Shown here: in pieces, positions 1 through 64,000 of the stretch
How the letters are laid out: the number at the start of each line of letters is the position of its first letter
Position numbering within the stretch: position 1 is the first letter of the stretch
DNA from: Alphaproteobacteria bacterium
GTDB taxonomy: Bacteria; Pseudomonadota; Alphaproteobacteria; JAAXGF01
Direction of reading: 5' to 3'
Assembly: GCA_963555825.3 (NCBI GenBank)
Contig: CAUVXB020000002.1
Span: 3,296,001 to 3,360,000 of the forward strand
DNA length: 64,000 bases
Position numbers and translations under genes: made by a program
Notes under the pieces: model-generated
Databases searched by the model: none
The model's input: only the letters and a program-made list of their open reading frames with translations
What the model was told of the DNA's origin: nothing

Positions 1-67
1 TGCTTTGCAGCGTCCGGGAGCGCGCGGATATCTTCACGTCTGCCGACACGTGTCCTATGATTGTTCC

Positions 68-1687
68 GTGAAAACCCTGTGCCGCGACTGCGGCCGCGAG
101 CCGCCCCTTGACGCCGAGGCTTGCCCGGCCTGCGGCTCCGTGCGGGTTGTGCGCCACCAGGAACTCCATGATCTCGCTATCGCCCATCTCGACTGCGATG
201 CCTTCTACGCCGCCATCGAGAAACGAGACCGACCGGAACTGCGTGATGTCCCGGTGATCGTCGGCGGTCGCCACCGTGGCGTGGTCGCCGCCTGCTGCTA
301 CATCGCCCGCACCTACGGCGTCCGCTCGGCCATGCCGATGTTCAAGGCCCTTAAAGCCTGCCCCGACGCCACCGTCATCAAGCCCGACATGAAGAAGTAC
401 ACGGCCGTGGGCCGCGAGGTCCGCGCGATGATGCTGAGCCTGACGCCCCTGGTGGAGCCGCTCTCCATCGACGAGGTATTCATGGACCTCGCCAGCACGG
501 AGTCCCTCCATGGCGCGAGCCCGGCCACGACCCTGGCTGCGCTGGCGCGCCGGGTAGAAGAAGAACTTGCCATTACCGTGTCCATCGGGCTCAGCTACAA
601 CAAGTTCCTGGCCAAGATCGCCTCGGACCTGGACAAGCCGCGCGGCTTCGCCGTGATCGGCCGGGCCGAGGCCGAGTCCTTTCTGGCAGACAAGCAGGTC
701 GGGCTGTTGTGGGGAGTGGGCCCGGCTCTGCGGCAGCGCCTCGCTGGGGACGGCATCACGCTGATCGGCGAACTCGCCCGCGCCGAGGAGGCAGAGCTTG
801 TCGCCCGTTACGGAAAGATCGGCAAACGGCTGTCGCTGTGCGCCCGGGGCGAGGACGAACGCCCGGTCAACCCCGGCCGCGAGACCAAGAGCATGTCATC
901 GGAGACCACCCTCGACGAAGACCTCTCCGATCTGGAGAAGCTGCGTGCGATCCTGTGGCAGCTCGCCGAGACGGTGGCGCGGCGCATGAAGACAGCCGGC
1001 ATCGCCGGCGAAGGCGTCACGCTCAAGCTCAAGACCTCGGACTTCAGCAACATCATCGAGACGAACCCGACCCGGGGCGTAAAGAGGAATCCCCGTCCCA
1101 AGCTCACCCGCTTCTTGTCACGCGATGAAATCGGCCGTCTCCATGAAGTGCTGGACCGGTACGAAGCTAGGCGACTCTCATCCAACGTACAGGCGGACAT
1201 CATTCGCCTGCTGTTGCTGACGGGTTGCCGCAAGAGCGAGATATTGAATCTGCGGTGGCGGGAAGTTGGCAACGATACGCTGGAGCTTGAGGACAGTAGG
1301 ACCGGGCCGAGACAGGTGCTGCTGAGTCCCGATGCCCGCGCCGTTATTGAGCGGCAGCCGCGGTCGGGGAGCCCCTGGGTGTTTCCCTCGCCGATGAATC
1401 CGACGCGGGCGCGCGTCGATCTCAGCCTGTGGAAGAGGGTGCGGAAGCTGGCCGGGCTCGAAGGGGTACGAATTCACGATTTAAGGCACACGTTCGCCAG
1501 CCAAGCGGCGATGCAGGGCATTCCGCTGCCGGTGGTGGCGCGTCTACTCGGCCACGCCCAGGTGCAAATGACGCTGCGCTATGCGCATGTCAGCGACCGG
1601 GACGTCGAGGCCGCCGCGGAGCGTATCGGCGGGGTGATGGCGGGCATCATGAATAGATCGCCCGTTCGGTCGGAGCTTGCGCCATAA
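68..1687 (+). CDS. dinB: Chimeric ORF: DNA polymerase IV (DinB, to about nt 1045) fused in frame to the catalytic half of a tyrosine recombinase
   Basis: DinB motifs HLDCDAFYA, VEPLSIDE, SYNKFLAKIASDLDKP, LKLKTSDF, followed by integrase motifs TGCRKSEI, RIHDLRH, LLGH-x8-Y. GTG start at 68 inferred. Confidence 0.85.
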   Translation: MKTLCRDCGREPPLDAEACPACGSVRVVRHQELHDLAIAHLDCDAFYAAIEKRDRPELRDVPVIVGGRHRGVVAACCYIARTYGVRSAMPMFKALKACPDATVIKPDMKKYTAVGREVRAMMLSLTPLVEPLSIDEVFMDLASTESLHGASPATTLAALARRVEEELAITVSIGLSYNKFLAKIASDLDKPRGFAVIGRAEAESFLADKQVGLLWGVGPALRQRLAGDGITLIGELARAEEAELVARYGKIGKRLSLCARGEDERPVNPGRETKSMSSETTLDEDLSDLEKLRAILWQLAETVARRMKTAGIAGEGVTLKLKTSDFSNIIETNPTRGVKRNPRPKLTRFLSRDEIGRLHEVLDRYEARRLSSNVQADIIRLLLLTGCRKSEILNLRWREVGNDTLELEDSRTGPRQVLLSPDARAVIERQPRSGSPWVFPSPMNPTRARVDLSLWKRVRKLAGLEGVRIHDLRHTFASQAAMQGIPLPVVARLLGHAQVQMTLRYAHVSDRDVEAAAERIGGVMAGIMNRSPVRSELAP

Positions 1688-2031
1688 AGGCTGCTGTCTG
1701 AAATCGACGACAGGGTGTGTCTCTGGGACCGCAGGGAGCTCTGTGACACCGTCAAATTCGATGGTCAAAGCGAGCCCGGTCGCAGTGTTTGATCCACATT
1801 GGCGGTAATGCGTGCGAAGTCGGTTTGGAGCACCGAACTTGTCAGCAAGCATGTAAGCTATTAGATGGCGGAGAGCCGAAATTGTGAGGGCGTTGTTTCT
1901 TGGGCGTAATCCCAAGGCCTTTTTCTTGTTCACCTTCGCGGCCGGTAGGGTGGCGAGCGGATTAAGCAGGTCGCGCGACCGACGGCGCCCACAGTAACTC
2001 TCGGACTTGACTGCGCAACGCGGGGAAAACC

Positions 2032-2925
2032 ATGCTCGAAGATCTTGCCATCCAATTCGTTATCCAGAGCGAGGATACCCTCAAAGGAATCGGCCTCGGT
2101 TTGACCATTGTCGGGGCGGTCATCGCGGCAATCATTACGCGGTCGAAAGTTGAGATCGCTCGCACGACATACTTCGCCTATTCAGCACTGATCTTCTTCG
2201 CGGTCTCCGCCGTGCAAATCGTCTGGCTCCAGTCGATCCCCGCCATGACGGGTGGCTACTTGTAGGTGCTCATGGCAATCTCGCTTACAGCGTCAATCGC
2301 AGGTGGATACTTCTTCTGTCGCATCGCAATAGCGCGTTCTCACGATGCCTACGGGCACGGTCGCATGGCATTTCTCGCCTTCATCCCGATTGCGAACTTC
2401 TGGCTCCTGCTGACCCCTTCGAAGAACGTGATGTCAGCCAACCGCACCCCGACGATACCGCTGCTATCGGGCGGGCTTGGCGTCGTAACCGGCTTCGTCT
2501 TGCTTGCGACTGCCTTTGGCGTGACCGTCTACATTGAGGAACAAGGTCGCGTGATGGATTCGCAAACTCAGATCGAGCCCGTGTCACAGCAAGCGGTGAT
2601 CGACTCCATGATCCGCTCGAACGGCCTTGAGGAGACGTTGCGCCTCGTGGCTGCTGAGGCGCAAACGCCAATCACCGTAGACGAAGTGACGACGCTCGCA
2701 CGGATGGAGGCTGCTGGGACGCAGTTGCGGCGAATCTACGTTGTCGATCTCGCAGGCATGAGGTTGACGGAGGAATTCGCAGCTCGCAGCCGCAATGGCA
2801 TCTGCGCATGACCCGCGTTTGAGCCGATCCTGCGTGCGGGAGGCTCTATCCAAGAAGTCTACGAGGAACGTAACGGTCGCGCAATTGGCGCTGCAATGGT
2901 TACGCGCGATGACTGTGGCTTCTAG
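2032..2925 (+). pseudogene. Membrane protein (DUF805-like hydrophobic N-half) with two in-frame stops
   Basis: One frame of 298 codons interrupted by TAG 2263-2265 and TGA 2809-2811. The coding-like sequence continues past both stops. Confidence 0.65.
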
Positions 2926-2947
2926 TGCAGTGACTCAATCGTTTGGG

Positions 2948-3021
2948 AATTATCCCGACTACTTGACACTCACCCCCACCGTGCCCTCGCCAGGGGTGAG
3001 TGTCAAGTAGTCGGGATAATT
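2948..3021. repeat. Perfect 29-bp inverted repeat with 16-nt spacer (MITE-like)
   Basis: aattatcccgactacttgacactcacccc (2948-2976) and its exact reverse complement (2993-3021). Confidence 0.9.
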
Positions 3022-3040
3022 GGTAGTGGGTCAGTTTGAA
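3022..3040. mobile_element. Orphan IS1-family-like terminal repeat
   Basis: GGTAGTGGGTCAGTTTGAA resembles the ends of alphaproteobacterial IS1-family elements. No cognate transposase is present in the window. Confidence 0.5.
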
Positions 3041-3099
3041 TTTCTCAGCCATTGACTTGACTCTAGCCGTTTGGGATGAGGCATGCCATATTCATTGAC

Positions 3100-4992
3100 A
3101 TGGCCAAACCCAAGAGACCACGCGACACCAACCAGCTCGCCAAGCACATCGTGGATGTGGCAACCGGAGAATCGGAGACAACCCTGGAGGTTCCCCCGGC
3201 GAACGAGTTCGCGAGGGTGCGAGTCTCGCATGGCAGTGATGTCTGCGGCTTGGTTCGTTGAGTTCAGGCAGCGATTGCCATGGCTGCTGCACGTGGACTG
3301 ATGTTGTCGTTGGCCGGTGTGTCGGTTGCGCTGATCAGGGCCTTCCATGCCCGCTCGAAGCGGCCGGATTTGATCAGGGCGCGGAAGGTCAGAACAGCCT
3401 GTCCGCCGACGATCCGCCAGCGCATGCCGGAGCGCTTCATGCGCTGTGTCACCAGGGTCTTGTTGGCAGCTTCGACCACGCCTGAGCCGATGGCGATGCC
3501 CTCTTCCTTCAGGGCGTGGTAGCGCATGCGATGGCGATGCTTGCGGAAGAAGGCGAGTTCCCGCTCGGTCTCGGCCCGGTCCGGCGCAGCGGCGGCATCG
3601 CGAAGGTGGCGCAGCGCCCGGATCACCTTGGCGACGCCACGGGGATCGTGACGGAGGATCTCGCGGTACTTCTCGAACCAGCCGGGCGCCACGGCATGGT
3701 CGGACGCGGTTTGCAGATGTTCGCAAGCATGCCAGAAGTCGATCACCTCGGTTTCGGGCGACAGGGTCTCCAGGAAGGTCCAGTTGTCGGCGGCGCCATC
3801 GGCGATAGCGACGATCCCGATCTCGGGGCGTGCTCGCCTGATGTGTGCGACTTCGCTTGCAAGCTGCGCCTTCAGCGTGAGCTTGCCGCTCTCCGGCATG
3901 CGGCCGAGATAGAGGGTCTTCAGGCGCTTGCCCTCGGCGTCGTGGAAGGAGACCGTGCCGCAGGCAGCCTCGCGCCAGGAGGCCTTGGCGCGACCGTCCT
4001 CGCCGGGTCTCAGCGGCACCATGACGCCGTCGAGGGAGACCGAGGCGGTGGTCGCGTCCTGCGGTATGCCCTCGGCCTCACGGATGCTGCCCAGCGTCTC
4101 CGGGCCGAGGCTCTCCCAGCATTCGTGCATGCTCAGGGTCAGGCGCTGCAGGGTGCTCACCGACGGCGTCATGGCGCCGGTCTTCGCAAAGAACGCCGCC
4201 GCTTCCCGGGCCGTGCAGTGACCCATCATCAGCAGACCGAGCTCGGCCGCCGGCCGCGTCAGGTAATCGTCGACGAGGCCCAGGCTCTCGTCGACCGGCA
4301 CCGGCGATGCCCCGCTCGCGCCGCTGCGGTAACGCGCTCGCCGGTAGGTCACCGGACCGAGCGAGGTCATGATCGTCTTCGGCGTCACCGCGACCCGGAA
4401 CCAGCTCTGCCCGTCCCGCTCGATCCGGGAAGCGCCATCGTCCCGGTTCTCGATGACGGCGCCCATGACATCGCGAGCGAACTCGTTCGTGGCCTCACGC
4501 ACCCGCAACTCGACCTCCTCGGGCGCCTCGGGGCGCGGCTCGGAACGAAGCTCCTCGCGACACAGTGCGAGCACCCGGGCGGCCGCCTCGACGACCCGAG
4601 GAGGCAGGCCGGAAAGATCGATGGACGAAGGCGCCGGAGGCGGGGATACTGCCATGGGAATGCTCCCGATGTTGGGTTTCGAGACACGGCATCGTACCGC
4701 TTCTGGCGGTGCGGAGCGTTCCCACCTTCCCCTGCTCGACCCTGCCGTCGTAACAAAATCCTGCCTTGGAGCGGCCCATTGTCACGAATAGCCGATTTCG
4801 GCCGTTCGTCTCGACACAAAAAACGCACTAAATCAATGACTTAGATTTTCCATACCAGACCCACACCCGTTCGCGAGGGCTGGTGGCTTGAAGGGCGGCA
4901 AGGCCCGAGCCAAGGCTCTAACCCCTGAGCGACGTAAAGAAATCGCCGAGAGAGCGGCAAATGCGCGGTGGAAGGTCAAGCGGGAAGAGTAG
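3100..4992 (+). pseudogene. Small basic KGG-motif protein (76 aa when rejoined), interrupted by an ISKra4-family IS
   Basis: 3100-3214 + 4877-4992 give MAKPKRPRDTNQLAKHIVDVATGE...EFAR|AGGLKGGKARAKALTPERRKEIAERAANARW. Confidence 0.8.
3215..4868 (-). mobile_element. ISKra4-family IS (transposase 3264-4655)
   Basis: TIRs GGGTGCGAGTCTCGCATGG / GGGTGTGGGTCTGGTATGG, 8-bp TSD gttcgcga, transposase motifs SLDGVMV, IADGA, DFWHA, IGSGVVEAANK. Confidence 0.88.
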
Positions 4993-5234
4993 ACCGCTCT
5001 TCTTTCATTTGCCGCTTGATGAAACTTGACAAAAGTGGCACGGCAAACAGGTATTTGCCATATCTGTTTTTGTATACGAGACCGGCATCGCTAAGTGACA
5101 CTAGCATCTGGTTAATATGGCTACTGTTAAAGGGCTTTGCCGGTCGGGATTTCGATAGGTCTGCCACCTCTTGGACCGTAAACTCGGAAACGCAGTTTGG
5201 TAGGGAGGCAATGACTTCCATTAACTCTCTCTGT

Positions 5235-8005
5235 TGAGGTGGTCCCAGAAAATCGGACAGGGAGCTAAGGTGTATTCCACCGGATAACGGAGGAATACGA
5301 GATGACGAATCGACGCCGGTTTACGGCGGAATTCAAGGCCCGGGTGGCGCTGGAAGCGCTGCGGGGCGACAAGACGATCCAGCAGATCGCGGCCAAGCAC
5401 AAGGTGCATCCGAACCAGGTGAGCGCCTGGAAGCGCCAGGCGGTGGACGGTCTGGGCGAAGTGTTTTCGAACGGCGCCAACCGCGCTTGCCGGGATCATG
5501 AATCCGAGGTCCGCGACCTTCACGCCAAGATCGGCGAGCTGACGGTGGAACGGGATTTTTTAGCCAGAGGGCTCAAGCGATGAGCCGGGGGGAGCGCAAG
5601 GCGATGATCACACGCGACGCCCCCGAGCTGAGCTTGAGCCGTCAATGCCGCCTGCTTTCGATCGGCCGGTCCTCGTTCTATTATGCGCCCAGGGGGGAGA
5701 GCCCTTCGAGTCTGGCGCTGATGCGTCGGATCGACGAGTTGTTCATGAAGTACCCGTTCTACGGCAGCCGCCAGATGGTCCGCCAGTTGCGGCGGGACGG
5801 CGTTTGCGTCGGCCGTCACCGGGTTCGCAGGTTGATGCGATTGATAGGCCTGGAGGCGATCTATCAGGCGCCGAGAACCAGCGTGCCGCATCCCATGCAC
5901 CGGATTTATCCTTATCTTCTCAAAGGGATGGCTATCGACCAGCCCAATCGGGTCTGGTGCGCCGACATCACCTATATCCCCGTCCAGCGTGGCTTTCTGT
6001 ACCTGGTAGCGATCATGGACTGGGCGACGCGCCACGTTTTATCCTGGCGGCTGTCGAACACCATGGACGCTGGATTCTGCGCCGAGGCCTTGGGCGACGC
6101 GCTGGCCCGCTACGGCCAGCCGGAGATATTCAATACGGATCAGGGCAGCCAGTTCACCAGCCTCGACTTCACCGGCGTGCTCAAGAACGCGAGCATCCGC
6201 ATCTCCATGGACGGTCGGGGCCGCTGCATGGACAACATCTTCATCGAGCGCCTGTGGCGGTCTCTCAAGTATGAGGCGGTCTACCTACACGAGCTCACCG
6301 ACGGCTTCCACGCCGAACGGGTCATCGGCGAGTGGATCGGCTTCTACAACACCGAGCGGCCCCATTCGTCCCTCGACGGTCAAACGCCGGCCGAGGCCTA
6401 CGGGGCCGGTCAACCTGTGGATATGATGGACAAGGCTCGCGCCTTGCCCACATCCCCACAGGCTCAACAACAGCAACAGGATGTGATAAAAAGGATTTTG
6501 GCAGCATGATCAAACAACGGAATACACCTTAACCGCGCTGCCAAACTGTCCAACTGTATCGCACCCGGTTCCTTGGACACAAGTTTGTCTCATGCGGCGG
6601 GCCTGAGTGACATCGCGGTGTGCCACGCCTGACGAGCTTGAGCGGGGCTCAGGTAGCCGTTCTTCTCCACGATCCACTGGGCATTGTACTGTTCGACGAA
6701 CCCGCGGACGGCGTTCCGCAGCTCCGCGATGTTGCGGTAGATGCGGCCATGGATGATCTGTTCCTTGAGCGTGCGATTGAACCTCTCGGCGACGCCGTTG
6801 GTCTGGGGCTGTTCGACGAAGGCGTAGGACGGCTGGATGCCCCAGAACTTGATCTGGTTGGTGAAGTGGTCCGACAGATACTGGGAGCCGTGATCCATCC
6901 GCAAGGCCAGCCCCCGCGCCGCACCGGCGGAGGTCGAGGCATACAGCCTCGCAAGCCCCATGGAGATCGGCTGAAGGGCGGCGAAGCGGTCGCCTCGCTT
7001 GCACACATGCCAGCCGACGCACTCGGCGTTCCAATGCTCGATGGCGGTGAATATCCAGCCCCAGCCGTCGTCCACCGTGAACACCCGAACGCCGTCCGTG
7101 CCCCACATGAGGTTGGGGGCATGGGTGATGATCTCACCGACATGGGGATTTCCGCCACGGCGGCGGCAGCGATGGGGCGAGAGCAGGTTGTTCTCGCGCA
7201 TCACCCGGAGCACCCGCTTGCGGGAAACACGGATGCCACGACAGACCCGAAGCCGAGCCCAGACCTTGCGGTGTCCCTCGCCCTCCCAGGGGGATGCCTC
7301 CAGGTCGGCCTCGATGGCCACCAGCAGAGCCTCGTCCGAGATCGAGGGCTTCGGTCCCCGGCGCTTTGCTGGTGGGCGCTCAGCGGTGGCCTGCTGCCGG
7401 GATTTCATGGCGTAGAACGAGGAACGGGCAAAACCCCAGGCCGCACAGACCCGCTGGAGGCCGTAGGCCAAACCCGTGCCGGGAGAGGTGGCGGCACTCA
7501 TCGCCGCGACCTCCGCCGCCCCAAAGGGCCGGACGTCTCCGTCTTGGCCTCCAGCAGTTCCACCTGCATGATCAACTCCCCGATCCGCTTCATGGCGATG
7601 TCCAGTTCCGCCTTCACCGGATCGCCCTTGCGTTCCTTGAGCGAGGCATCGATCCCGGCGATCGCCTTCTCACGCCACTGCTCGAGCCGGAAAATCTCCA
7701 CGCCCAACTGCCGCGACAAAAGTTCCACCGGCTCGCCACGCAAAAGCCGCAGGGCAACCTCACGCTTGCGCGTCACCGTCCACCGCTGGCCAAGTCCCAG
7801 CGGGCCTGCCGGCGAAACCTGGCCCGGGGAAAACGTGGACGAGCCAAGCTCGCCCTCGTTTACCACAGGCCCATCAACAGCAACTTTGTTCTCAAAATTG
7901 TCGGTCATGTTCCGGTCCTCCTTGGACACTTCGATTAAGCCAATTCTGTGTCCAAGGAAATCGGGTCCGACTCACCAAACTGTCCAACAAAGTGGGACCA
8001 CCTCA
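5235..8005 (+). mobile_element. IS3-family element, copy 1 (orfA 5302-5583, orfB 5580-6509), with a nested IS in its right end
   Basis: Ends TGAGGTGGTCCCA / TGGGACCACCTCA, 4-bp TSD ctgt, DDE motifs WCADITY, NTDQGSQF, NIFIERLWRSLKYE. Confidence 0.95.
6555..7974 (-). mobile_element. Two-ORF IS3-like element, copy 1 (orfA 7498-7929, orfB 6590-7501), 14-bp TSD
   Basis: TG...CA ends sharing CCTTGGACAC. Flanked by ccaaactgtccaac at 6541-6554 and 7975-7988. rve motifs GTDG, MDHGSQY, NGVAERFNRTLKE. Confidence 0.93.
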
Positions 8006-8191
8006 CTGTCGGTCTGTAGCACGTGACCAGCGGTCCACAAAAAAATCTGTGTCTAGCTTCCTTAAAATATCCGCGTTAACAACAGACATCGCCTCCCCTT
8101 TGTCGTGCTGACTCAGCCAAACATCAAAGTATTCTCTGCAGATAAATTGAATGAAGTATGGATATCCCCCGGACATCTGGCTAAGGAGATG

Positions 8192-9528
8192 TGAGGTGGT
8201 CCCACTTTGTTGGACAGTTTGGCAGCGCGGTTAAGGTGTATTCCGTTGTTTGATCATGCTGCCAAAATCCTTTTTATCACATCCTGTTGCTGTTGTTGAG
8301 CCTGTGGGGATGTGGGCAAGGCGCGAGCCTTGTCCATCATATCCACAGGTTGACCGGCCCCGTAGGCCTCGGCCGGCGTTTGACCGTCGAGGGACGAATG
8401 GGGCCGCTCGGTGTTGTAGAAGCCGATCCACTCGCCGATGACCCGTTCGGCGTGGAAGCCGTCGGTGAGCTCGTGTAGGTAGACCGCCTCATACTTGAGA
8501 GACCGCCACAGGCGCTCGATGAAGATGTTGTCCATGCAGCGGCCCCGACCGTCCATGGAGATGCGGATGCTCGCGTTCTTGAGCACGCCGGTGAAGTCGA
8601 GGCTGGTGAACTGGCTGCCCTGATCCGTATTGAATATCTCCGGCTGGCCGTAGCGGGCCAGCGCGTCGCCCAAGGCCTCGGCGCAGAATCCAGCGTCCAT
8701 GGTGTTCGACAGCCGCCAGGATAAAACGTGGCGCGTCGCCCAGTCCATGATCGCTACCAGGTACAGAAAGCCACGCTGGACGGGGATATAGGTGATGTCG
8801 GCGCACCAGACCCGATTGGGCTGGTCGATAGCCATCCCTTTGAGAAGATAAGGATAAATCCGGTGCATGGGATGCGGCACGCTGGTTCTCGGCGCCTGAT
8901 AGATCGCCTCCAGGCCTATCAATCGCATCAACCTGCGAACCCGGTGACGGCCGACGCAAACGCCGTCCCGCCGCAACTGGCGGACCATCTGGCGGCTGCC
9001 GTAGAACGGGTACTTCATGAACAACTCGTCGATCCGACGCATCAGCGCCAGACTCGAAGGGCTCTCCCCCCTGGGCGCATAATAGAACGAGGACCGGCCG
9101 ATCGAAAGCAGGCGGCATTGACGGCTCAAGCTCAGCTCGGGGGCGTCGCGTGTGATCATCGCCTTGCGCTCCCCCCGGCTCATCGCTTGAGCCCTCTGGC
9201 TAAAAAATCCCGTTCCACCGTCAGCTCGCCGATCTTGGCGTGAAGGTCGCGGACCTCGGATTCATGATCCCGGCAAGCGCGGTTGGCGCCGTTCGAAAAC
9301 ACTTCGCCCAGACCGTCCACCGCCTGGCGCTTCCAGGCGCTCACCTGGTTCGGATGCACCTTGTGCTTGGCCGCGATCTGCTGGATCGTCTTGTCGCCCC
9401 GCAGCGCTTCCAGCGCCACCCGGGCCTTGAATTCCGCCGTAAACCGGCGTCGATTCGTCATCTCGTATTCCTCCGTTATCCGGTGGAATACACCTTAGCT
9501 CCCTGTCCGATTTTCTGGGACCACCTCA
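8192..9528 (-). mobile_element. IS3-family element, copy 2 (1337 bp)
   Basis: Same ends and ORFs as copy 1. Flanking 3-bp atg duplication. Confidence 0.95.
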
Positions 9529-10537
9529 ATGTCCCGGTCGATGTTGAAAAGTTGAGGTAGGTGTCGCTCTCCTGGAGCCGTTAGGCTCCGGGTGCTGCAA
9601 ACCCAAGAGGGAGAACGACACCATGGGAAAGGATATCCGTAGTTCCAGTAGCCCGAAAGCCCTTGCCACCTCGTTTCCTATGCCGCCGCTGGCAGACGCG
9701 ATGGACGCAGTCCGTCTCAGCGTGGATCGGTTCTGTCTCCTGGCCGGGGTCGAGGCCTTGGCCGAGATGATGGAGGAGGACGCCACGACCGTGTGCGGGG
9801 CCCGACATCGTCGCCATGGGAACCGTCGGGGTTATCGCTGGGGCCATACGCAGAGCGAGATCGGCTACCACGGCGGCCGCGTGAAAGTGCAGCGGCCACG
9901 GGTTCGCGACCATGCTGGCAAGGAGGTGGGTTTGGAGAGCTGGCAGGTGCTGCGCGACGGCAACCTGTTGCTCGAGTGGGCGCTCAACCTGATGGTCCTG
10001 AACGTGTCGACCCGCAAGTACCACCGCGCGGTCCGTCTGCCCGAGGGCGACCTGGCGAAAGCGCGTGGCGACGGCACTTCGAAGTCGGCCGTTTCCCGGC
10101 GCTTTGTGGCGCTGTCGCGCAAGAAGATGAAGGCCTGGCTCGCCTCGGACCTCTCGGAGCTCGACCTGCTGGTCATCCAGATCGACGGTCTGCATGTCGG
10201 CGACCATGTCTTGGTGGCGGCGATCGGCGTCGATGGCAACGGCGACAAGCATGTCCTGGCCGTGGTCGAGGGGGCGACGGAGAACACTGTCGTCGTCCAG
10301 GCCTTGCTCGACAATCTCCTCGCCAGGGGGCTCGATCCGACGCTGCCCCGGCTGTTCATCGTCGATGGCGCGAAGGCGCTCAGCAAAGCGATCCGCAACA
10401 CCTTCGGTGTGGCCGCCGCCATCCAGCGCTGCCAGGTCCACAAGGGCCGTAACATCATCGAGCGCCTGCCCCTGCATTTGCATGCGAGCGTCAAGAAGGC
10501 GCTCCGTCAGGCCTGGGACCAGGACGACGCAGACAAG
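9529..10537 (+). mobile_element. IS256-family element, 3'-truncated (transposase from 9623)
   Basis: Mutator motifs QIDG, IVDGAKAL, QRCQVHK. Cut at 10538 by an IS21 end. Confidence 0.85.
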
Positions 10538-10578
10538 TGTCAATGGCGGAGCAAAAAGGGACCACCTCGGCGGTGTAA

Positions 10579-11753
10579 TACCAGTGAGCGCCTGAATTGA
10601 CTCTCGGGATATTCATTGATGGCGGATGATGGCGGATTGTGATTCTATGGTCTCCCACCAGATGTGGGGGATGTCATGGGATCAGCACTCAAGATACGGG
10701 ATGATTTGACGCCTTTGGAGCTTCGGCGCTGGGCTCGCGTGGAATCGTACGGTCGAGCGGCGGCGCGGGCCTATGGGATCGCGAATGCTTTGGAGGAGAT
10801 GCCCCGGGCTGATGCCGCGCGGCTTGCGGGGATGGATCGCCAAACGCTTCGCGACGCGGTTGTTCGTTACAATGCAAAGGGATTGGAGGGGCTTCACGAC
10901 CGTCCAAAGGGCTACTCGCCGCGGCGGCTGACGGCAGACGAGGAAGCGGCGCTGGCGGCGGTCATCATCGCCGGGCCGGAGCCTGAGCGCGACGGGGTTT
11001 GCGCCTGGACCCGGGCCGATCTGTGCCGCTGGCTGGAGGAGCGCTTCGCCAAGACCTACCACCCCTCGAGCATGACCCGGGTTCTACGGCGGATGGGATT
11101 TTCCCGCCAGAAGGCGCGCCCGAGCCACCCGCGAAGGGACGCCGAAGCGCAGGAGCGCTTCAAAAAAGGGGGCTTCGCGACATCCTGAAGGCGACCGCCG
11201 CGGCGCATCCCGACAAGCGCCTACAGCTGTGGTTTCAGGATGAAGCGCGCGTCGGCAACAAGGGCCGGGTGTGTCACCGGTGGTGGCGCAGGGGCGAGCG
11301 TGCCCCCGGGACGCGTCAAATCGGCTACCAGTGGGCCTACATCTTCTCCGCCGTGCGCCCGGACACCGGCGACGACGTCACCCTGGTGATGCCGAGCGTC
11401 AACGCCAAGGTCATGGACCTGTTTCTCGCACACTTCGCCGATACCCTGGACCAGGATGCGCACGCCGTCATGATGTGCGACGGCGCCGGTTGGCACGACG
11501 AGCGCGCCCTCACCGTCCCCGACAACGTCACCTTGGCGCTGTTGCCGCCTTACAGTCCCGAACTCAACCCCGTCGAGCGGGTTTGGCTCTACCTACGCGA
11601 ACGCTTCCTATCGCTCCGCGGCCTCGACGACACCGAGGCCATCATCGACGCCTGTTGCCAAGCATGGATCGACCTCATCGCAGAACCGGATCGTATGCGA
11701 ACCCTCTGCGCCTATCCATGGATCATGAAAATGATTTCATAGGCTCACTGATA
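10579..11753 (+). mobile_element. IS630-family element (frameshifted transposase 10664-11742)
   Basis: Ends TACCAGTGAGC / GCTCACTGATA, taa duplication, A6G slippery site near 11162, motifs FQDEAR, DGAGWH, YSPELNPVE. Confidence 0.92.
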
Positions 11754-13777
11754 TAAGAAGGGACCGCTTGGCGGCTGCGGGCTTGTCCCCGTAGTCCACG
11801 GGAGGGCCCCGCGCGCGACGCGGCGTGCCCTCAACAGGCTGACGCGGCGGCGCGCGCGGGAGGGACCTGTGGGCCCACGGGGTCAAGCGTGGGCTGGGTG
11901 GTCGGTTCAGTTAGCAGTCGGGGTTTGACGCCTGCGGCTCTGGTTGAGCCTGTAGCTGTCACCGTTCATCTCGAGGATGTTGACGTGGTGGGTGAGGCGA
12001 TCGAGGAGCGCGCCGGTGAGGCGCTCGGAGCCGAACACCTCGGTCCATTCGTCGAAGGGCAGATTGGTGGTGACCAGGGTCGAGCCCCGCTCGTAGCGTT
12101 GGCTGAACACCTCGAACAACAGCTCGGCGCCGGTCTTCGACAGCGGCACGAAGCCGAGTTCGTCGACGATCAGAAGCTTGTAGGTGGCGAGCTTCTTCTG
12201 GAACCTCAGCAGCTGCTTGTCATCGCGGGCCTCGATGAGTTCGTGGACCAGCGCGGCGGCGGTGATGAAGCCGACCGAGAGGCCCTTCTGGCAGGCCGCC
12301 AGGCCGAGACCGAGGGCGATGTGGGTCTTGCCGGTCCCACTGTTGCCGAGCGCGATGAGGTTCTCGCGGCGCTCGATGTACTCGCAGCGGGCCAGCTCCA
12401 GGACCAGCGCCTTGTTGAGCGAGGGGATGACCTTGAAGTCGAAGCTGTCGAGGCTCTTGACCACGGGGAAGCGCGCCGCCTTGATGCGCCGCTCGACCAT
12501 GCGGCGCTCGCGGTCGATCAGCTCGAGCTCGGCGAGTCTCAACAGGTAGCGGACGTGATCGACGCCTTCCGAGGCGCACTGCCGGGCGATCTTGTCGTAC
12601 TCGCGCAGGAAGGTCGGCAGCTTCAGCGTCTTGAGGTGGTGGGCGAGCAGCACTTGCGGTGTGTCGGTCATGCGCCGAGCCCCGACAGCAGGCTCATGTA
12701 CGACTTGGCGGACGTCATCGCGACCCGGGCGCGCGGCAGATACGGATAGACGTCGAGGTTGAGCCTGGGCGGCCGCCGCTCGATGCGGCACAGTACCAGG
12801 TGCTTCACCGCATCAAAGCCGATTGCGCCGAGCCGCAGGGCGTCGCCGACCGCACCCTCGACCTCCTCGAGCCGGAAGGTCTCCAGTAGACGGAGCACCT
12901 GGACGTACTCGCGCTTGCCTGCCTTGCCCATACGAGCTTCGAGGAGCCGCCGCAGAGTGATGAAGGCCTCGGGCAGGTCCCAGCCCGCCAATGGCGCGGC
13001 CTGGTCGAGGGCGCCGATCTTCTGCTCGATCAAGGGCAGGTAATGCAGCGGGTCGAAGATCAGGTCCTCGCTGTCGTAGGACCGGCGGTGCCGGGCGATC
13101 ACCTCGGCCCCGCAGCTGATCACCACCTCATCGACGTAGCCCCGGATGAGCACCTCACGGTGGCCGTAGGCCACGGGCACGGAATAGTCGTTGCTGCGGT
13201 AACGCACCAGCGACAGCGAACTCGCCCGTCCAGGGCGCTTATCGCAGGCATCATAGGGAGCAGGCGGCAATGGCAAGAGAACTTGACGATCCCGCTCGAG
13301 ACGCTCGCCGATGGTCTCCTTGTGGCCCCGCAGCCGCGCCGCCTGGCGCCGGCGGCACTGTTCGGCGAGAGCATCGTTGAGGGCCGCGAAGCTCTCGGCA
13401 CGCGGGACGGGGACCAGGAAGTTCCGCCGGATGAAGCCGACCAGTCCCTCGACCTTGCCCTTGTCGTTGCCCTTGCCCGGCCGGCCGAACCTGTCCTCGA
13501 ACAGATAGTGGGACTGAAGCTCCGTGAAGACGCGCGTTCGCTGCCGCTTCCCATCGCCCAGGATCCGGGCAACCGCCAGCTTGGTGTTGTCGTACAGGAT
13601 GGATCGGGGGACGCCGCCGAAGAAGGCAAACGCCGCGTTGTGGCCATCGCAGAATGCTTCGGTCGTCTCCGCCGGATAGGCCGCAACAAAGCAACCATCA
13701 CTGTGGGGAAGGTCGAAGGCAAGGAAGTGGATCTTCCGTAACGCGCCGCCGATCACCGCCATCGCTTCGCCGAAGTC

Positions 13778-15114
13778 TGAGGTGGTCCCAGAAAATCGGA
13801 CAGGGAGCTAAGGTGTATTCCACCGGATAACGGAGGAATACGAGATGACGAATCGACGCCGGTTTACGGCGGAATTCAAGGCCCGGGTGGCGCTGGAAGC
13901 GCTGCGGGGCGACAAGACGATCCAGCAGATCGCGGCCAAGCACAAGGTGCATCCGAACCAGGTGAGCGCCTGGAAGCGCCAGGCGGTGGACGGTCTGGGC
14001 GAAGTGTTTTCGAACGGCGCCAACCGCGCTTGCCGGGATCATGAATCCGAGGTCCGCGACCTTCACGCCAAGATCGGCGAGCTGACGGTGGAACGGGATT
14101 TTTTAGCCAGAGGGCTCAAGCGATGAGCCGGGGGGAGCGCAAGGCGATGATCACACGCGACGCCCCCGAGCTGAGCTTGAGCCGTCAATGCCGCCTGCTT
14201 TCGATCGGCCGGTCCTCGTTCTATTATGCGCCCAGGGGGGAGAGCCCTTCGAGTCTGGCGCTGATGCGTCGGATCGACGAGTTGTTCATGAAGTACCCGT
14301 TCTACGGCAGCCGCCAGATGGTCCGCCAGTTGCGGCGGGACGGCGTTTGCGTCGGCCGTCACCGGGTTCGCAGGTTGATGCGATTGATAGGCCTGGAGGC
14401 GATCTATCAGGCGCCGAGAACCAGCGTGCCGCATCCCATGCACCGGATTTATCCTTATCTTCTCAAAGGGATGGCTATCGACCAGCCCAATCGGGTCTGG
14501 TGCGCCGACATCACCTATATCCCCGTCCAGCGTGGCTTTCTGTACCTGGTAGCGATCATGGACTGGGCGACGCGCCACGTTTTATCCTGGCGGCTGTCGA
14601 ACACCATGGACGCTGGATTCTGCGCCGAGGCCTTGGGCGACGCGCTGGCCCGCTACGGCCAGCCGGAGATATTCAATACGGATCAGGGCAGCCAGTTCAC
14701 CAGCCTCGACTTCACCGGCGTGCTCAAGAACGCGAGCATCCGCATCTCCATGGACGGTCGGGGCCGCTGCATGGACAACATCTTCATCGAGCGCCTGTGG
14801 CGGTCTCTCAAGTATGAGGCGGTCTACCTACACGAGCTCACCGACGGCTTCCACGCCGAACGGGTCATCGGCGAGTGGATCGGCTTCTACAACACCGAGC
14901 GGCCCCATTCGTCCCTCGACGGTCAAACGCCGGCCGAGGCCTACGGGGCCGGTCAACCTGTGGATATGATGGACAAGGCTCGCGCCTTGCCCACATCCCC
15001 ACAGGCTCAACAACAGCAACAGGATGTGATAAAAAGGATTTTGGCAGCATGATCAAACAACGGAATACACCTTAACCGCGCTGCCAAACTGTCCAACAAA
15101 GTGGGACCACCTCA
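13778..15114 (+). mobile_element. IS3-family element, copy 3 (1337 bp), inside istA
   Basis: Same sequence as copies 1 and 2. 3-bp TSD gtc. Confidence 0.95.
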
Positions 15115-15752
15115 GTCCGCCTGGGCGTGACCGGGGGAATGGGAGAGTGGCACGAACACCTCACGCGACCGAAGCCCCTGCTCACGAACGTAGTCCTTCA
15201 CGATGGTGTAGCCGCCCGTGAAACCGTACTCGTCCCGGAGGCGGTCGAAGATGCGCTTCGCAGTGTGCCGTTGCTTGCGGTGGCTGGTCCGATCGTCTTC
15301 CAAGATCCGATCGATGATTCCCGTGAACGGACCCAGCTTTGGCCGCCTCGGCGGCGCGCTTCGGCGATACCCTGGCGGCACCGAGAACGACAGCATCTTA
15401 CGGACCGTCTTGCGGTCTACACCAAACACCCGCGAGGCCTCGCGGGTGCTCATCCCCTCGACATGACACGCCCGCCGAACCCGTGCGTACAACTCCACCC
15501 GATACATCCCCCCCGCCTTCCAGTCAGAGCAACCCTGACAGAAGGCTATACGCGGTCCCATTTTGGTCCGCCGCAGCCGGATCGACCGGCCGCTTCAGTG
15601 GGGGATTATTGCTCTGCCGTTCTCAATCGGACCAGCGATCAAACAATTCCCCAGTCCGTCGGTCGCGTAAAGTAAACATACACCATCATAAGGACCTCGA
15701 CTCCCATGTGGAATCGACTTTTTACCGCCCCGTCAACTTTCGGGTATAGCTC

Positions 15753-16523
15753 GGTGGCGAGTAGCTTCCTGTTATGAACAAGATCAGCTACCGCCGACAT
15801 CGGTTTCCTGCAGAGATAATCCAGCGCGCCGTCTGGCTGTGTTTCCGGTTTCCGCTCAGTTACCGCGATGTGGAGGATCTGCTCGCTGAACGTGGTGTCG
15901 ATGTTTCTTACGAGACGATACGGCGCTGGGCTTTAAAGTTTGGGCAGGCCTATGCCCGAAAACTGAGACAATCACGCCCTCGACCAGACGACCGGTGGCA
16001 CCTTGATGAGGTGTTTTCCTCCATCAACGGAAAACGGATGTATCTATGGCGGGCGGTGGACAGCGAGGGTGAGGTGCTGGATATCCTGGTTCAGTCCCGG
16101 AGGAACAAGAAAGCAGCACTCAAGCTGATGCGCAAACTGCTCAAGAAGCAGGGGTATGCGCCGAATAAGGTGGTGACCGATAAACTGCCATCTTACGGGG
16201 CAGCATTGCGTGATCTCAACATGACGGGGAAACACGTTACCGGCGGACGGAGCAACAATCGGGCGGAGAATTCGCACCTGCCGGTTCGACAACGAGAACG
16301 CAGGATGCAGGGCTTCAAGTCATCAGGATCGGCGCAAAGGTTTCTCTCCACCCACGCCGCCATCTACAACACCTTCAATGTCCAACGTCATCTGATCACT
16401 CGCAAGACAATGAGCCAATTCCGCGGTGACGCGATGAACACGTGGCGGACCGTGACCGCTGCTGCTTGAGCCGCTCAGTTCAGACGTTCAACTGCGACCT
16501 GCCTTCGTTAAGTTGACAACACC
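15753..16523 (+). mobile_element. IS6-family element (transposase 15774-16469) lacking its left IR
   Basis: Motifs WHLDE, YLWRAVD, VTDK, NNRAENSH. Right IR aacttgacaacacc-like. The left end is replaced by an IS256-like terminus (cgggtatagctc). Confidence 0.9.
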
Positions 16524-16626
16524 CAGACGAGGCTCTCTGGAACCGCGGTCCTTATCCGACCGTCGACCGGAGCCGTCTCTCTGAACAAACAAGAACATAA
16601 CACTGACCAAAGGGAGGCCGAACATC

Positions 16627-16931
16627 ATGAGCTTTCACAAAACTCCTGGGGCGTAATCGCCGCCGGTCTGTTCGTTGCCTCGAACGCGGTGGCGGGGACG
16701 GAGCTCACCGTCTACACCGCCGTCGAGGCCGAGGATCTCAAGCGCTACGCCGAGACCTTCAGCCAGGATCACCCGGACATCACCATCAACTGGGTGCGTG
16801 ACTCGACCGGCATCGTCACCGCCAAGCTGCTGGCGGAGAAGAACAACCCGCAGGCCGATGTGGCCTGGGGCGTGGCCGGCACTTCGCTGTTGCTGCTCAA
16901 GGCCGAGGGCATGCTGGAGCCCTACGCGCCG
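16627..16931 (+). pseudogene. 5' fragment of a paralogous 2-AEP/iron-type ABC substrate-binding protein
   Basis: ELTVYTAVEAEDL...INWVRDSTGIVTAKLLAE...EPYAP is homologous to 19923-20981. Frameshift in the signal region, and it abuts the oppositely oriented permease. Confidence 0.8.
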
Positions 16932-18682
16932 ACGGTTTCGGCGACGGTTTCGCGCCGGCGCCAGGCTTGGCTGCGGCGCTGCACGCCGCGCGTCACCAGG
17001 CCGTGGAGAATGCGCACGCCGGCCGAGGTATAGACGATCATCATCGCCATCGCCGCCGCCGCGGCGATATCGCCCTGATCGTCCATGTTCAAGACGGCGA
17101 CCGCAGCGAGATGCGTCTCCGGCCCCCACAGGAACACGACCGCCGAGACCGTCGTCATGGCGTTGACGAACAGATAGATCGAGATGTCGAGGATCGCCGG
17201 CAGGCAAACCGGGAATGTGACCCGCGCGAAGGTCTTGTAGAACGGCACCTTGAGCGAGGCCGAGACCGCCTCGAACTCGGCATCCATCTGCTTGAGCGCG
17301 GTCATCGCCGTCAGATGCGGCACCGTGTAGTAGTGCACGATGGTGCAGATCACCAGGATGCCCATCGTCGCGTAGAGGAAGCTGAACGGGTTGGCGAGCT
17401 CGATGCCGGTCAGCGGGATGGTGAAGGTCGTCGGGTTGAAGAAGAAGATGTAGGCGAGACCGAGCACCATGCCGGGCACGGCGAGCGGGACGATGGCGAT
17501 GAACTGCAGCACCGAGCGGAACCTGGTGTAGCGCCGCGACTTTTCGATGAAGTAGGCGCCCGTGAAGATGATCAAGGTGCCGAGCACCGCCACCCACACC
17601 GCCATGATGAGGCTGTTCTGGTAGGCCGCCCAGCCGCCGCCGTCCATCAGGTCGAACTGGTAGTTGGCGAGCGTGAGGCTGAGGTTGTAGGGCCAGAACG
17701 TGATGAACGACGCATAGGCCGACACCGCCAGGACGCCGATCAGGATGAACGTGATGACCAGGCAGTAGGCCAGCATGATGAGGTCGAAGCGCCGGTTCGG
17801 CTTGGGCTCGAGCGGCACCGACTGCGCCGAGATCTGCGCCACCTGGCGGCGCTGCACCAGGCGTTGGGCGATGAAGCTGAGGATGACCGGGAACAGCAGG
17901 ACGACGCTGACCACGGCGCCCATCTGGAAGTTCCACTGGCCGACCACCTGCTTGTAGATATCGACCGAGAGTACGTTGTACCAGCCGCCGATCACCTTGG
18001 GCGCGCCGAAGTCGGTGATCCCGTAAGTGAAGGCGACGAAGCAGGCGCTCATCACGCCGTATTTGGCGCCTGGCAGGGTGACCGTGAAGAAGATGCGCAG
18101 CTTGCTCGTGCGCAGCGCGACCGCCACCTCGTAGAGCCGCGCGTCGGCGGTCGACAGCGCCGTTGTCAGGATCATCACGGTGTGCGGGAAGATCCAGAAC
18201 GACAGCGCGGTGACGATGCCGATCGGCCCGTAGATCGAGTAGCCGCCCAGCACCTCCTTGATCATGCCCTGGTTGCCGAATAGGTAAACCAGCGAGATCG
18301 CCGGCAGCAGCGACGGTGCCAGGATGGGGATCATCGCGACGCCGCGGAAGAACCCCTTGAACGGCATGCAGCTGCGGGTCAGCGCGTAAGCGTAGATGAA
18401 AGCGAGCGTGACGGTGATCACCATGGTCAACACGCCGATCGTGATGGTGTGCTGCGCCGAGGTCACCAGCGCCGGCGTGCCGAAGTATTCGACGTAGTTG
18501 GCGAATCCGACGAAGTGCCCGTCGGCGTCCTCGAAGCTCTTCGAAAGCATCGCGTAAAGCGGCAGGAACACCGCCCCGGCGAGCACGAGCGCCAGGACGA
18601 CGAGGCCGGCGCCCTGGATCAGGTCGTCACGGCTGAGCCTGGGACGAAGCGGCGCGGCGCGGGCGACGGCGATCTCGGCCAC
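16922..18682 (-). CDS. Putative 2-aminoethylphosphonate ABC transporter permease (two TM modules)
   Basis: GTG at 18682 after AAGGAGG. Two EAA-type loops (DARLYEVA, DAEFEAVSASL). Confidence 0.88.
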   Translation of the reverse strand: MAEIAVARAAPLRPRLSRDDLIQGAGLVVLALVLAGAVFLPLYAMLSKSFEDADGHFVGFANYVEYFGTPALVTSAQHTITIGVLTMVITVTLAFIYAYALTRSCMPFKGFFRGVAMIPILAPSLLPAISLVYLFGNQGMIKEVLGGYSIYGPIGIVTALSFWIFPHTVMILTTALSTADARLYEVAVALRTSKLRIFFTVTLPGAKYGVMSACFVAFTYGITDFGAPKVIGGWYNVLSVDIYKQVVGQWNFQMGAVVSVVLLFPVILSFIAQRLVQRRQVAQISAQSVPLEPKPNRRFDLIMLAYCLVITFILIGVLAVSAYASFITFWPYNLSLTLANYQFDLMDGGGWAAYQNSLIMAVWVAVLGTLIIFTGAYFIEKSRRYTRFRSVLQFIAIVPLAVPGMVLGLAYIFFFNPTTFTIPLTGIELANPFSFLYATMGILVICTIVHYYTVPHLTAMTALKQMDAEFEAVSASLKVPFYKTFARVTFPVCLPAILDISIYLFVNAMTTVSAVVFLWGPETHLAAVAVLNMDDQGDIAAAAAMAMMIVYTSAGVRILHGLVTRGVQRRSQAWRRRETVAETVGA

Positions 18683-18693
18683 GGTTCGCCTCC

Positions 18694-19806
18694 TTATAGA
18701 GCGGTGAACACGCGGATGCGGTCGTCGGGAAAGACGACCGCGAGCGCCGCGCCTTCGCGGATGCCGAGCTCGCCGACGAGGTGGGGCGGAAAGTCGGCGA
18801 TGATCGACTGGTCGTCGATCCCTTCGACCGCGAGCGTCGCCCGGTAGAAGGCGCCCAGGAACTCGAGCACATCGACGCGTACCGCCACCGCGTTGGGCAC
18901 ATCGCCCGCGGACCCGCGCACCGAGAGGTCCTCGGGCCGGACGCACACGGTGATCGCCGTGTCCTGCGCCAGCCCGTCGAGGCCGTTGCTGCACCGAAGC
19001 TCGATTCGCCCCACGCGCAGGCGATCGAGCGCGAGGACGACGCCGGGCAGGAAGTTCATCTTGCCGACGAAGTCGGCGACGAACTGGGTCGCCGGATTGC
19101 GGTAAATCTCGACCGGGGTGCCGACCTGACCGATGACGCCCTGGTCCATGACGACGACGCGGTCGGCCATGGTCAGCGCCTCCTCCTGGTCGTGGGTCAC
19201 CATGATCGTGGTGACCTCGAGGCGGCGATGCAGCTCCTTGATCTCGTGCCGAAGATAGGCGCGCACCTTGGCGTCGAGCGCGCTCAACGGCTCGTCGAGC
19301 AGCAAGAGGCCCGGCCGCGCCGCGAGCGCCCGCGCCAGAGCGACGCGCTGCTGCTGACCACCCGAAAGCTGCGAAGGGTATTTCTCGTCCTGTCCGGTCA
19401 GCCCGACGAGCCCGAGCAGCTCTTCCACGCGCTTGGCGATTTCCTTCTTCTTCATGCGCCGGTTTTCGAGCCCGTACGCCAGGTTCTTGTAAACCGTGAG
19501 ATTGGGGAACAAGGCATAGGACTGGAAGACGATGCCGAAGTCGCGCGCCGTCGGCGGCAAGGTCGAGATGTCTTCGCCGGCCTGGACGATGCGCCCCTGG
19601 GTCTGGATGTCGAGCCCGGCGATGCAGCGCAACAGCGTCGTCTTGCCGCAACCAGACGGGCCCAGAAAACAGACGAATTCGCGGTCGTAGACGTCGAGGC
19701 TCACGTCGTCGAGCGCGGTAAATGCGCCGAACATCTTCGTGAGATGCTCGAGATTCAGGTACGGCCGGCTATCGTTGGTCGCCGTGTCTATCGTTTCCTG
19801 GGCCAT
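18694..19806 (-). CDS. ABC transporter ATP-binding subunit (PhnT/PotA-like, TOBE domain)
   Basis: GPSGCGKTT, LSGGQQQR, LLLLDEP, VTHDQEEA. Confidence 0.92.
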   Translation of the reverse strand: MAQETIDTATNDSRPYLNLEHLTKMFGAFTALDDVSLDVYDREFVCFLGPSGCGKTTLLRCIAGLDIQTQGRIVQAGEDISTLPPTARDFGIVFQSYALFPNLTVYKNLAYGLENRRMKKKEIAKRVEELLGLVGLTGQDEKYPSQLSGGQQQRVALARALAARPGLLLLDEPLSALDAKVRAYLRHEIKELHRRLEVTTIMVTHDQEEALTMADRVVVMDQGVIGQVGTPVEIYRNPATQFVADFVGKMNFLPGVVLALDRLRVGRIELRCSNGLDGLAQDTAITVCVRPEDLSVRGSAGDVPNAVAVRVDVLEFLGAFYRATLAVEGIDDQSIIADFPPHLVGELGIREGAALAVVFPDDRIRVFTAL

Positions 19807-19922
19807 CGCGCTCCGGCAATGCCGCCCTCAAACCAGAATAGGAGGCCCGGCCGCCCCGTCGGTCTCACAAAGCGGCCGGGTCGCTCTCCGACCGGAGAAC
19901 GGTATACGCTTCGACGACGCGC

Positions 19923-20981
19923 CTAGCCCTTCGGCTCGGACTTGACGTCGTAGCGCGTCTGCCACTCGCCGAGTATGCGCTTGCGGTTGCTCGCGGCCCA
20001 ACCGAAATCGTTCTCAATCATCATGTCGAGCATGTTCTCGGGGAAGTGCTCGACCGGCTCGGCGATCTCGGGGATCGCCAGGAGCGGCAGGAAGTCGTTG
20101 TACACCTTCATCGCCGCCGGCGAGATGTGCCAATCCATCAGCGTTTTCGCCGCCTCGATCTTCTTCGAGGTCTTGAGGATGCCGCTCGCCTCGACCTCCC
20201 AGCCGACCCCTTCCTCGGGCAGGATGAGATTGAGCGGCGCGCCCTTCTTTATGAGCTTGGCGCCGCGGAAGGCGAAGGAGATGCCGATCGGGTACTCGCC
20301 CGCGGCGGCCAGCCGGCACGGCTTGGACCCCGAATGGGTGTAGCGCGCCATGTTCTGGTGCAGTGCGTCCATGTACGTCCACGCCGCGTCCTCGCCCATC
20401 AGCTGCAGCCAGCTGGATACGGTGAGGAATCCGGTGCCTGACGAGTTCGGATTGGGCATGACCAGATGGTCTTTGTAAACCGGGTCAAGCAGGTCCTGCC
20501 ACGAGACAGGCTTGGGCAGGTTGAACTTTTCCGCCTCGATGGTGTTGTAGCAGACCACCGCGGCATAGGCGTCGATCCCGACCCAGTGCGGCGGGTTCCT
20601 GGAATCGCGGAACTTGGAATCGAGCCTGTCGAGCCCCTTCGGCGCGTAGGGCAGCAACATGCCCTTCTCGTCGACCACTAGGAGGCTGGTCGCCGAGGTG
20701 CCCAAGAAGACGTCGGCCTGCGGGTTGCCGGCGTCGATCTCCGCCAGGATCTTGGCCGTGATGATGCCCGTCGAATCGCGCACCCAATTGATGTCGATAT
20801 CCGGGTGCTCGGCGCGGAACGCCTTCCGCAAGGGCTCGAGCTCTTCGGCTTCGAGCGCCGTGTAGACGGTGAGCGTCGTATCGGCCACGGCCGCATTGCC
20901 GGCGAGGCCGACGGCGAACAGCCCGGCGGCGGCGATGCCCCAGAAACGCTTGGCGAGTCGTCTACCGAATTCGTGTTTCAT
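19923..20981 (-). CDS. Putative 2-aminoethylphosphonate ABC transporter substrate-binding protein (PhnS-like)
   Basis: Signal peptide and motifs WVRDSTG, PNPNSSGTG, YTHSGSKPC. Confidence 0.88.
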   Translation of the reverse strand: MKHEFGRRLAKRFWGIAAAGLFAVGLAGNAAVADTTLTVYTALEAEELEPLRKAFRAEHPDIDINWVRDSTGIITAKILAEIDAGNPQADVFLGTSATSLLVVDEKGMLLPYAPKGLDRLDSKFRDSRNPPHWVGIDAYAAVVCYNTIEAEKFNLPKPVSWQDLLDPVYKDHLVMPNPNSSGTGFLTVSSWLQLMGEDAAWTYMDALHQNMARYTHSGSKPCRLAAAGEYPIGISFAFRGAKLIKKGAPLNLILPEEGVGWEVEASGILKTSKKIEAAKTLMDWHISPAAMKVYNDFLPLLAIPEIAEPVEHFPENMLDMMIENDFGWAASNRKRILGEWQTRYDVKSEPKG

Positions 20982-21224
20982 GGCTATGTTTCTCCCTGTG
21001 ATTAGCCCGGTGCGGGGCATGCCGACTTGCGCGCATCTCGACTGCCATGACTTAGCAGAAATTCCCCAGATGACCACTTGTGCTCACCGGTAGCGCAGCA
21101 AATTTGGCGGTCGAATCCTAATGTGCTCATGACTGTTCGGTCAAGATTTATTGTGGTTTTTTGCCGTTTGGCCCAAAAATCGCGAACAACAGGCCACTCA
21201 ATGGTCGGGGCTCTCCTCGTCGAT

Positions 21225-21409
21225 TCGAAACTCGAGATCGACCAGTCCATCAGGGTCTTCGCGGCTTCGAGATTGGGGGTGCCGGCGATGTTGCGCCCGC
21301 GGCGGCGATGGGGATGATGATCTTCTACACCAACGCCGTGGCGCGGCTCATCCATGTCGCGATTTCGAAGGGTGTCCTGAAACGCACCCAGGCATGGCGG
21401 TTCAGGTGA
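21225..21409. pseudogene. Back-to-back fragments of a paralogous binding protein (- strand) and a paralogous permease C-terminus (+ strand)
   Basis: - strand IAGTPNLEAAKTLMDWSIS matches KIEAAKTLMDWHIS. + strand GDVAPAAAMGMMIFY...RTQAWR matches GDIAAAAAMAMMIVY...RSQAWR. Confidence 0.8.
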
Positions 21410-21453
21410 CGACAACGCGTGCGCAATAACGCGGGATCGGGTACGAAACCGGT

Positions 21454-22014
21454 ATGGACGACTATTTCGATCTGGGCCGCTACTCCCGGCCCATCGCCAC
21501 AGACAACGCGGAGACGCAAATCTGGTTCGATCGCGGTTTGAACTGGATCTACGGGTTCAACCACGAGGAAGCCGTCGCCTGCTTCCGGCAAGCCGCGGCG
21601 CTCGATCCCGAATGCGCCATGGCCTATTGGGGCATCGCATTCGCCAGCGGGCCCTTCTACAACATGCCCTGGGAGATGTTCAGCCCGCACGAAGCCGAAG
21701 CGGCCGTTGCGACTTGTCAGGCGGCGGTTCAGAAGGCCCGCGCCTGCGCGCAGAATGCAACCCCGGTCGAGCAGGCGTTGATCGGCGCGGTATCGGTCAA
21801 GTTTCCGAAGCGGCACGCCGTCGGCGCTAGCGAGTTCCGCGCCTGGGACGACGCCTATGCGGACGCGATGCGCGAGGTCCATGCCGCCAACCCAGATGAC
21901 CCGGACGTCATCGCGCTGTTCGCCGAAGCGCTGATGTCGCGCACACCGTGGAAGTTGTGGAACCGGGAGACCGGCGAGCCGGCCGAGGGGGCGGATACGC
22001 TCGAAGCGCTGCGG
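21454..22014 (+). pseudogene. TPR-containing protein, 3'-truncated by IS21
   Basis: WFDRGLNWIYGFNHEEAVACFRQAAALDPECAMAYWGIA. Cut at the IS21 end, 22015. Confidence 0.8.
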
Positions 22015-24581
22015 TGTCAACGCCGGAGTAAAAGTACACCACTGGCCGGCGTAAAAATGCACCACTTGATGCGATTCAGTCCAGCGTTGGCGGTTGTCCC
22101 GGTAGTCCATAGGAGGGACCCGCGCTGCTTCGTGTAGCGCTTGCGTTACGCGAAGCGAAGCAGCGTGGGAGGTGCCTGTGGGCCCACCGGGTCAACCATG
22201 GGCTGGGTTGTCAGGTTTTTGGGGGTTTCCGCCGTTTTTGGCTCTGGTTGAGACGGTAGCTGTCGCCGTTCATCTCCAGGATATGAACGTGGTGTGTGAG
22301 CCGGTCCAGCAACGCCCCAGTCAGGCGCTCGGAACCGAACACCTCGGTCCACTCATCGAACGGTAGATTGGAGGTCACCAGGGTGGAGCCGCCTTCGTAA
22401 CGTTGGCTGAACACCTCGAACAACAACTCGGCCCCGGTTTTGCTAAGCGGCACGAAGCCGAGCTCATCGATGATCAGCAGCTTGTATTTTGCTAACTGCT
22501 TCTGGAACCGCAACAGGCGCTTCTCGTCCCTGGCCTCGATGAGCTCGTGGACCAAAGCCGCCGCCGTGATAAAGCCGACGGTGAGGCCTTTCTGACAAGC
22601 CGCCAGACCGAGGCCGAGGGCGATATGGGTTTTGCCGGTGCCGCTATTGCCAAGTGCGATGACGTTTTCACGACGCTTGATGTATTCACAACGCGCCAGT
22701 TCCAGAACCATCATCTTGTTGAGCGATGGCATGGCTTTGAAGTCGAAGCTGTCCAAGCTTTTGACGGCGGGGAACTTGGCCATCCTGATCCGCCGCTCGA
22801 CCATGCGGCGTTCCCGATCAATCAACTCCAGTTCGGTCAGGCGAACAAGGTAACGCACATGATCGACGCCCTCGGCAGCGCATTGGCGGGCCTGCTTGTC
22901 GTATTCCCGTAGGAAGGTCGGCAGCTTGAGGGCCTTCAGATGATGGGCCAGCAAGAGCTGTGGCGTATCGCTCATGGCGCTGCCCCCTTCAGGAGCCCCA
23001 TGTACGAGCGGGCCGAGGTTGTTGCCACCTCGGCGCGCGGCAGATAGGGATGGGCCAGCAGGTTCAAGCGTGGCGGCCGCTTCTCGATCCGGCACAGCAC
23101 CAGGTGCTTGACCGCATCGAAGCCGATCACGCCGCGCTCCAGCGCCTCCGATATGGCGGCTCGCACATCGTCGAGGGAGAAGCTCTCGATTAGCCGCAGC
23201 ACCTGGACGTATTCCCGCTTCCCGGCTTTGCCCATCCGCGCTTCAAGTAGGCGGCGGAGATCGCCGAACACCGGCGGCAACAGCCAGCCGGCCAAGGGAG
23301 CCGCCTGATCCAGCGCGTTGGTCTTTTGCTCCAGCAAGGACAGATAGTGCAGCGGATCGAAGACGAAGTCCTCTTGCTCGTATGAACGCGGGTGCCTGGC
23401 AATCACCTCTGCGGCGCAACTGATGACCACCTCGTGGACATAGCCGCGGACCAGCACCTCGCAATGGCCGAACCGTGTGGGGACGGAGTAATCGGTGCCG
23501 CGATAGCGCACCAGCGACAGCGAACTGACCCGCCCCGGGCGCTTGTCGCAGGCGTCGTAGGCGATTGCGGGAAGGCGCTGAAGAACCGCACGATCCCGTT
23601 CCAGGCGTTCGCCGACCGTCTGGTCGTGGCCACGCAGTTGTTCCGCCCATCGCTTGGCGCAGCAGGCTTCAAGATGCGTGTTGAGATCATCGAAGTTCCG
23701 GAACCTTGGCATCGGCACCAGGAAGTTCCGGCGGCAATAGCCGACGATCCCCTCGACCTTGCCCTTGTCGTTCCCCTTGCCGGGGCGGCCAAAGCGGTCC
23801 TCGAACAGGTAATGGGATCGTAACTCGCTGAACACACGTGTCCGCTGACGCTTGCCGTCACCGAGGATGCGGGCCACCGCAATCCTGGTGTTGTCATAAA
23901 GGATCGAGCGCGGCACACCGCCGAAGAAGGAGACCCCCGAGACATGGCCGTCACAGAAGGCCTCCGTGGTCTCCCCCGGATAGGCCTTCACAAAGCAGGC
24001 GTCCGAGTGGGGTAGGCTCATCGCCAGGAAGTGGATCTTGCGTTCCACGCCGCCGATGACGGCCAGGGCCTCGCCAAAATCAACCTGGGCGTGGCCGGGA
24101 GGATGCGTCAGCGGAACAAACATCTCCCGCCGGCGCTGTCGGACACCGCAGATGTAGTCCTTCACAATGGTGATCTTGCCCGTAAAGCCGTACTCATCAC
24201 GCAGCCGCTCGAATATCCGCTTCGATGTGTGACGTTGCTTCTTCGGACGATCCTTATCCTCTTCCAGGATACGGTCGATAATACCGATGAACGGATCGAG
24301 CTTCGGGCGGACCGGAGGCCGCGTCCGGACATAACCCGGTGGCACCGAATAGCTCAACATCTTCCTGACCGTGCGCGGGTCGATCCCAAAACAACGAGCC
24401 GCTTCGCGTTGGCTCAGAGCCTCAATCATTACCGCGTGGCGAACCCGCCCATACAGTTCCACTCGCTTCATCCCCCACCCTTCGCTCCAAAATGCAAAGG
24501 GCTATCGCTGACGGAATTTTGCTCCGGCGCAACCAGACTCTCCGGCCGCTTCAGTGAGGGATTATTGCTCCGGCGTTCTCA
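22015..24581 (-). mobile_element. IS21-family element B, a related but distinct IS (istA 22972-24471, istB 22211-22975)
   Basis: TG...CA ends. Intact istA and istB diverged from copies A, C and E. Confidence 0.93.
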
Positions 24582-25455
24582 GTCCCCGACGTCAACTTTC
24601 ACGGCCTGACCCTGCCGGTGCGCCTGCCCCAGATCGACACCGTGGAAGGCGGCGTCTGGTCGGCGCGGGCCGACATCGACTCCTGCCCCGATCTGGAACT
24701 GGTCCTGCCGCGAGAAAGGAAGCGGTAGAGACCCAGTTTCTGGAAGAGATGCGCGAGGCTGCGCGGCTTGCCGTCTACCGCGCCATGGCGCAGGCCGATC
24801 CGGCCCCGCGGGCTGCCTGGACCGACTGGCACAGGGCGAAAGAGGCCGGGATCGAGATGCCCGAGCCGCCCGCCGAGCTGCATCCCTGGCGTCCTGCTAT
24901 CGCTGACACCGACTATTGGGACGAGCGGTCCGCTTTTACGGCGGTGGGTTCCGACACTCTGGTAATGCAGGCCGACCCCGAGCCGCCCGAGGCCCAGGCG
25001 CTTCATCGCGCCTTCGGCCTTACCGGACTCCAGGATGAATCGAAGCCCGCGCTCCGGCTGTTAGCCCCCGAGCCGCGTTTCGAGGGTTATCCCTGGTACG
25101 ACACGCTCGCGCGCGTCACCGGCATCGAGACCCTCGTCACCGTGGATGGCGCCGTTCGTTCGTTGGATTACTTCATCAGCGGGGAGAACGGTTGCGAGCC
25201 GGAACGGCCCGAGACCATCGTGATGCACCTGAATGTTCTGCATTCGCCCAAATCGCCGCGCCTTTGCTTTCGCAAATGCGACACCATCGCCGTCTCCGCC
25301 GATCTCGCCTTCGCGGGCGAGGCCTGGTCATCGGTCCATGACGCACTGCCCCTGGTGACGGCGGACAGCGATATCGCGCCCGAGGAACTCGCCCGATTGT
25401 TGCGCGCCGCGTTCTTCAGTCCCAGCGACGACGCAGAGGCTGACTCCTGGGAGAC
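24582..25455 (+). pseudogene. Internal fragment of a large hypothetical protein between two IS21 ends
   Basis: Coding-like frame ...DLELVLPAR/KEAVETQFLEEMREAAR...LRAAFFSPSDDAEADSWET with a frameshift near 24716. No start or stop. Confidence 0.6.
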
Positions 25456-28400
25456 TGAGAACGGCAGAGCAATAATCCCCCACTGAAGCGGCCGGTCGAT
25501 CCGGCTGCGGCGGACCAAAATGGGACCGCGTATAGCCTTCTGTCAGGGTTGCTCTGACTGGAAGGCGGGGGGGATGTATCGGGTGGAGTTGTACGCACGG
25601 GTTCGGCGGGCGTGTCATGTCGAGGGGATGAGCACCCGCGAGGCCTCGCGGGTGTTTGGTGTAGACCGCAAGACGGTCCGTAAGATGCTGTCGTTCTCGG
25701 TGCCGCCAGGGTATCGCCGAAGCGCGCCGCCGAGGCGGCCAAAGCTGGGTCCGTTCACGGGAATCATCGATCGGATCTTGGAAGACGATCGGACCAGCCA
25801 CCGCAAGCAACGGCACACTGCGAAGCGCATCTTCGACCGCCTCCGGGACGAGTACGGTTTCACGGGCGGCTACACCATCGTGAAGGACTACGTTCGTGAG
25901 CAGGGGCTTCGGTCGCGTGAGGTGTTCGTGCCACTCTCCCATTCCCCCGGTCACGCCCAGGCGGACTTCGGCGAAGCGATGGCGGTGATCGGCGGCGCGT
26001 TACGGAAGATCCACTTCCTTGCCTTCGACCTTCCCCACAGTGATGGTTGCTTTGTTGCGGCCTATCCGGCGGAGACGACCGAAGCATTCTGCGATGGCCA
26101 CAACGCGGCGTTTGCCTTCTTCGGCGGCGTCCCCCGATCCATCCTGTACGACAACACCAAGCTGGCGGTTGCCCGGATCCTGGGCGATGGGAAGCGGCAG
26201 CGAACGCGCGTCTTCACGGAGCTTCAGTCCCACTATCTGTTCGAGGACAGGTTCGGCCGGCCGGGCAAGGGCAACGACAAGGGCAAGGTCGAGGGACTGG
26301 TCGGCTTCATCCGGCGGAACTTCCTGGTCCCCGTCCCGCGTGCCGAGAGCTTCGCGGCCCTCAACGATGCTCTCGCCGAACAGTGCCGCCGGCGCCAGGC
26401 GGCGGAGCTATTGTCAAAAGTTGTGTATGGGCTGATCATGCGGCGGCGCGATCCTGGCGTTCTCCATCTACGAATTTGACGCCGCGAATGATCTCGGCGA
26501 GATGGTTCGATCCATCGAGTTTTCTCCATTTTCTCTGAGCGCACTGGCATAGTTTGAAGACCATGGCCATCGCCGTCTTGCGCGACAGGCAGCCCTTGGT
26601 CCGGTAGGTGCGCAGACGAACCGTGGCGAACGTGCTCTCGATGGGGTTGGTCGTGCGTACATGCTTCCAGTGCTCGGCGGGGAAGTCGTAGAACGTCAGC
26701 AGGACGTCGCGGTCCTTGGCCAGGCAGGCCGCGGCCTTGTCGTACTTCGGCCCGTAGGCTTCCAGGAAGAAGTCGAAGGCGCTCTCGGCATCCTTCCTGG
26801 TTTCGGCCATCCAGATGTCTTGCAGGCGCCCCTTGGCTTTCTTTTGCAGACCCTTGGGCAGCTTGTTCAAGACGTTGCCCGTCTTGTGAACCCAGCAGCG
26901 TTGCTCGCGGGCGCCTGGGTAGACTTGGCGGAGCGCCTTCCAGAAGCCGAGCGCGCCGTCGCCGAGCGCCAGTTGCGGACCCATTTCAAGGCCGCGCCGC
27001 TTGAGATCGAGCAGAACTTCGAGCCAGGACTGCTCACTTTCGCGATAGCCGTCGGCGATGGCGATCAGTTCCTTCTGTCCCTTGTCCGTGGCCCCGACGA
27101 TCACCAGGATGCACTGCTTCTCTTCCTCCATGCGGGCGCTGAAATAGATGCCGTCCACCCAGAAATAGACGTAGCGCTTGGCCGTGAGGTCGCGCCGTTG
27201 CCAGCGCTCCGCCTCAACCCCCCAGACCTCTTTCAGCCGGGTGATCGTGGAGGCCGAAAGCCCCGGCGCGGAGCTCCCCAGGAGCGCCGCCAAGGCTTCC
27301 CCGAAGTCGCCGGTGGAAATGCCCTTCAGATACAGCCATGGCAAAAGGTCTTCCAGGCTCTTGGCGCGGCGCAGATAGCGCGGCAGGATCGCCGACGTGA
27401 AGCGGATGGCGCCGTCCCCCCGGTCCCGCACACGGGGTTGGCGCACGCTCACCGGGCCGATCCCGGTCTGGATGAAGCGTTCCGGCAGATATCCATTGCG
27501 GACAACCCGGCGGCGGCCGGCGGCGTCAACAAGCGCCGCATGGCTACCCAAAAACACGGAGACCTCGGCCTCAACGGCTTGGGCCAACAACTCGCGAGCT
27601 CCAGCTTGTAGGACTTCCGTCAACGGATCTTTCTGAAAATCAGATGGGTTTTGAAAAGCAACAACGGTATTCTCTTTCATGGCGTATCCTTCCTTGGCTT
27701 AGCTCAAGTGGTGACATCAACAATCACCAGGATACGCCGCCTTCATTTCAACGCCGTACACAAGATTCGGTTATAGCTCCAGGCGGCGCGGCTGCGGGGC
27801 CACAAGGAGACCATCGGCGAGCGTCTCGAGCGGGATCGTCAAGTTCTCTTGCCATTGCCGCCTGCTCCCTATGATGCCTGCGATAAGCGCCCTGGACGGG
27901 CGAGTTCGCTGTCGCTGGTGCGTTACCGCAGCAACGACTATTCCGTGCCCGTGGCCTACGGCCACCGTGAGGTGCTCATCCGGGGCTACGTCGATGAGGT
28001 GGTGATCAGCTGCGGGGCCGAGGTGATCGCCCGGCACCGCCGGTCCTACGACAGCGAGGACCTGATCTTCGACCCGCTGCATTACCTGCCCTTGATCGAG
28101 CAGAAGATCGGCGCCCTCGACCAGGCCGCGCCATTGGCGGGCTGGGACCTGCCCGAGGCCTTCATCACTCTGCGGCGGCTCCTCGAAGCTCGTATGGGCA
28201 AGGCAGGCAAGCGCGAGTACGTCCAGGTGCTCCGTCTACTGGAGACCTTCCGGCTCGAGGAGGTCGAGGGTGCGGTCGGCGACGCCCTGCGGCTCGGCGC
28301 AATCGGCTTTGATGCGGTGAAGCACCTGGTACTGTGCCGCATCGAGCGGCGGCCGCCCAGGCTCAACCTCGACGTCTATCCGTATCTGCCGCGCGCCCGG

Positions 28401-29410
28401 GTCGCGATGACGTCCGCCAAGTCGTACATGAGCCTGCTGTCGGGGCTCGGCGCATGACCGACACACCGCAAGTGCTGCTCGCCCACCACCTCAAGACGCT
28501 GAAGCTGCCGACCTTCCTGCGCGAGTACGACAAGATCGCCCGGCAGTGCGCCTCGGAAGGCGTCGATCACGTCCGCTACCTGTTGAGACTCGCCGAGCTC
28601 GAGCTGATCGACCGCGAGCGCCGCATGGTCGAGCGGCGCATCAAGGCGGCGCGCTTCCCCGTGGTCAAGAGCCTCGACAGCTTCGACTTCAAGGTCATCC
28701 CCTCGCTCAACAAGGCGCTGGTCCTGGAGCTGGCCCGCTGCGAGTACATCGAGCGCCGCGAGAACCTCATCGCGCTCGGCAACAGTGGGACCGGCAAGAC
28801 CCACATCGCCCTCGGTCTCGGCCTGGCGGCCTGCCAGAAGGGCCTCTCGGTCGGCTTCATCACCGCCGCCGCGCTGGTCCACGAACTCATCGAGGCCCGC
28901 GATGACAAGCAGCTGCTGAGGTTCCAGAAGAAGCTCGCCACCTACAAGCTTCTGATCGTCGACGAACTCGGCTTCGTGCCGCTGTCGAAGACCGGCGCCG
29001 AGCTGTTGTTCGAGGTGTTCAGCCAACGCTACGAGCGGGGCTCGACCCTGGTCACCACCAATCTGCCCTTCGACGAATGGACCGAGGTGTTCGGCTCCGA
29101 GCGCCTCACCGGCGCGCTCCTCGATCGCCTCACCCACCACGTCAACATCCTCGAGATGAACGGTGACAGCTACAGGCTCAACCAGAGCCGCAGGCGTCAA
29201 ACCCCGACTGCTAACTGAACCGACCACCCAGCCCACGCTTGACCCCGTGGGCCCACAGGTCCCTCCCGCGCGCGCCGCCGCGTCAGCCTGTTGAGGGCAC
29301 GCCGCGTCGCGCGCGGGGCCCCTCCCGTGGACTACGGGGACAAGCCCGCAGCCGCCAAGCGGTCCCTTCTTACACCGCCGAGGTGGTCCCTTTTTGCTCC
29401 GCCATTGACA
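25456..29410 (+). mobile_element. IS21-family element copy C (istA split by IS256, istB 28454-29218)
   Basis: Same ends and sequence as copy A. Confidence 0.93.
26405..27779 (-). mobile_element. IS256-family element, copy 1 (transposase 26436-27680)
   Basis: Ends GAGCTA...TAGCTC, 9-bp TSD caggcggcg, motifs WVDG, GDGALGFW, QRCWVHK, TTNPIES. Confidence 0.95.
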
Positions 29411-29539
29411 TTCATACAGCGGAAGGTTGGTTTACGCTGTACGATGAAGCCTATGACGCTATGTTCCAGTGTCTACAGGACACATCGGAGAATTGACCGC
29501 AGATGCAGCGTCGCATCTGGCGGCGCGCACTCACCTACA

Positions 29540-29730
29540 TAAATCCCCTGATTTGGGCTTCGGCACACCCGAATCAGGGTCAATCGGTTTGCTCGAATTG
29601 GCCCAATACCGGGGACCCTTCGGGCTCGGCATAGAGCGCGATATTCACTTTACCGCCAATTATTCCTTGTCAATTTACGCCGAGGCCGCGCGCGCCGCCG
29701 GGCATATCGTCGAATCGGGACCTGAACTCG
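29540..29730 (+). pseudogene. DUF2958-like protein fragment
   Basis: DLGFGTPESGSIGLLEL...GPFGLGIERDIHF...YAEAAR. Confidence 0.6.
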
Positions 29731-29920
29731 ATGCCGCTGCCCGCATCCTCGCCGTCACGCCGGCGATGAATCTCACCTGCCATGACGGTCGCGAAACATG
29801 ATCCCGCCGTCGCGCGCGATGGCTTCGATGTTGCCGGTCGACCCGATCGTGAACGACATCCAGCACGAAACGCCCCGCCCGTGTTCCCCGCGGCTTCGCA
29901 CACACGCTTCGGCGTCCCTC

Positions 29921-31340
29921 TGAGTCGGACCCGATTTCCTTGGACACAGAATTGGCTTAATCGAAGTGTCCAAGGAGGACCGGAACATGACCGACAATTT
30001 TGAGAACAAAGTTGCTGTTGATGGGCCTGTGGTAAACGAGGGCGAGCTTGGCTCGTCCACGTTTTCCCCGGGCCAGGTTTCGCCGGCAGGCCCGCTGGGA
30101 CTTGGCCAGCGGTGGACGGTGACGCGCAAGCGTGAGGTTGCCCTGCGGCTTTTGCGTGGCGAGCCGGTGGAACTTTTGTCGCGGCAGTTGGGCGTGGAGA
30201 TTTTCCGGCTCGAGCAGTGGCGTGAGAAGGCGATCGCCGGGATCGATGCCTCGCTCAAGGAACGCAAGGGCGATCCGGTGAAGGCGGAACTGGACATCGC
30301 CATGAAGCGGATCGGGGAGTTGATCATGCAGGTGGAACTGCTGGAGGCCAAGACGGAGACGTCCGGCCCTTTGGGGCGGCGGAGGTCGCGGCGATGAGTG
30401 CCGCCACCTCTCCCGGCACGGGTTTGGCCTACGGCCTCCAGCGGGTCTGTGCGGCCTGGGGTTTTGCCCGTTCCTCGTTCTACGCCATGAAATCCCGGCA
30501 GCAGGCCACCGCTGAGCGCCCACCAGCAAAGCGCCGGGGACCGAAGCCCTCGATCTCGGACGAGGCTCTGCTGGTGGCCATCGAGGCCGACCTGGAGGCA
30601 TCCCCCTGGGAGGGCGAGGGACACCGCAAGGTCTGGGCTCGGCTTCGGGTCTGTCGTGGCATCCGTGTTTCCCGCAAGCGGGTGCTCCGGGTGATGCGCG
30701 AGAACAACCTGCTCTCGCCCCATCGCTGCCGCCGCCGTGGCGGAAATCCCCATGTCGGTGAGATCATCACCCATGCCCCCAACCTCATGTGGGGCACGGA
30801 CGGCGTTCGGGTGTTCACGGTGGACGACGGCTGGGGCTGGATATTCACCGCCATCGAGCATTGGAACGCCGAGTGCGTCGGCTGGCATGTGTGCAAGCGA
30901 GGCGACCGCTTCGCCGCCCTTCAGCCGATCTCCATGGGGCTTGCGAGGCTGTATGCCTCGACCTCCGCCGGTGCGGCGCGGGGGCTGGCCTTGCGGATGG
31001 ATCACGGCTCCCAGTATCTGTCGGACCACTTCACCAACCAGATCAAGTTCTGGGGCATCCAGCCGTCCTACGCCTTCGTCGAACAGCCCCAGACCAACGG
31101 CGTCGCCGAGAGGTTCAATCGCACGCTCAAGGAACAGATCATCCATGGCCGCATCTACCGCAACATCGCGGAGCTGCGGAACGCCGTCCGCGGGTTCGTC
31201 GAACAGTACAATGCCCAGTGGATCGTGGAGAAGAACGGCTACCTGAGCCCCGCTCAAGCTCGTCAGGCGTGGCACACCGCGATGTCACTCAGGCCCGCCG
31301 CATGAGACAAACTTGTGTCCAAGGAACCGGGTGCGATACA
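29921..31340 (+). mobile_element. Two-ORF IS3-like element, copy 2, 14-bp TSD
   Basis: Same 1420-bp element as 6555-7974. Flanked by cttcggcgtccctc at 29907-29920 and 31341-31354. Confidence 0.94.
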
Positions 31341-31740
31341 CTTCGGCGTCCCTCCTTCGTTTCCCGGCCTGTCACGAGTCTGCCGCCCGCTTTCTCTCCA
31401 CGCCGCTCCTGTCCCATCCAACCCATGCCTCCACGCCCGGGAGAGCCGGAGCCCGGCATCGGCGGAGCATAAGCGGGGCCGCTCGTCGAGCAAGGCAAGC
31501 TGACGATTCCGCGGGGCGGCTAAGGAAGGCACGAACCCGATAGAATGCATCGCAAAATCAGGGGAGCTGTGGCCCCGCAAATGGCGTCATTCGGGCGAGT
31601 CGCTCTCCCGACCTACACAGCCACCGCCGCCGATGCCGAATACACTACATGATGATTTGGATTCAACAGGCGGGATTTGGGTTTTGGCACATGGTCGAGC
31701 TTGATAGGCACAGTCCGAAGAGCCTGCCTCCTCTCGGCGG

Positions 31741-32314
31741 ATGAACGCACCTCCCTCCTTCCGGCCTCGCTGGCCGTGGGTCACGGCCGACCTTCAGACA
31801 ATACGAAATGTTCTTCCTGGAAGGCTTGCGGGAATCCCAGCGGAATCCGGCCAACGCTTCGAGATCCCCCTCCGTGACGGAAGCGGGGACCGCCTTGTCG
31901 CCCGCTTCCACCCTGGACGGAAACCCGTGCCGGCCATGGTTCTCGTGCCCGGACTCACGGGCTGTGAGGCGAGCCGGTACGTGCTGCAATCGGCCGGCGC
32001 GTGGCTGGCAAGCGGCGCCCCGGTGGTCCGCCTCAACCTTCGGGGCGCGCCTCCAGGCCGGTCGGTTGCCCGCGGCCATTATCACATGGACCGGGTGCGG
32101 GATCTCGCCGACGCCTGCTTGGCAGTGGCCGATCTCGACCCGGGCATCCGGGACCGGGGCATCGCCATCGTCGGCTTTTCCCTGGGCGGCGCCCTCGCCC
32201 TCCGTCTTGCCTCGGCTCCCTACCTTCCCGCAATGGTGAAAACGGTGGTCGCGGTATCCGCGCCGCTCGATCTCGCGGCGGCGGCGGACCGGATCGCCCG
32301 CCCCCGGAACCGCC
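31741..32314 (+). pseudogene. YheT-like alpha/beta hydrolase, 3'-truncated
   Basis: ADLQT, LVPGLTG, RLNLRG, nucleophile motif GFSLGG, VSAPLDL. Cut by an IS at 32315. Confidence 0.8.
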
Positions 32315-33652
32315 TGTGGCTCCCATAAATCCTATCTGCCGCAGAAATCCTAGTATTCCCGGCTTGTGCCGGATAGCGTCTCCGACATGTGCACGACCAT
32401 TCGAATTGTCCTTGCCATGGTCCGTGAGGCTTTCCTCAGCCGCGCGGCGTTGCATCTTGAGAACCTTGCCCTGCGACAGCAGCTTGCCGCCTTAGATCGG
32501 AAAGGAGCCAGGCCATCGCTTCGGATGGCCGATCGCCTTTTCTGGGTCGTCCTGTCTCGGCTGTGGTCGGGTTGGAGGGAGATCCTGGTGATCGTCAAGC
32601 CGGAGACGGTTATCGGCTGGCATCGAAAGGGCTTCCGACGTTTCTGGACCCGGAAGTCGCGACGGGGGAAGCCGGGACGACCGCCCGTGTCGAGCGAATT
32701 CCGAGGGCTTATCCGCCGGATGTCTCGGGAGAATCCGTTGTGGGGCGCTCCCCGAATCCACGGTGAGCTCAGGATGCTCGGCTTCGAGGTCTCCGAGGCG
32801 GCCGTGTCCAAGTACATGCCGCGCCATCCAAAGCCACCTTCGCAGACATGGCGGACGTTCCTCGAGAACCACGTCGGGTGCCTAGCGTCGACCGACTTCT
32901 TCGTCGTACCCACCGCGACGTTCAGTCTTCTATTCGTGCTCGTTGTGCTGCGGCACGAGCGTCGGCGGATTGTTCACATCGGCACCACGGCACACCCGAC
33001 TGCGGCGTGGGTCGCGCAACAGATCCGGGAGGCCTTTCCGTGGGAGACAGCACCACGGTATATGATCCGAGATCGGGATCGTGTGTACGGTATTGCCTTT
33101 CGTTCGCGGATAAAGGCGATGGGCATCGAAGAGGTCGTGACGGCGCCGCGATCGCCGTGGCAGTCGCCGTACGTTGAGCGCGTGATCGGGTCCATCAGGC
33201 GAGAGTGTCTGGATCACGTGATCGTTCTAAACGAACGGCATCTGCGGGCGATACTCTTGTCGTACATCGACTACTACCAGCGATCCCGCACGCACCTGGC
33301 GCTAGGCAAGGATACCCCTGAACGGCGATCGGTTCAGCCGGCTGGCGCCGGGAAGATCGTGGCGTTTCCACAGGTCGGCGGGCTGCATCATCGGTACCAG
33401 CGGTTGGCGGCCTGACTGGCACCGGCTATCGTATAATCGGCTTGCGGCGATGATTCTGACGCCGTCGGGGTCGCCGTAACCTCAGCAATCCGTCTTACTA
33501 TGGCAAGGCCCCCCAAGCCGGTTGCCGATCGATGTGGGCGTCGTTTCCGAAGATGACTATGCCCGCCTCACAGCGAAGATGGTGCCATCACCAGTGCCGG
33601 CGGACCGGTCGGCGTTCTTGATGCACCCCGGATGAGATAAATGGGAGGCACA
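32315..33652 (+). mobile_element. Single-ORF rve/integrase-core IS (IS481/IS3-superfamily-like; ORF about 32387-33415)
   Basis: Ends TGTGGCTCCCATAAATC / TGTGCCTCCCATTTATC, motifs WGAPRIHGEL, TDFF, IRDRD, YVERVIGSIRRECLDH. No TSD. Confidence 0.85.
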
Positions 33653-35485
33653 GGCTCTTGACCACGGGGAAGCGCGCCGCCTTGATGCGCCGCTCGACCA
33701 TGCGGCGCTCGCGGTCGATCAGCTCGAGCTCGGCGAGTCTCAACAGGTAGCGGACGTGATCGACGCCTTCCGAGGCGCACTGCCGGGCGATCTTGTCGTA
33801 CTCGCGCAGGAAGGTCGGCAGCTTCAGCGTCTTGAGGTGGTGGGCGAGCAGCACTTGCGGTGTGTCGGTCATGCGCCGAGCCCCGACAGCAGGCTCATGT
33901 ACGACTTGGCGGACGTCATCGCGACCCGGGCGCGCGGCAGATACGGATAGACGTCGAGGTTGAGCCTGGGCGGCCGCCGCTCGATGCGGCACAGTACCAG
34001 GTGCTTCACCGCATCAAAGCCGATTGCGCCGAGCCGCAGGGCGTCGCCGACCGCACCCTCGACCTCCTCGAGCCGGAAGGTCTCCAGTAGACGGAGCACC
34101 TGGACGTACTCGCGCTTGCCTGCCTTGCCCATACGAGCTTCGAGGAGCCGCCGCAGAGTGATGAAGGCCTCGGGCAGGTCCCAGCCCGCCAATGGCGCGG
34201 CCTGGTCGAGGGCGCCGATCTTCTGCTCGATCAAGGGCAGGTAATGCAGCGGGTCGAAGATCAGGTCCTCGCTGTCGTAGGACCGGCGGTGCCGGGCGAT
34301 CACCTCGGCCCCGCAGCTGATCACCACCTCATCGACGTAGCCCCGGATGAGCACCTCACGGTGGCCGTAGGCCACGGGCACGGAATAGTCGTTGCTGCGG
34401 TAACGCACCAGCGACAGCGAACTCGCCCGTCCAGGGCGCTTATCGCAGGCATCATAGGGAGCAGGCGGCAATGGCAAGAGAACTTGACGATCCCGCTCGA
34501 GACGCTCGCCGATGGTCTCCTTGTGGCCCCGCAGCCGCGCCGCCTGGCGCCGGCGGCACTGTTCGGCGAGAGCATCGTTGAGGGCCGCGAAGCTCTCGGC
34601 ACGCGGGACGGGGACCAGGAAGTTCCGCCGGATGAAGCCGACCAGTCCCTCGACCTTGCCCTTGTCGTTGCCCTTGCCCGGCCGGCCGAACCTGTCCTCG
34701 AACAGATAGTGGGACTGAAGCTCCGTGAAGGCGCGCGTTCGCTGCCGCTTCCCATCGCCCAGGATCCGGGCAACCGCCAGCTTGGTGTTGTCGTACAGGA
34801 TGGATCGGGGGACGCCGCCGAAGAAGGCAAACGCCGCGTTGTGGCCATCGCAGAATGCTTCGGTCGTCTCCGCCGGATAGGCCTTCACGAAGCAGGCATC
34901 ACTGTGGGGAAGATCGAAGGCAAGGAAGTGGACCTTGCGCGCCACGCCGCCGATCACCGCCATCGCCTCGCCGAAGTCCGCCTGGGCGTGACCGGGGGAA
35001 TGGACGAGCGGCACGAACATCTCGCGCGACCGAAGCCGCCGCTCACGGACATAGTCCTTCACGATGGTGTAGCCGCCGGTGAACCCGTACTCGTCCCGGA
35101 GACGGTCGAAGATCCGCTTCGCCGTGTGCCGTTGCTTGTGGTGGCTGGTCCGATCGTCTTCCAGAATCCGATCGATGATCCCCGTGAACGGACCCAGCTT
35201 CGGCCGCCGTGGCGGCTTGCCGCGGCGATACCCCGGCGGCACCGAGAACGACAGCATCTTGCGTACCGTCTTGCGGTCCAGCCCGAACACCCGCGAGGCC
35301 TCGCGGGTGCTCATTCCCTCGACACGACACGCCCGCCGGACCCGCGCGTACATCTCCACCCGATACATCCCCCCGCCTTCCAGTCAGAGCAACCCTGACA
35401 GAAGGCTATACGCGGTCCCATTTTGGTCCGCCACAGCCGGATCAACCGGCCGCTTCAGTGGGGGATTATTGCGCCGCCGTTCTCA
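33653..35485 (-). mobile_element. IS21-family element copy D (intact istA 33869-35368, istB truncated)
   Basis: Left end TGAGAACGGCGG. The 3' part matches copy A and the 5' part is diverged. Confidence 0.92.
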
Positions 35486-35627
35486 ACTCCTCCCGTGGAA
35501 CTGGCAAGACAGCCAGCGGCACGATCAGGCCGCATAGGCCGAGACCTCCGCCTAGCGCTTCCTCACCGGAAATGCGCCGCCACCAAACTCAGCCCCAAAT
35601 ACCCCGCAGCCTTCGGCGGATGCCTAC
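35486..35627 (+). mobile_element. IS66 3' remnant
   Basis: LLPWNW...QAA* followed by an IR-like end (cggcggatgcctac). Confidence 0.7.
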
Positions 35628-35669
35628 CTCAGATCAACATCCCTTGCAACGGGAGAGCCGTCCATAGAT

Positions 35670-35855
35670 ATAGTAAGTGACCTCGCTGATCCCCAACTGC
35701 CGGATCGCATCCGCCATCGACATGCCCTGGCCGTGCAGAACCTCCGCCTGCCGCAGCAGGCTGACGATCTCCTCCGGCTTGTAACGCTTCCTTGCCATCG
35801 TTGATCCTCCTCATTCCCAAACCCAAGGATGGACCAATTCGATGGGGGAGGATCA
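35670..35855 (-). mobile_element. IS3 (IS407-like) left-end remnant with 5' orfA
   Basis: IR TGATCCTCCCCC and MARKRYKPEEIVSLLRQAEV...RQLGISEVTYY. Confidence 0.8.
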
Positions 35856-36229
35856 CCAGGAACCTGCGCCGTGCCCGTCTTCACCGGAGCCTCGACCTTG
35901 CCCTTGATGATTGCGACTGTCGGCTATTTCATGATCTTTACCACGCTGATCGCGCTGGTGCTCATCACAGCGGCATCGCCAGGCTGGAGCCAGCGCGGTC
36001 CGGTTCGCCGTGCAAGAAGGGGCGATGGGCCCGCCCTAGCAAAGCAGCGAGCGTCGCACCGCCGAGACCGAAGGGATCAGCGGGTACCGCCGAACCCGGC
36101 CGAGAGGTCCTCGCGCGCGATGACGCCGCCCATGTAGTTTCGACTCCCTTCAACGTAAAAACTCTCCACTTGGCATGCGGATTCATACGCGCTAGTGCAC
36201 CCGCATATCGCGAGGGTGCAGATCGGCGA

Positions 36230-36913
36230 TTAGCGGCAGAACGGCCAGACTTGATACCAGGAGTCGCACCGAAAGCTGGATTCACAGCGCACAAGCTGCG
36301 CTCTATAACGATCCGAGGTCGCAGCGACCCGCCGGGCGGCACGCTGCACCTTCGGCTTGTCCCTCCAGGTGCCCCGCCGATATCCGCCCTGCCCTTCGTG
36401 GTAGGCGAGGTAGAGGCGCTGCGCGTCGGTGAGGGGTATGCCGAGCTGACGTCTGGTTCGGTGGTTGTACCAGCCGATGAAGTCCAGGGCATCTTCCATG
36501 TCGCCGCGGCTGCGGAACAGACGTCCCCGTTCCGCTTGGTATTCGTTCCAGACCGGATCCTGTGCCTGCGCATAGCCCTTGGCAGAAGACGGACGGCCGA
36601 GCGGTATGAACCAGAGCCATTGGCGCGGCGGCCGGGCGTCGCCCCGATAACTCGATTCGTGGCGCACGAACGACATCTGCACGTGGATCGGTGTTCCCCA
36701 GCGGCTTGCGGACTTCCGGGCATAGTCATACCAGTCGGGGTACTGCCGGAACACCTCGCAGATATCCGCCTGTCGTGTCGGCGGCGATGCGGTGCCACAG
36801 CCGGCGAGCGGTATCAATGCGGCCAACAACACGGCCGCGACCAATTTGGGGGAATCGCAGACCGCTGTCCGCAAGTCGGACAGCCGGAAAGACAAGCGCA
36901 CTGGCTGCTGCAT
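36230..36913 (-). CDS. Lytic transglycosylase (SLT-domain) lipoprotein
   Basis: Lipobox LAGC, catalytic HESS, SSAKGYAQA, LYLAYHEG. Confidence 0.85.
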   Translation of the reverse strand: MQQPVRLSFRLSDLRTAVCDSPKLVAAVLLAALIPLAGCGTASPPTRQADICEVFRQYPDWYDYARKSASRWGTPIHVQMSFVRHESSYRGDARPPRQWLWFIPLGRPSSAKGYAQAQDPVWNEYQAERGRLFRSRGDMEDALDFIGWYNHRTRRQLGIPLTDAQRLYLAYHEGQGGYRRGTWRDKPKVQRAARRVAATSDRYRAQLVRCESSFRCDSWYQVWPFCR

Positions 36914-36992
36914 GCGGTCCTCTTACTGATTTCCTCCGCCTCAGATTCCTCCTCGGGGCCCGGGCGATCGCCCACACCGGCCAATCACAACA

Positions 36993-38141
36993 TTATTCTA
37001 TATTGGTGACGCGTGCATTGACTGAATCCCGCGCCAGATGCGCATACCGGGCGGTGGTCCGGATCTGGCTGTGCCCGAGCAGCTTGGCGATCACGGGCAG
37101 GCTCTCGCCCAGCGCCAGCGCCCTCGACGCGAAGGAATGCCGGCAGTCGTGAATCCTGACGTTCTCGACCCCCGCGCGCTCCCGCACGATCCGCCACGGG
37201 TCGTCCAGGTTGGTCATGTGCGTGTCCGGCTTCTGGCCGGGGATTACCCAGGGGTTGCCCGGAACCCGGGGCAGTTCCGCCAGCACCTTCGCCGCCGGCG
37301 GCGACAGCGGCACCGCGCGCGGGCCCGTCTTGCTTTCGCGGAGCCTAAATTCGCCGGCCTCGAGGTCGATGTCAGTCCATTGCAGGGACAGGATCTCGCT
37401 CTTGCGGCAGCCGGTCAGCATCAGCAGCCGGATCGCCGCCACGGCATGGACCGACACCCCGCCCTCGGTGGGGGCCTCGCCGAGAACCTCGCCGAAGCGG
37501 CGGAACTCGGTGTCGGTCAGGAACCGCTCGCGCCCGCGCGCCGGGTACTTGCGCACCGACCGGCAAGGGTTGGTGCCGTCGGGGACCATCTCCCAGTCCG
37601 CGGCCATCGCATACATGCGCGACATCAGCGCCACCGCCCGGTTCGCCGCGTAGGGAACCCCGTTCAGCCGGACGTGGAACGCCGCCACCCGCTCGCGCTC
37701 CACCGCGAGCAGCGGGAGTTTGCCGAACTCCGGCACGATGTACTTGCCGAGCAGCCCCCGGATGCCCTCCGCCGTGGACTGCTTGCAGCGCACCGCGACA
37801 TGCTTCTCCATGTAGCGCGCCGCCAAGCCGGCCACCGTCGGCCCGCCCGCGAGCCGGGCCGGCAGCGGTTCCGGTATCGGGTCTTCGCCCGCCTTGATCC
37901 GGTTGACGATCCGCGCCGCCCGGCGCCGCGCCTCGTCGGCGGAGATCACCCCGTGCCGGCCCACCGTCACCCGCACCGACTTTCCTTTCGTCCGGCTTTG
38001 CACGACGTACATCTTCGTGCCCGAGGCGTAGACCCTGATGCCGAACCCCGGCAGGTCCCGATCCCAGAACACCGTGTCCTTCTCGACCTTGAGCGCCTCG
38101 ACGGTGCGCCGGGAGATCGAACGCCGATTCAGCTTGGCCAT
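36993..38141 (-). CDS. Tyrosine recombinase with N-terminal arm-binding domain
   Basis: FWDRDLPGFGIRV, TGCRKSE, SKTG, HDCRH, LLGH, TTARY. The extreme C-terminus appears clipped relative to its paralog. Confidence 0.92.
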   Translation of the reverse strand: MAKLNRRSISRRTVEALKVEKDTVFWDRDLPGFGIRVYASGTKMYVVQSRTKGKSVRVTVGRHGVISADEARRRAARIVNRIKAGEDPIPEPLPARLAGGPTVAGLAARYMEKHVAVRCKQSTAEGIRGLLGKYIVPEFGKLPLLAVERERVAAFHVRLNGVPYAANRAVALMSRMYAMAADWEMVPDGTNPCRSVRKYPARGRERFLTDTEFRRFGEVLGEAPTEGGVSVHAVAAIRLLMLTGCRKSEILSLQWTDIDLEAGEFRLRESKTGPRAVPLSPPAAKVLAELPRVPGNPWVIPGQKPDTHMTNLDDPWRIVRERAGVENVRIHDCRHSFASRALALGESLPVIAKLLGHSQIRTTARYAHLARDSVNARVTNIE

Positions 38142-39328
38142 TACGCCGCCTCCGCGCCGTCCGCCGGCAGGATGTCGGCGCCGATGCTGCCGGCCACTTT
38201 GGCCGCCGAGGCCTTCTCGGTGTCGCGCGCGAGATGCGCATAGCGCGCGGTGGTCTCGATCCTGTTGTGGCCTAACAGCTTCCCGATCATGCTCAGGCTC
38301 TCGCCGAGCGCCAGCGCACGGCTCGCCCAGGAATGCCGCAGGTCATGGATGCGCACGTCGTCCAGCCTGGCCCGGGCACGTACGATCAGCCACGGATCGT
38401 TGACGTTGGTCATGCGCGCGCCCGGCTTCTGCCCGGCGATCACCCACGGGTTGTCCGGAACCCGGGGAATATCTTCCAGCACGCCGGCCACGGCGGGTGT
38501 CAGCGGCACCATGCGCGCGCCGGTCTTGCCGTCGCGCAGCCGTAGCTCCCCCACCGTCCGGTCGATGTCGTCCCACCTGAGCTCCAGCACCTCGTTGCGC
38601 CGGCACCCGGTCAGCACCAGCAGCCGGATCGCCGCCGCCGCATGGAGCGACACCGTCCGCTTCGCCTCCAGCTCATCGACCGCCCGGCCGAGCCGGCAAT
38701 ACTCCTCGTCGGTCAGGAACCGCTCACGCGGGTGCGTCCGGTACTTGCGCACCGCCCGGCATGGGTTCGGCCCGTGCTCCCGCAGGCCCCATTCGACGGC
38801 CAGCGACAGCACCTTGGCCACGATCTTCAGCACCGCGTTCGCCGCATGGGGCGCGCCGCGCATCGCGTAATGCAGTTCCATCACCTGCTCGCGCCCGACC
38901 TCGCCCACAGGCATCCCGCCCAGCGCCGGCAGGATGTGGTTGTCGAGCGCCCGCCGGTAGACCTCCGCGCTCGACGCCCTGCAGTGCGAGGGCACGTAGT
39001 CGCGCATGTAGCGCTCGGCGAGAACGGCCATCGTCGGCTCGGGCTCCGGCGGAGGGGGTATCGGGTCCTCGCCCCGCTTGATGCGGTCGATGGCCTCCGC
39101 CGCCTGGCGCCGCGCCTCGTCGGCGGTGAGTTTCCCGTGCCGTCCAAGCGTCGCCCTCTTCGACCCGCCGGGGCCGCGCGACTGGACGACGTATTTCTTT
39201 AGGCCAGAGGGATAGACCCTGATGCCGAAGCCGGGGAGGTCCCGGTCCCAGAACACGGCGTCGCGATGCTCGACCGACAACGCGTCGACGGTGCGTTTGG
39301 TGATAACCCGTTCCTGGCGTCTCGGCAT
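38141..39328 (-). CDS. Tyrosine recombinase with N-terminal arm-binding domain
   Basis: Same architecture with all catalytic residues (R, K, HxxR, H, Y). Its stop overlaps the next start (TAATG). Confidence 0.92.
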   Translation of the reverse strand: MPRRQERVITKRTVDALSVEHRDAVFWDRDLPGFGIRVYPSGLKKYVVQSRGPGGSKRATLGRHGKLTADEARRQAAEAIDRIKRGEDPIPPPPEPEPTMAVLAERYMRDYVPSHCRASSAEVYRRALDNHILPALGGMPVGEVGREQVMELHYAMRGAPHAANAVLKIVAKVLSLAVEWGLREHGPNPCRAVRKYRTHPRERFLTDEEYCRLGRAVDELEAKRTVSLHAAAAIRLLVLTGCRRNEVLELRWDDIDRTVGELRLRDGKTGARMVPLTPAVAGVLEDIPRVPDNPWVIAGQKPGARMTNVNDPWLIVRARARLDDVRIHDLRHSWASRALALGESLSMIGKLLGHNRIETTARYAHLARDTEKASAAKVAGSIGADILPADGAEAA

Positions 39329-39536
39329 GGCGTTTCCGGCTATTCTCGTTCTGCCGCCCGGACGATCCGTAAGCACTATGCAAGCGACCGCCCTCAAACC
39401 GGGGCGCATCATGGCGCGTCCCTGACAGGGACGCAAGCGGGAAATGGCAGCGAAAATCTTCTAGAAACATAGGAGAACCGCTACTTTATCGCACTCCTGC
39501 GCATCTCTGCGCAGCCGTGGCGATGCGGGAGAATTA

Positions 39537-40397
39537 ATGCATCATGATATAAAGGGCTTCGGTGTCCGCGTCCGTCCCTCGGGACGCAAGACCTATATCG
39601 TCAAGTACCGCGACCGCGGGCGGGCCGTGAAAGTTACCATCGGGCCGCACGGAGCGATCTCACCGGCCGCCGCCAGGGCCAGGGCCGCCGAGATCGTCAC
39701 CGCCGCCAGGACCGGCAAGGACCTGTCGGGGCGCGACCTGCGGGACGCCAAGGCGCCGACCGTCGCCGAACTGGGGCGGCGCTTTCTCGACGAATACGTG
39801 ACCGACCACTGCAAGCCCAATACGAAGCGGCAATACCGCAAGATGGTCGAGGGCTACATCCTGCCCCGGCTGGGCACGCGCCGGGTACCGGACGTCCAGC
39901 GCATCGATGTGGTGTCCCTGCACCACGACATGCGTGCGACCCCGACGAACGCCAACCGGATGCTGGCGACGCTGTCGCGCATGTTCGCAGTGGCGGAACT
40001 CTGGCAGATGCGCCCGGACGCCTCCAACCCGTGCCGGAACATCAAGCATTTCCGGGAAGAGCGGCGCGAGCGGTTTCTCTCGGACGAGGAATACCGCCGC
40101 CTGGGCGAGGTGCTGAGGGAGGTCGAGCGGGAGGGATCGGAACGGCCGTCGGCCATTGCTGCGATCCGCCTGCTGATGCTGACGGGATGCCGGAAGGCAG
40201 AGATCCTGACACTGCGATGGGAATACGTCGATCTGGACCGGGGCGAATTGCGCCTGCCGGACAGCAAGACCGGGGCCAAGATCGTCCATCTGGGCGACCC
40301 GGCGATCGCGGTGCTGCAGGGCCTGGCGCGCGAGGACGGCAATTCGTGGGTGATAACGAGCCCGAAGCCCGGAGAGGCGCTGAGCGACGTCTACGAC
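39537..40397 (+). pseudogene. Third, divergent tyrosine recombinase; N-terminus clipped, C-terminus cut by IS21
   Basis: DIKGFGVRV, TGCRKAE, DSKTG. Lacks HxxR and the catalytic Y. Confidence 0.88.
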
Positions 40398-43383
40398 TGA
40401 GAACGGCAGAGCAATAATCCCCCACTGAAGCGGCCGGTCGATCCGGCTGCGGCGGACCAAAATGGGACCGCGTATAGCCTTCTGTCAGGGTTGCTCTGAC
40501 TGGAAGGCGGGGGGGATGTATCGGGTGGAGTTGTACGCACGGGTTCGGCGGGCGTGTCATGTCGAGGGGATGAGCACCCGCGAGGCCTCGCGGGTGTTTG
40601 GTGTAGACCGCAAGACGGTCCGTAAGATGCTGTCGTTCTCGGTGCCGCCAGGGTATCGCCGAAGCGCGCCGCCGAGGCGGCCAAAGCTGGGTCCGTTCAC
40701 GGGAATCATCGATCGGATCTTGGAAGACGATCGGACCAGCCACCGCAAGCAACGGCACACTGCGAAGCGCATCTTCGACCGCCTCCGGGACGAGTACGGT
40801 TTCACGGGCGGCTACACCATCGTGAAGGACTACGTTCGTGAGCAGGGGCTTCGGTCGCGTGAGGTGTTCGTGCCACTCTCCCATTCCCCCGGTCACGCCC
40901 AGGCGGACTTCGGCGAAGCGATGGCGGTGATCGGCGGCGCGTTGGGAAGCGGCAGCGAACGCGCGACGGAGATCCACTATCTCGAGGACAGGTTCGGCCG
41001 GACCGGGCAAGGGCAACGACAAGGGCAAGGTCGAGGGACTGATGCTTCATCCGGCGGAACTTCCTGGTCCCCTTTCAACGATGCTCTGCGAACAGTGCCT
41101 AGGCGGCGCGGCTGCGGGGGATGACGAGGCTGAGCCTCAAGCATTTCTGCGATGGCACAGTTTCCGGTATCGATGAACACGCTATTTATGCGGCACTGGA
41201 GTTGACAAGAACAGCGATCCAGGCTCCGGGGCGGGCAATCCGAGCTTGCATCCGATCAAGGGCGGCGACGCTGAAGGACTGATGGCCAAGCTGGACGCGT
41301 GGTCAAGGTGACGGGTCGAACGCCGAGATAACGCTGTCTACGACGGCTTCCTCGAGCAGCGCGGCATCGAGTGTCTGGTCATGGAGCCGGCCAGCTTGCG
41401 GGTCAACCGCCGGGCGCGGCGTTTGCCTTCTTCGGCGGCGTCCCCCGATCCATCCTGTACGACAACACCAAGCTGGCGGTTGCCCGGATCCTGGGCGATG
41501 GGAAGCGGCAGCGAACGCGCGTCTTCACGGAGCTTCAGTCCCACTACGCTGCTGTTCGAGGACAGGTTCGGCCGGCCGGGCAAGGGCAACGACAAGGGCA
41601 AGGTCGAGGGACTGGTCGGCTTCATCCGGCGGAACTTCCTGGTCCCCGTCCCGCGTGCCGAGAGCTTCGCGGCCCTCAACGATGCTCTCGCCGCGAAGGT
41701 GCCGTCCACGGCGATTCTGTGATGGTCCATGTATACAGCAGTGCCGCCGGCGCCAGGCGGCGCGGCTGCGGGGCCACAAGGAGACCATCGGCGAGCGTCT
41801 CGAGCGGGATCGTCAAGTTCTCTTGCCATTGCCGCCTGCTCCCTATGATGCCTGCGATAAGCGCCCTGGACGGGCGAGTTCGCTGTCGCTGGTGCGTTAC
41901 CGCAGCAACGACTATTCCGTGCCCGTGGCCTACGGCCACCGTGAGGTGCTCATCCGGGGCTACGTCGATGAGGTGGTGATCAGCTGCGGGGCCGAGGTGA
42001 TCGCCCGGCACCGCCGGTCCTACGACAGCGAGGACCTGATCTTCGACCCGCTGCATTACCTGCCCTTGATCGAGCAGAAGATCGGCGCCCTCGACCAGGC
42101 CGCGCCATTGGCGGGCTGGGACCTGCCCGAGGCCTTCATCACTCTGCGGCGGCTCCTCGAAGCTCGTATGGGCAAGGCAGGCAAGCGCGAGTACGTCCAG
42201 GTGCTCCGTCTACTGGAGACCTTCCGGCTCGAGGAGGTCGAGGGTGCGGTCGGCGACGCCCTGCGGCTCGGCGCAATCGGCTTTGATGCGGTGAAGCACC
42301 TGGTACTGTGCCGCATCGAGCGGCGGCCGCCCAGGCTCAACCTCGACGTCTATCCGTATCTGCCGCGCGCCCGGGTCGCGATGACGTCCGCCAAGTCGTA
42401 CATGAGCCTGCTGTCGGGGCTCGGCGCATGACCGACACACCGCAAGTGCTGCTCGCCCACCACCTCAAGACGCTGAAGCTGCCGACCTTCCTGCGCGAGT
42501 ACGACAAGATCGCCCGGCAGTGCGCCTCGGAAGGCGTCGATCACGTCCGCTACCTGTTGAGACTCGCCGAGCTCGAGCTGATCGACCGCGAGCGCCGCAT
42601 GGTCGAGCGGCGCATCAAGGCGGCGCGCTTCCCCGTGGTCAAGAGCCTCGACAGCTTCGACTTCAAGGTCATCCCCTCGCTCAACAAGGCGCTGGTCCTG
42701 GAGCTGGCCCGCTGCGAGTACATCGAGCGCCGCGAGAACCTCATCGCGCTCGGCAACAGTGGGACCGGCAAGACCCACATCGCCCTCGGTCTCGGCCTGG
42801 CGGCCTGCCAGAAGGGCCTCTCGGTCGGCTTCATCACCGCCGCCGCGCTGGTCCACGAACTCATCGAGGCCCGCGATGACAAGCAGCTGCTGAGGTTCCA
42901 GAAGAAGCTCGCCACCTACAAGCTTCTGATCGTCGACGAACTCGGCTTCGTGCCGCTGTCGAAGACCGGCGCCGAGCTGTTGTTCGAGGTGTTCAGCCAA
43001 CGCTACGAGCGGGGCTCGACCCTGGTCACCACCAATCTGCCCTTCGACGAATGGACCGAGGTGTTCGGCTCCGAGCGCCTCACCGGCGCGCTCCTCGATC
43101 GCCTCACCCACCACGTCAACATCCTCGAGATGAACGGTGACAGCTACAGGCTCAACCAGAGCCGCAGGCGTCAAACCCCGACTGCTAACTGAACCGACCA
43201 CCCAGCCCACGCTTGACCCCGTGGGCCCACAGGTCCCTCCCGCGCGCGCCGCCGCGTCAGCCTGTTGAGGGCACGCCGCGTCGCGCGCGGGGCCCTCCCG
43301 TGGACTACGGGGACAAGCCCGCAGCCGCCAAGCGGTCCCTTCTTACACCGCCGAGGTGGTCCCTTTTTGCTCCGCCATTGACA
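40398..43383 (+). mobile_element. IS21-family element copy E with garbled istA (istB 42428-43192 intact)
   Basis: Same ends as copies A and C. 40940-41740 is micro-deleted, partly duplicated and mixed with foreign sequence. Confidence 0.9.
41120..41420 (+). pseudogene. Degraded IS110-family (DEDD) transposase 5' fragment
   Basis: AIYAALEL...IKGGDAEGLMAKLD...[28 protein letters not shown]. Confidence 0.65.
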
Positions 43384-43424
43384 TCCCTGGCCTCGCTTGT
43401 CCCTGATCCTTGGCCAGGCCCGTT

Positions 43425-43712
43425 TCACGACCCATTCCCGTCATTCACGGCATCCTTGAGGGCCTTGCCTGGCTTGAATGCCGGCGCCGTCGACGCCTGT
43501 ATTTCCAGGCTCTCGCCTGTCCGCGGATTGCGCCCGGTACGGGCGGGCCGGCTCTTCGTCGTGAACGTCCCGAATCCGACGATCCGCACTTCTTCGCCAT
43601 TTGCCAGGCTCTCGCTCACCGCCTCGAAGACGGCGTCTACCGCATCCCCGGCCGCTGACTGGTTCATTCCAATCCGATCTGCCACGCGGCCGACGATTTC
43701 CGACTTGTTCAT
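43425..43712 (-). CDS. HU-family DNA-binding protein
   Basis: MNKSEI...GFGTF...RTGRNPRTGE...FKPGKALKDAVN. Confidence 0.93.
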   Translation of the reverse strand: MNKSEIVGRVADRIGMNQSAAGDAVDAVFEAVSESLANGEEVRIVGFGTFTTKSRPARTGRNPRTGESLEIQASTAPAFKPGKALKDAVNDGNGS

Positions 43713-43864
43713 CCATGCGCTCCCGTTCTCGCTGAAATCCTGCGCTGTGCGGCGTGAGTATCACGTTGCGCCGTTCGGCGCGATATTCCGCAATCCAAAT
43801 CCTGTGCCGGATCATGCGCGCGCTGCCGCGCAACGCCCCGCTTCTGTACATTCGAGGAACCCGG

Positions 43865-44276
43865 TTACCGGCGACGCTGCTTCGCGGCGGCCACCACGCC
43901 GTCTACCTGGGCGCGCGACAGGCGAAACTCCCGGGCGATCGCCGCCGGCTTGAGGCCGGCTTCGAACGCCGCGAGGATCAGCCGCTCCTGGCCGGGCGTC
44001 ACCGGAGCGGGCTTTCCGCGCGTTCCCCCTCCAGCCGTCTTGCCGTCCAGCCTGCCGCGCCTGCGCGCCTCTGCGCCGGCCGGCCGCCTCCAGCAGCCGG
44101 TCCAGCTGAGCGTCGTCGAGATAGCGTAGCGAACGGCCCAGGTCGGCGGGCAGGGCAAGCGAGCCCGGCCGGTTACCGCCGGCTAAGGCATCCGAAACGT
44201 TTCCAGCCGACCGGTCCACACCGTACTTTGCCGGTTCGTCGCCGGACCGCCCGGATCTCCCCTTACGTTGCACCAT
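43865..44276 (-). pseudogene. Small HTH-like protein with frameshift
   Basis: LPADLGRSLRYLDDAQLDRLLEAA, then after a frameshift VTPGQERLILAAFEAGLKPAAIAREFRLSRAQV. Confidence 0.6.
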
Positions 44277-44378
44277 CCCCGTCGTCCATCCGATCGGCGG
44301 TGAAGCCGTCCCGCGCCGGCCCGGCGGGTTGCAACTGCCGGCGCGCCGCTCCGCCCATTACAGCGCAAAACTCCCGAT

Positions 44379-44786
44379 GGTGCTGTCACGGTAACTGGCT
44401 GGTGTCAGCTGCGGGTGGCGAGTAGCTTCCTGTTATGAACAAGATCAGCTACCGCCGACATCGGTTTCCTGCAGAGATAATCCAGCGCGCCGTCTGGCTG
44501 TGTTTCCGGTTTCCGCTCAGTTACCGCGATGTGGAGGATCTGCTCGCTGAACGTGGTGTCGATGTTTCTTACGAGACGATACGGCGCTGGGCTTTAAAGT
44601 TTGGGCAGGCCTATGCCCGAAAACTGAGACAATCACGCCCTCGACCAGACGACCGGTGGCACCTTGATGAGGTGTTTTCCTCCATCAACGGAAAACGGAT
44701 GTATCTATGGCGGGCGGTGGACAGCGAGGGTGAGGTGCTGGATATCCTGGTTCAGTCCCGGAGGAACAAGAAAGCAGCACTCAAGC
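44379..44786 (+). mobile_element. IS6-family element, 5' half (same as 15774 copy)
   Basis: Left IR GGTGCTGTCAC. ORF identical to the 15774 copy up to NKKAALK. Confidence 0.9.
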
Positions 44787-44918
44787 GGCTTTGTCAAGTT
44801 AATCGGATTCACTCCGAAATCTCCGTAAATTGTCGATGGCTACTTTACGCAATTTCAATGGCTTAGTCTCGTGGAGAAATGCCGAAAACAGCCTGTAATC
44901 AGTTAACTTGACAATGCT
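44787..44918. mobile_element. IS6-type MITE (about 132 bp)
   Basis: GGCTTTGTCAAGTTAA ... TTAACTTGACAATGC, resembling the IS6 IR at 16508-16523. No ORF. Confidence 0.7.
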
Positions 44919-44919
44919 G

Positions 44920-45290
44920 ATGGCACGGCTACTTCGGCTTCTGCGAAACACCGTCCACGCTTCGAAGCCTTGACCAGTGGGTGCGGCGGCGGCTTCGTGC
45001 CGTCGTTTGGCAGCAATGGCGACGCGGGCCGAAGCGCTATGCGGAACTCCGCAGACGCGACGTCGGCCATGTGCTGGCCGCGCAGACCGCCGGGAGTGCC
45101 TGTGGCCCCTGGCGCCTGAGCAACAGCCCCGCGCTGTCCATCGCCATGTCAAACGCCTTCTTCAGCCAACTCGGTCTGCCGTCCCTCGTCCCCCAACCGA
45201 CCGCTTAATCCGCCGAACCGCCGTGGTACGTGACCCGTATGCCCGGTGGTGTGGGAGGGGTGGCGCCGTGAGGCGCCCCCCTATCCCGAT
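44920..45290 (+). mobile_element. Group II intron (class C-like) 3' remnant: maturase tail plus domains V and VI
   Basis: WHGYFGF...LDQWVRRRLR...GPWRLSNSPAL, DV gaaccgccg...cggtggtgtgggagg, 3' end cctatcccgat. Confidence 0.88.
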
Positions 45291-46017
45291 CCATCACTTC
45301 TTCTCTCGTCAAGATGGCGATCGCGCGCCGCAGTCGCCTGACTCGCGCCTACTCGGCCGCCTGTCGGTACAACCTTTGAAAACGAACGTTGCCCTGCATT
45401 TCGTCGTCCGCCTCCCCCATCTCATCAAGAATTTCGCGAAGTGTGTATCGGTATTGCGGAGCAATCCCTTCGGGACCAATGACCCTGCTGAGGATCTCGA
45501 GTGTCGGTCCAGGGCGCGACGTCGCCTGTCCGCTCTCGCGAAGGCGAAACAAGTTCGTGTCGATGGGCTGCAGGTAGTCGAGGGCCCAGTCGGTGGCGTC
45601 GGGAAATGCGTCCCCGCACTCCGCAAGCAGGTCCACCATCGCCGTCGCTGTTCCCGGAGTGTTTCGGTCAGCTCGCGCAGGCCAGTACGCCCGAAGCCAC
45701 CGACCCACCTTCTCCCTCCAGACTTCCGCCCGCTCCGCGGCTTCGCCCTTCAGCCGCTCCTGCAGGCTGGCGAGAACCGTCGTCAAAGCGGCTTCCGACA
45801 TCACTCCCACTACAACGTGAACTTCTTCACCGGTCAGTTCGCCGGGAGCCTCAAGGCAGATCGTCATGAACAACAGAGTGAGATTGCGTTCGGTGCGGGC
45901 ATTCAGATTGCCCGCTCGGAAAAGGTCGATGAAGGCTTGCTTGAGAGCGAGGAGTAGGTCAGGTCCGATGGTCCGCGACCAGCCGTATGCGTACCAGAGA
46001 TTGTTCGCTTCCTCTGA

Positions 46018-47180
46018 TACCAACGGCGCAAAATTCTGACTCGCAAGGGATTCCCTTTTTGGGCTGGATGTGATTCAAGGCTGCGGCGAAGGAGATTCGC
46101 CATGTCAGTATGCATTGCTCTTCGGGACGACTACGACAGCATTGAGCTCCGGTGTTTGGCCAAGCACAGTCGCGATCCCCGCCAAGTTCGCCGGCTTTTG
46201 GCCTTGGCGGCGGTTTACGACGGCATGAGCCGAGCGGAAGCCGCTAAGGTCGGCGGCATGGATCGCCAGACGCTGAGAGACTGGGCGCACCGCTTCAACG
46301 ATGAAGGGGCAGACGGCTTGAAGAACCGTCCCGGTGCGGGCCGCCCCCGGCTCTTGACCGACGAGCAGATGGGCGAACTGTCGGTGATCGTCGAAACGGG
46401 CCCCGATCCAGAGATTGACGGTGTGGTTCGCTGGCGGCGGGTTGACCTGAAACGGGTGATCGAAGAACGCTTTGGCGTGATCTATAGCGAGCGGGCGATC
46501 TCCGACCTTCTCGTCGCGCTGTCCTTCTCCCACATCAGCGCCCGGCCGCAGCACCCCAAGCAGGACCAGCGGGTGATCGAGGCGTTCAAAAAAACTTCCC
46601 CCGCACGCTCGCTGCCCACCTAGCCGGTCTGCCCAAGACCAAGCGGGTCGAGATCTGGTTCCAAGACGAGGCCAGGCTGGGACAGAAGAACGGGCGTGTG
46701 CGCATTTGGGCGAAGAAGGGAACAAGGCCACGCCTGCCCGCCGATCAGCGCTACACGAACGCCTACCTCTTTGGCGCAATCTGTCCCATGGGAGCCAAGG
46801 GTGCCGCTCTCATGCTCCCCTTCGCCAACACAGCCGCCATGCAGATGCATCTCGACGAGATCAGCTGCAACGTCGCCGCCAAGGCCCATGGCGTCGTCCT
46901 GATGGACCGCGCCGGGTGGCACAGCACCGACCAGCTCAAGGTCCCCAAGAACCTCACCATCATCCTGCTGCCATCGCGCTCGCCCGAGCTGAACCCGGTC
47001 GAGAACATCTGGCAATACCTCCGCCAGAATTGGCTCTCTAACCGCGTCTTCGAAGATTACGACGCCATCATCGAGGCCGGTTGCCAAGCCTGGAACAAAC
47101 TAATCGACCAGCCCGAGACGATCATGTCCATCGGAATGAGAGATTGGGCGATTTCAGGTCAATAATTAGTGCCGTTGGTA
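46018..47180 (+). mobile_element. IS630-family element (frameshifted transposase 46102-47165)
   Basis: Ends TACCAACGGC / GCCGTTGGTA, tga duplication, A7C slippery site near 46588. Confidence 0.93.
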
Positions 47181-48402
47181 TGACTCCCCCGGACGGAAGC
47201 GCGGAATCAGTCTCTCGCTCACCCAGTCCTGATCGACGGCGTACAGGTAGTGCAGCCTCGTAGCAATCATCACTCGGCCGAGGTGTCCGCTTGGCTCCTC
47301 GGTGATCGCGTTGAAGTATCCGCGCACGGGTTCCGGAAGGCGATTGCCGACTCTGGGCCGATGCTTCGATAGTCGAGCGAGTGCCGCGTCGGCGAGTTTC
47401 CCTGCTGCGTCGTTCAATGCATCGGTGAGTGGCTCGTCCAACGCGACGATTTGAGCGGGTGCCCGCCTACGGACGGCGTTCCAGCCCTTTTCCCACAGTT
47501 CGGCGATTTCTCCTTCGCGGTCCGTCCCGTAGGTCCTTGCCAGTTCCTTCACGAGTTCGGCGACCGCGTCTTCTACTTCGTCAAACAGCCAATCCGGAGC
47601 ATTCACAAGACATCGGGCGGCGCGTTCGTGAAGGCGGATGTCTGCCTCCTCTCCTTCCGGTGAGTTTGGAACGGACCACAGGAACCACTTCCAAAAATCT
47701 GCCCGCCACGTTCCTTCCGCCGCGAGTTCCTCCAGGGCCTCGATTGCCTTCTCGGGCTGTGCGCGGGCAAGACCGCGGAATTGGTCCTGGCTCGCGCTCT
47801 CGTCCCGGATTGCCCTCGCAACGTCCGCCACCGTTCCCTCGAGCAGGTCCTGGGGCGCGAACTCCTCATCGCCAATCCATCGTGCTTCGCCCCGCCAGCG
47901 TAGAAACTCGTCACGCTCCGCGTCAGCGTCCCGCTCTACTTCCAATCCTTCGGCGAGCTCTCTCGACTTCTTGTCGAGCCGCGCCCCGGAGACCGAGAGC
48001 TTGTGCAGGCGCAAGGCCTGCTCACGGCGGATCAATGCGGGGTAGTTCGGTGGCGGGTTCCTCGGTTTCGGCTTCGGCCCCTCGTGAATCGCACATACGA
48101 TTTCGACGCGCAGGTCCCGCGGCAGCCTTGCTCCGGCCTTGCGGAACAAGCGCAACACCTCCCGCTGGAGCTCCCAGTTCCAAACGCCACGCGGTCGGCG
48201 AGTGAGGAGAAGGGTCCTCGCCAGATTGATATCGGACTTCGGATCCTCGGTCAGGGCGTGAAGTGCAAGCCTTGTGAATAGTGGCTTGCGGGACAGCACC
48301 CAGCGACGGAGCAGGTTTTCCGCGCGTGCACGGTCGATTGCAGGTAAGCGTTCGTTCAGGCCGTGGAATCAGCGCGGGCGTTTCCATTCGCCCCGGCCGA
48401 TT

Positions 48403-49284
48403 TTAGCGATTGAGGGTGCGTTTCCAATCCCGTCGCAGGGGCCGGAGCCAGACATCCTTTTTAGGCTTGTCGGACTGCCTGTCCCGGTCGTAGCGCCCGC
48501 GCCCCTGGGTGGTCCCGACGCGGGTCCAGCCGGAGGCCCTGTAAACGGCGCCGGTGTAGCGCGGGGTCTCGACGAAGGTCTCGATGAGCACGGGCGTGGT
48601 GTTGTAGCGCTCGGTCCAGTCATCGGGCAGGCGCCGGCGGATGATGGCCAGGATGTGCGAACCCAGGTTGGGGATATTGATCCAGGGCAGGATCAGGAAT
48701 CTCGGGTTGTCGACCACGAAGGGAAGGTTCTTCTCGCGCAGTTGCCGTGTCCATCCGATGAAGTTGTCGCGCGGGGCGAGCTTCCACGCGGCGGTGGAGA
48801 AGCCGAGCATGGCGAGCGGCCAGCCGTCGCGGTCGTGGACGGCGTAGCGCATCTGGGCGCCGACCAGGGTCTTGTATCCGAGATAGTGGTAGCGGGCGAC
48901 GAACTCGTTCCAGAGCTTGCTCTCCCGGGTGCCGCGCACGACGGGGCGCAGGTCGAGCGGACGGACCTTGTCGAGGGTCGTCGGGGCCGGGAACAGCGGC
49001 GCTTCGGTGTCCGGCCCGAAGACGATCGGCCCGGGCCGGTTCTGCCGTCCCTGCGGCGCCGGCAGGGCGATCAGGCCGTCCCTGTGCATGGCCAGCATGG
49101 CGACCCTGGCCATCATGTCCTTGAGGCCGCCGTCGGGCTTGAACCAGCCGATGCGCCGGCAGAACTCCTTCGACAGCATATGGCGGTTCAACGGCGGCGG
49201 CCCGGCGATCAGCGCGCGCAGCAGCGCCATTTCCCCGGCGGTGAAGTCGCGGCCGTAATAACGGCACTCGATCGCGCCGGTCAC
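48403..49284 (-). CDS. DUF4338 (DruA-like) protein
   Basis: YYGRDFT, LWNEFVARYHYLGY, RDNFIGW, NPRFLILPW, NLGSHILA, LIETFVE, YRASGW. GTG start overlaps the transposase TGA. Confidence 0.85.
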   Translation of the reverse strand: MTGAIECRYYGRDFTAGEMALLRALIAGPPPLNRHMLSKEFCRRIGWFKPDGGLKDMMARVAMLAMHRDGLIALPAPQGRQNRPGPIVFGPDTEAPLFPAPTTLDKVRPLDLRPVVRGTRESKLWNEFVARYHYLGYKTLVGAQMRYAVHDRDGWPLAMLGFSTAAWKLAPRDNFIGWTRQLREKNLPFVVDNPRFLILPWINIPNLGSHILAIIRRRLPDDWTERYNTTPVLIETFVETPRYTGAVYRASGWTRVGTTQGRGRYDRDRQSDKPKKDVWLRPLRRDWKRTLNR

Positions 49285-51944
49285 GCCGGCGCCATGAGTT
49301 CGCGCCTGCGCTCCTCGCTCATCGACCATGGCAGCCACGGCGACAGGTCGTCCGGCGGTTTGCGATCGTTCTCCGCGCACGCTGCGAGCCACGTGTCCAG
49401 CCAGCTCAGGATGTCGATGCCATTCATCGAGAGCGTGCCCACCACCGAGTACATGATCGCCGTGAACCTGGCGCCGTCCTCGCTGTCGGAACCGAACGAC
49501 AGCCGTCGCCCTATGGCCGGACCTCGTAACAATCTTTCGGCGCGATTGTTATCCAGAGGCACCTGCGGGCGGTCGACGAACACGCTCAGCCCTTCGCGAT
49601 GGTTCAGCAGCGAGCGCAGCGCCCTGCCCTGGCGCGCCTGGTCCGGCAGGCCGGCCAACTCCCGGGCGGCCTCCGCGAACAGGCCGTCGAGCGCCGCCTT
49701 CAACGCGCCCTGCGCCGCGTCGAACGCCGGCGTCTGGCGCTTGATCACGGGGTCGTAATGAGCCAACCTCGCCTCGTTCAGGCGGTAGACCGACGCGATC
49801 CGCTCGATCCATCCCTGGCACCAGTCCGTCAGTCTCACCTGGCCGGCCGCGCACTCGACAAAATCGCGGCGCATATGGGACCAACAGAATGCAAGGGTCA
49901 CTTTGCCCTCGCGAAGGCGAGCGAGTCGCTTGTAGGCGCTATAGCGATCGCAGACGATGACCGTGTCGAGGAGAGCGTCGCCGAACAGCTTCTGCGCCGC
50001 CTCGGCGCTGCGCGAGGGGTCGATATGGAAAGAGACCGCGTCATTGCTGACCGAGACCCACAGCCAGGCGCGGCTCGAGCGGTCTTCCCCGCGAAGTTCC
50101 TGGACGCGCCAGCTGGTCTCGTCGGCATGGCGCAGCGCCGCCTTGTTCTGGTGCGCAAGGATCGCCTCGGCCAGCGGCTCGAGCAGCGGCACGAACCGCT
50201 TCAGGCTGTCGGCCAGCGTCCCCGGCGAGACCGTCAGCCCTTGGGCGGACATCCACGCGGCAACGCGGTGCACGGGGCGGAAGCAGGCACAGTGCTCGAA
50301 CAGGAAGCGTGCCCAGAAGCTGGTCCCGTAGAGCGTCCTGGGGAACAGCCGCGGCACCGGGGGCGCCGACACTTCCATGGGCGACGACGCGCACTCGCAG
50401 GTCCGGCGCCAGCGCGGACGGCGGATCACGCGCTTGTAGGCCTTGACCTCGATCTCGACGAGGGTGGATTCCTCGGCGCCGTTCGGCGCATAGGGCTGCC
50501 CGCACCGGCCGCAGACGCACGCATCCGGCGGCGGGTTGTGCTCTTCGGTGCGCTCATCGAGCCCGGGCCGCTGGGTGCGGCCGTGGCCGGGCGCGCCGCG
50601 CTGCTGGCCGCGCTTGTGTTCCGAGCCCGGCTTGTCCTGCTGCTCGCTCTTGCGGCCGTAGAGCGCCCTCGACAGCACCGCCCCGGTCGCACGAAGCCTC
50701 TCAAGCTGGACTTCCAGCGTCTCGATCCGGTTCCGCGACGTCTTCGCGCCCTTGCGCAGGCGGGCGTTCTCCCGGGACAGCGACTTGATCGTAGCCTTCT
50801 GGCGCCGCGACCTTCGCAGAGCCCTGCGGAGATCGGCGTCTGCAACGGACAGCGACTTCGACAACGTCTTCCTGACCGCTCGAAGCCCGGCAAGCTCGGC
50901 CTCGAGTGCCTTCCTGATCGCGCGAAGCTTGGCAGGCTGAACCTCCAGCGCCGCTTTCCGGGTCTCCAACTTCCGCATGGTCCTGCGCAGACGGCCGTTG
51001 TCCTTGCGCAGCGCCTCGATCGTCGTCTTCTGGCGCCGCGATCGCCTCAACGCCGCGCGCAGTTGAGCAGCCTCGTCGGACGGCAGCTTCGACAGCGTCG
51101 CCCCGGCCGCCCGAAGCTTGGCGAGCCGGGCCTTCAACTTCTCCTTACCGGCTTTGGACACCTCCAGGGCATGGCGCAGCCAGAAAACCTCGTCGGACAG
51201 CGACCGGGCGCGGGCCTCGGCGTCGCCCAGTATCCTCACCTCCCGGTGGAGCCGAAGGGACTCGCTGGACAGCTTCTTCGCGGTCTCCCTGATGCGCTCC
51301 GTCCTCTCCTTCTCCTGGTCGAGGCGCGTGTTCAGCCGGGCGTTCTCCTTGTCCCGCCGGACCACCTCCTTGTCGAGCCGGCGGAGTTCCGTGCGAAGCG
51401 ACCTGACGGTCTCCTTCTGGTCCGGGGAAGGCTCCAGGACGGTGCGCCGCCGGGGCGGAGCGGGCCACGGCCCGGTCGCGCCCTCACGGGCCTTCGATGC
51501 CGCCAGGGCCTTGCGCAGCCGGGCGTTCTCCTTGCGCAGCGCCCCGGCCGTATCGAAGGCCGACGCGATGCCGGCTTCAGAAAGGAGCGTCTCCAGGCGC
51601 GCCACTTCCGCCTGCAAGGACGGCACGTCCCTTGCCGTGCGGCGGGCTTCCTTCGTCTCTTCGACGGCCTCACTCAGCCTGCGCCGGCAGGCCTTGAACC
51701 GAGACTTCCACGAACCGCCATCGCTGCGGGCGGCCACTTCCGCCCAGCGCAGCTCTTCCGCCCGCGCTTCGGCCGCGTCCGCCCGCGCCCGTTCCCGCTC
51801 ACACTGTGACCGCCAGTCGCGCGGCGCGTGCTCCGGCACCGACACGGGGGACAACCGGACCCCGCCATTACCCTCGACCAGCGTCAGGTTGGTGCCAAAA
51901 TCCTCGTCCAGAACCACCATGCGCACGACGATAGCGCATGGCAA
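49281..51944 (-). CDS. IS66 transposase with a long repetitive coiled-coil N-terminus
   Basis: YGRKSE, GAPGHGR, CxxC zinc finger, HADET, CDRYSAY, CWSHMRR, DNNRAER. About 430 aa of N-terminal heptad repeats. Confidence 0.92.
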   Translation of the reverse strand: MPCAIVVRMVVLDEDFGTNLTLVEGNGGVRLSPVSVPEHAPRDWRSQCERERARADAAEARAEELRWAEVAARSDGGSWKSRFKACRRRLSEAVEETKEARRTARDVPSLQAEVARLETLLSEAGIASAFDTAGALRKENARLRKALAASKAREGATGPWPAPPRRRTVLEPSPDQKETVRSLRTELRRLDKEVVRRDKENARLNTRLDQEKERTERIRETAKKLSSESLRLHREVRILGDAEARARSLSDEVFWLRHALEVSKAGKEKLKARLAKLRAAGATLSKLPSDEAAQLRAALRRSRRQKTTIEALRKDNGRLRRTMRKLETRKAALEVQPAKLRAIRKALEAELAGLRAVRKTLSKSLSVADADLRRALRRSRRQKATIKSLSRENARLRKGAKTSRNRIETLEVQLERLRATGAVLSRALYGRKSEQQDKPGSEHKRGQQRGAPGHGRTQRPGLDERTEEHNPPPDACVCGRCGQPYAPNGAEESTLVEIEVKAYKRVIRRPRWRRTCECASSPMEVSAPPVPRLFPRTLYGTSFWARFLFEHCACFRPVHRVAAWMSAQGLTVSPGTLADSLKRFVPLLEPLAEAILAHQNKAALRHADETSWRVQELRGEDRSSRAWLWVSVSNDAVSFHIDPSRSAEAAQKLFGDALLDTVIVCDRYSAYKRLARLREGKVTLAFCWSHMRRDFVECAAGQVRLTDWCQGWIERIASVYRLNEARLAHYDPVIKRQTPAFDAAQGALKAALDGLFAEAARELAGLPDQARQGRALRSLLNHREGLSVFVDRPQVPLDNNRAERLLRGPAIGRRLSFGSDSEDGARFTAIMYSVVGTLSMNGIDILSWLDTWLAACAENDRKPPDDLSPWLPWSMSEERRRELMAPA

Positions 51945-54009
51945 ATCGCGTTACCAGCAGAAAGACAGCACCTTGTGGGGCCTCGCCTCAACGTGGGAGA
52001 TGCGCTTGACGGGACCCATTCCACGGCCTGAACGAACGCTTACGATTGCAGCGACCTCAAGATAGGCATCCCGCACCAGGTCAATCAGATGGCCCAAGCC
52101 CCCAGTCTCGCGGTGCCGGTTCTGGTCATGTGCCTTGATCGAAGCCCGGCACAAAGATGAATCCGAATAGATCGCGTCGTCTTCCTCTGCAAGCGCGAGC
52201 GCCTGTTCGAGGTGGGTCGTCAGCCTCTCCGCGTGGCGCGCGAGTACGCCTTCCTTTCGGAGGATCCTCTCAACATAGAACTCGGTGTTCTCGCCTCCGA
52301 CCACCAGCTTCGGATGGCCGCACGCGTCGATGGGCGCGATGGGTTCCGTGTTTCCGTCGAAGTACCGTGCGAATTGGACGTGGGTGGTAGGCCCCGGGAC
52401 CACGATGAGTTCTGGTGCCAGATCCGCAATGACCTCATCCTCGACGCGGCGCCGTTCTGGGTCGGAGGCCGCTGCCAAGTAGTGCTTGGAGCTCCAGAGG
52501 ACTCCCCTGAGGTTTCTCGGTTCGTAGTTCGACAGGATCGTCCAAAGAAGCCTGAGTCGCGGCGGGATGGGTGACTTGGCGTCGCTGAGGTTCGCCTCAA
52601 CCATGTCCCGCAGAGCCGGGTGCATGCGTCCGCCGTTCTTCAACATCCAGGCGAGGACCTGCGGCACGTGCAGGTGACGAGCAATCCAGTACGCGAGGCA
52701 GCGCCTCGTAGTGTCCAACGTGTTGGGGTTCTGGGACTGATATCCGCTATCGACCAACCGCACGAACGCGGGGCCCTCAGCTCCTGCGCCCGGGTTCGCG
52801 TCAGCGGCATCGCACGACAGCAGGCCCGCCTCCTGGAACGCGTCGAGCCATCTCTCGATCTTGGGGAAGTCTCCTTCGTCAACGGTAGGCGGCGCTTCGG
52901 CAAGCGCCGCCGCAGCCACCGGATCTTCCAATGCCCAGACGACGCGTTCGACCACAGGGTCGTTCGGTCCCGCCGGGAGTATGCCGATGTCGTTGAGCGC
53001 AATCTGTGGACGGGCATGGAAGGGGTCGCTTCGGATCCGGGCCCACGCGATCAAGGTCTCGCTCAGGAGGCGGTGCCCCTCCCGGTCGTCGTACAGAACC
53101 GGCCTGACGTTCTTCGCATGCCAGCTGTCGCGTGCCCTGTTCTTGCCTTCGGGTGTGCCGTTGTGGGGTGCGAACGCATAGGCGTTTGCGAAGCGCGCGC
53201 CCTTGTCGCGCTCGGCGGCAAGAGCATCGACCAGGTAGCTCATGACCGGATCGGCCACGCTGTACCCGACGAAGACGACGGTGAACTCGCGGAAGAGTTC
53301 GGTGACGAACCGAGCCGCCCAGCGCTCGGTCAGGTATGCACGCCCGAAATCGGCCGCAGTGAGGACGAGGTTCGCTCCGCCCTCGTCGGGCACGATGCGT
53401 CCGTGCAGGTGCACGAGGCTTGACCAGTTGTACCGCGTTGGCACGGGCAATTTTGGGGCGGCATCGACGCTGAGATTCGCTTCTCCGGCTTCGACAAACC
53501 GGTTGTCGAAGTTCGTTGTAACGAGGCGCGTCCCTCCTTCGGTCCTCGACAGGGTGAGTAGCGCCTCATGGACCCGAAGGGGAGCCGTTGCAGGTCTTGA
53601 GAGCCGCTCGATGACAGTTCCACGCAGCGCCTCAGGTCCCAGCCGATCGCTTCGCTCCAGCAGACTGAGCGCCTTGTCGAATTGTGGTCTCCGGCGGCTT
53701 CGATCCGGTTCATTGCGGTGAAGTGCCTCGTGTTCGACTTCATCGGCCTCGATTCGGTTCGCTTCGTAGACGTGCTCCACCAGCTCCTCGAAGTTGGGGA
53801 GATTCGACCCATCCCCGACCGAAACCCCCGCACCGCAGAAGAACACCACCGAACCCTCATCGACCTCATTCATGAGGTGGACTGGGATCCTCGGGCCCTC
53901 GGGTACGAGTTCAGGCATGGCGGATCCTTGCTTGCTCTTCTCTCATCGTGCTCGTTCCGCGGAGTCGTGTAGCCGGTTCCAGGTCGATGCAACCCATCGC
54001 AGTTCACCC

Positions 54010-54150
54010 ATTAGGGCACGACAGGCGTGATGAGCGTACCGATGCTGTCTCCGACCCGAGAACCTGACGCCTTCACAGATTCGTTCGCCAGGTGCGCATA
54101 GCGAGCGGTAGTCTGAACCTGCGTGTGACCGAGGAGCTTGCCGATCATCG
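54010..54150 (-). pseudogene. Tyrosine recombinase extreme C-terminal fragment
   Basis: MIGKLLGHTQVQTTARYAHLANESVKASGSRVGDSIG. Confidence 0.85.
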
Positions 54151-55525
54151 GAGCTATTGTCAAAAGTTGTGTATGGGCTGATCATGCGGCGGCGCGATCC
54201 TGGCGTTCTCCATCTACGAATTTGACGCCGCGAATGATCTCGGCGAGATGGTTCGATCCATCGAGTTTTCTCCATTTTCTCTGAGCGCACTGGCATAGTT
54301 TGAAGACCATGGCCATCGCCGTCTTGCGCGACAGGCAGCCCTTGGTCCGGTAGGTGCGCAGACGAACCGTGGCGAACGTGCTCTCGATGGGGTTGGTCGT
54401 GCGTACATGCTTCCAGTGCTCGGCGGGGAAGTCGTAGAACGTCAGCAGGACGTCGCGGTCCTTGGCCAGGCAGGCCGCGGCCTTGTCGTACTTCGGCCCG
54501 TAGGCTTCCAGGAAGAAGTCGAAGGCGCTCTCGGCATCCTTCCTGGTTTCGGCCATCCAGATGTCTTGCAGGCGCCCCTTGGCTTTCTTTTGCAGACCCT
54601 TGGGCAGCTTGTTCAAGACGTTGCCCGTCTTGTGAACCCAGCAGCGTTGCTCGCGGGCGCCTGGGTAGACTTGGCGGAGCGCCTTCCAGAAGCCGAGCGC
54701 GCCGTCGCCGAGCGCCAGTTGCGGACCCATTTCAAGGCCGCGCCGCTTGAGATCGAGCAGAACTTCGAGCCAGGACTGCTCACTTTCGCGATAGCCGTCG
54801 GCGATGGCGATCAGTTCCTTCTGTCCCTTGTCCGTGGCCCCGACGATCACCAGGATGCACTGCTTCTCTTCCTCCATGCGGGCGCTGAAATAGATGCCGT
54901 CCACCCAGAAATAGACGTAGCGCTTGGCCGTGAGGTCGCGCCGTTGCCAGCGCTCCGCCTCAACCCCCCAGACCTCTTTCAGCCGGGTGATCGTGGAGGC
55001 CGAAAGCCCCGGCGCGGAGCTCCCCAGGAGCGCCGCCAAGGCTTCCCCGAAGTCGCCGGTGGAAATGCCCTTCAGATACAGCCATGGCAAAAGGTCTTCC
55101 AGGCTCTTGGCGCGGCGCAGATAGCGCGGCAGGATCGCCGACGTGAAGCGGATGGCGCCGTCCCCCCGGTCCCGCACACGGGGTTGGCGCACGCTCACCG
55201 GGCCGATCCCGGTCTGGATGAAGCGTTCCGGCAGATATCCATTGCGGACAACCCGGCGGCGGCCGGCGGCGTCAACAAGCGCCGCATGGCTACCCAAAAA
55301 CACGGAGACCTCGGCCTCAACGGCTTGGGCCAACAACTCGCGAGCTCCAGCTTGTAGGACTTCCGTCAACGGATCTTTCTGAAAATCAGATGGGTTTTGA
55401 AAAGCAACAACGGTATTCTCTTTCATGGCGTATCCTTCCTTGGCTTAGCTCAAGTGGTGACATCAACAATCACCAGGATACGCCGCCTTCATTTCAACGC
55501 CGTACACAAGATTCGGTTATAGCTC
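54151..55525 (-). mobile_element. IS256-family element, copy 2
   Basis: Same 1375-bp element as 26405-27779. 9-bp TSD cgatcatcg. Confidence 0.95.
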
Positions 55526-55528
55526 CGA

Positions 55529-56437
55529 TCATCGGCACTCCACCTCAGTCCAGGGGCCTCCGGGAGGCCACGAGGCAACCTCTGTGCGGGCCAGCACGGG
55601 CTGCAGGAAGGTGCGCAGATCATTGTTGACCTGGACGAGTGAAGCGGACGCTATTGCGAGCCGGTCGCGCGCCAGGAAGGCCCGCCACTGGGCTTCCTTC
55701 TCAAGGGCAAAACTATCGCTGAGGCCGACAGGTACTTGTTCCGGCAAGGGGGTTCGGCGTCGCTCGAAGGTCCGACGGATGGCGTCCGCCAGGTTGTCGC
55801 CTTCGAACGCGAATGTCTGCGCGATCATCCAGAGGTCGTAGAAATCCTTCATGCGGCTGTTCGCGATACCGAGCGAGACGATCGCTTCAGTCTTCTCGGC
55901 GACGACCGTTTCAGGGGGATAAGCGCGTAGGACAGGCGCGGGCGCGTCGAGAAGGGCCGGGTATTCGATCTCGATTGGCTCAGGCGTGATCACGTCGCCA
56001 AAACCGACGTCGATCTGGATGGGCAGTCGCGCCCCGGCGATGGTTGCGCCGGTTCTGACGCGCACACCGGGATATTCGTCTTCGTCGCGGATTGGAGCGG
56101 CTTCGACGCCTGCAACGTCGAAGACGACCCCATCGTCGGGTACCTCCACAGAACAGATGGAGCGGATGCTTGCCGCAACCATTGCGGGATCGGGATCGCC
56201 ATGACCCAGCAGGTCAAGGTCACGGGTCGGTCGGAAGGGATCGTCCTGCCAGATTGCGAAGAGCATCGCACCCTTCAGGACAAACCGTTCGCGCTGGTCG
56301 GAGACGCTGAGTCGGTAGAGCAATCGCTCGAGCGCGTAACGGGTAAGGAGAATTTGAAAATCGGTCTGTTCGACGCGGGCGCGCGCGAGCAGTCGGGCGC
56401 GCACAGAGGCGCCGATATTGCGAAGCTCACGTGCCAT
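55529..56437 (-). CDS. AbiEii nucleotidyltransferase toxin (type IV TA)
   Basis: ERLLYRL, FVLKGA, RPTRDLD, AEK, NSRMKDFYD. Confidence 0.92.
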   Translation of the reverse strand: MARELRNIGASVRARLLARARVEQTDFQILLTRYALERLLYRLSVSDQRERFVLKGAMLFAIWQDDPFRPTRDLDLLGHGDPDPAMVAASIRSICSVEVPDDGVVFDVAGVEAAPIRDEDEYPGVRVRTGATIAGARLPIQIDVGFGDVITPEPIEIEYPALLDAPAPVLRAYPPETVVAEKTEAIVSLGIANSRMKDFYDLWMIAQTFAFEGDNLADAIRRTFERRRTPLPEQVPVGLSDSFALEKEAQWRAFLARDRLAIASASLVQVNNDLRTFLQPVLARTEVASWPPGGPWTEVECR

Positions 56438-57050
56438 CGGCGACCATCGCTTCGACATAGGGCCGCATCACGGACCAGACACGCGCCGTGCGAGCGAATT
56501 CCCAGAGCTGGTCGGGTGTGACGCGCCCGCTGCGGAGTCCTTCGCGGAGTCCTTCCAGCGCGATGTCGAGTCCGATCTTGTTGCGATACCGGAAGCAGTC
56601 GACGATCGACTTGGCGGGCTCGAATATTGGGACCTCAATACCCTCGATGAGATGCCGCTTCACCCCTCCCGCGAGGGCGTGGCCGCTGAATCGCACGAAG
56701 TGGACCGGGGGGTATTCGACGTTGGGCTTCCATCCGGTGCGGTCGATGGCGATCCAGACAGCGGAGGGCATTTGGAGTGTCAGTTCATGAAACTGGAGCG
56801 CGGATGTAAGGCAGATCACTCCCCTGGGTACGCGGGCTGAGGCTTCTGCAAGGCTGCGTCGGGGATCCGGAATCGCGTCGACGAACTGATAGAGGCCGCG
56901 CGCAACGCGCGCCACGACGCCCTCGCGAACCAGCCGGGCAACGGTCTCGGGCCCAACGCCAGCGTTGCGAAGATCGCGCATGCGGACTAGTCCCCTCTGG
57001 CGACAGAGACACAGGACCATGTCGCGCTGTTTCGTCGGATTAGGTGACAT
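56427..57050 (-). CDS. AbiEi antitoxin (type IV TA)
   Basis: RVARGLY, ICLTSALQFHELT, SIVDCFRYRNKIG. Overlaps the toxin start. Confidence 0.9.
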   Translation of the reverse strand: MSPNPTKQRDMVLCLCRQRGLVRMRDLRNAGVGPETVARLVREGVVARVARGLYQFVDAIPDPRRSLAEASARVPRGVICLTSALQFHELTLQMPSAVWIAIDRTGWKPNVEYPPVHFVRFSGHALAGGVKRHLIEGIEVPIFEPAKSIVDCFRYRNKIGLDIALEGLREGLRSGRVTPDQLWEFARTARVWSVMRPYVEAMVADGT

Positions 57051-57706
57051 TGGCTCTGCTACAATGAACAAGTGCAGAGGTTATATCACAACAGTGCTGT
57101 GGATCCCAATCCATTCTGCACAAGGGGTCAGGTAGATCTCCGAAGGGCGCAACTGGAGCAGCTATTCCTCACGGCCTACTTGTCGTTGTCTTCAACGCTG
57201 ATCGCGATGAACTGCTCTTCACTGAACCTGGATTGCCGCATGTGCGTCTCGTCGGCGATGGACTTTCCGATCAGACGAGGGAGCCAAGGGGCTCAGGTCT
57301 CGGGGATCAGTGCGTCTTTCGACGACAACACGTATGACGTGCGGGCTATGGACTGGCAAGGAGCGGCACAGATGATGAAGGTTACCGTGCGGTGAATTGT
57401 TCGGCTATGGCTTCGACTCCTTCAATACGCTGTCGACCACGCGATCTACCAAGGTCCTTTCTTGGACGAGGGGATGATCGTCGGGCGGCGGCGCGCCGAT
57501 GCGGATGTGTTCGCAAAGAATGTCGAAATCGAGCATCGCGCCAATCAACCAGCAGCACGAATACAGGCAGTTGTACAGGGCGAGAAACAGGCGGCCTTCG
57601 TTAGACGCGGAAGAAGGTGGATCAAATTTTCCATCCTGCAGGATACCGCCAAAGGACATCAGGGTTTCGCCATTAGGATGACAGTGGCGAAGGCCGTAAC
57701 AGCCGC

Positions 57707-58483
57707 GTGGTATTCGCGGCGGAGCAGAGCGGCGCGCACTACATCAGGGCTGGCGATTCCGATTACTTCAACGATAGCGGCACCTACACGTTGGAGGTGA
57801 CAGAGAACGCACCACCCGAAGCGCAGCAGCAAGTAGTCCCGCAGCCCCCAGTCTTCGGCACGCAGGGCTATGCCTTCGCGCTGGCGGAGAACGCCGACGG
57901 CAGCACCAATCGGGTGGCGGTCGGCACGGTCTCGGCGACGGACCCCGAGGGCGCGGCGCTCAGCTACAGCCTCGAGGGCGGCAATGCCTCGGGACTGTTC
58001 GAGATCGATGCCGCCAGCGGCGAGCTGTTCTACACGGGCTCGGGCGAGGACTTCGAGACCGGCTCCGGTTCGTTCGAGCTCACGGTGCGAGCAAGCGACG
58101 GCGACCTCTTCACCGATACGAGTGTTGTCGTCGGCGTCGCCGACGTGCAGGAGGTTCCGGCGTTCGGCCAGCAGGGCTACGCCTTCGACCTGACGGAGAA
58201 CAGCGATGGCGGTACGAACAGGGTGTCGCTCGGCACTGTCGCGGCGGCGGACCCGGACGGCGCGGCGCTCAGCTACAGCCTCGAGGGCGGCAACGCCTCG
58301 GGCCTGTTCGAGATCGACGCCGCCAGCGGCGAGCTGTTCTATGTGGGCGCGGGCGAGGACTTCGAGGCGGGCACGGGTTCGTTCGAGCTGACGGTGCGGG
58401 CGAGCGACGGCGACCTCTTCACCGATACGAGGGTTGTCGTCGGTGTCGCCGATGTGCAGGAGGCTCCGGCGTTCGGCCAGCAG
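57707..58483 (+). pseudogene. Fragment of a large surface protein with tandem cadherin-like repeats
   Basis: 309-bp (103-aa) units starting at 57854, 58163 and a stub at 58472, with motifs AEN, ATDPEG, FEID, EDFE, VRASDG. Confidence 0.82.
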
Positions 58484-58490
58484 CGGTCCG

Positions 58491-59042
58491 ATGAAGGGCG
58501 CGGCGAGGAACGGAGCCGCGGACGCTCTACGCACGGCCGCCGTGGCGGCGTTCACGGTGGCTGCCCTACTGGCCGGGCCCGACGCGGCGCTTGCCACCAC
58601 CGACACCACCTTCGGGAGTCCGCTCGACACGGTGCAGGACATCGTCGGCGGCACCGGCGGGCAGCTCGCGGCGGCGCTCGCTGTCCCTCAACGCCTTGCC
58701 CGCTTTGAACGACGGCGCCTTCGAGGCCGGTATCGCGACCGCCTCCCCGGTTCCCGGATTTCTTCCGGTACGCGCCTCCCGGCTCCGCGTCGCGAATGTG
58801 CCGAACCCGGCGATCCGCACGGACTCTTCCCTGGCCAGGGATGCACCGATCGCCTCGAACACGGTGTCGACCGCCGCTTCCGCCTCGGCCTTGCCCAGCT
58901 TCAGCCTGACCGCCAATCGCCGTGCCGACCAGGCCGGTGACGATGCCGGTGCCGGCGCCTGCCGCGATGCCGACGCCGACCGCGCCCATGAGCTGCATCG
59001 CGTTGAAGCGCAGCACCGAGCCGACCAGCGCGGCGCCGACAG
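58491..59042. pseudogene. TraA-like conjugative pilin and an HU gene, both broken by a 352-bp inversion
   Basis: Pilin N-half on + (58491-58685). Pilin C-half and HU body on - (59037-58686). Inverted ctgtc/gacag at the breakpoints. Confidence 0.8.
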
Positions 59043-59089
59043 GATGAAGCGCGGCCCGCAACCGGGTTCCAGGGGTCGTGGGGATGAGC

Positions 59090-59356
59090 GACTCCTGTTA
59101 CGGCCGGTCGGACCTGACGGAAGAGGCGGAAGAGGAGCTCGGGCGGCTGGCGCCGGGGCTGATCCCGGAGTTCGTGCGCAACCTGAACGCATGGAGGAAG
59201 TCCCGGCAGGTCGGGAAACGCAACAGGGGGCCGGCGGGGTAGCCTGCGGGGTTGGATTTGAACGAACCGTCGGGGTCCGGGCGCAAGGTGGGGCGCAACG
59301 AGCCCTGCCCCTGCGGCTCGGGCCGGAAATACAAGAGCTGCTGCGGTGCGCACTGA
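59090..59356 (+). pseudogene. YecA/UPF0149-like 3' fragment with SEC-C motif
   Basis: [21 protein letters not shown], with an internal TAG near 59240. Confidence 0.8.
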
Positions 59357-59505
59357 CCGGCGGATCGGCGACGACGGAACGGATGCGGCGAGGTGCTGCC
59401 GGGCGTCGCAGCAGGCGGGAATTCGTGGTAGTCGGTGTCTGGAACCGGGCGATGTGTCATCCTGGAATGGCGGAACGGCACAGCATCACGGTGGGAAGTG
59501 ACGAG

Positions 59506-59793
59506 ATGAACAAGACGGAGATGACCGACCGTTTGGCTGCCCGCACGGGGCTGAGCAAGGGCGCTGCAAGGGACGTGGTGGACGGTGTGTTCGCGATCAT
59601 CGGCGAAACTCTTGCCGATGGCGAGGAGGTCCGGCTGCCGGGGTTCGGAACCTTCGGCACCAGGAGCCGGCCGGCTCATACCGGACGCAACCCAAGGACC
59701 GGCGAGGCCGTTGCGATATCGGCGTCCACATCGCCGACGTTCAAGGCGGGGAAGACGCTGAAGGATACCGTGAATGCGGGTCCGGGGTCATGA
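59506..59793 (+). CDS. HU-family DNA-binding protein
   Basis: MNKTEM...GFGTF...TGRNPRTGE...FKAGKTLKDTVN. Confidence 0.93.
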   Translation: MNKTEMTDRLAARTGLSKGAARDVVDGVFAIIGETLADGEEVRLPGFGTFGTRSRPAHTGRNPRTGEAVAISASTSPTFKAGKTLKDTVNAGPGS

Positions 59794-60098
59794 CGGTGCG
59801 ACGAGAGCAGACCGCGACTGGGAGCGCCATGAGCAATCTGCATATGGAACCCGGGCGATTTCTATACGATGACGGACACACTACGAACTGTCCGACCGGC
59901 GTCAGGAAAACCCAAGGCGTGCGCCGGGTTGGGGGTCGCGCCGCTACCAGCCAGGATGCCGGATCGCATAGGAGGCAAGAAGGTCATGCAGAGTAGAGTC
60001 GCTCCCTGACGGGCCTTCGCGAACTAAGAATTTGTAAGTCCAGACACCGAGGGGAATATGCCAAACAAGACTCGGCTAAGTATCTCAGTCGAAGAAAC

Positions 60099-61203
60099 CT
60101 TGCCTATCCGGTTTACACCCACACCCACTAGGGCTAGAATGGGCGCAAACCGGATATAGGGGAGCGCGCCATGGATGTTCTCGACCGCGCCGATCTCCCA
60201 TTCCCGCATTCGCTACCCGAGTTCCAGCGACTTTTCCCCGATGATGCGGCCTGCGCCGCCTACCTGGAGAAAGCCCGCTGGGGAGACGGCTTTGCCTGCC
60301 CGCACTGCGGCACGGCGGGAGAGCCGTTCCACTTTGAAAACCGCCCTGGCGTCCTGCGCTGCCGCAAGTGCCGCCAGAACACCGGGCTGACGGTGGGAAC
60401 AGTGATGGAGCGTAGCCACACTCCGCTGAACGTCTGGTTCTGGGCCGCTTATCTGGTCGCCAGTCAGACGCCCGGCATGTCCGCCGTGCAGTTTCAGCGG
60501 CAACTTGGTCTTTCGCGCTACGAGACGGCCTTTCAAATTCTCCACAAGCTCCGCTCGGGCATGGTGCGGCCCAACCAAGACAGGATCGGTGGACAGCCCA
60601 AGAACCATGTTGAGGTGGACGAAACCTGGGTTGGCGGGCGAACGCGTGGGGAAGGCCGTGGTGTTCACCACAAGGTTCTCGTCTCCTGTGCCATCGAGGT
60701 GCGTCATCGAAAGCCGGGCACCAAGCTCGACAACCGGAAAGACGGACGCTATGCCGGACGCGTTCGGCTCGCCGTCGTGCTCGACCGTAGCGCCGAGTCG
60801 CTCTGTGGGTTCGTCGAGAGCACCGTCGCGCCGGGATCGCTGATCGTTACTGACGATTGGAGCGGCTATGCTGGCCTCGGTAAGCGCGGCTATGAGCACT
60901 TCGCTGTTGCCGAGTGTGGTGATCCAGAGGTTGCCGAGCAATACCTGCCGATCATCCATCTGGTTTTCGCCAACCTGAAGACGTGGCTGATCGGTATCCA
61001 CCACGGCGTTAGCCACCAGCACCTACAAGCCTACCTCAACGAGTTCACCTTCCGCTTCAACAGGCGGTTCTACCCGTTCAACGCCTTCCGCTCATTGCTC
61101 GGCATCGCGGGCGACACCTCTGCTCCAACCTATGCCGAGCTTTACTCGGGAGAGTGGCGGCACCCTACATGTAGCGGTCATGGGCGTTAACCGGATAGGC
61201 AAG
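60099..61203 (+). mobile_element. IS1595-family element (transposase 60171-61190)
   Basis: Zinc ribbon CPHC...CRKC, VEVDET, VTDD, YLNEFTFRFN. TIR cttgcctatccggtt / aaccggataggcaag. Confidence 0.92.
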
Positions 61204-61210
61204 ATTCGTT

Positions 61211-63076
61211 CTACGGGATGATCAGCACCATCTTGGCGAAGATGAGATCGGGATCATCGCCGATGAGATGATGGTTCGCCTTCACTATTCTCGTCCACAG
61301 GTGGCCATTTCGATAGAAGAATACGGCGATCTTCGAGAGCGAGTCCCCTTCCTGGACGGTGTAGATGCCCCGCGCATTAGTGAGTCTCGCCACCCCGCTC
61401 TGGGCCACTTCGATCGCGAGACGGGCGCTTTCAAGCTGCTGGCGCTGAGATTCGTTGAGACGACTGACATTGGCGCTTTGCCTCAGCAGCAGATCGTACT
61501 CCTGGGTTAGATCCGCCGCCTTGGACCGGGCATGCTCAAGGTCTCCGCTCGTCAGCGCGAACTCGCGTTCGAGATCGGTCGCGGTGTCTTCCAGCTTGCT
61601 AAGCTCTTCACGAAGCCGATCACTTTCCACGGTCCTTGTCGACAGCTCTAGCCTGAGACGATCGCCATCCGACGTCGCCTGCGCGAGTGCGTGCTTGAGC
61701 TCGTCGTTGCGACGGGTCAACTCCTGATTCTGGGCTATCGCCTGATTGGTCTGGCTTAGCAATACGGCCAGCTCGTCCTCTTTCGCGCTGAGGGCATGGC
61801 GTTGTGTCTGCAGCTGGCGGCTGAGCTCGTCGCGTTCGCCGAGCACCCTCGATCGCTGCGTCTTTAGCTCGGCCACCTCGGATTCGGATCGTCGAGTCTC
61901 GGCAGTGAGCTGCTGGACGGAGCTTCGCGCACTGCCCAGGTGGTCCTCGAGCTGCGAGTTGAGAGCTTCGAGCTCCATCACTCGAGCGGTGGCCACCCCA
62001 AGCGTGGTTTCTAGCTCCTGCATCGACATTTCGGCAAACTCGAGCGAACGCGATTGTTCCGCCACCGAGGCGTTTCGAGCCGCGAGCAAGGACTGTGTTT
62101 CCGCTAGCTCGGAGCGCTGCTGTTCCAATGTCGAAAGCAGGTTCTCGACGTCCGCCACTTGTCGTCGAGCGTCGGCCCGAGCTTCCGCGAGCTCGGTCTG
62201 CAAAGCGGCTGTCGCGGCTTCGAGTGTCTGAATCTGACCGCGGGAGACTTCGAGCTCGCTCGCCAGCGACTCGACCGATGCCTTGGCGACGTCGCGCGTG
62301 CCGGTGAGCCTCGTCACCTTGGCCTCACGTTCGCGCAGCTGTGCCTCGAGCTCGGCGAAGGCAAGTCTGAGACCGTCGAGGTCACTCGACATTTGTGCAT
62401 TCGTTATGTTTTCTTGCTCGAGCTGACGCCGGAGGACCGAGTTCTTAGCCTCTAACTCGTCGCCTCGCGCCCTCGATGCGCTCAGTTCGCGGTTGAGCGC
62501 CTCGGATGCCGACTCGGCCTTGTCGAGCGCCTGTCGGGCCTGCAGCTGCGCAGCCCCGAGGGATAACAGCATCACAGCCTTCTCTTCGAGCCGCGCCGCG
62601 GTGCTTTCGAGATCAGACTCAACGGTCCGCAAATCGGTTTGCAGCCGCTCACGATCTGATTCGAGCTCGGTAATCCGGCCGCTTCGAGACTCGGCCACCT
62701 CATCGAGCTGTCGCCGGTCTTCTCCAGCACGGGCAAGCGTTTGCCGGGTCTCGGCAAGGGAAGCTTCGAGCTGTTCAATCTGTTTGCTTTTTTCCGACAG
62801 CTGCTGGCCTAGGCTATTGCTTGCGGTGGTGATGGTGGCGATCTGAGCGGCCAGACGATCGCGTTCTGCTGCTGCTTGCTCTGCACTTTGACGCGCCCGA
62901 TCCAGTTTTTCAGACGCCTCCTGCAGCTTGGCGTCGAACTGCTCTTTCGCCCTCTCGAGCGCTGCTTCCTGTACCGCCACGCCCTGGCTTAGCCGGTAAG
63001 CGTGCACAGACATGCCGATGAGCAAGGCCAGGGTCACAAGTGCTCCAGCTACGGTCCACGATCCGGATTTTTTCAT
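61211..63076 (-). CDS. Membrane-anchored long coiled-coil protein with C-terminal LysM domain
   Basis: N-terminal TM helix, about 530 aa of heptads, YTVQEGDSLSKIA...IVKAN...PDLIF. Confidence 0.85.
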   Translation of the reverse strand: MKKSGSWTVAGALVTLALLIGMSVHAYRLSQGVAVQEAALERAKEQFDAKLQEASEKLDRARQSAEQAAAERDRLAAQIATITTASNSLGQQLSEKSKQIEQLEASLAETRQTLARAGEDRRQLDEVAESRSGRITELESDRERLQTDLRTVESDLESTAARLEEKAVMLLSLGAAQLQARQALDKAESASEALNRELSASRARGDELEAKNSVLRRQLEQENITNAQMSSDLDGLRLAFAELEAQLREREAKVTRLTGTRDVAKASVESLASELEVSRGQIQTLEAATAALQTELAEARADARRQVADVENLLSTLEQQRSELAETQSLLAARNASVAEQSRSLEFAEMSMQELETTLGVATARVMELEALNSQLEDHLGSARSSVQQLTAETRRSESEVAELKTQRSRVLGERDELSRQLQTQRHALSAKEDELAVLLSQTNQAIAQNQELTRRNDELKHALAQATSDGDRLRLELSTRTVESDRLREELSKLEDTATDLEREFALTSGDLEHARSKAADLTQEYDLLLRQSANVSRLNESQRQQLESARLAIEVAQSGVARLTNARGIYTVQEGDSLSKIAVFFYRNGHLWTRIVKANHHLIGDDPDLIFAKMVLIIP

Positions 63077-63157
63077 TGTCGAGGTCCTCGTATGTCACGC
63101 TGCGGCTATTGGACCACACGAGATCAATTCACGTAAATTGCAAAGTTTGCCGGCTCT

Positions 63158-64000
63158 TGCCGAATCTCACGAAAGTAGCCACCCAATATCAGGCAAAGTA
63201 GCCACCGATTCTCACCAAAGTAGCCACCCCTTCGGGGCGGCCGATTTTGGTTCGACTCAGTGTGCCGTCCTACGTCTCGGATTTTCGCGAAGTGTCCGAG
63301 GGGGATGCGATGGCACGGGGAAGGTTGGCGATGAGAAAGGTGAAGAAGATTCTTGCGTTTCATTTCGACGAGGGCCGCAGCGCCCGCGCCATCGCGACCC
63401 ACTGCGGTCTTGCACGGCGCTCGGTGGCGCAGACCCTGGAGCGGTTCGCCGCCTCCGGGCTGAGCTGGCTGGAGGCCCGCGACCTGGACGAGGAGGTCCT
63501 GGAGGCGGCGCTCTATCGGATATCCCGGGCTTCGGATTGGCCGGAGGTGGACTGGGCGAAGGTCGAGAAAGACCTGTCCGGCCGTGGCATGACGCTGATG
63601 CTGCTGTGGGAGGAATGGCGCGAGACGCATCCCGACGGGATGAGCTATCCGACCTGGTGCCGCCGGTTCCGGGAATGGCGGCCGCGCCGGGACGTGACGA
63701 TGCGCCAGAACCGCCGCCCCGGCGAGCGTCTGTTCGTCGATTACGCCGGCATGACGGCTCCACTCCTGGTCGAGGGGGTCGAGCACGAGGCGCAGGTGTT
63801 CGTGGCCTCGATGGGGGTGTCGGGGCGGCTCTACGCCGAGGCGACGCTGACCCAGAAGATTGAGGACTGGTGCGCCTCGCACGTGCGCTGCTTCGAGGAC
63901 ATGGGCTGGGCGCCGCGGCTGGTGGTTCCGGACAACATCAAGCCGGCGGTGACACAGCCGTCGCGCTACGAGCCGGTCCTGAACGAGACCTATGCCGATC
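63158..64000 (+). mobile_element. IS21-family element (third type); istA from 63310 runs off the window
   Basis: TG end with three aaagtagccacc repeats. Frame reads MRKVKKIL...LLWEEW...PGERLFVDYAG...VPDN. Confidence 0.88.

Follow-up and report, generated by a model that had tools for sequence, protein, structure and literature searches.

The element occupies 48344..52043 of the window (the whole 64,000-nucleotide stretch of DNA analysed here), an IS66-type insertion of 3700 bp in the host contig with two long open reading frames (ORFs) between its ends. An inverted-repeat search places the terminal inverted repeats at 48344..48369 on the DUF4338 side, where the first letters are GTAAGCG and the sequence is identical in other copies, and at 52018..52043 on the transposase side. 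The two are complementary at 26 of 26 positions; no other long inverted pair in 47800-52600 is perfect, the runner-up being 29 nt at 83%. The target-site duplication, GATTGCAG, lies directly outside, with its left copy at 48336..48343 and its right copy at 52044..52051. IS66-family elements typically carry terminal inverted repeats and an 8-bp target duplication, and both are present here together with a DDE transposase of the TnpC type.

Both genes lie on the reverse strand. The first, at 49281..51944, encodes an IS66-family (TnpC-like) DDE transposase of 887 aa when read from a TTG codon; its start is uncertain within 811-887 aa, and gene callers give near-identical proteins of 881, 879 or 811 aa. 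Residues 537-826, the catalytic domain (49467..50336, reverse strand), match PF03050 (DDE_Tnp_IS66) with E 2.1e-58, and residues 449-855 match the IS66 transposase family NF033517 at 275 bits (cut-off 180). The PF03050 score is about 200 bits for this transposase versus roughly 300-360 bits for canonical IS66 copies. N-terminal to the DDE domain, Cys478/481/516/518 are invariant and make up a zinc-finger-like motif. The remaining N-terminal extension of ~440 aa (50601..51944, reverse strand) has SMC-like coiled-coil matches and internal repeats, which appear in the DNA as 65-nt repeats at 50728, 50959 and 51487. It is the fastest-evolving part of the protein, with a mean identity of 0.43 among variants.

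The second gene (48403..49284, reverse strand) encodes a 293-aa protein with a GTG start, whose residues 104-267 match PF14236 (DruA/DUF4338) with E 2.6e-39. Its GTG and the TGA stop of the transposase overlap as GTGA at 49281..49284 (reverse strand), an arrangement that probably couples their translation. Relatives support the 293-aa GTG start: ATGA or GTGA occupies the corresponding position in 75 of their 78 loci. The transposon ends 59 bp past the DUF4338 stop. An outward-facing sigma-70-like site, TTGGAA-16 nt-TAAAAT, is predicted at this end (48400..48427, reverse strand) by consensus match, with one such site found versus 0.2 expected in shuffles. No Rfam family was found in 47000-54000.

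An earlier note on this DNA had described perfect 26-bp ends, an 8-bp duplication and two genes of 887 and 293 aa joined by a GTGA overlap, and the repeat search, the ORFs, the overlap and the profile matches all agree with that description. Its proposal of a distinct two-gene IS66-type element also holds: PF05717 (TnpB_IS66) occurs at three other places in the genome, all canonical IS66 copies, and nowhere in the element.

Copies and mobility

The genome contains eight full copies of the element, 99-100% identical and differing by 0-27 bases, plus one that is split by another insertion sequence. Seven copies (this one and six others) are each flanked by their own, different 8-bp duplication. 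In one copy (C2:2488608) the DUF4338 gene is frameshifted and the duplication is kept, which fits a jump either before or after the break.

The copy in the window lies inside a defence gene, as the earlier note had recognised. The N-terminal part of Dsr1 (SIR2_2), 625 aa at 52044..53918 (reverse strand), contains the SIR2_2 domain and matches PADLOC Dsr1 positions 3-614. The C-terminal part, 389 aa and a stop at 47166..48335 (reverse strand), matches positions 628/655-1047, and the two flanks form one frame that is preserved across the insertion. A 3516-nt contig from a public DNA run (X5) contains the empty site: it joins 48334 to 52043, skips 3708 bases and retains at least 255 letters on each side of the joint, giving an uninterrupted Dsr1 allele. 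The same joint is present in a second DNA run (X1), where the short side measures 21. This is a real insertion sequence with recent activity, mobile, present in several copies and naturally polymorphic. Contigs from RNA libraries (X15, X17) span the element and not its flanks, and this coverage may be DNA carry-over, because the element is 50-100 times deeper than its flanks in DNA run X5.

The neighbourhood also holds AbiEii and other insertion sequences besides Dsr1. The earlier note had thought the landing in a defence gene notable and suggested a look at target-gene bias. Across the flanks of the eight full copies there was no PADLOC match beyond Dsr1, so that a PADLOC-recognised gene is found at one of eight. 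One of the other copies splits an arginase-family gene and one abuts a Mu-transposase C-terminal domain; the remaining flank content includes a nearby Meth_synt_2 gene and several frames without a family, and the flanks of one full copy (L007) contain no frame of at least 70 aa. The insertion into Dsr1 was probably incidental.

Conservation of the gene pair

The earlier note had proposed searching for this pair and its ends across genomes. The DUF4338 protein retrieved 79 related loci, of which 78, all close relatives with at least 82.6% identity, were examined. In 75 of these 78 the DUF4338 start and the stop codon of an IS66-type transposase share 4 nt (ATGA in 67, GTGA in 8), and the paired loci span Alphaproteobacteria, Gammaproteobacteria and Bryobacterales. 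Inverted ends of the GTAAGCGTTCGG type with at least 20 matches are present in 48 of 56 full-length loci, and identical 8-bp flanks at 22 or more related loci. A plasmid collection yielded no DNA match to the element and only two distant matches in a protein search.

The association was also examined from the transposase side in a sample of 201 genomes of the class, with tallies that are lower bounds. Outside this genome, nine of the ten long-frame IS66 DDE matches listed (744-853 aa, 184-198 bits) have a PF14236 match on the same strand, some 0.5 kb downstream. Among the matches listed, canonical IS66 matches above 250 bits are either in genomes that lack PF14236 or distant from it. The transposase and DUF4338 genes are conserved as a unit across phyla.

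We then compared selection on the two genes in 30 distinct variants (435 pairs, which are not independent). DUF4338 has a mean identity of 0.857, compared with 0.717 for the C-terminal 445 aa of the transposase and 0.434 for the transposase N-terminus; the 78 loci were picked by DUF4338 similarity, which inflates this difference. The ratio dN/dS is less affected by this choice of loci, although not free of it; its median is 0.23 for DUF4338 versus 0.44 for the transposase, and in 98% of 425 usable pairs DUF4338 has the lower value. Purifying selection is tighter on DUF4338 than on the transposase. The two proteins also co-vary (Mantel r 0.76, with 0 of 2000 permutations as high).

The same domain is joined in frame to other transposases. 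Fusions of an IS66 DDE domain with DruA (P0192, P0202) are accompanied by fusions of DruA with Tnp_DNA_bind/DDE_Tnp_1/Dimer_Tnp_Tn5 of IS4/Tn5 type (P0204, P0231, P0244, P0263) and with DDE_Tnp_1_assoc of ISAs1 type (P0036). A genome of the same family as this one (G003) has a 598-aa frame combining DruA with an ISAs1-type transposase, which corresponds to a recurrent 610-aa open frame with about 40 occurrences, as well as a 760-aa DruA and DDE_Tnp_1 frame. A DUF4338 domain is likewise present in a Thiodictyon plasmid gene whose annotation is ISAs1 transposase. The DUF4338 domain is therefore fused to at least three transposase families: IS66, IS4/Tn5-type and ISAs1-type.

These observations bear on whether DUF4338 is passenger cargo, either a Mom-like modifier that shields host or replicon DNA from restriction or a stand-alone defence factor riding transposons. 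Such cargo would fit the nearest solved fold, that of Mom, an anti-restriction enzyme (PMC13219725), the membership of its namesake DruA in a defence system, and the presence of Dsr1, AbiEii and other insertion sequences in the element region. However, neither in-frame fusion to three transposase families, nor a stop overlap in 75 of 78 relatives, nor constraint above that of the transposase is expected of a passenger, and the protein stands well apart from Druantia DruA (25 versus 656-700 bits) in a genome without a DruE1 match. We consider cargo improbable. The earlier note had offered a transposition accessory and a defence or anti-defence factor side by side; the former is favoured because DUF4338 is the more constrained gene, co-varies with its transposase and forms in-frame fusions with transposases of three families, and the latter is disfavoured on the same grounds.

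Fold of the DUF4338 protein

The AF2 model of the DUF4338 protein has a pLDDT of 92.9 and consists of a winged-helix-like domain (~residues 1-78), a linker and a GNAT-fold domain (~residues 103-293). Foldseek returned 272 PDB matches to this model at E<=0.001, with the GNAT fold throughout among the matches listed, and 778 of 999 chains reached Z>=8 in VIA-align. By its predicted structure the protein belongs to the GNAT superfamily, as the earlier note had wondered. DUF4338 is also called a GNAT by Aravind and colleagues (PMC10853773). Sequence searches against solved structures, with the protein and with its profile (A1), gave no meaningful match. For the N-terminal domain, Foldseek gave no match at E<=0.001, and the best wide VIA-align match had Z 5.3 in a list with many winged-helix proteins, which is suggestive only of a weakly winged-helix-like domain in the model.

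Residues H133, R183, R195 and E235 are invariant in DUF4338 sequences merely 37-49% identical, and S209, R242, Y248 and R262 are nearly so. The majority consensus has Y134, and by eye most aligned sequences carry E or D at position 239. A conserved N-L-A/G-S lies at what we take to be the equivalent of the GNAT pyrophosphate-binding loop.

The best VIA-align match is phage Mu Mom (8bv8_A; Z 14.3, rmsd 3.9, 171 aligned), which leads the GNAT cloud by ~1 Z unit, the next match having Z 13.2. By hhalign, DUF4338 and Mu Mom align with E 0.024 using one Mom sequence and 0.0045 using four, at a probability of 2-8%. The putative active-site set of Mom comprises H58, Y59, R111, S124, D149, R151 and Y159; S124, R111 and R151 are essential, mutants of H58, Y59, D149 and Y159 have reduced activity, and deletion of an HTH-like insertion (residues 175-209) kills activity (PMC13219725). 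In the hhalign alignment, which is colinear at low statistical support, H58/Y59, S124, D149 and Y159 correspond to H133/Y134, S209, E239 and Y248 of DUF4338, so that five of the seven putative active-site residues align, under weak alignment support, with conserved positions. R111 and R151 fall at gaps, with no secure counterpart, and a 23-residue gap in DUF4338 falls where Mom has the HTH-like insertion, as judged from the sequence alignment alone. The Pfam Mom family (PF25680) did not match the DUF4338 protein at E<=0.01 and scores Mu Mom itself at 253 bits; in one Atlas cluster of 293-aa DUF4338 proteins, it is assigned to 12% of members.

The same folds are compatible with a protein acetyltransferase that regulates transposition through the transposase or a nucleoid protein, tethered to DNA or the transposase by its N-terminal domain. 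The top matches are mostly protein or small-molecule N-acetyltransferases (SpeG, RimI, Naa60, Naa50), ~1-2 Z from Mom, and the N-L-A/G-S motif sits at the pyrophosphate-loop position. Yet the conserved residues align with the putative active-site set of Mom rather than with a generic GNAT signature. A common nucleic-acid substrate also fits better, because the partner transposases have no sequence similarity outside the DDE fold, and we regard protein acetylation as unlikely. Complex prediction for transposase residues 440-887 with DUF4338 (score 0.01, mark 0.32) speaks neither for nor against binding.

The GNAT fold might instead be catalytically dead, with DUF4338 serving as an architectural or DNA-binding subunit, for example in end recognition or target choice. 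This would suit the winged-helix-like N-terminal domain, head-to-tail junctions that suggest end-directed insertion, and a genuine DruA that does not obviously keep S209 or R195. The invariant H133, R183, R195 and E235, along with the near-invariant S209, R242, Y248 and R262, are nevertheless typical of an active site and make a dead enzyme very unlikely.

Relation to Druantia DruA

As genuine DruA references we took DruA genes from the same class that lie in druA-?-druD-druE loci. PADLOC DruA1 scores the DUF4338 protein at 25 bits versus 656 and 700 bits for these references. The match to PF14236 covers profile positions 44-225 at 136 bits here and 3-296 at 273-287 bits in genuine DruA, and hhalign relates DUF4338 to DruA with E 2.9e-5 over 92 columns. 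S209 and R195 are not obviously kept in genuine DruA. The earlier note had seen no druB-E genes at the locus, consistent with a transposon end 59 bp after the DUF4338 stop, and a search of the genome for DruE1 gave no match. All 13 PF14236 matches in the genome are copies or fragments of this element. An orthologue of Druantia DruA was rejected on the scores (25 versus 656-700 bits), the partial profile match and the genome without a DruE1 match. The DUF4338 gene here stands outside any Druantia system.

Proposed function

On balance, we think it probable that this active insertion sequence, of a distinct two-gene branch of IS66, couples its coiled-coil, TnpC-like transposase to a helper of transposition with winged-helix-like and Mom-like GNAT domains. 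DUF4338 would be an element-intrinsic helper needed for the element's own propagation, and is probably an acyl or aminoacyl transferase acting on nucleic acid or on the transposition complex. In the version that we prefer, it would mark DNA at the element ends or at the target and in this way license or restrain transposition. Host Dam methylation, which controls IS10 and IS50, provides a model for such marking. More speculatively, and with a low probability, DUF4338 could be a Mom-type nucleic-acid modifier, possibly with an aminoacyl-tRNA donor, whose covalent mark on DNA at the ends or target would act as an epigenetic switch for IS66, IS4 and ISAs1 transposition.

Few accessory proteins are known from insertion sequences, and most of these are regarded as regulators or ATPases. 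A partner with the look of an enzyme would, if confirmed, represent a new class of transposition factors: its conservation exceeds that of its transposase, it recurs with three or more unrelated families of transposase, and it is similar to an enzyme that hypermodifies DNA. Searches of main texts found no paper on DUF4338 with IS66 or on DruA with a transposase; by titles and abstract starts, none of the literature on DruA concerned transposons, and by title nothing relevant on IS66 and GNAT appeared among the matches listed. The role of the DUF4338 partner in transposition is not described in the literature found. In the available part of the YprA/Druantia preprint, there is no whole-word mention of DruA function.

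If this helper reading is true, it gives DruA, whose gene comes first in Druantia type I and is uncharacterised, a concrete biochemical hypothesis that can be tested. If the Mom-type reading is true, Druantia type I would have borrowed a relative, DruA, as a self-marking module. Druantia type II has a methyltransferase in the place corresponding to DruA of type I. In practice, the label 'Druantia protein DruA' on such genes inflates defence-system counts, since 13 of 13 PF14236 matches here belong to a transposon.

Comparison with known systems

The canonical IS66 group (IS66, IS679, ISRm14) is organised as tnpA-tnpB-tnpC, and in the ISBst12 group of the family the transposase is the sole gene; the element falls within neither definition. 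Like canonical IS66 it has a DDE_Tnp_IS66/NF033517 transposase, an 8-bp duplication and ends beginning GTAAGCG. Unlike canonical IS66 it is without tnpA and tnpB, judging from its two long ORFs and the PF05717 search, its transposase has an extra coiled coil of ~440 aa, and a DUF4338 gene follows the transposase. With ISBst12 it shares an IS66-type transposase without tnpA/tnpB, but differs in that 75 of 78 relatives have a conserved second gene, coupled by overlap, inside the ends.

For the C-terminal domain of DUF4338, the nearest solved structure is Mu Mom (PDB 8bv8; PF25680), a Gly-tRNA-dependent DNA aminoacyl transferase. The two have in common a G-x-x-Y-[RQ]-A-[AS]-N-[WF]-x-x-[VI]-G motif, and in the weakly supported alignment the putative active-site H-Y, S, D/E and Y positions are colinear. 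Unlike Mom, which is phage-encoded, DUF4338 is encoded by insertion sequences, and its sequence appears to replace the HTH-like insertion with an N-terminal domain. What DUF4338 has in common with DruA is the central core of the Pfam family, with its R-D-x-x-I-[GD]-W motif. DruA of type I is ~410 aa in length and the protein described here 293 aa, and, in contrast to druA, its gene is multi-copy, enclosed by transposon ends and without druB-E partners.

Results

The element (window positions 48344..52043) is bounded by terminal inverted repeats at 48344-48369 and 52018-52043 that are complementary at 26 of 26 positions; no other long inverted pair in the region is perfect. A direct target duplication, GATTGCAG, lies beside both ends. 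It contains two minus-strand genes. The transposase frame (49281-51944, 887 aa from a TTG) carries an IS66 DDE domain (PF03050, E 2.1e-58, residues 537-826) and scores 275 bits against NF033517 (cut-off 180), although its start is uncertain, near-identical proteins being called as 881, 879 or 811 aa by gene callers. Its N-terminal portion, roughly 440 residues, is an internally repetitive coiled coil; four invariant cysteines come next, ahead of the DDE domain. The second frame (48403-49284, 293 aa) matches PF14236 (DruA/DUF4338) over residues 104-267, and its GTG start overlaps the TGA of the transposase gene. This confirms the structure read in the earlier note: 26-bp ends, an 8-bp duplication and two genes joined by a GTGA overlap. 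At the DUF4338 end, a promoter-like site (48400-48427, minus strand) faces outward into the downstream C-terminal fragment of Dsr1, the SIR2-type defence gene split by the element; it is a consensus match only, with 1 found against 0.2 expected. An RNA-library contig of run X17 joins 48640 to 51871 with TTG between, skipping 3230 bases (depth 6.65, shorter side 30 letters), and is weak evidence for a possible miniature derivative formed by internal deletion.

The host genome (G000; 6.04 Mb in contigs C1 and C2) holds eight full copies with 0-27 base differences from the window copy, together with a ninth copy and several fragments. In the ninth, the transposase gene is interrupted by an IS5-like element of 1.46 kb (C1:223482-224943, equal to L009:4033-5494) with DUF772 and DDE_Tnp_1 domains. 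Seven copies have their own, differing 8-bp duplications, and the element is a live insertion sequence. A 3516-nt contig from public DNA run X5 passes straight from 48334 to 52043, with over 255 letters on either side, so an uninterrupted Dsr1 allele occurs in nature and the window insertion is recent or strain-specific; the same joint appears in run X1 with one side short. Head-to-tail junctions, in which the end of one copy is followed by a 5-9-bp spacer and the start of the next, occur twice in G000 (C1:1317588-1317648 and C2:3234380-3234438) and seven times in relatives (L026, L047, L090, L093, L096 and twice in L094). The spacer of the C1 junction contains the 8-bp duplication belonging to the full copy, as would result from a copy inserting immediately next to an end already in place. 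Run X1 also holds, at low depth, junction spacers absent from the assembly (GCCGCC, AAATGTTC and TCTGGCCGCC), and these joints could be circles or tandem dimers.

The sequences on either side of the window copy make up a single frame of 625 + 389 aa that matches Dsr1, with a SIR2_2 domain and PADLOC E-values of 1.5e-103 and 8.5e-25 for the two sides. Immediately next to the split gene are an IS256/Mutator-type transposase gene (54182-55426, minus strand) and an AbiEii toxin-type gene (55529-56458, minus strand), and IS630-like HTH and IS240-type DDE fragments lie further upstream (44435-46623); these surroundings are an island of insertion sequences and defence genes. Landing inside a defence gene had been singled out as notable, but there is no evidence of such a bias: among the copies with flanks examined, only the window copy hits a recognised defence gene. 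Of the others, one interrupts an arginase-family gene and one lies against a Mu-transposase C-terminus, the remaining examined flanks having no family or PADLOC match. No consensus is obvious among the 8-bp duplications.

The DUF4338 protein (P0002) was searched against one genome per species, which yielded 417 confirmed stretches. From these, the top 79 loci (at least 82.6% identity) were retained; their assemblies are labelled Alphaproteobacteria, Gammaproteobacteria (Azotimanducaceae), Rariloculaceae and Bryobacterales. After removal of L069, where the best match is on the opposite strand of the locus, the stop of an IS66-type frame overlaps the DUF4338 start in 75 of 78 loci (ATGA in 67, GTGA in 8), and the gene pair is a conserved unit; elsewhere the transposase match ends 27 nt upstream (two loci) or the arrangement differs (one). 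This 4-nt overlap couples the two genes, presumably in translation. Inverted ends of the type GTAAGCGTTCGG with at least 20 matches are found in 48 of the 56 loci having a transposase frame of at least 700 aa, element lengths range from 3.2 to 3.8 kb, and identical 8-bp flanks occur in at least 22 loci, a lower bound because the boundary finder is crude. Some relatives, L100 (3570-7132), L057 and L096, have much longer inverted ends (78, 89 and 206 matches, against 26 bp in the window), as if a copy of one end had taken the place of the other.

Several kinds of IS66 transposase are found in G000 by PF03050 search; TnpB_IS66 adjoins the three highest-scoring, canonical ones, and all 13 PF14236 matches fall within copies or fragments of the element. 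Across a sample of 201 genomes from the same class, an IS66 DDE match (E<=1e-20) occurs in 28 and PF14236 in 12. In this tally, which covers up to 11 matches per genome, canonical DDE matches (>250 bits, frames of 500-640 aa) are either in genomes that lack PF14236 or distant from it; in the lower-scoring long-frame type (744-853 aa, 184-198 bits), at least 9 of 10 cases outside G000 have PF14236 on the same strand, about 0.5 kb downstream. IS66 transposases are therefore generally without a DUF4338 partner, but the long-frame branch carries one consistently. At one class-sample locus (G095:C481:601-2504), the DUF4338 match lies upstream, not downstream, of the IS66 transposase match.

DUF4338 is under strong constraint and is co-inherited with the transposase. 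Among 30 distinct variants from loci picked by DUF4338 similarity (435 non-independent pairs), mean identity is 0.857 for DUF4338, 0.717 for the C-terminal 445 aa of the transposase and 0.434 for its N-terminus, and in 96.6% of pairs DUF4338 is better conserved than the transposase. Its median dN/dS is 0.23 versus 0.44 for the transposase C-terminus, and is the lower in 98% of 425 usable pairs. The distance matrices of the two genes are correlated (Mantel r 0.76, 0/2000 permutations as high).

The partner also occurs outside IS66 and is repeatedly fused to transposases. Among 8305 family representatives (E<=0.001), Pfam domains place an IS66 DDE domain before DruA in P0192 and P0202, DruA before Tn5-type Tnp_DNA_bind/DDE_Tnp_1/Dimer_Tnp_Tn5 in P0204, P0231, P0244 and P0263, and DruA before DDE_Tnp_1_assoc in P0036. 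G003, which belongs to the same family as G000, has a 598-aa fusion of the DruA core, without the N-terminal domain, and an ISAs1-type transposase. This frame corresponds to 610-aa open frames with a DUF4338 match that occur about 40 times (L105, L107); a 760-aa frame fuses DruA to a DDE_Tnp_1 domain, and the paired IS66 and DUF4338 genes occur there unfused as well. Thiodictyon plasmids carry the DUF4338 domain within a gene annotated as ISAs1 transposase, and a free DUF4338 gene whose neighbours are an integrase and an IS91 transposase. Tnp_DNA_bind is found on 42% of members of one Atlas cluster. A DUF4338 and IS4-type fusion stands in tandem copies in G003 (L105, L107), and in L105 a tyrosine-integrase gene is followed by one fusion copy.

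The AF2 model of DUF4338 (pLDDT 92.9) has a GNAT fold at residues 103-293 by model comparison, as had been guessed and in agreement with a remark in PMC10853773. The top VIA-align match is Mom, the DNA-modifying protein of phage Mu (8bv8_A, Z 14.3, rmsd 3.9, 171 aligned), followed by Naa60 (13.2) and a cloud at 12-12.8; the lead is modest, at only about one Z unit. That DUF4338 is a protein acetyltransferase is a less likely rival reading. For Mom, hhalign with a 31-sequence alignment gives E 0.024 against Mu Mom alone and E 0.0045 over 115 columns against four Mom-family sequences, in an identical colinear register. The Pfam Mom model does not match P0002. Pfam Mom is assigned to 12% of members of one Atlas cluster of 293-aa DUF4338 proteins, which we take as a lead only. 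The N-terminal 78 residues, modelled with confidence (pLDDT 84), form two strands and three helices. Foldseek gives nothing significant for them; their VIA-align matches, the best at Z 5.3, include many winged-helix DNA-binding domains, and the domain may be winged-helix-like. A rival in which DUF4338 is a non-catalytic DNA-binding subunit would build on this domain, and a catalytic partner on the conserved polar residues of the core.

Discussion

The element is a mobile two-gene unit whose DUF4338 partner would be catalytic and would serve the element's own propagation, not the host. Its substrate would be a nucleic acid or the transposition complex. The transposases that the partner accompanies have nothing but the DDE fold in common, so a shared substrate such as DNA seems more likely than a specific protein interface. 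We favour a covalent mark at the ends or target that would license or restrain transposition. A literature search of main texts, outside supplements, ISfinder and TnPedia, found nothing linking DUF4338/DruA to IS66 or transposition.

A less likely rival is that DUF4338 is anti-restriction or defence cargo; DruA, with which it shares a Pfam family, sits in the Druantia defence system. In the class sample, the Pfam family comprises single-copy, full-profile matches (positions 3-296, 273-287 bits) and multi-copy, core-only matches (positions 45-225, ~130 bits). Two full-profile matches lie in loci with DruD1 and DruE1 and reach 656 and 700 bits on PADLOC DruA1, versus 25 bits for P0002, whose alignment with such a DruA is confined to 92 central columns (29% identity); DruE1 has no match in G000, in line with the absence of druB-E genes seen in the earlier note. 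P0002 therefore represents a separate subfamily sharing a core with DruA, rather than a stray Druantia gene.

A DNA-marking partner finds its closest comparison in Mom. According to the passages retrieved from PMC13219725 (2026), where DruA, DUF4338 and transposons go unmentioned, Mom uses Gly-tRNA as donor and dsDNA as target; its putative active-site residues are H58, Y59, R111, S124, D149, R151 and Y159, of which R111, S124 and R151 are essential. Against a close kinship with Mom, DUF4338 is missing the essential HTH-like insertion, its alignment offers R111 and R151 no securely matched counterpart, and the Pfam Mom model fails to match it. The hhalign register pairs Mom W48 with DUF4338 W125, H58 and Y59 with H133 and Y134, S124 with S209, D149 with E239 and Y159 with Y248. 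H133 never varies and S209 and Y248 hardly do; Y134 is the majority-consensus residue, and most sequences of the alignment, as read by eye, have E or D at position 239. The DUF4338 core is a Mom-like GNAT with conserved polar residues, and the two proteins have in common the motif G-x-x-Y-[RQ]-A-[AS]-N-[WF].
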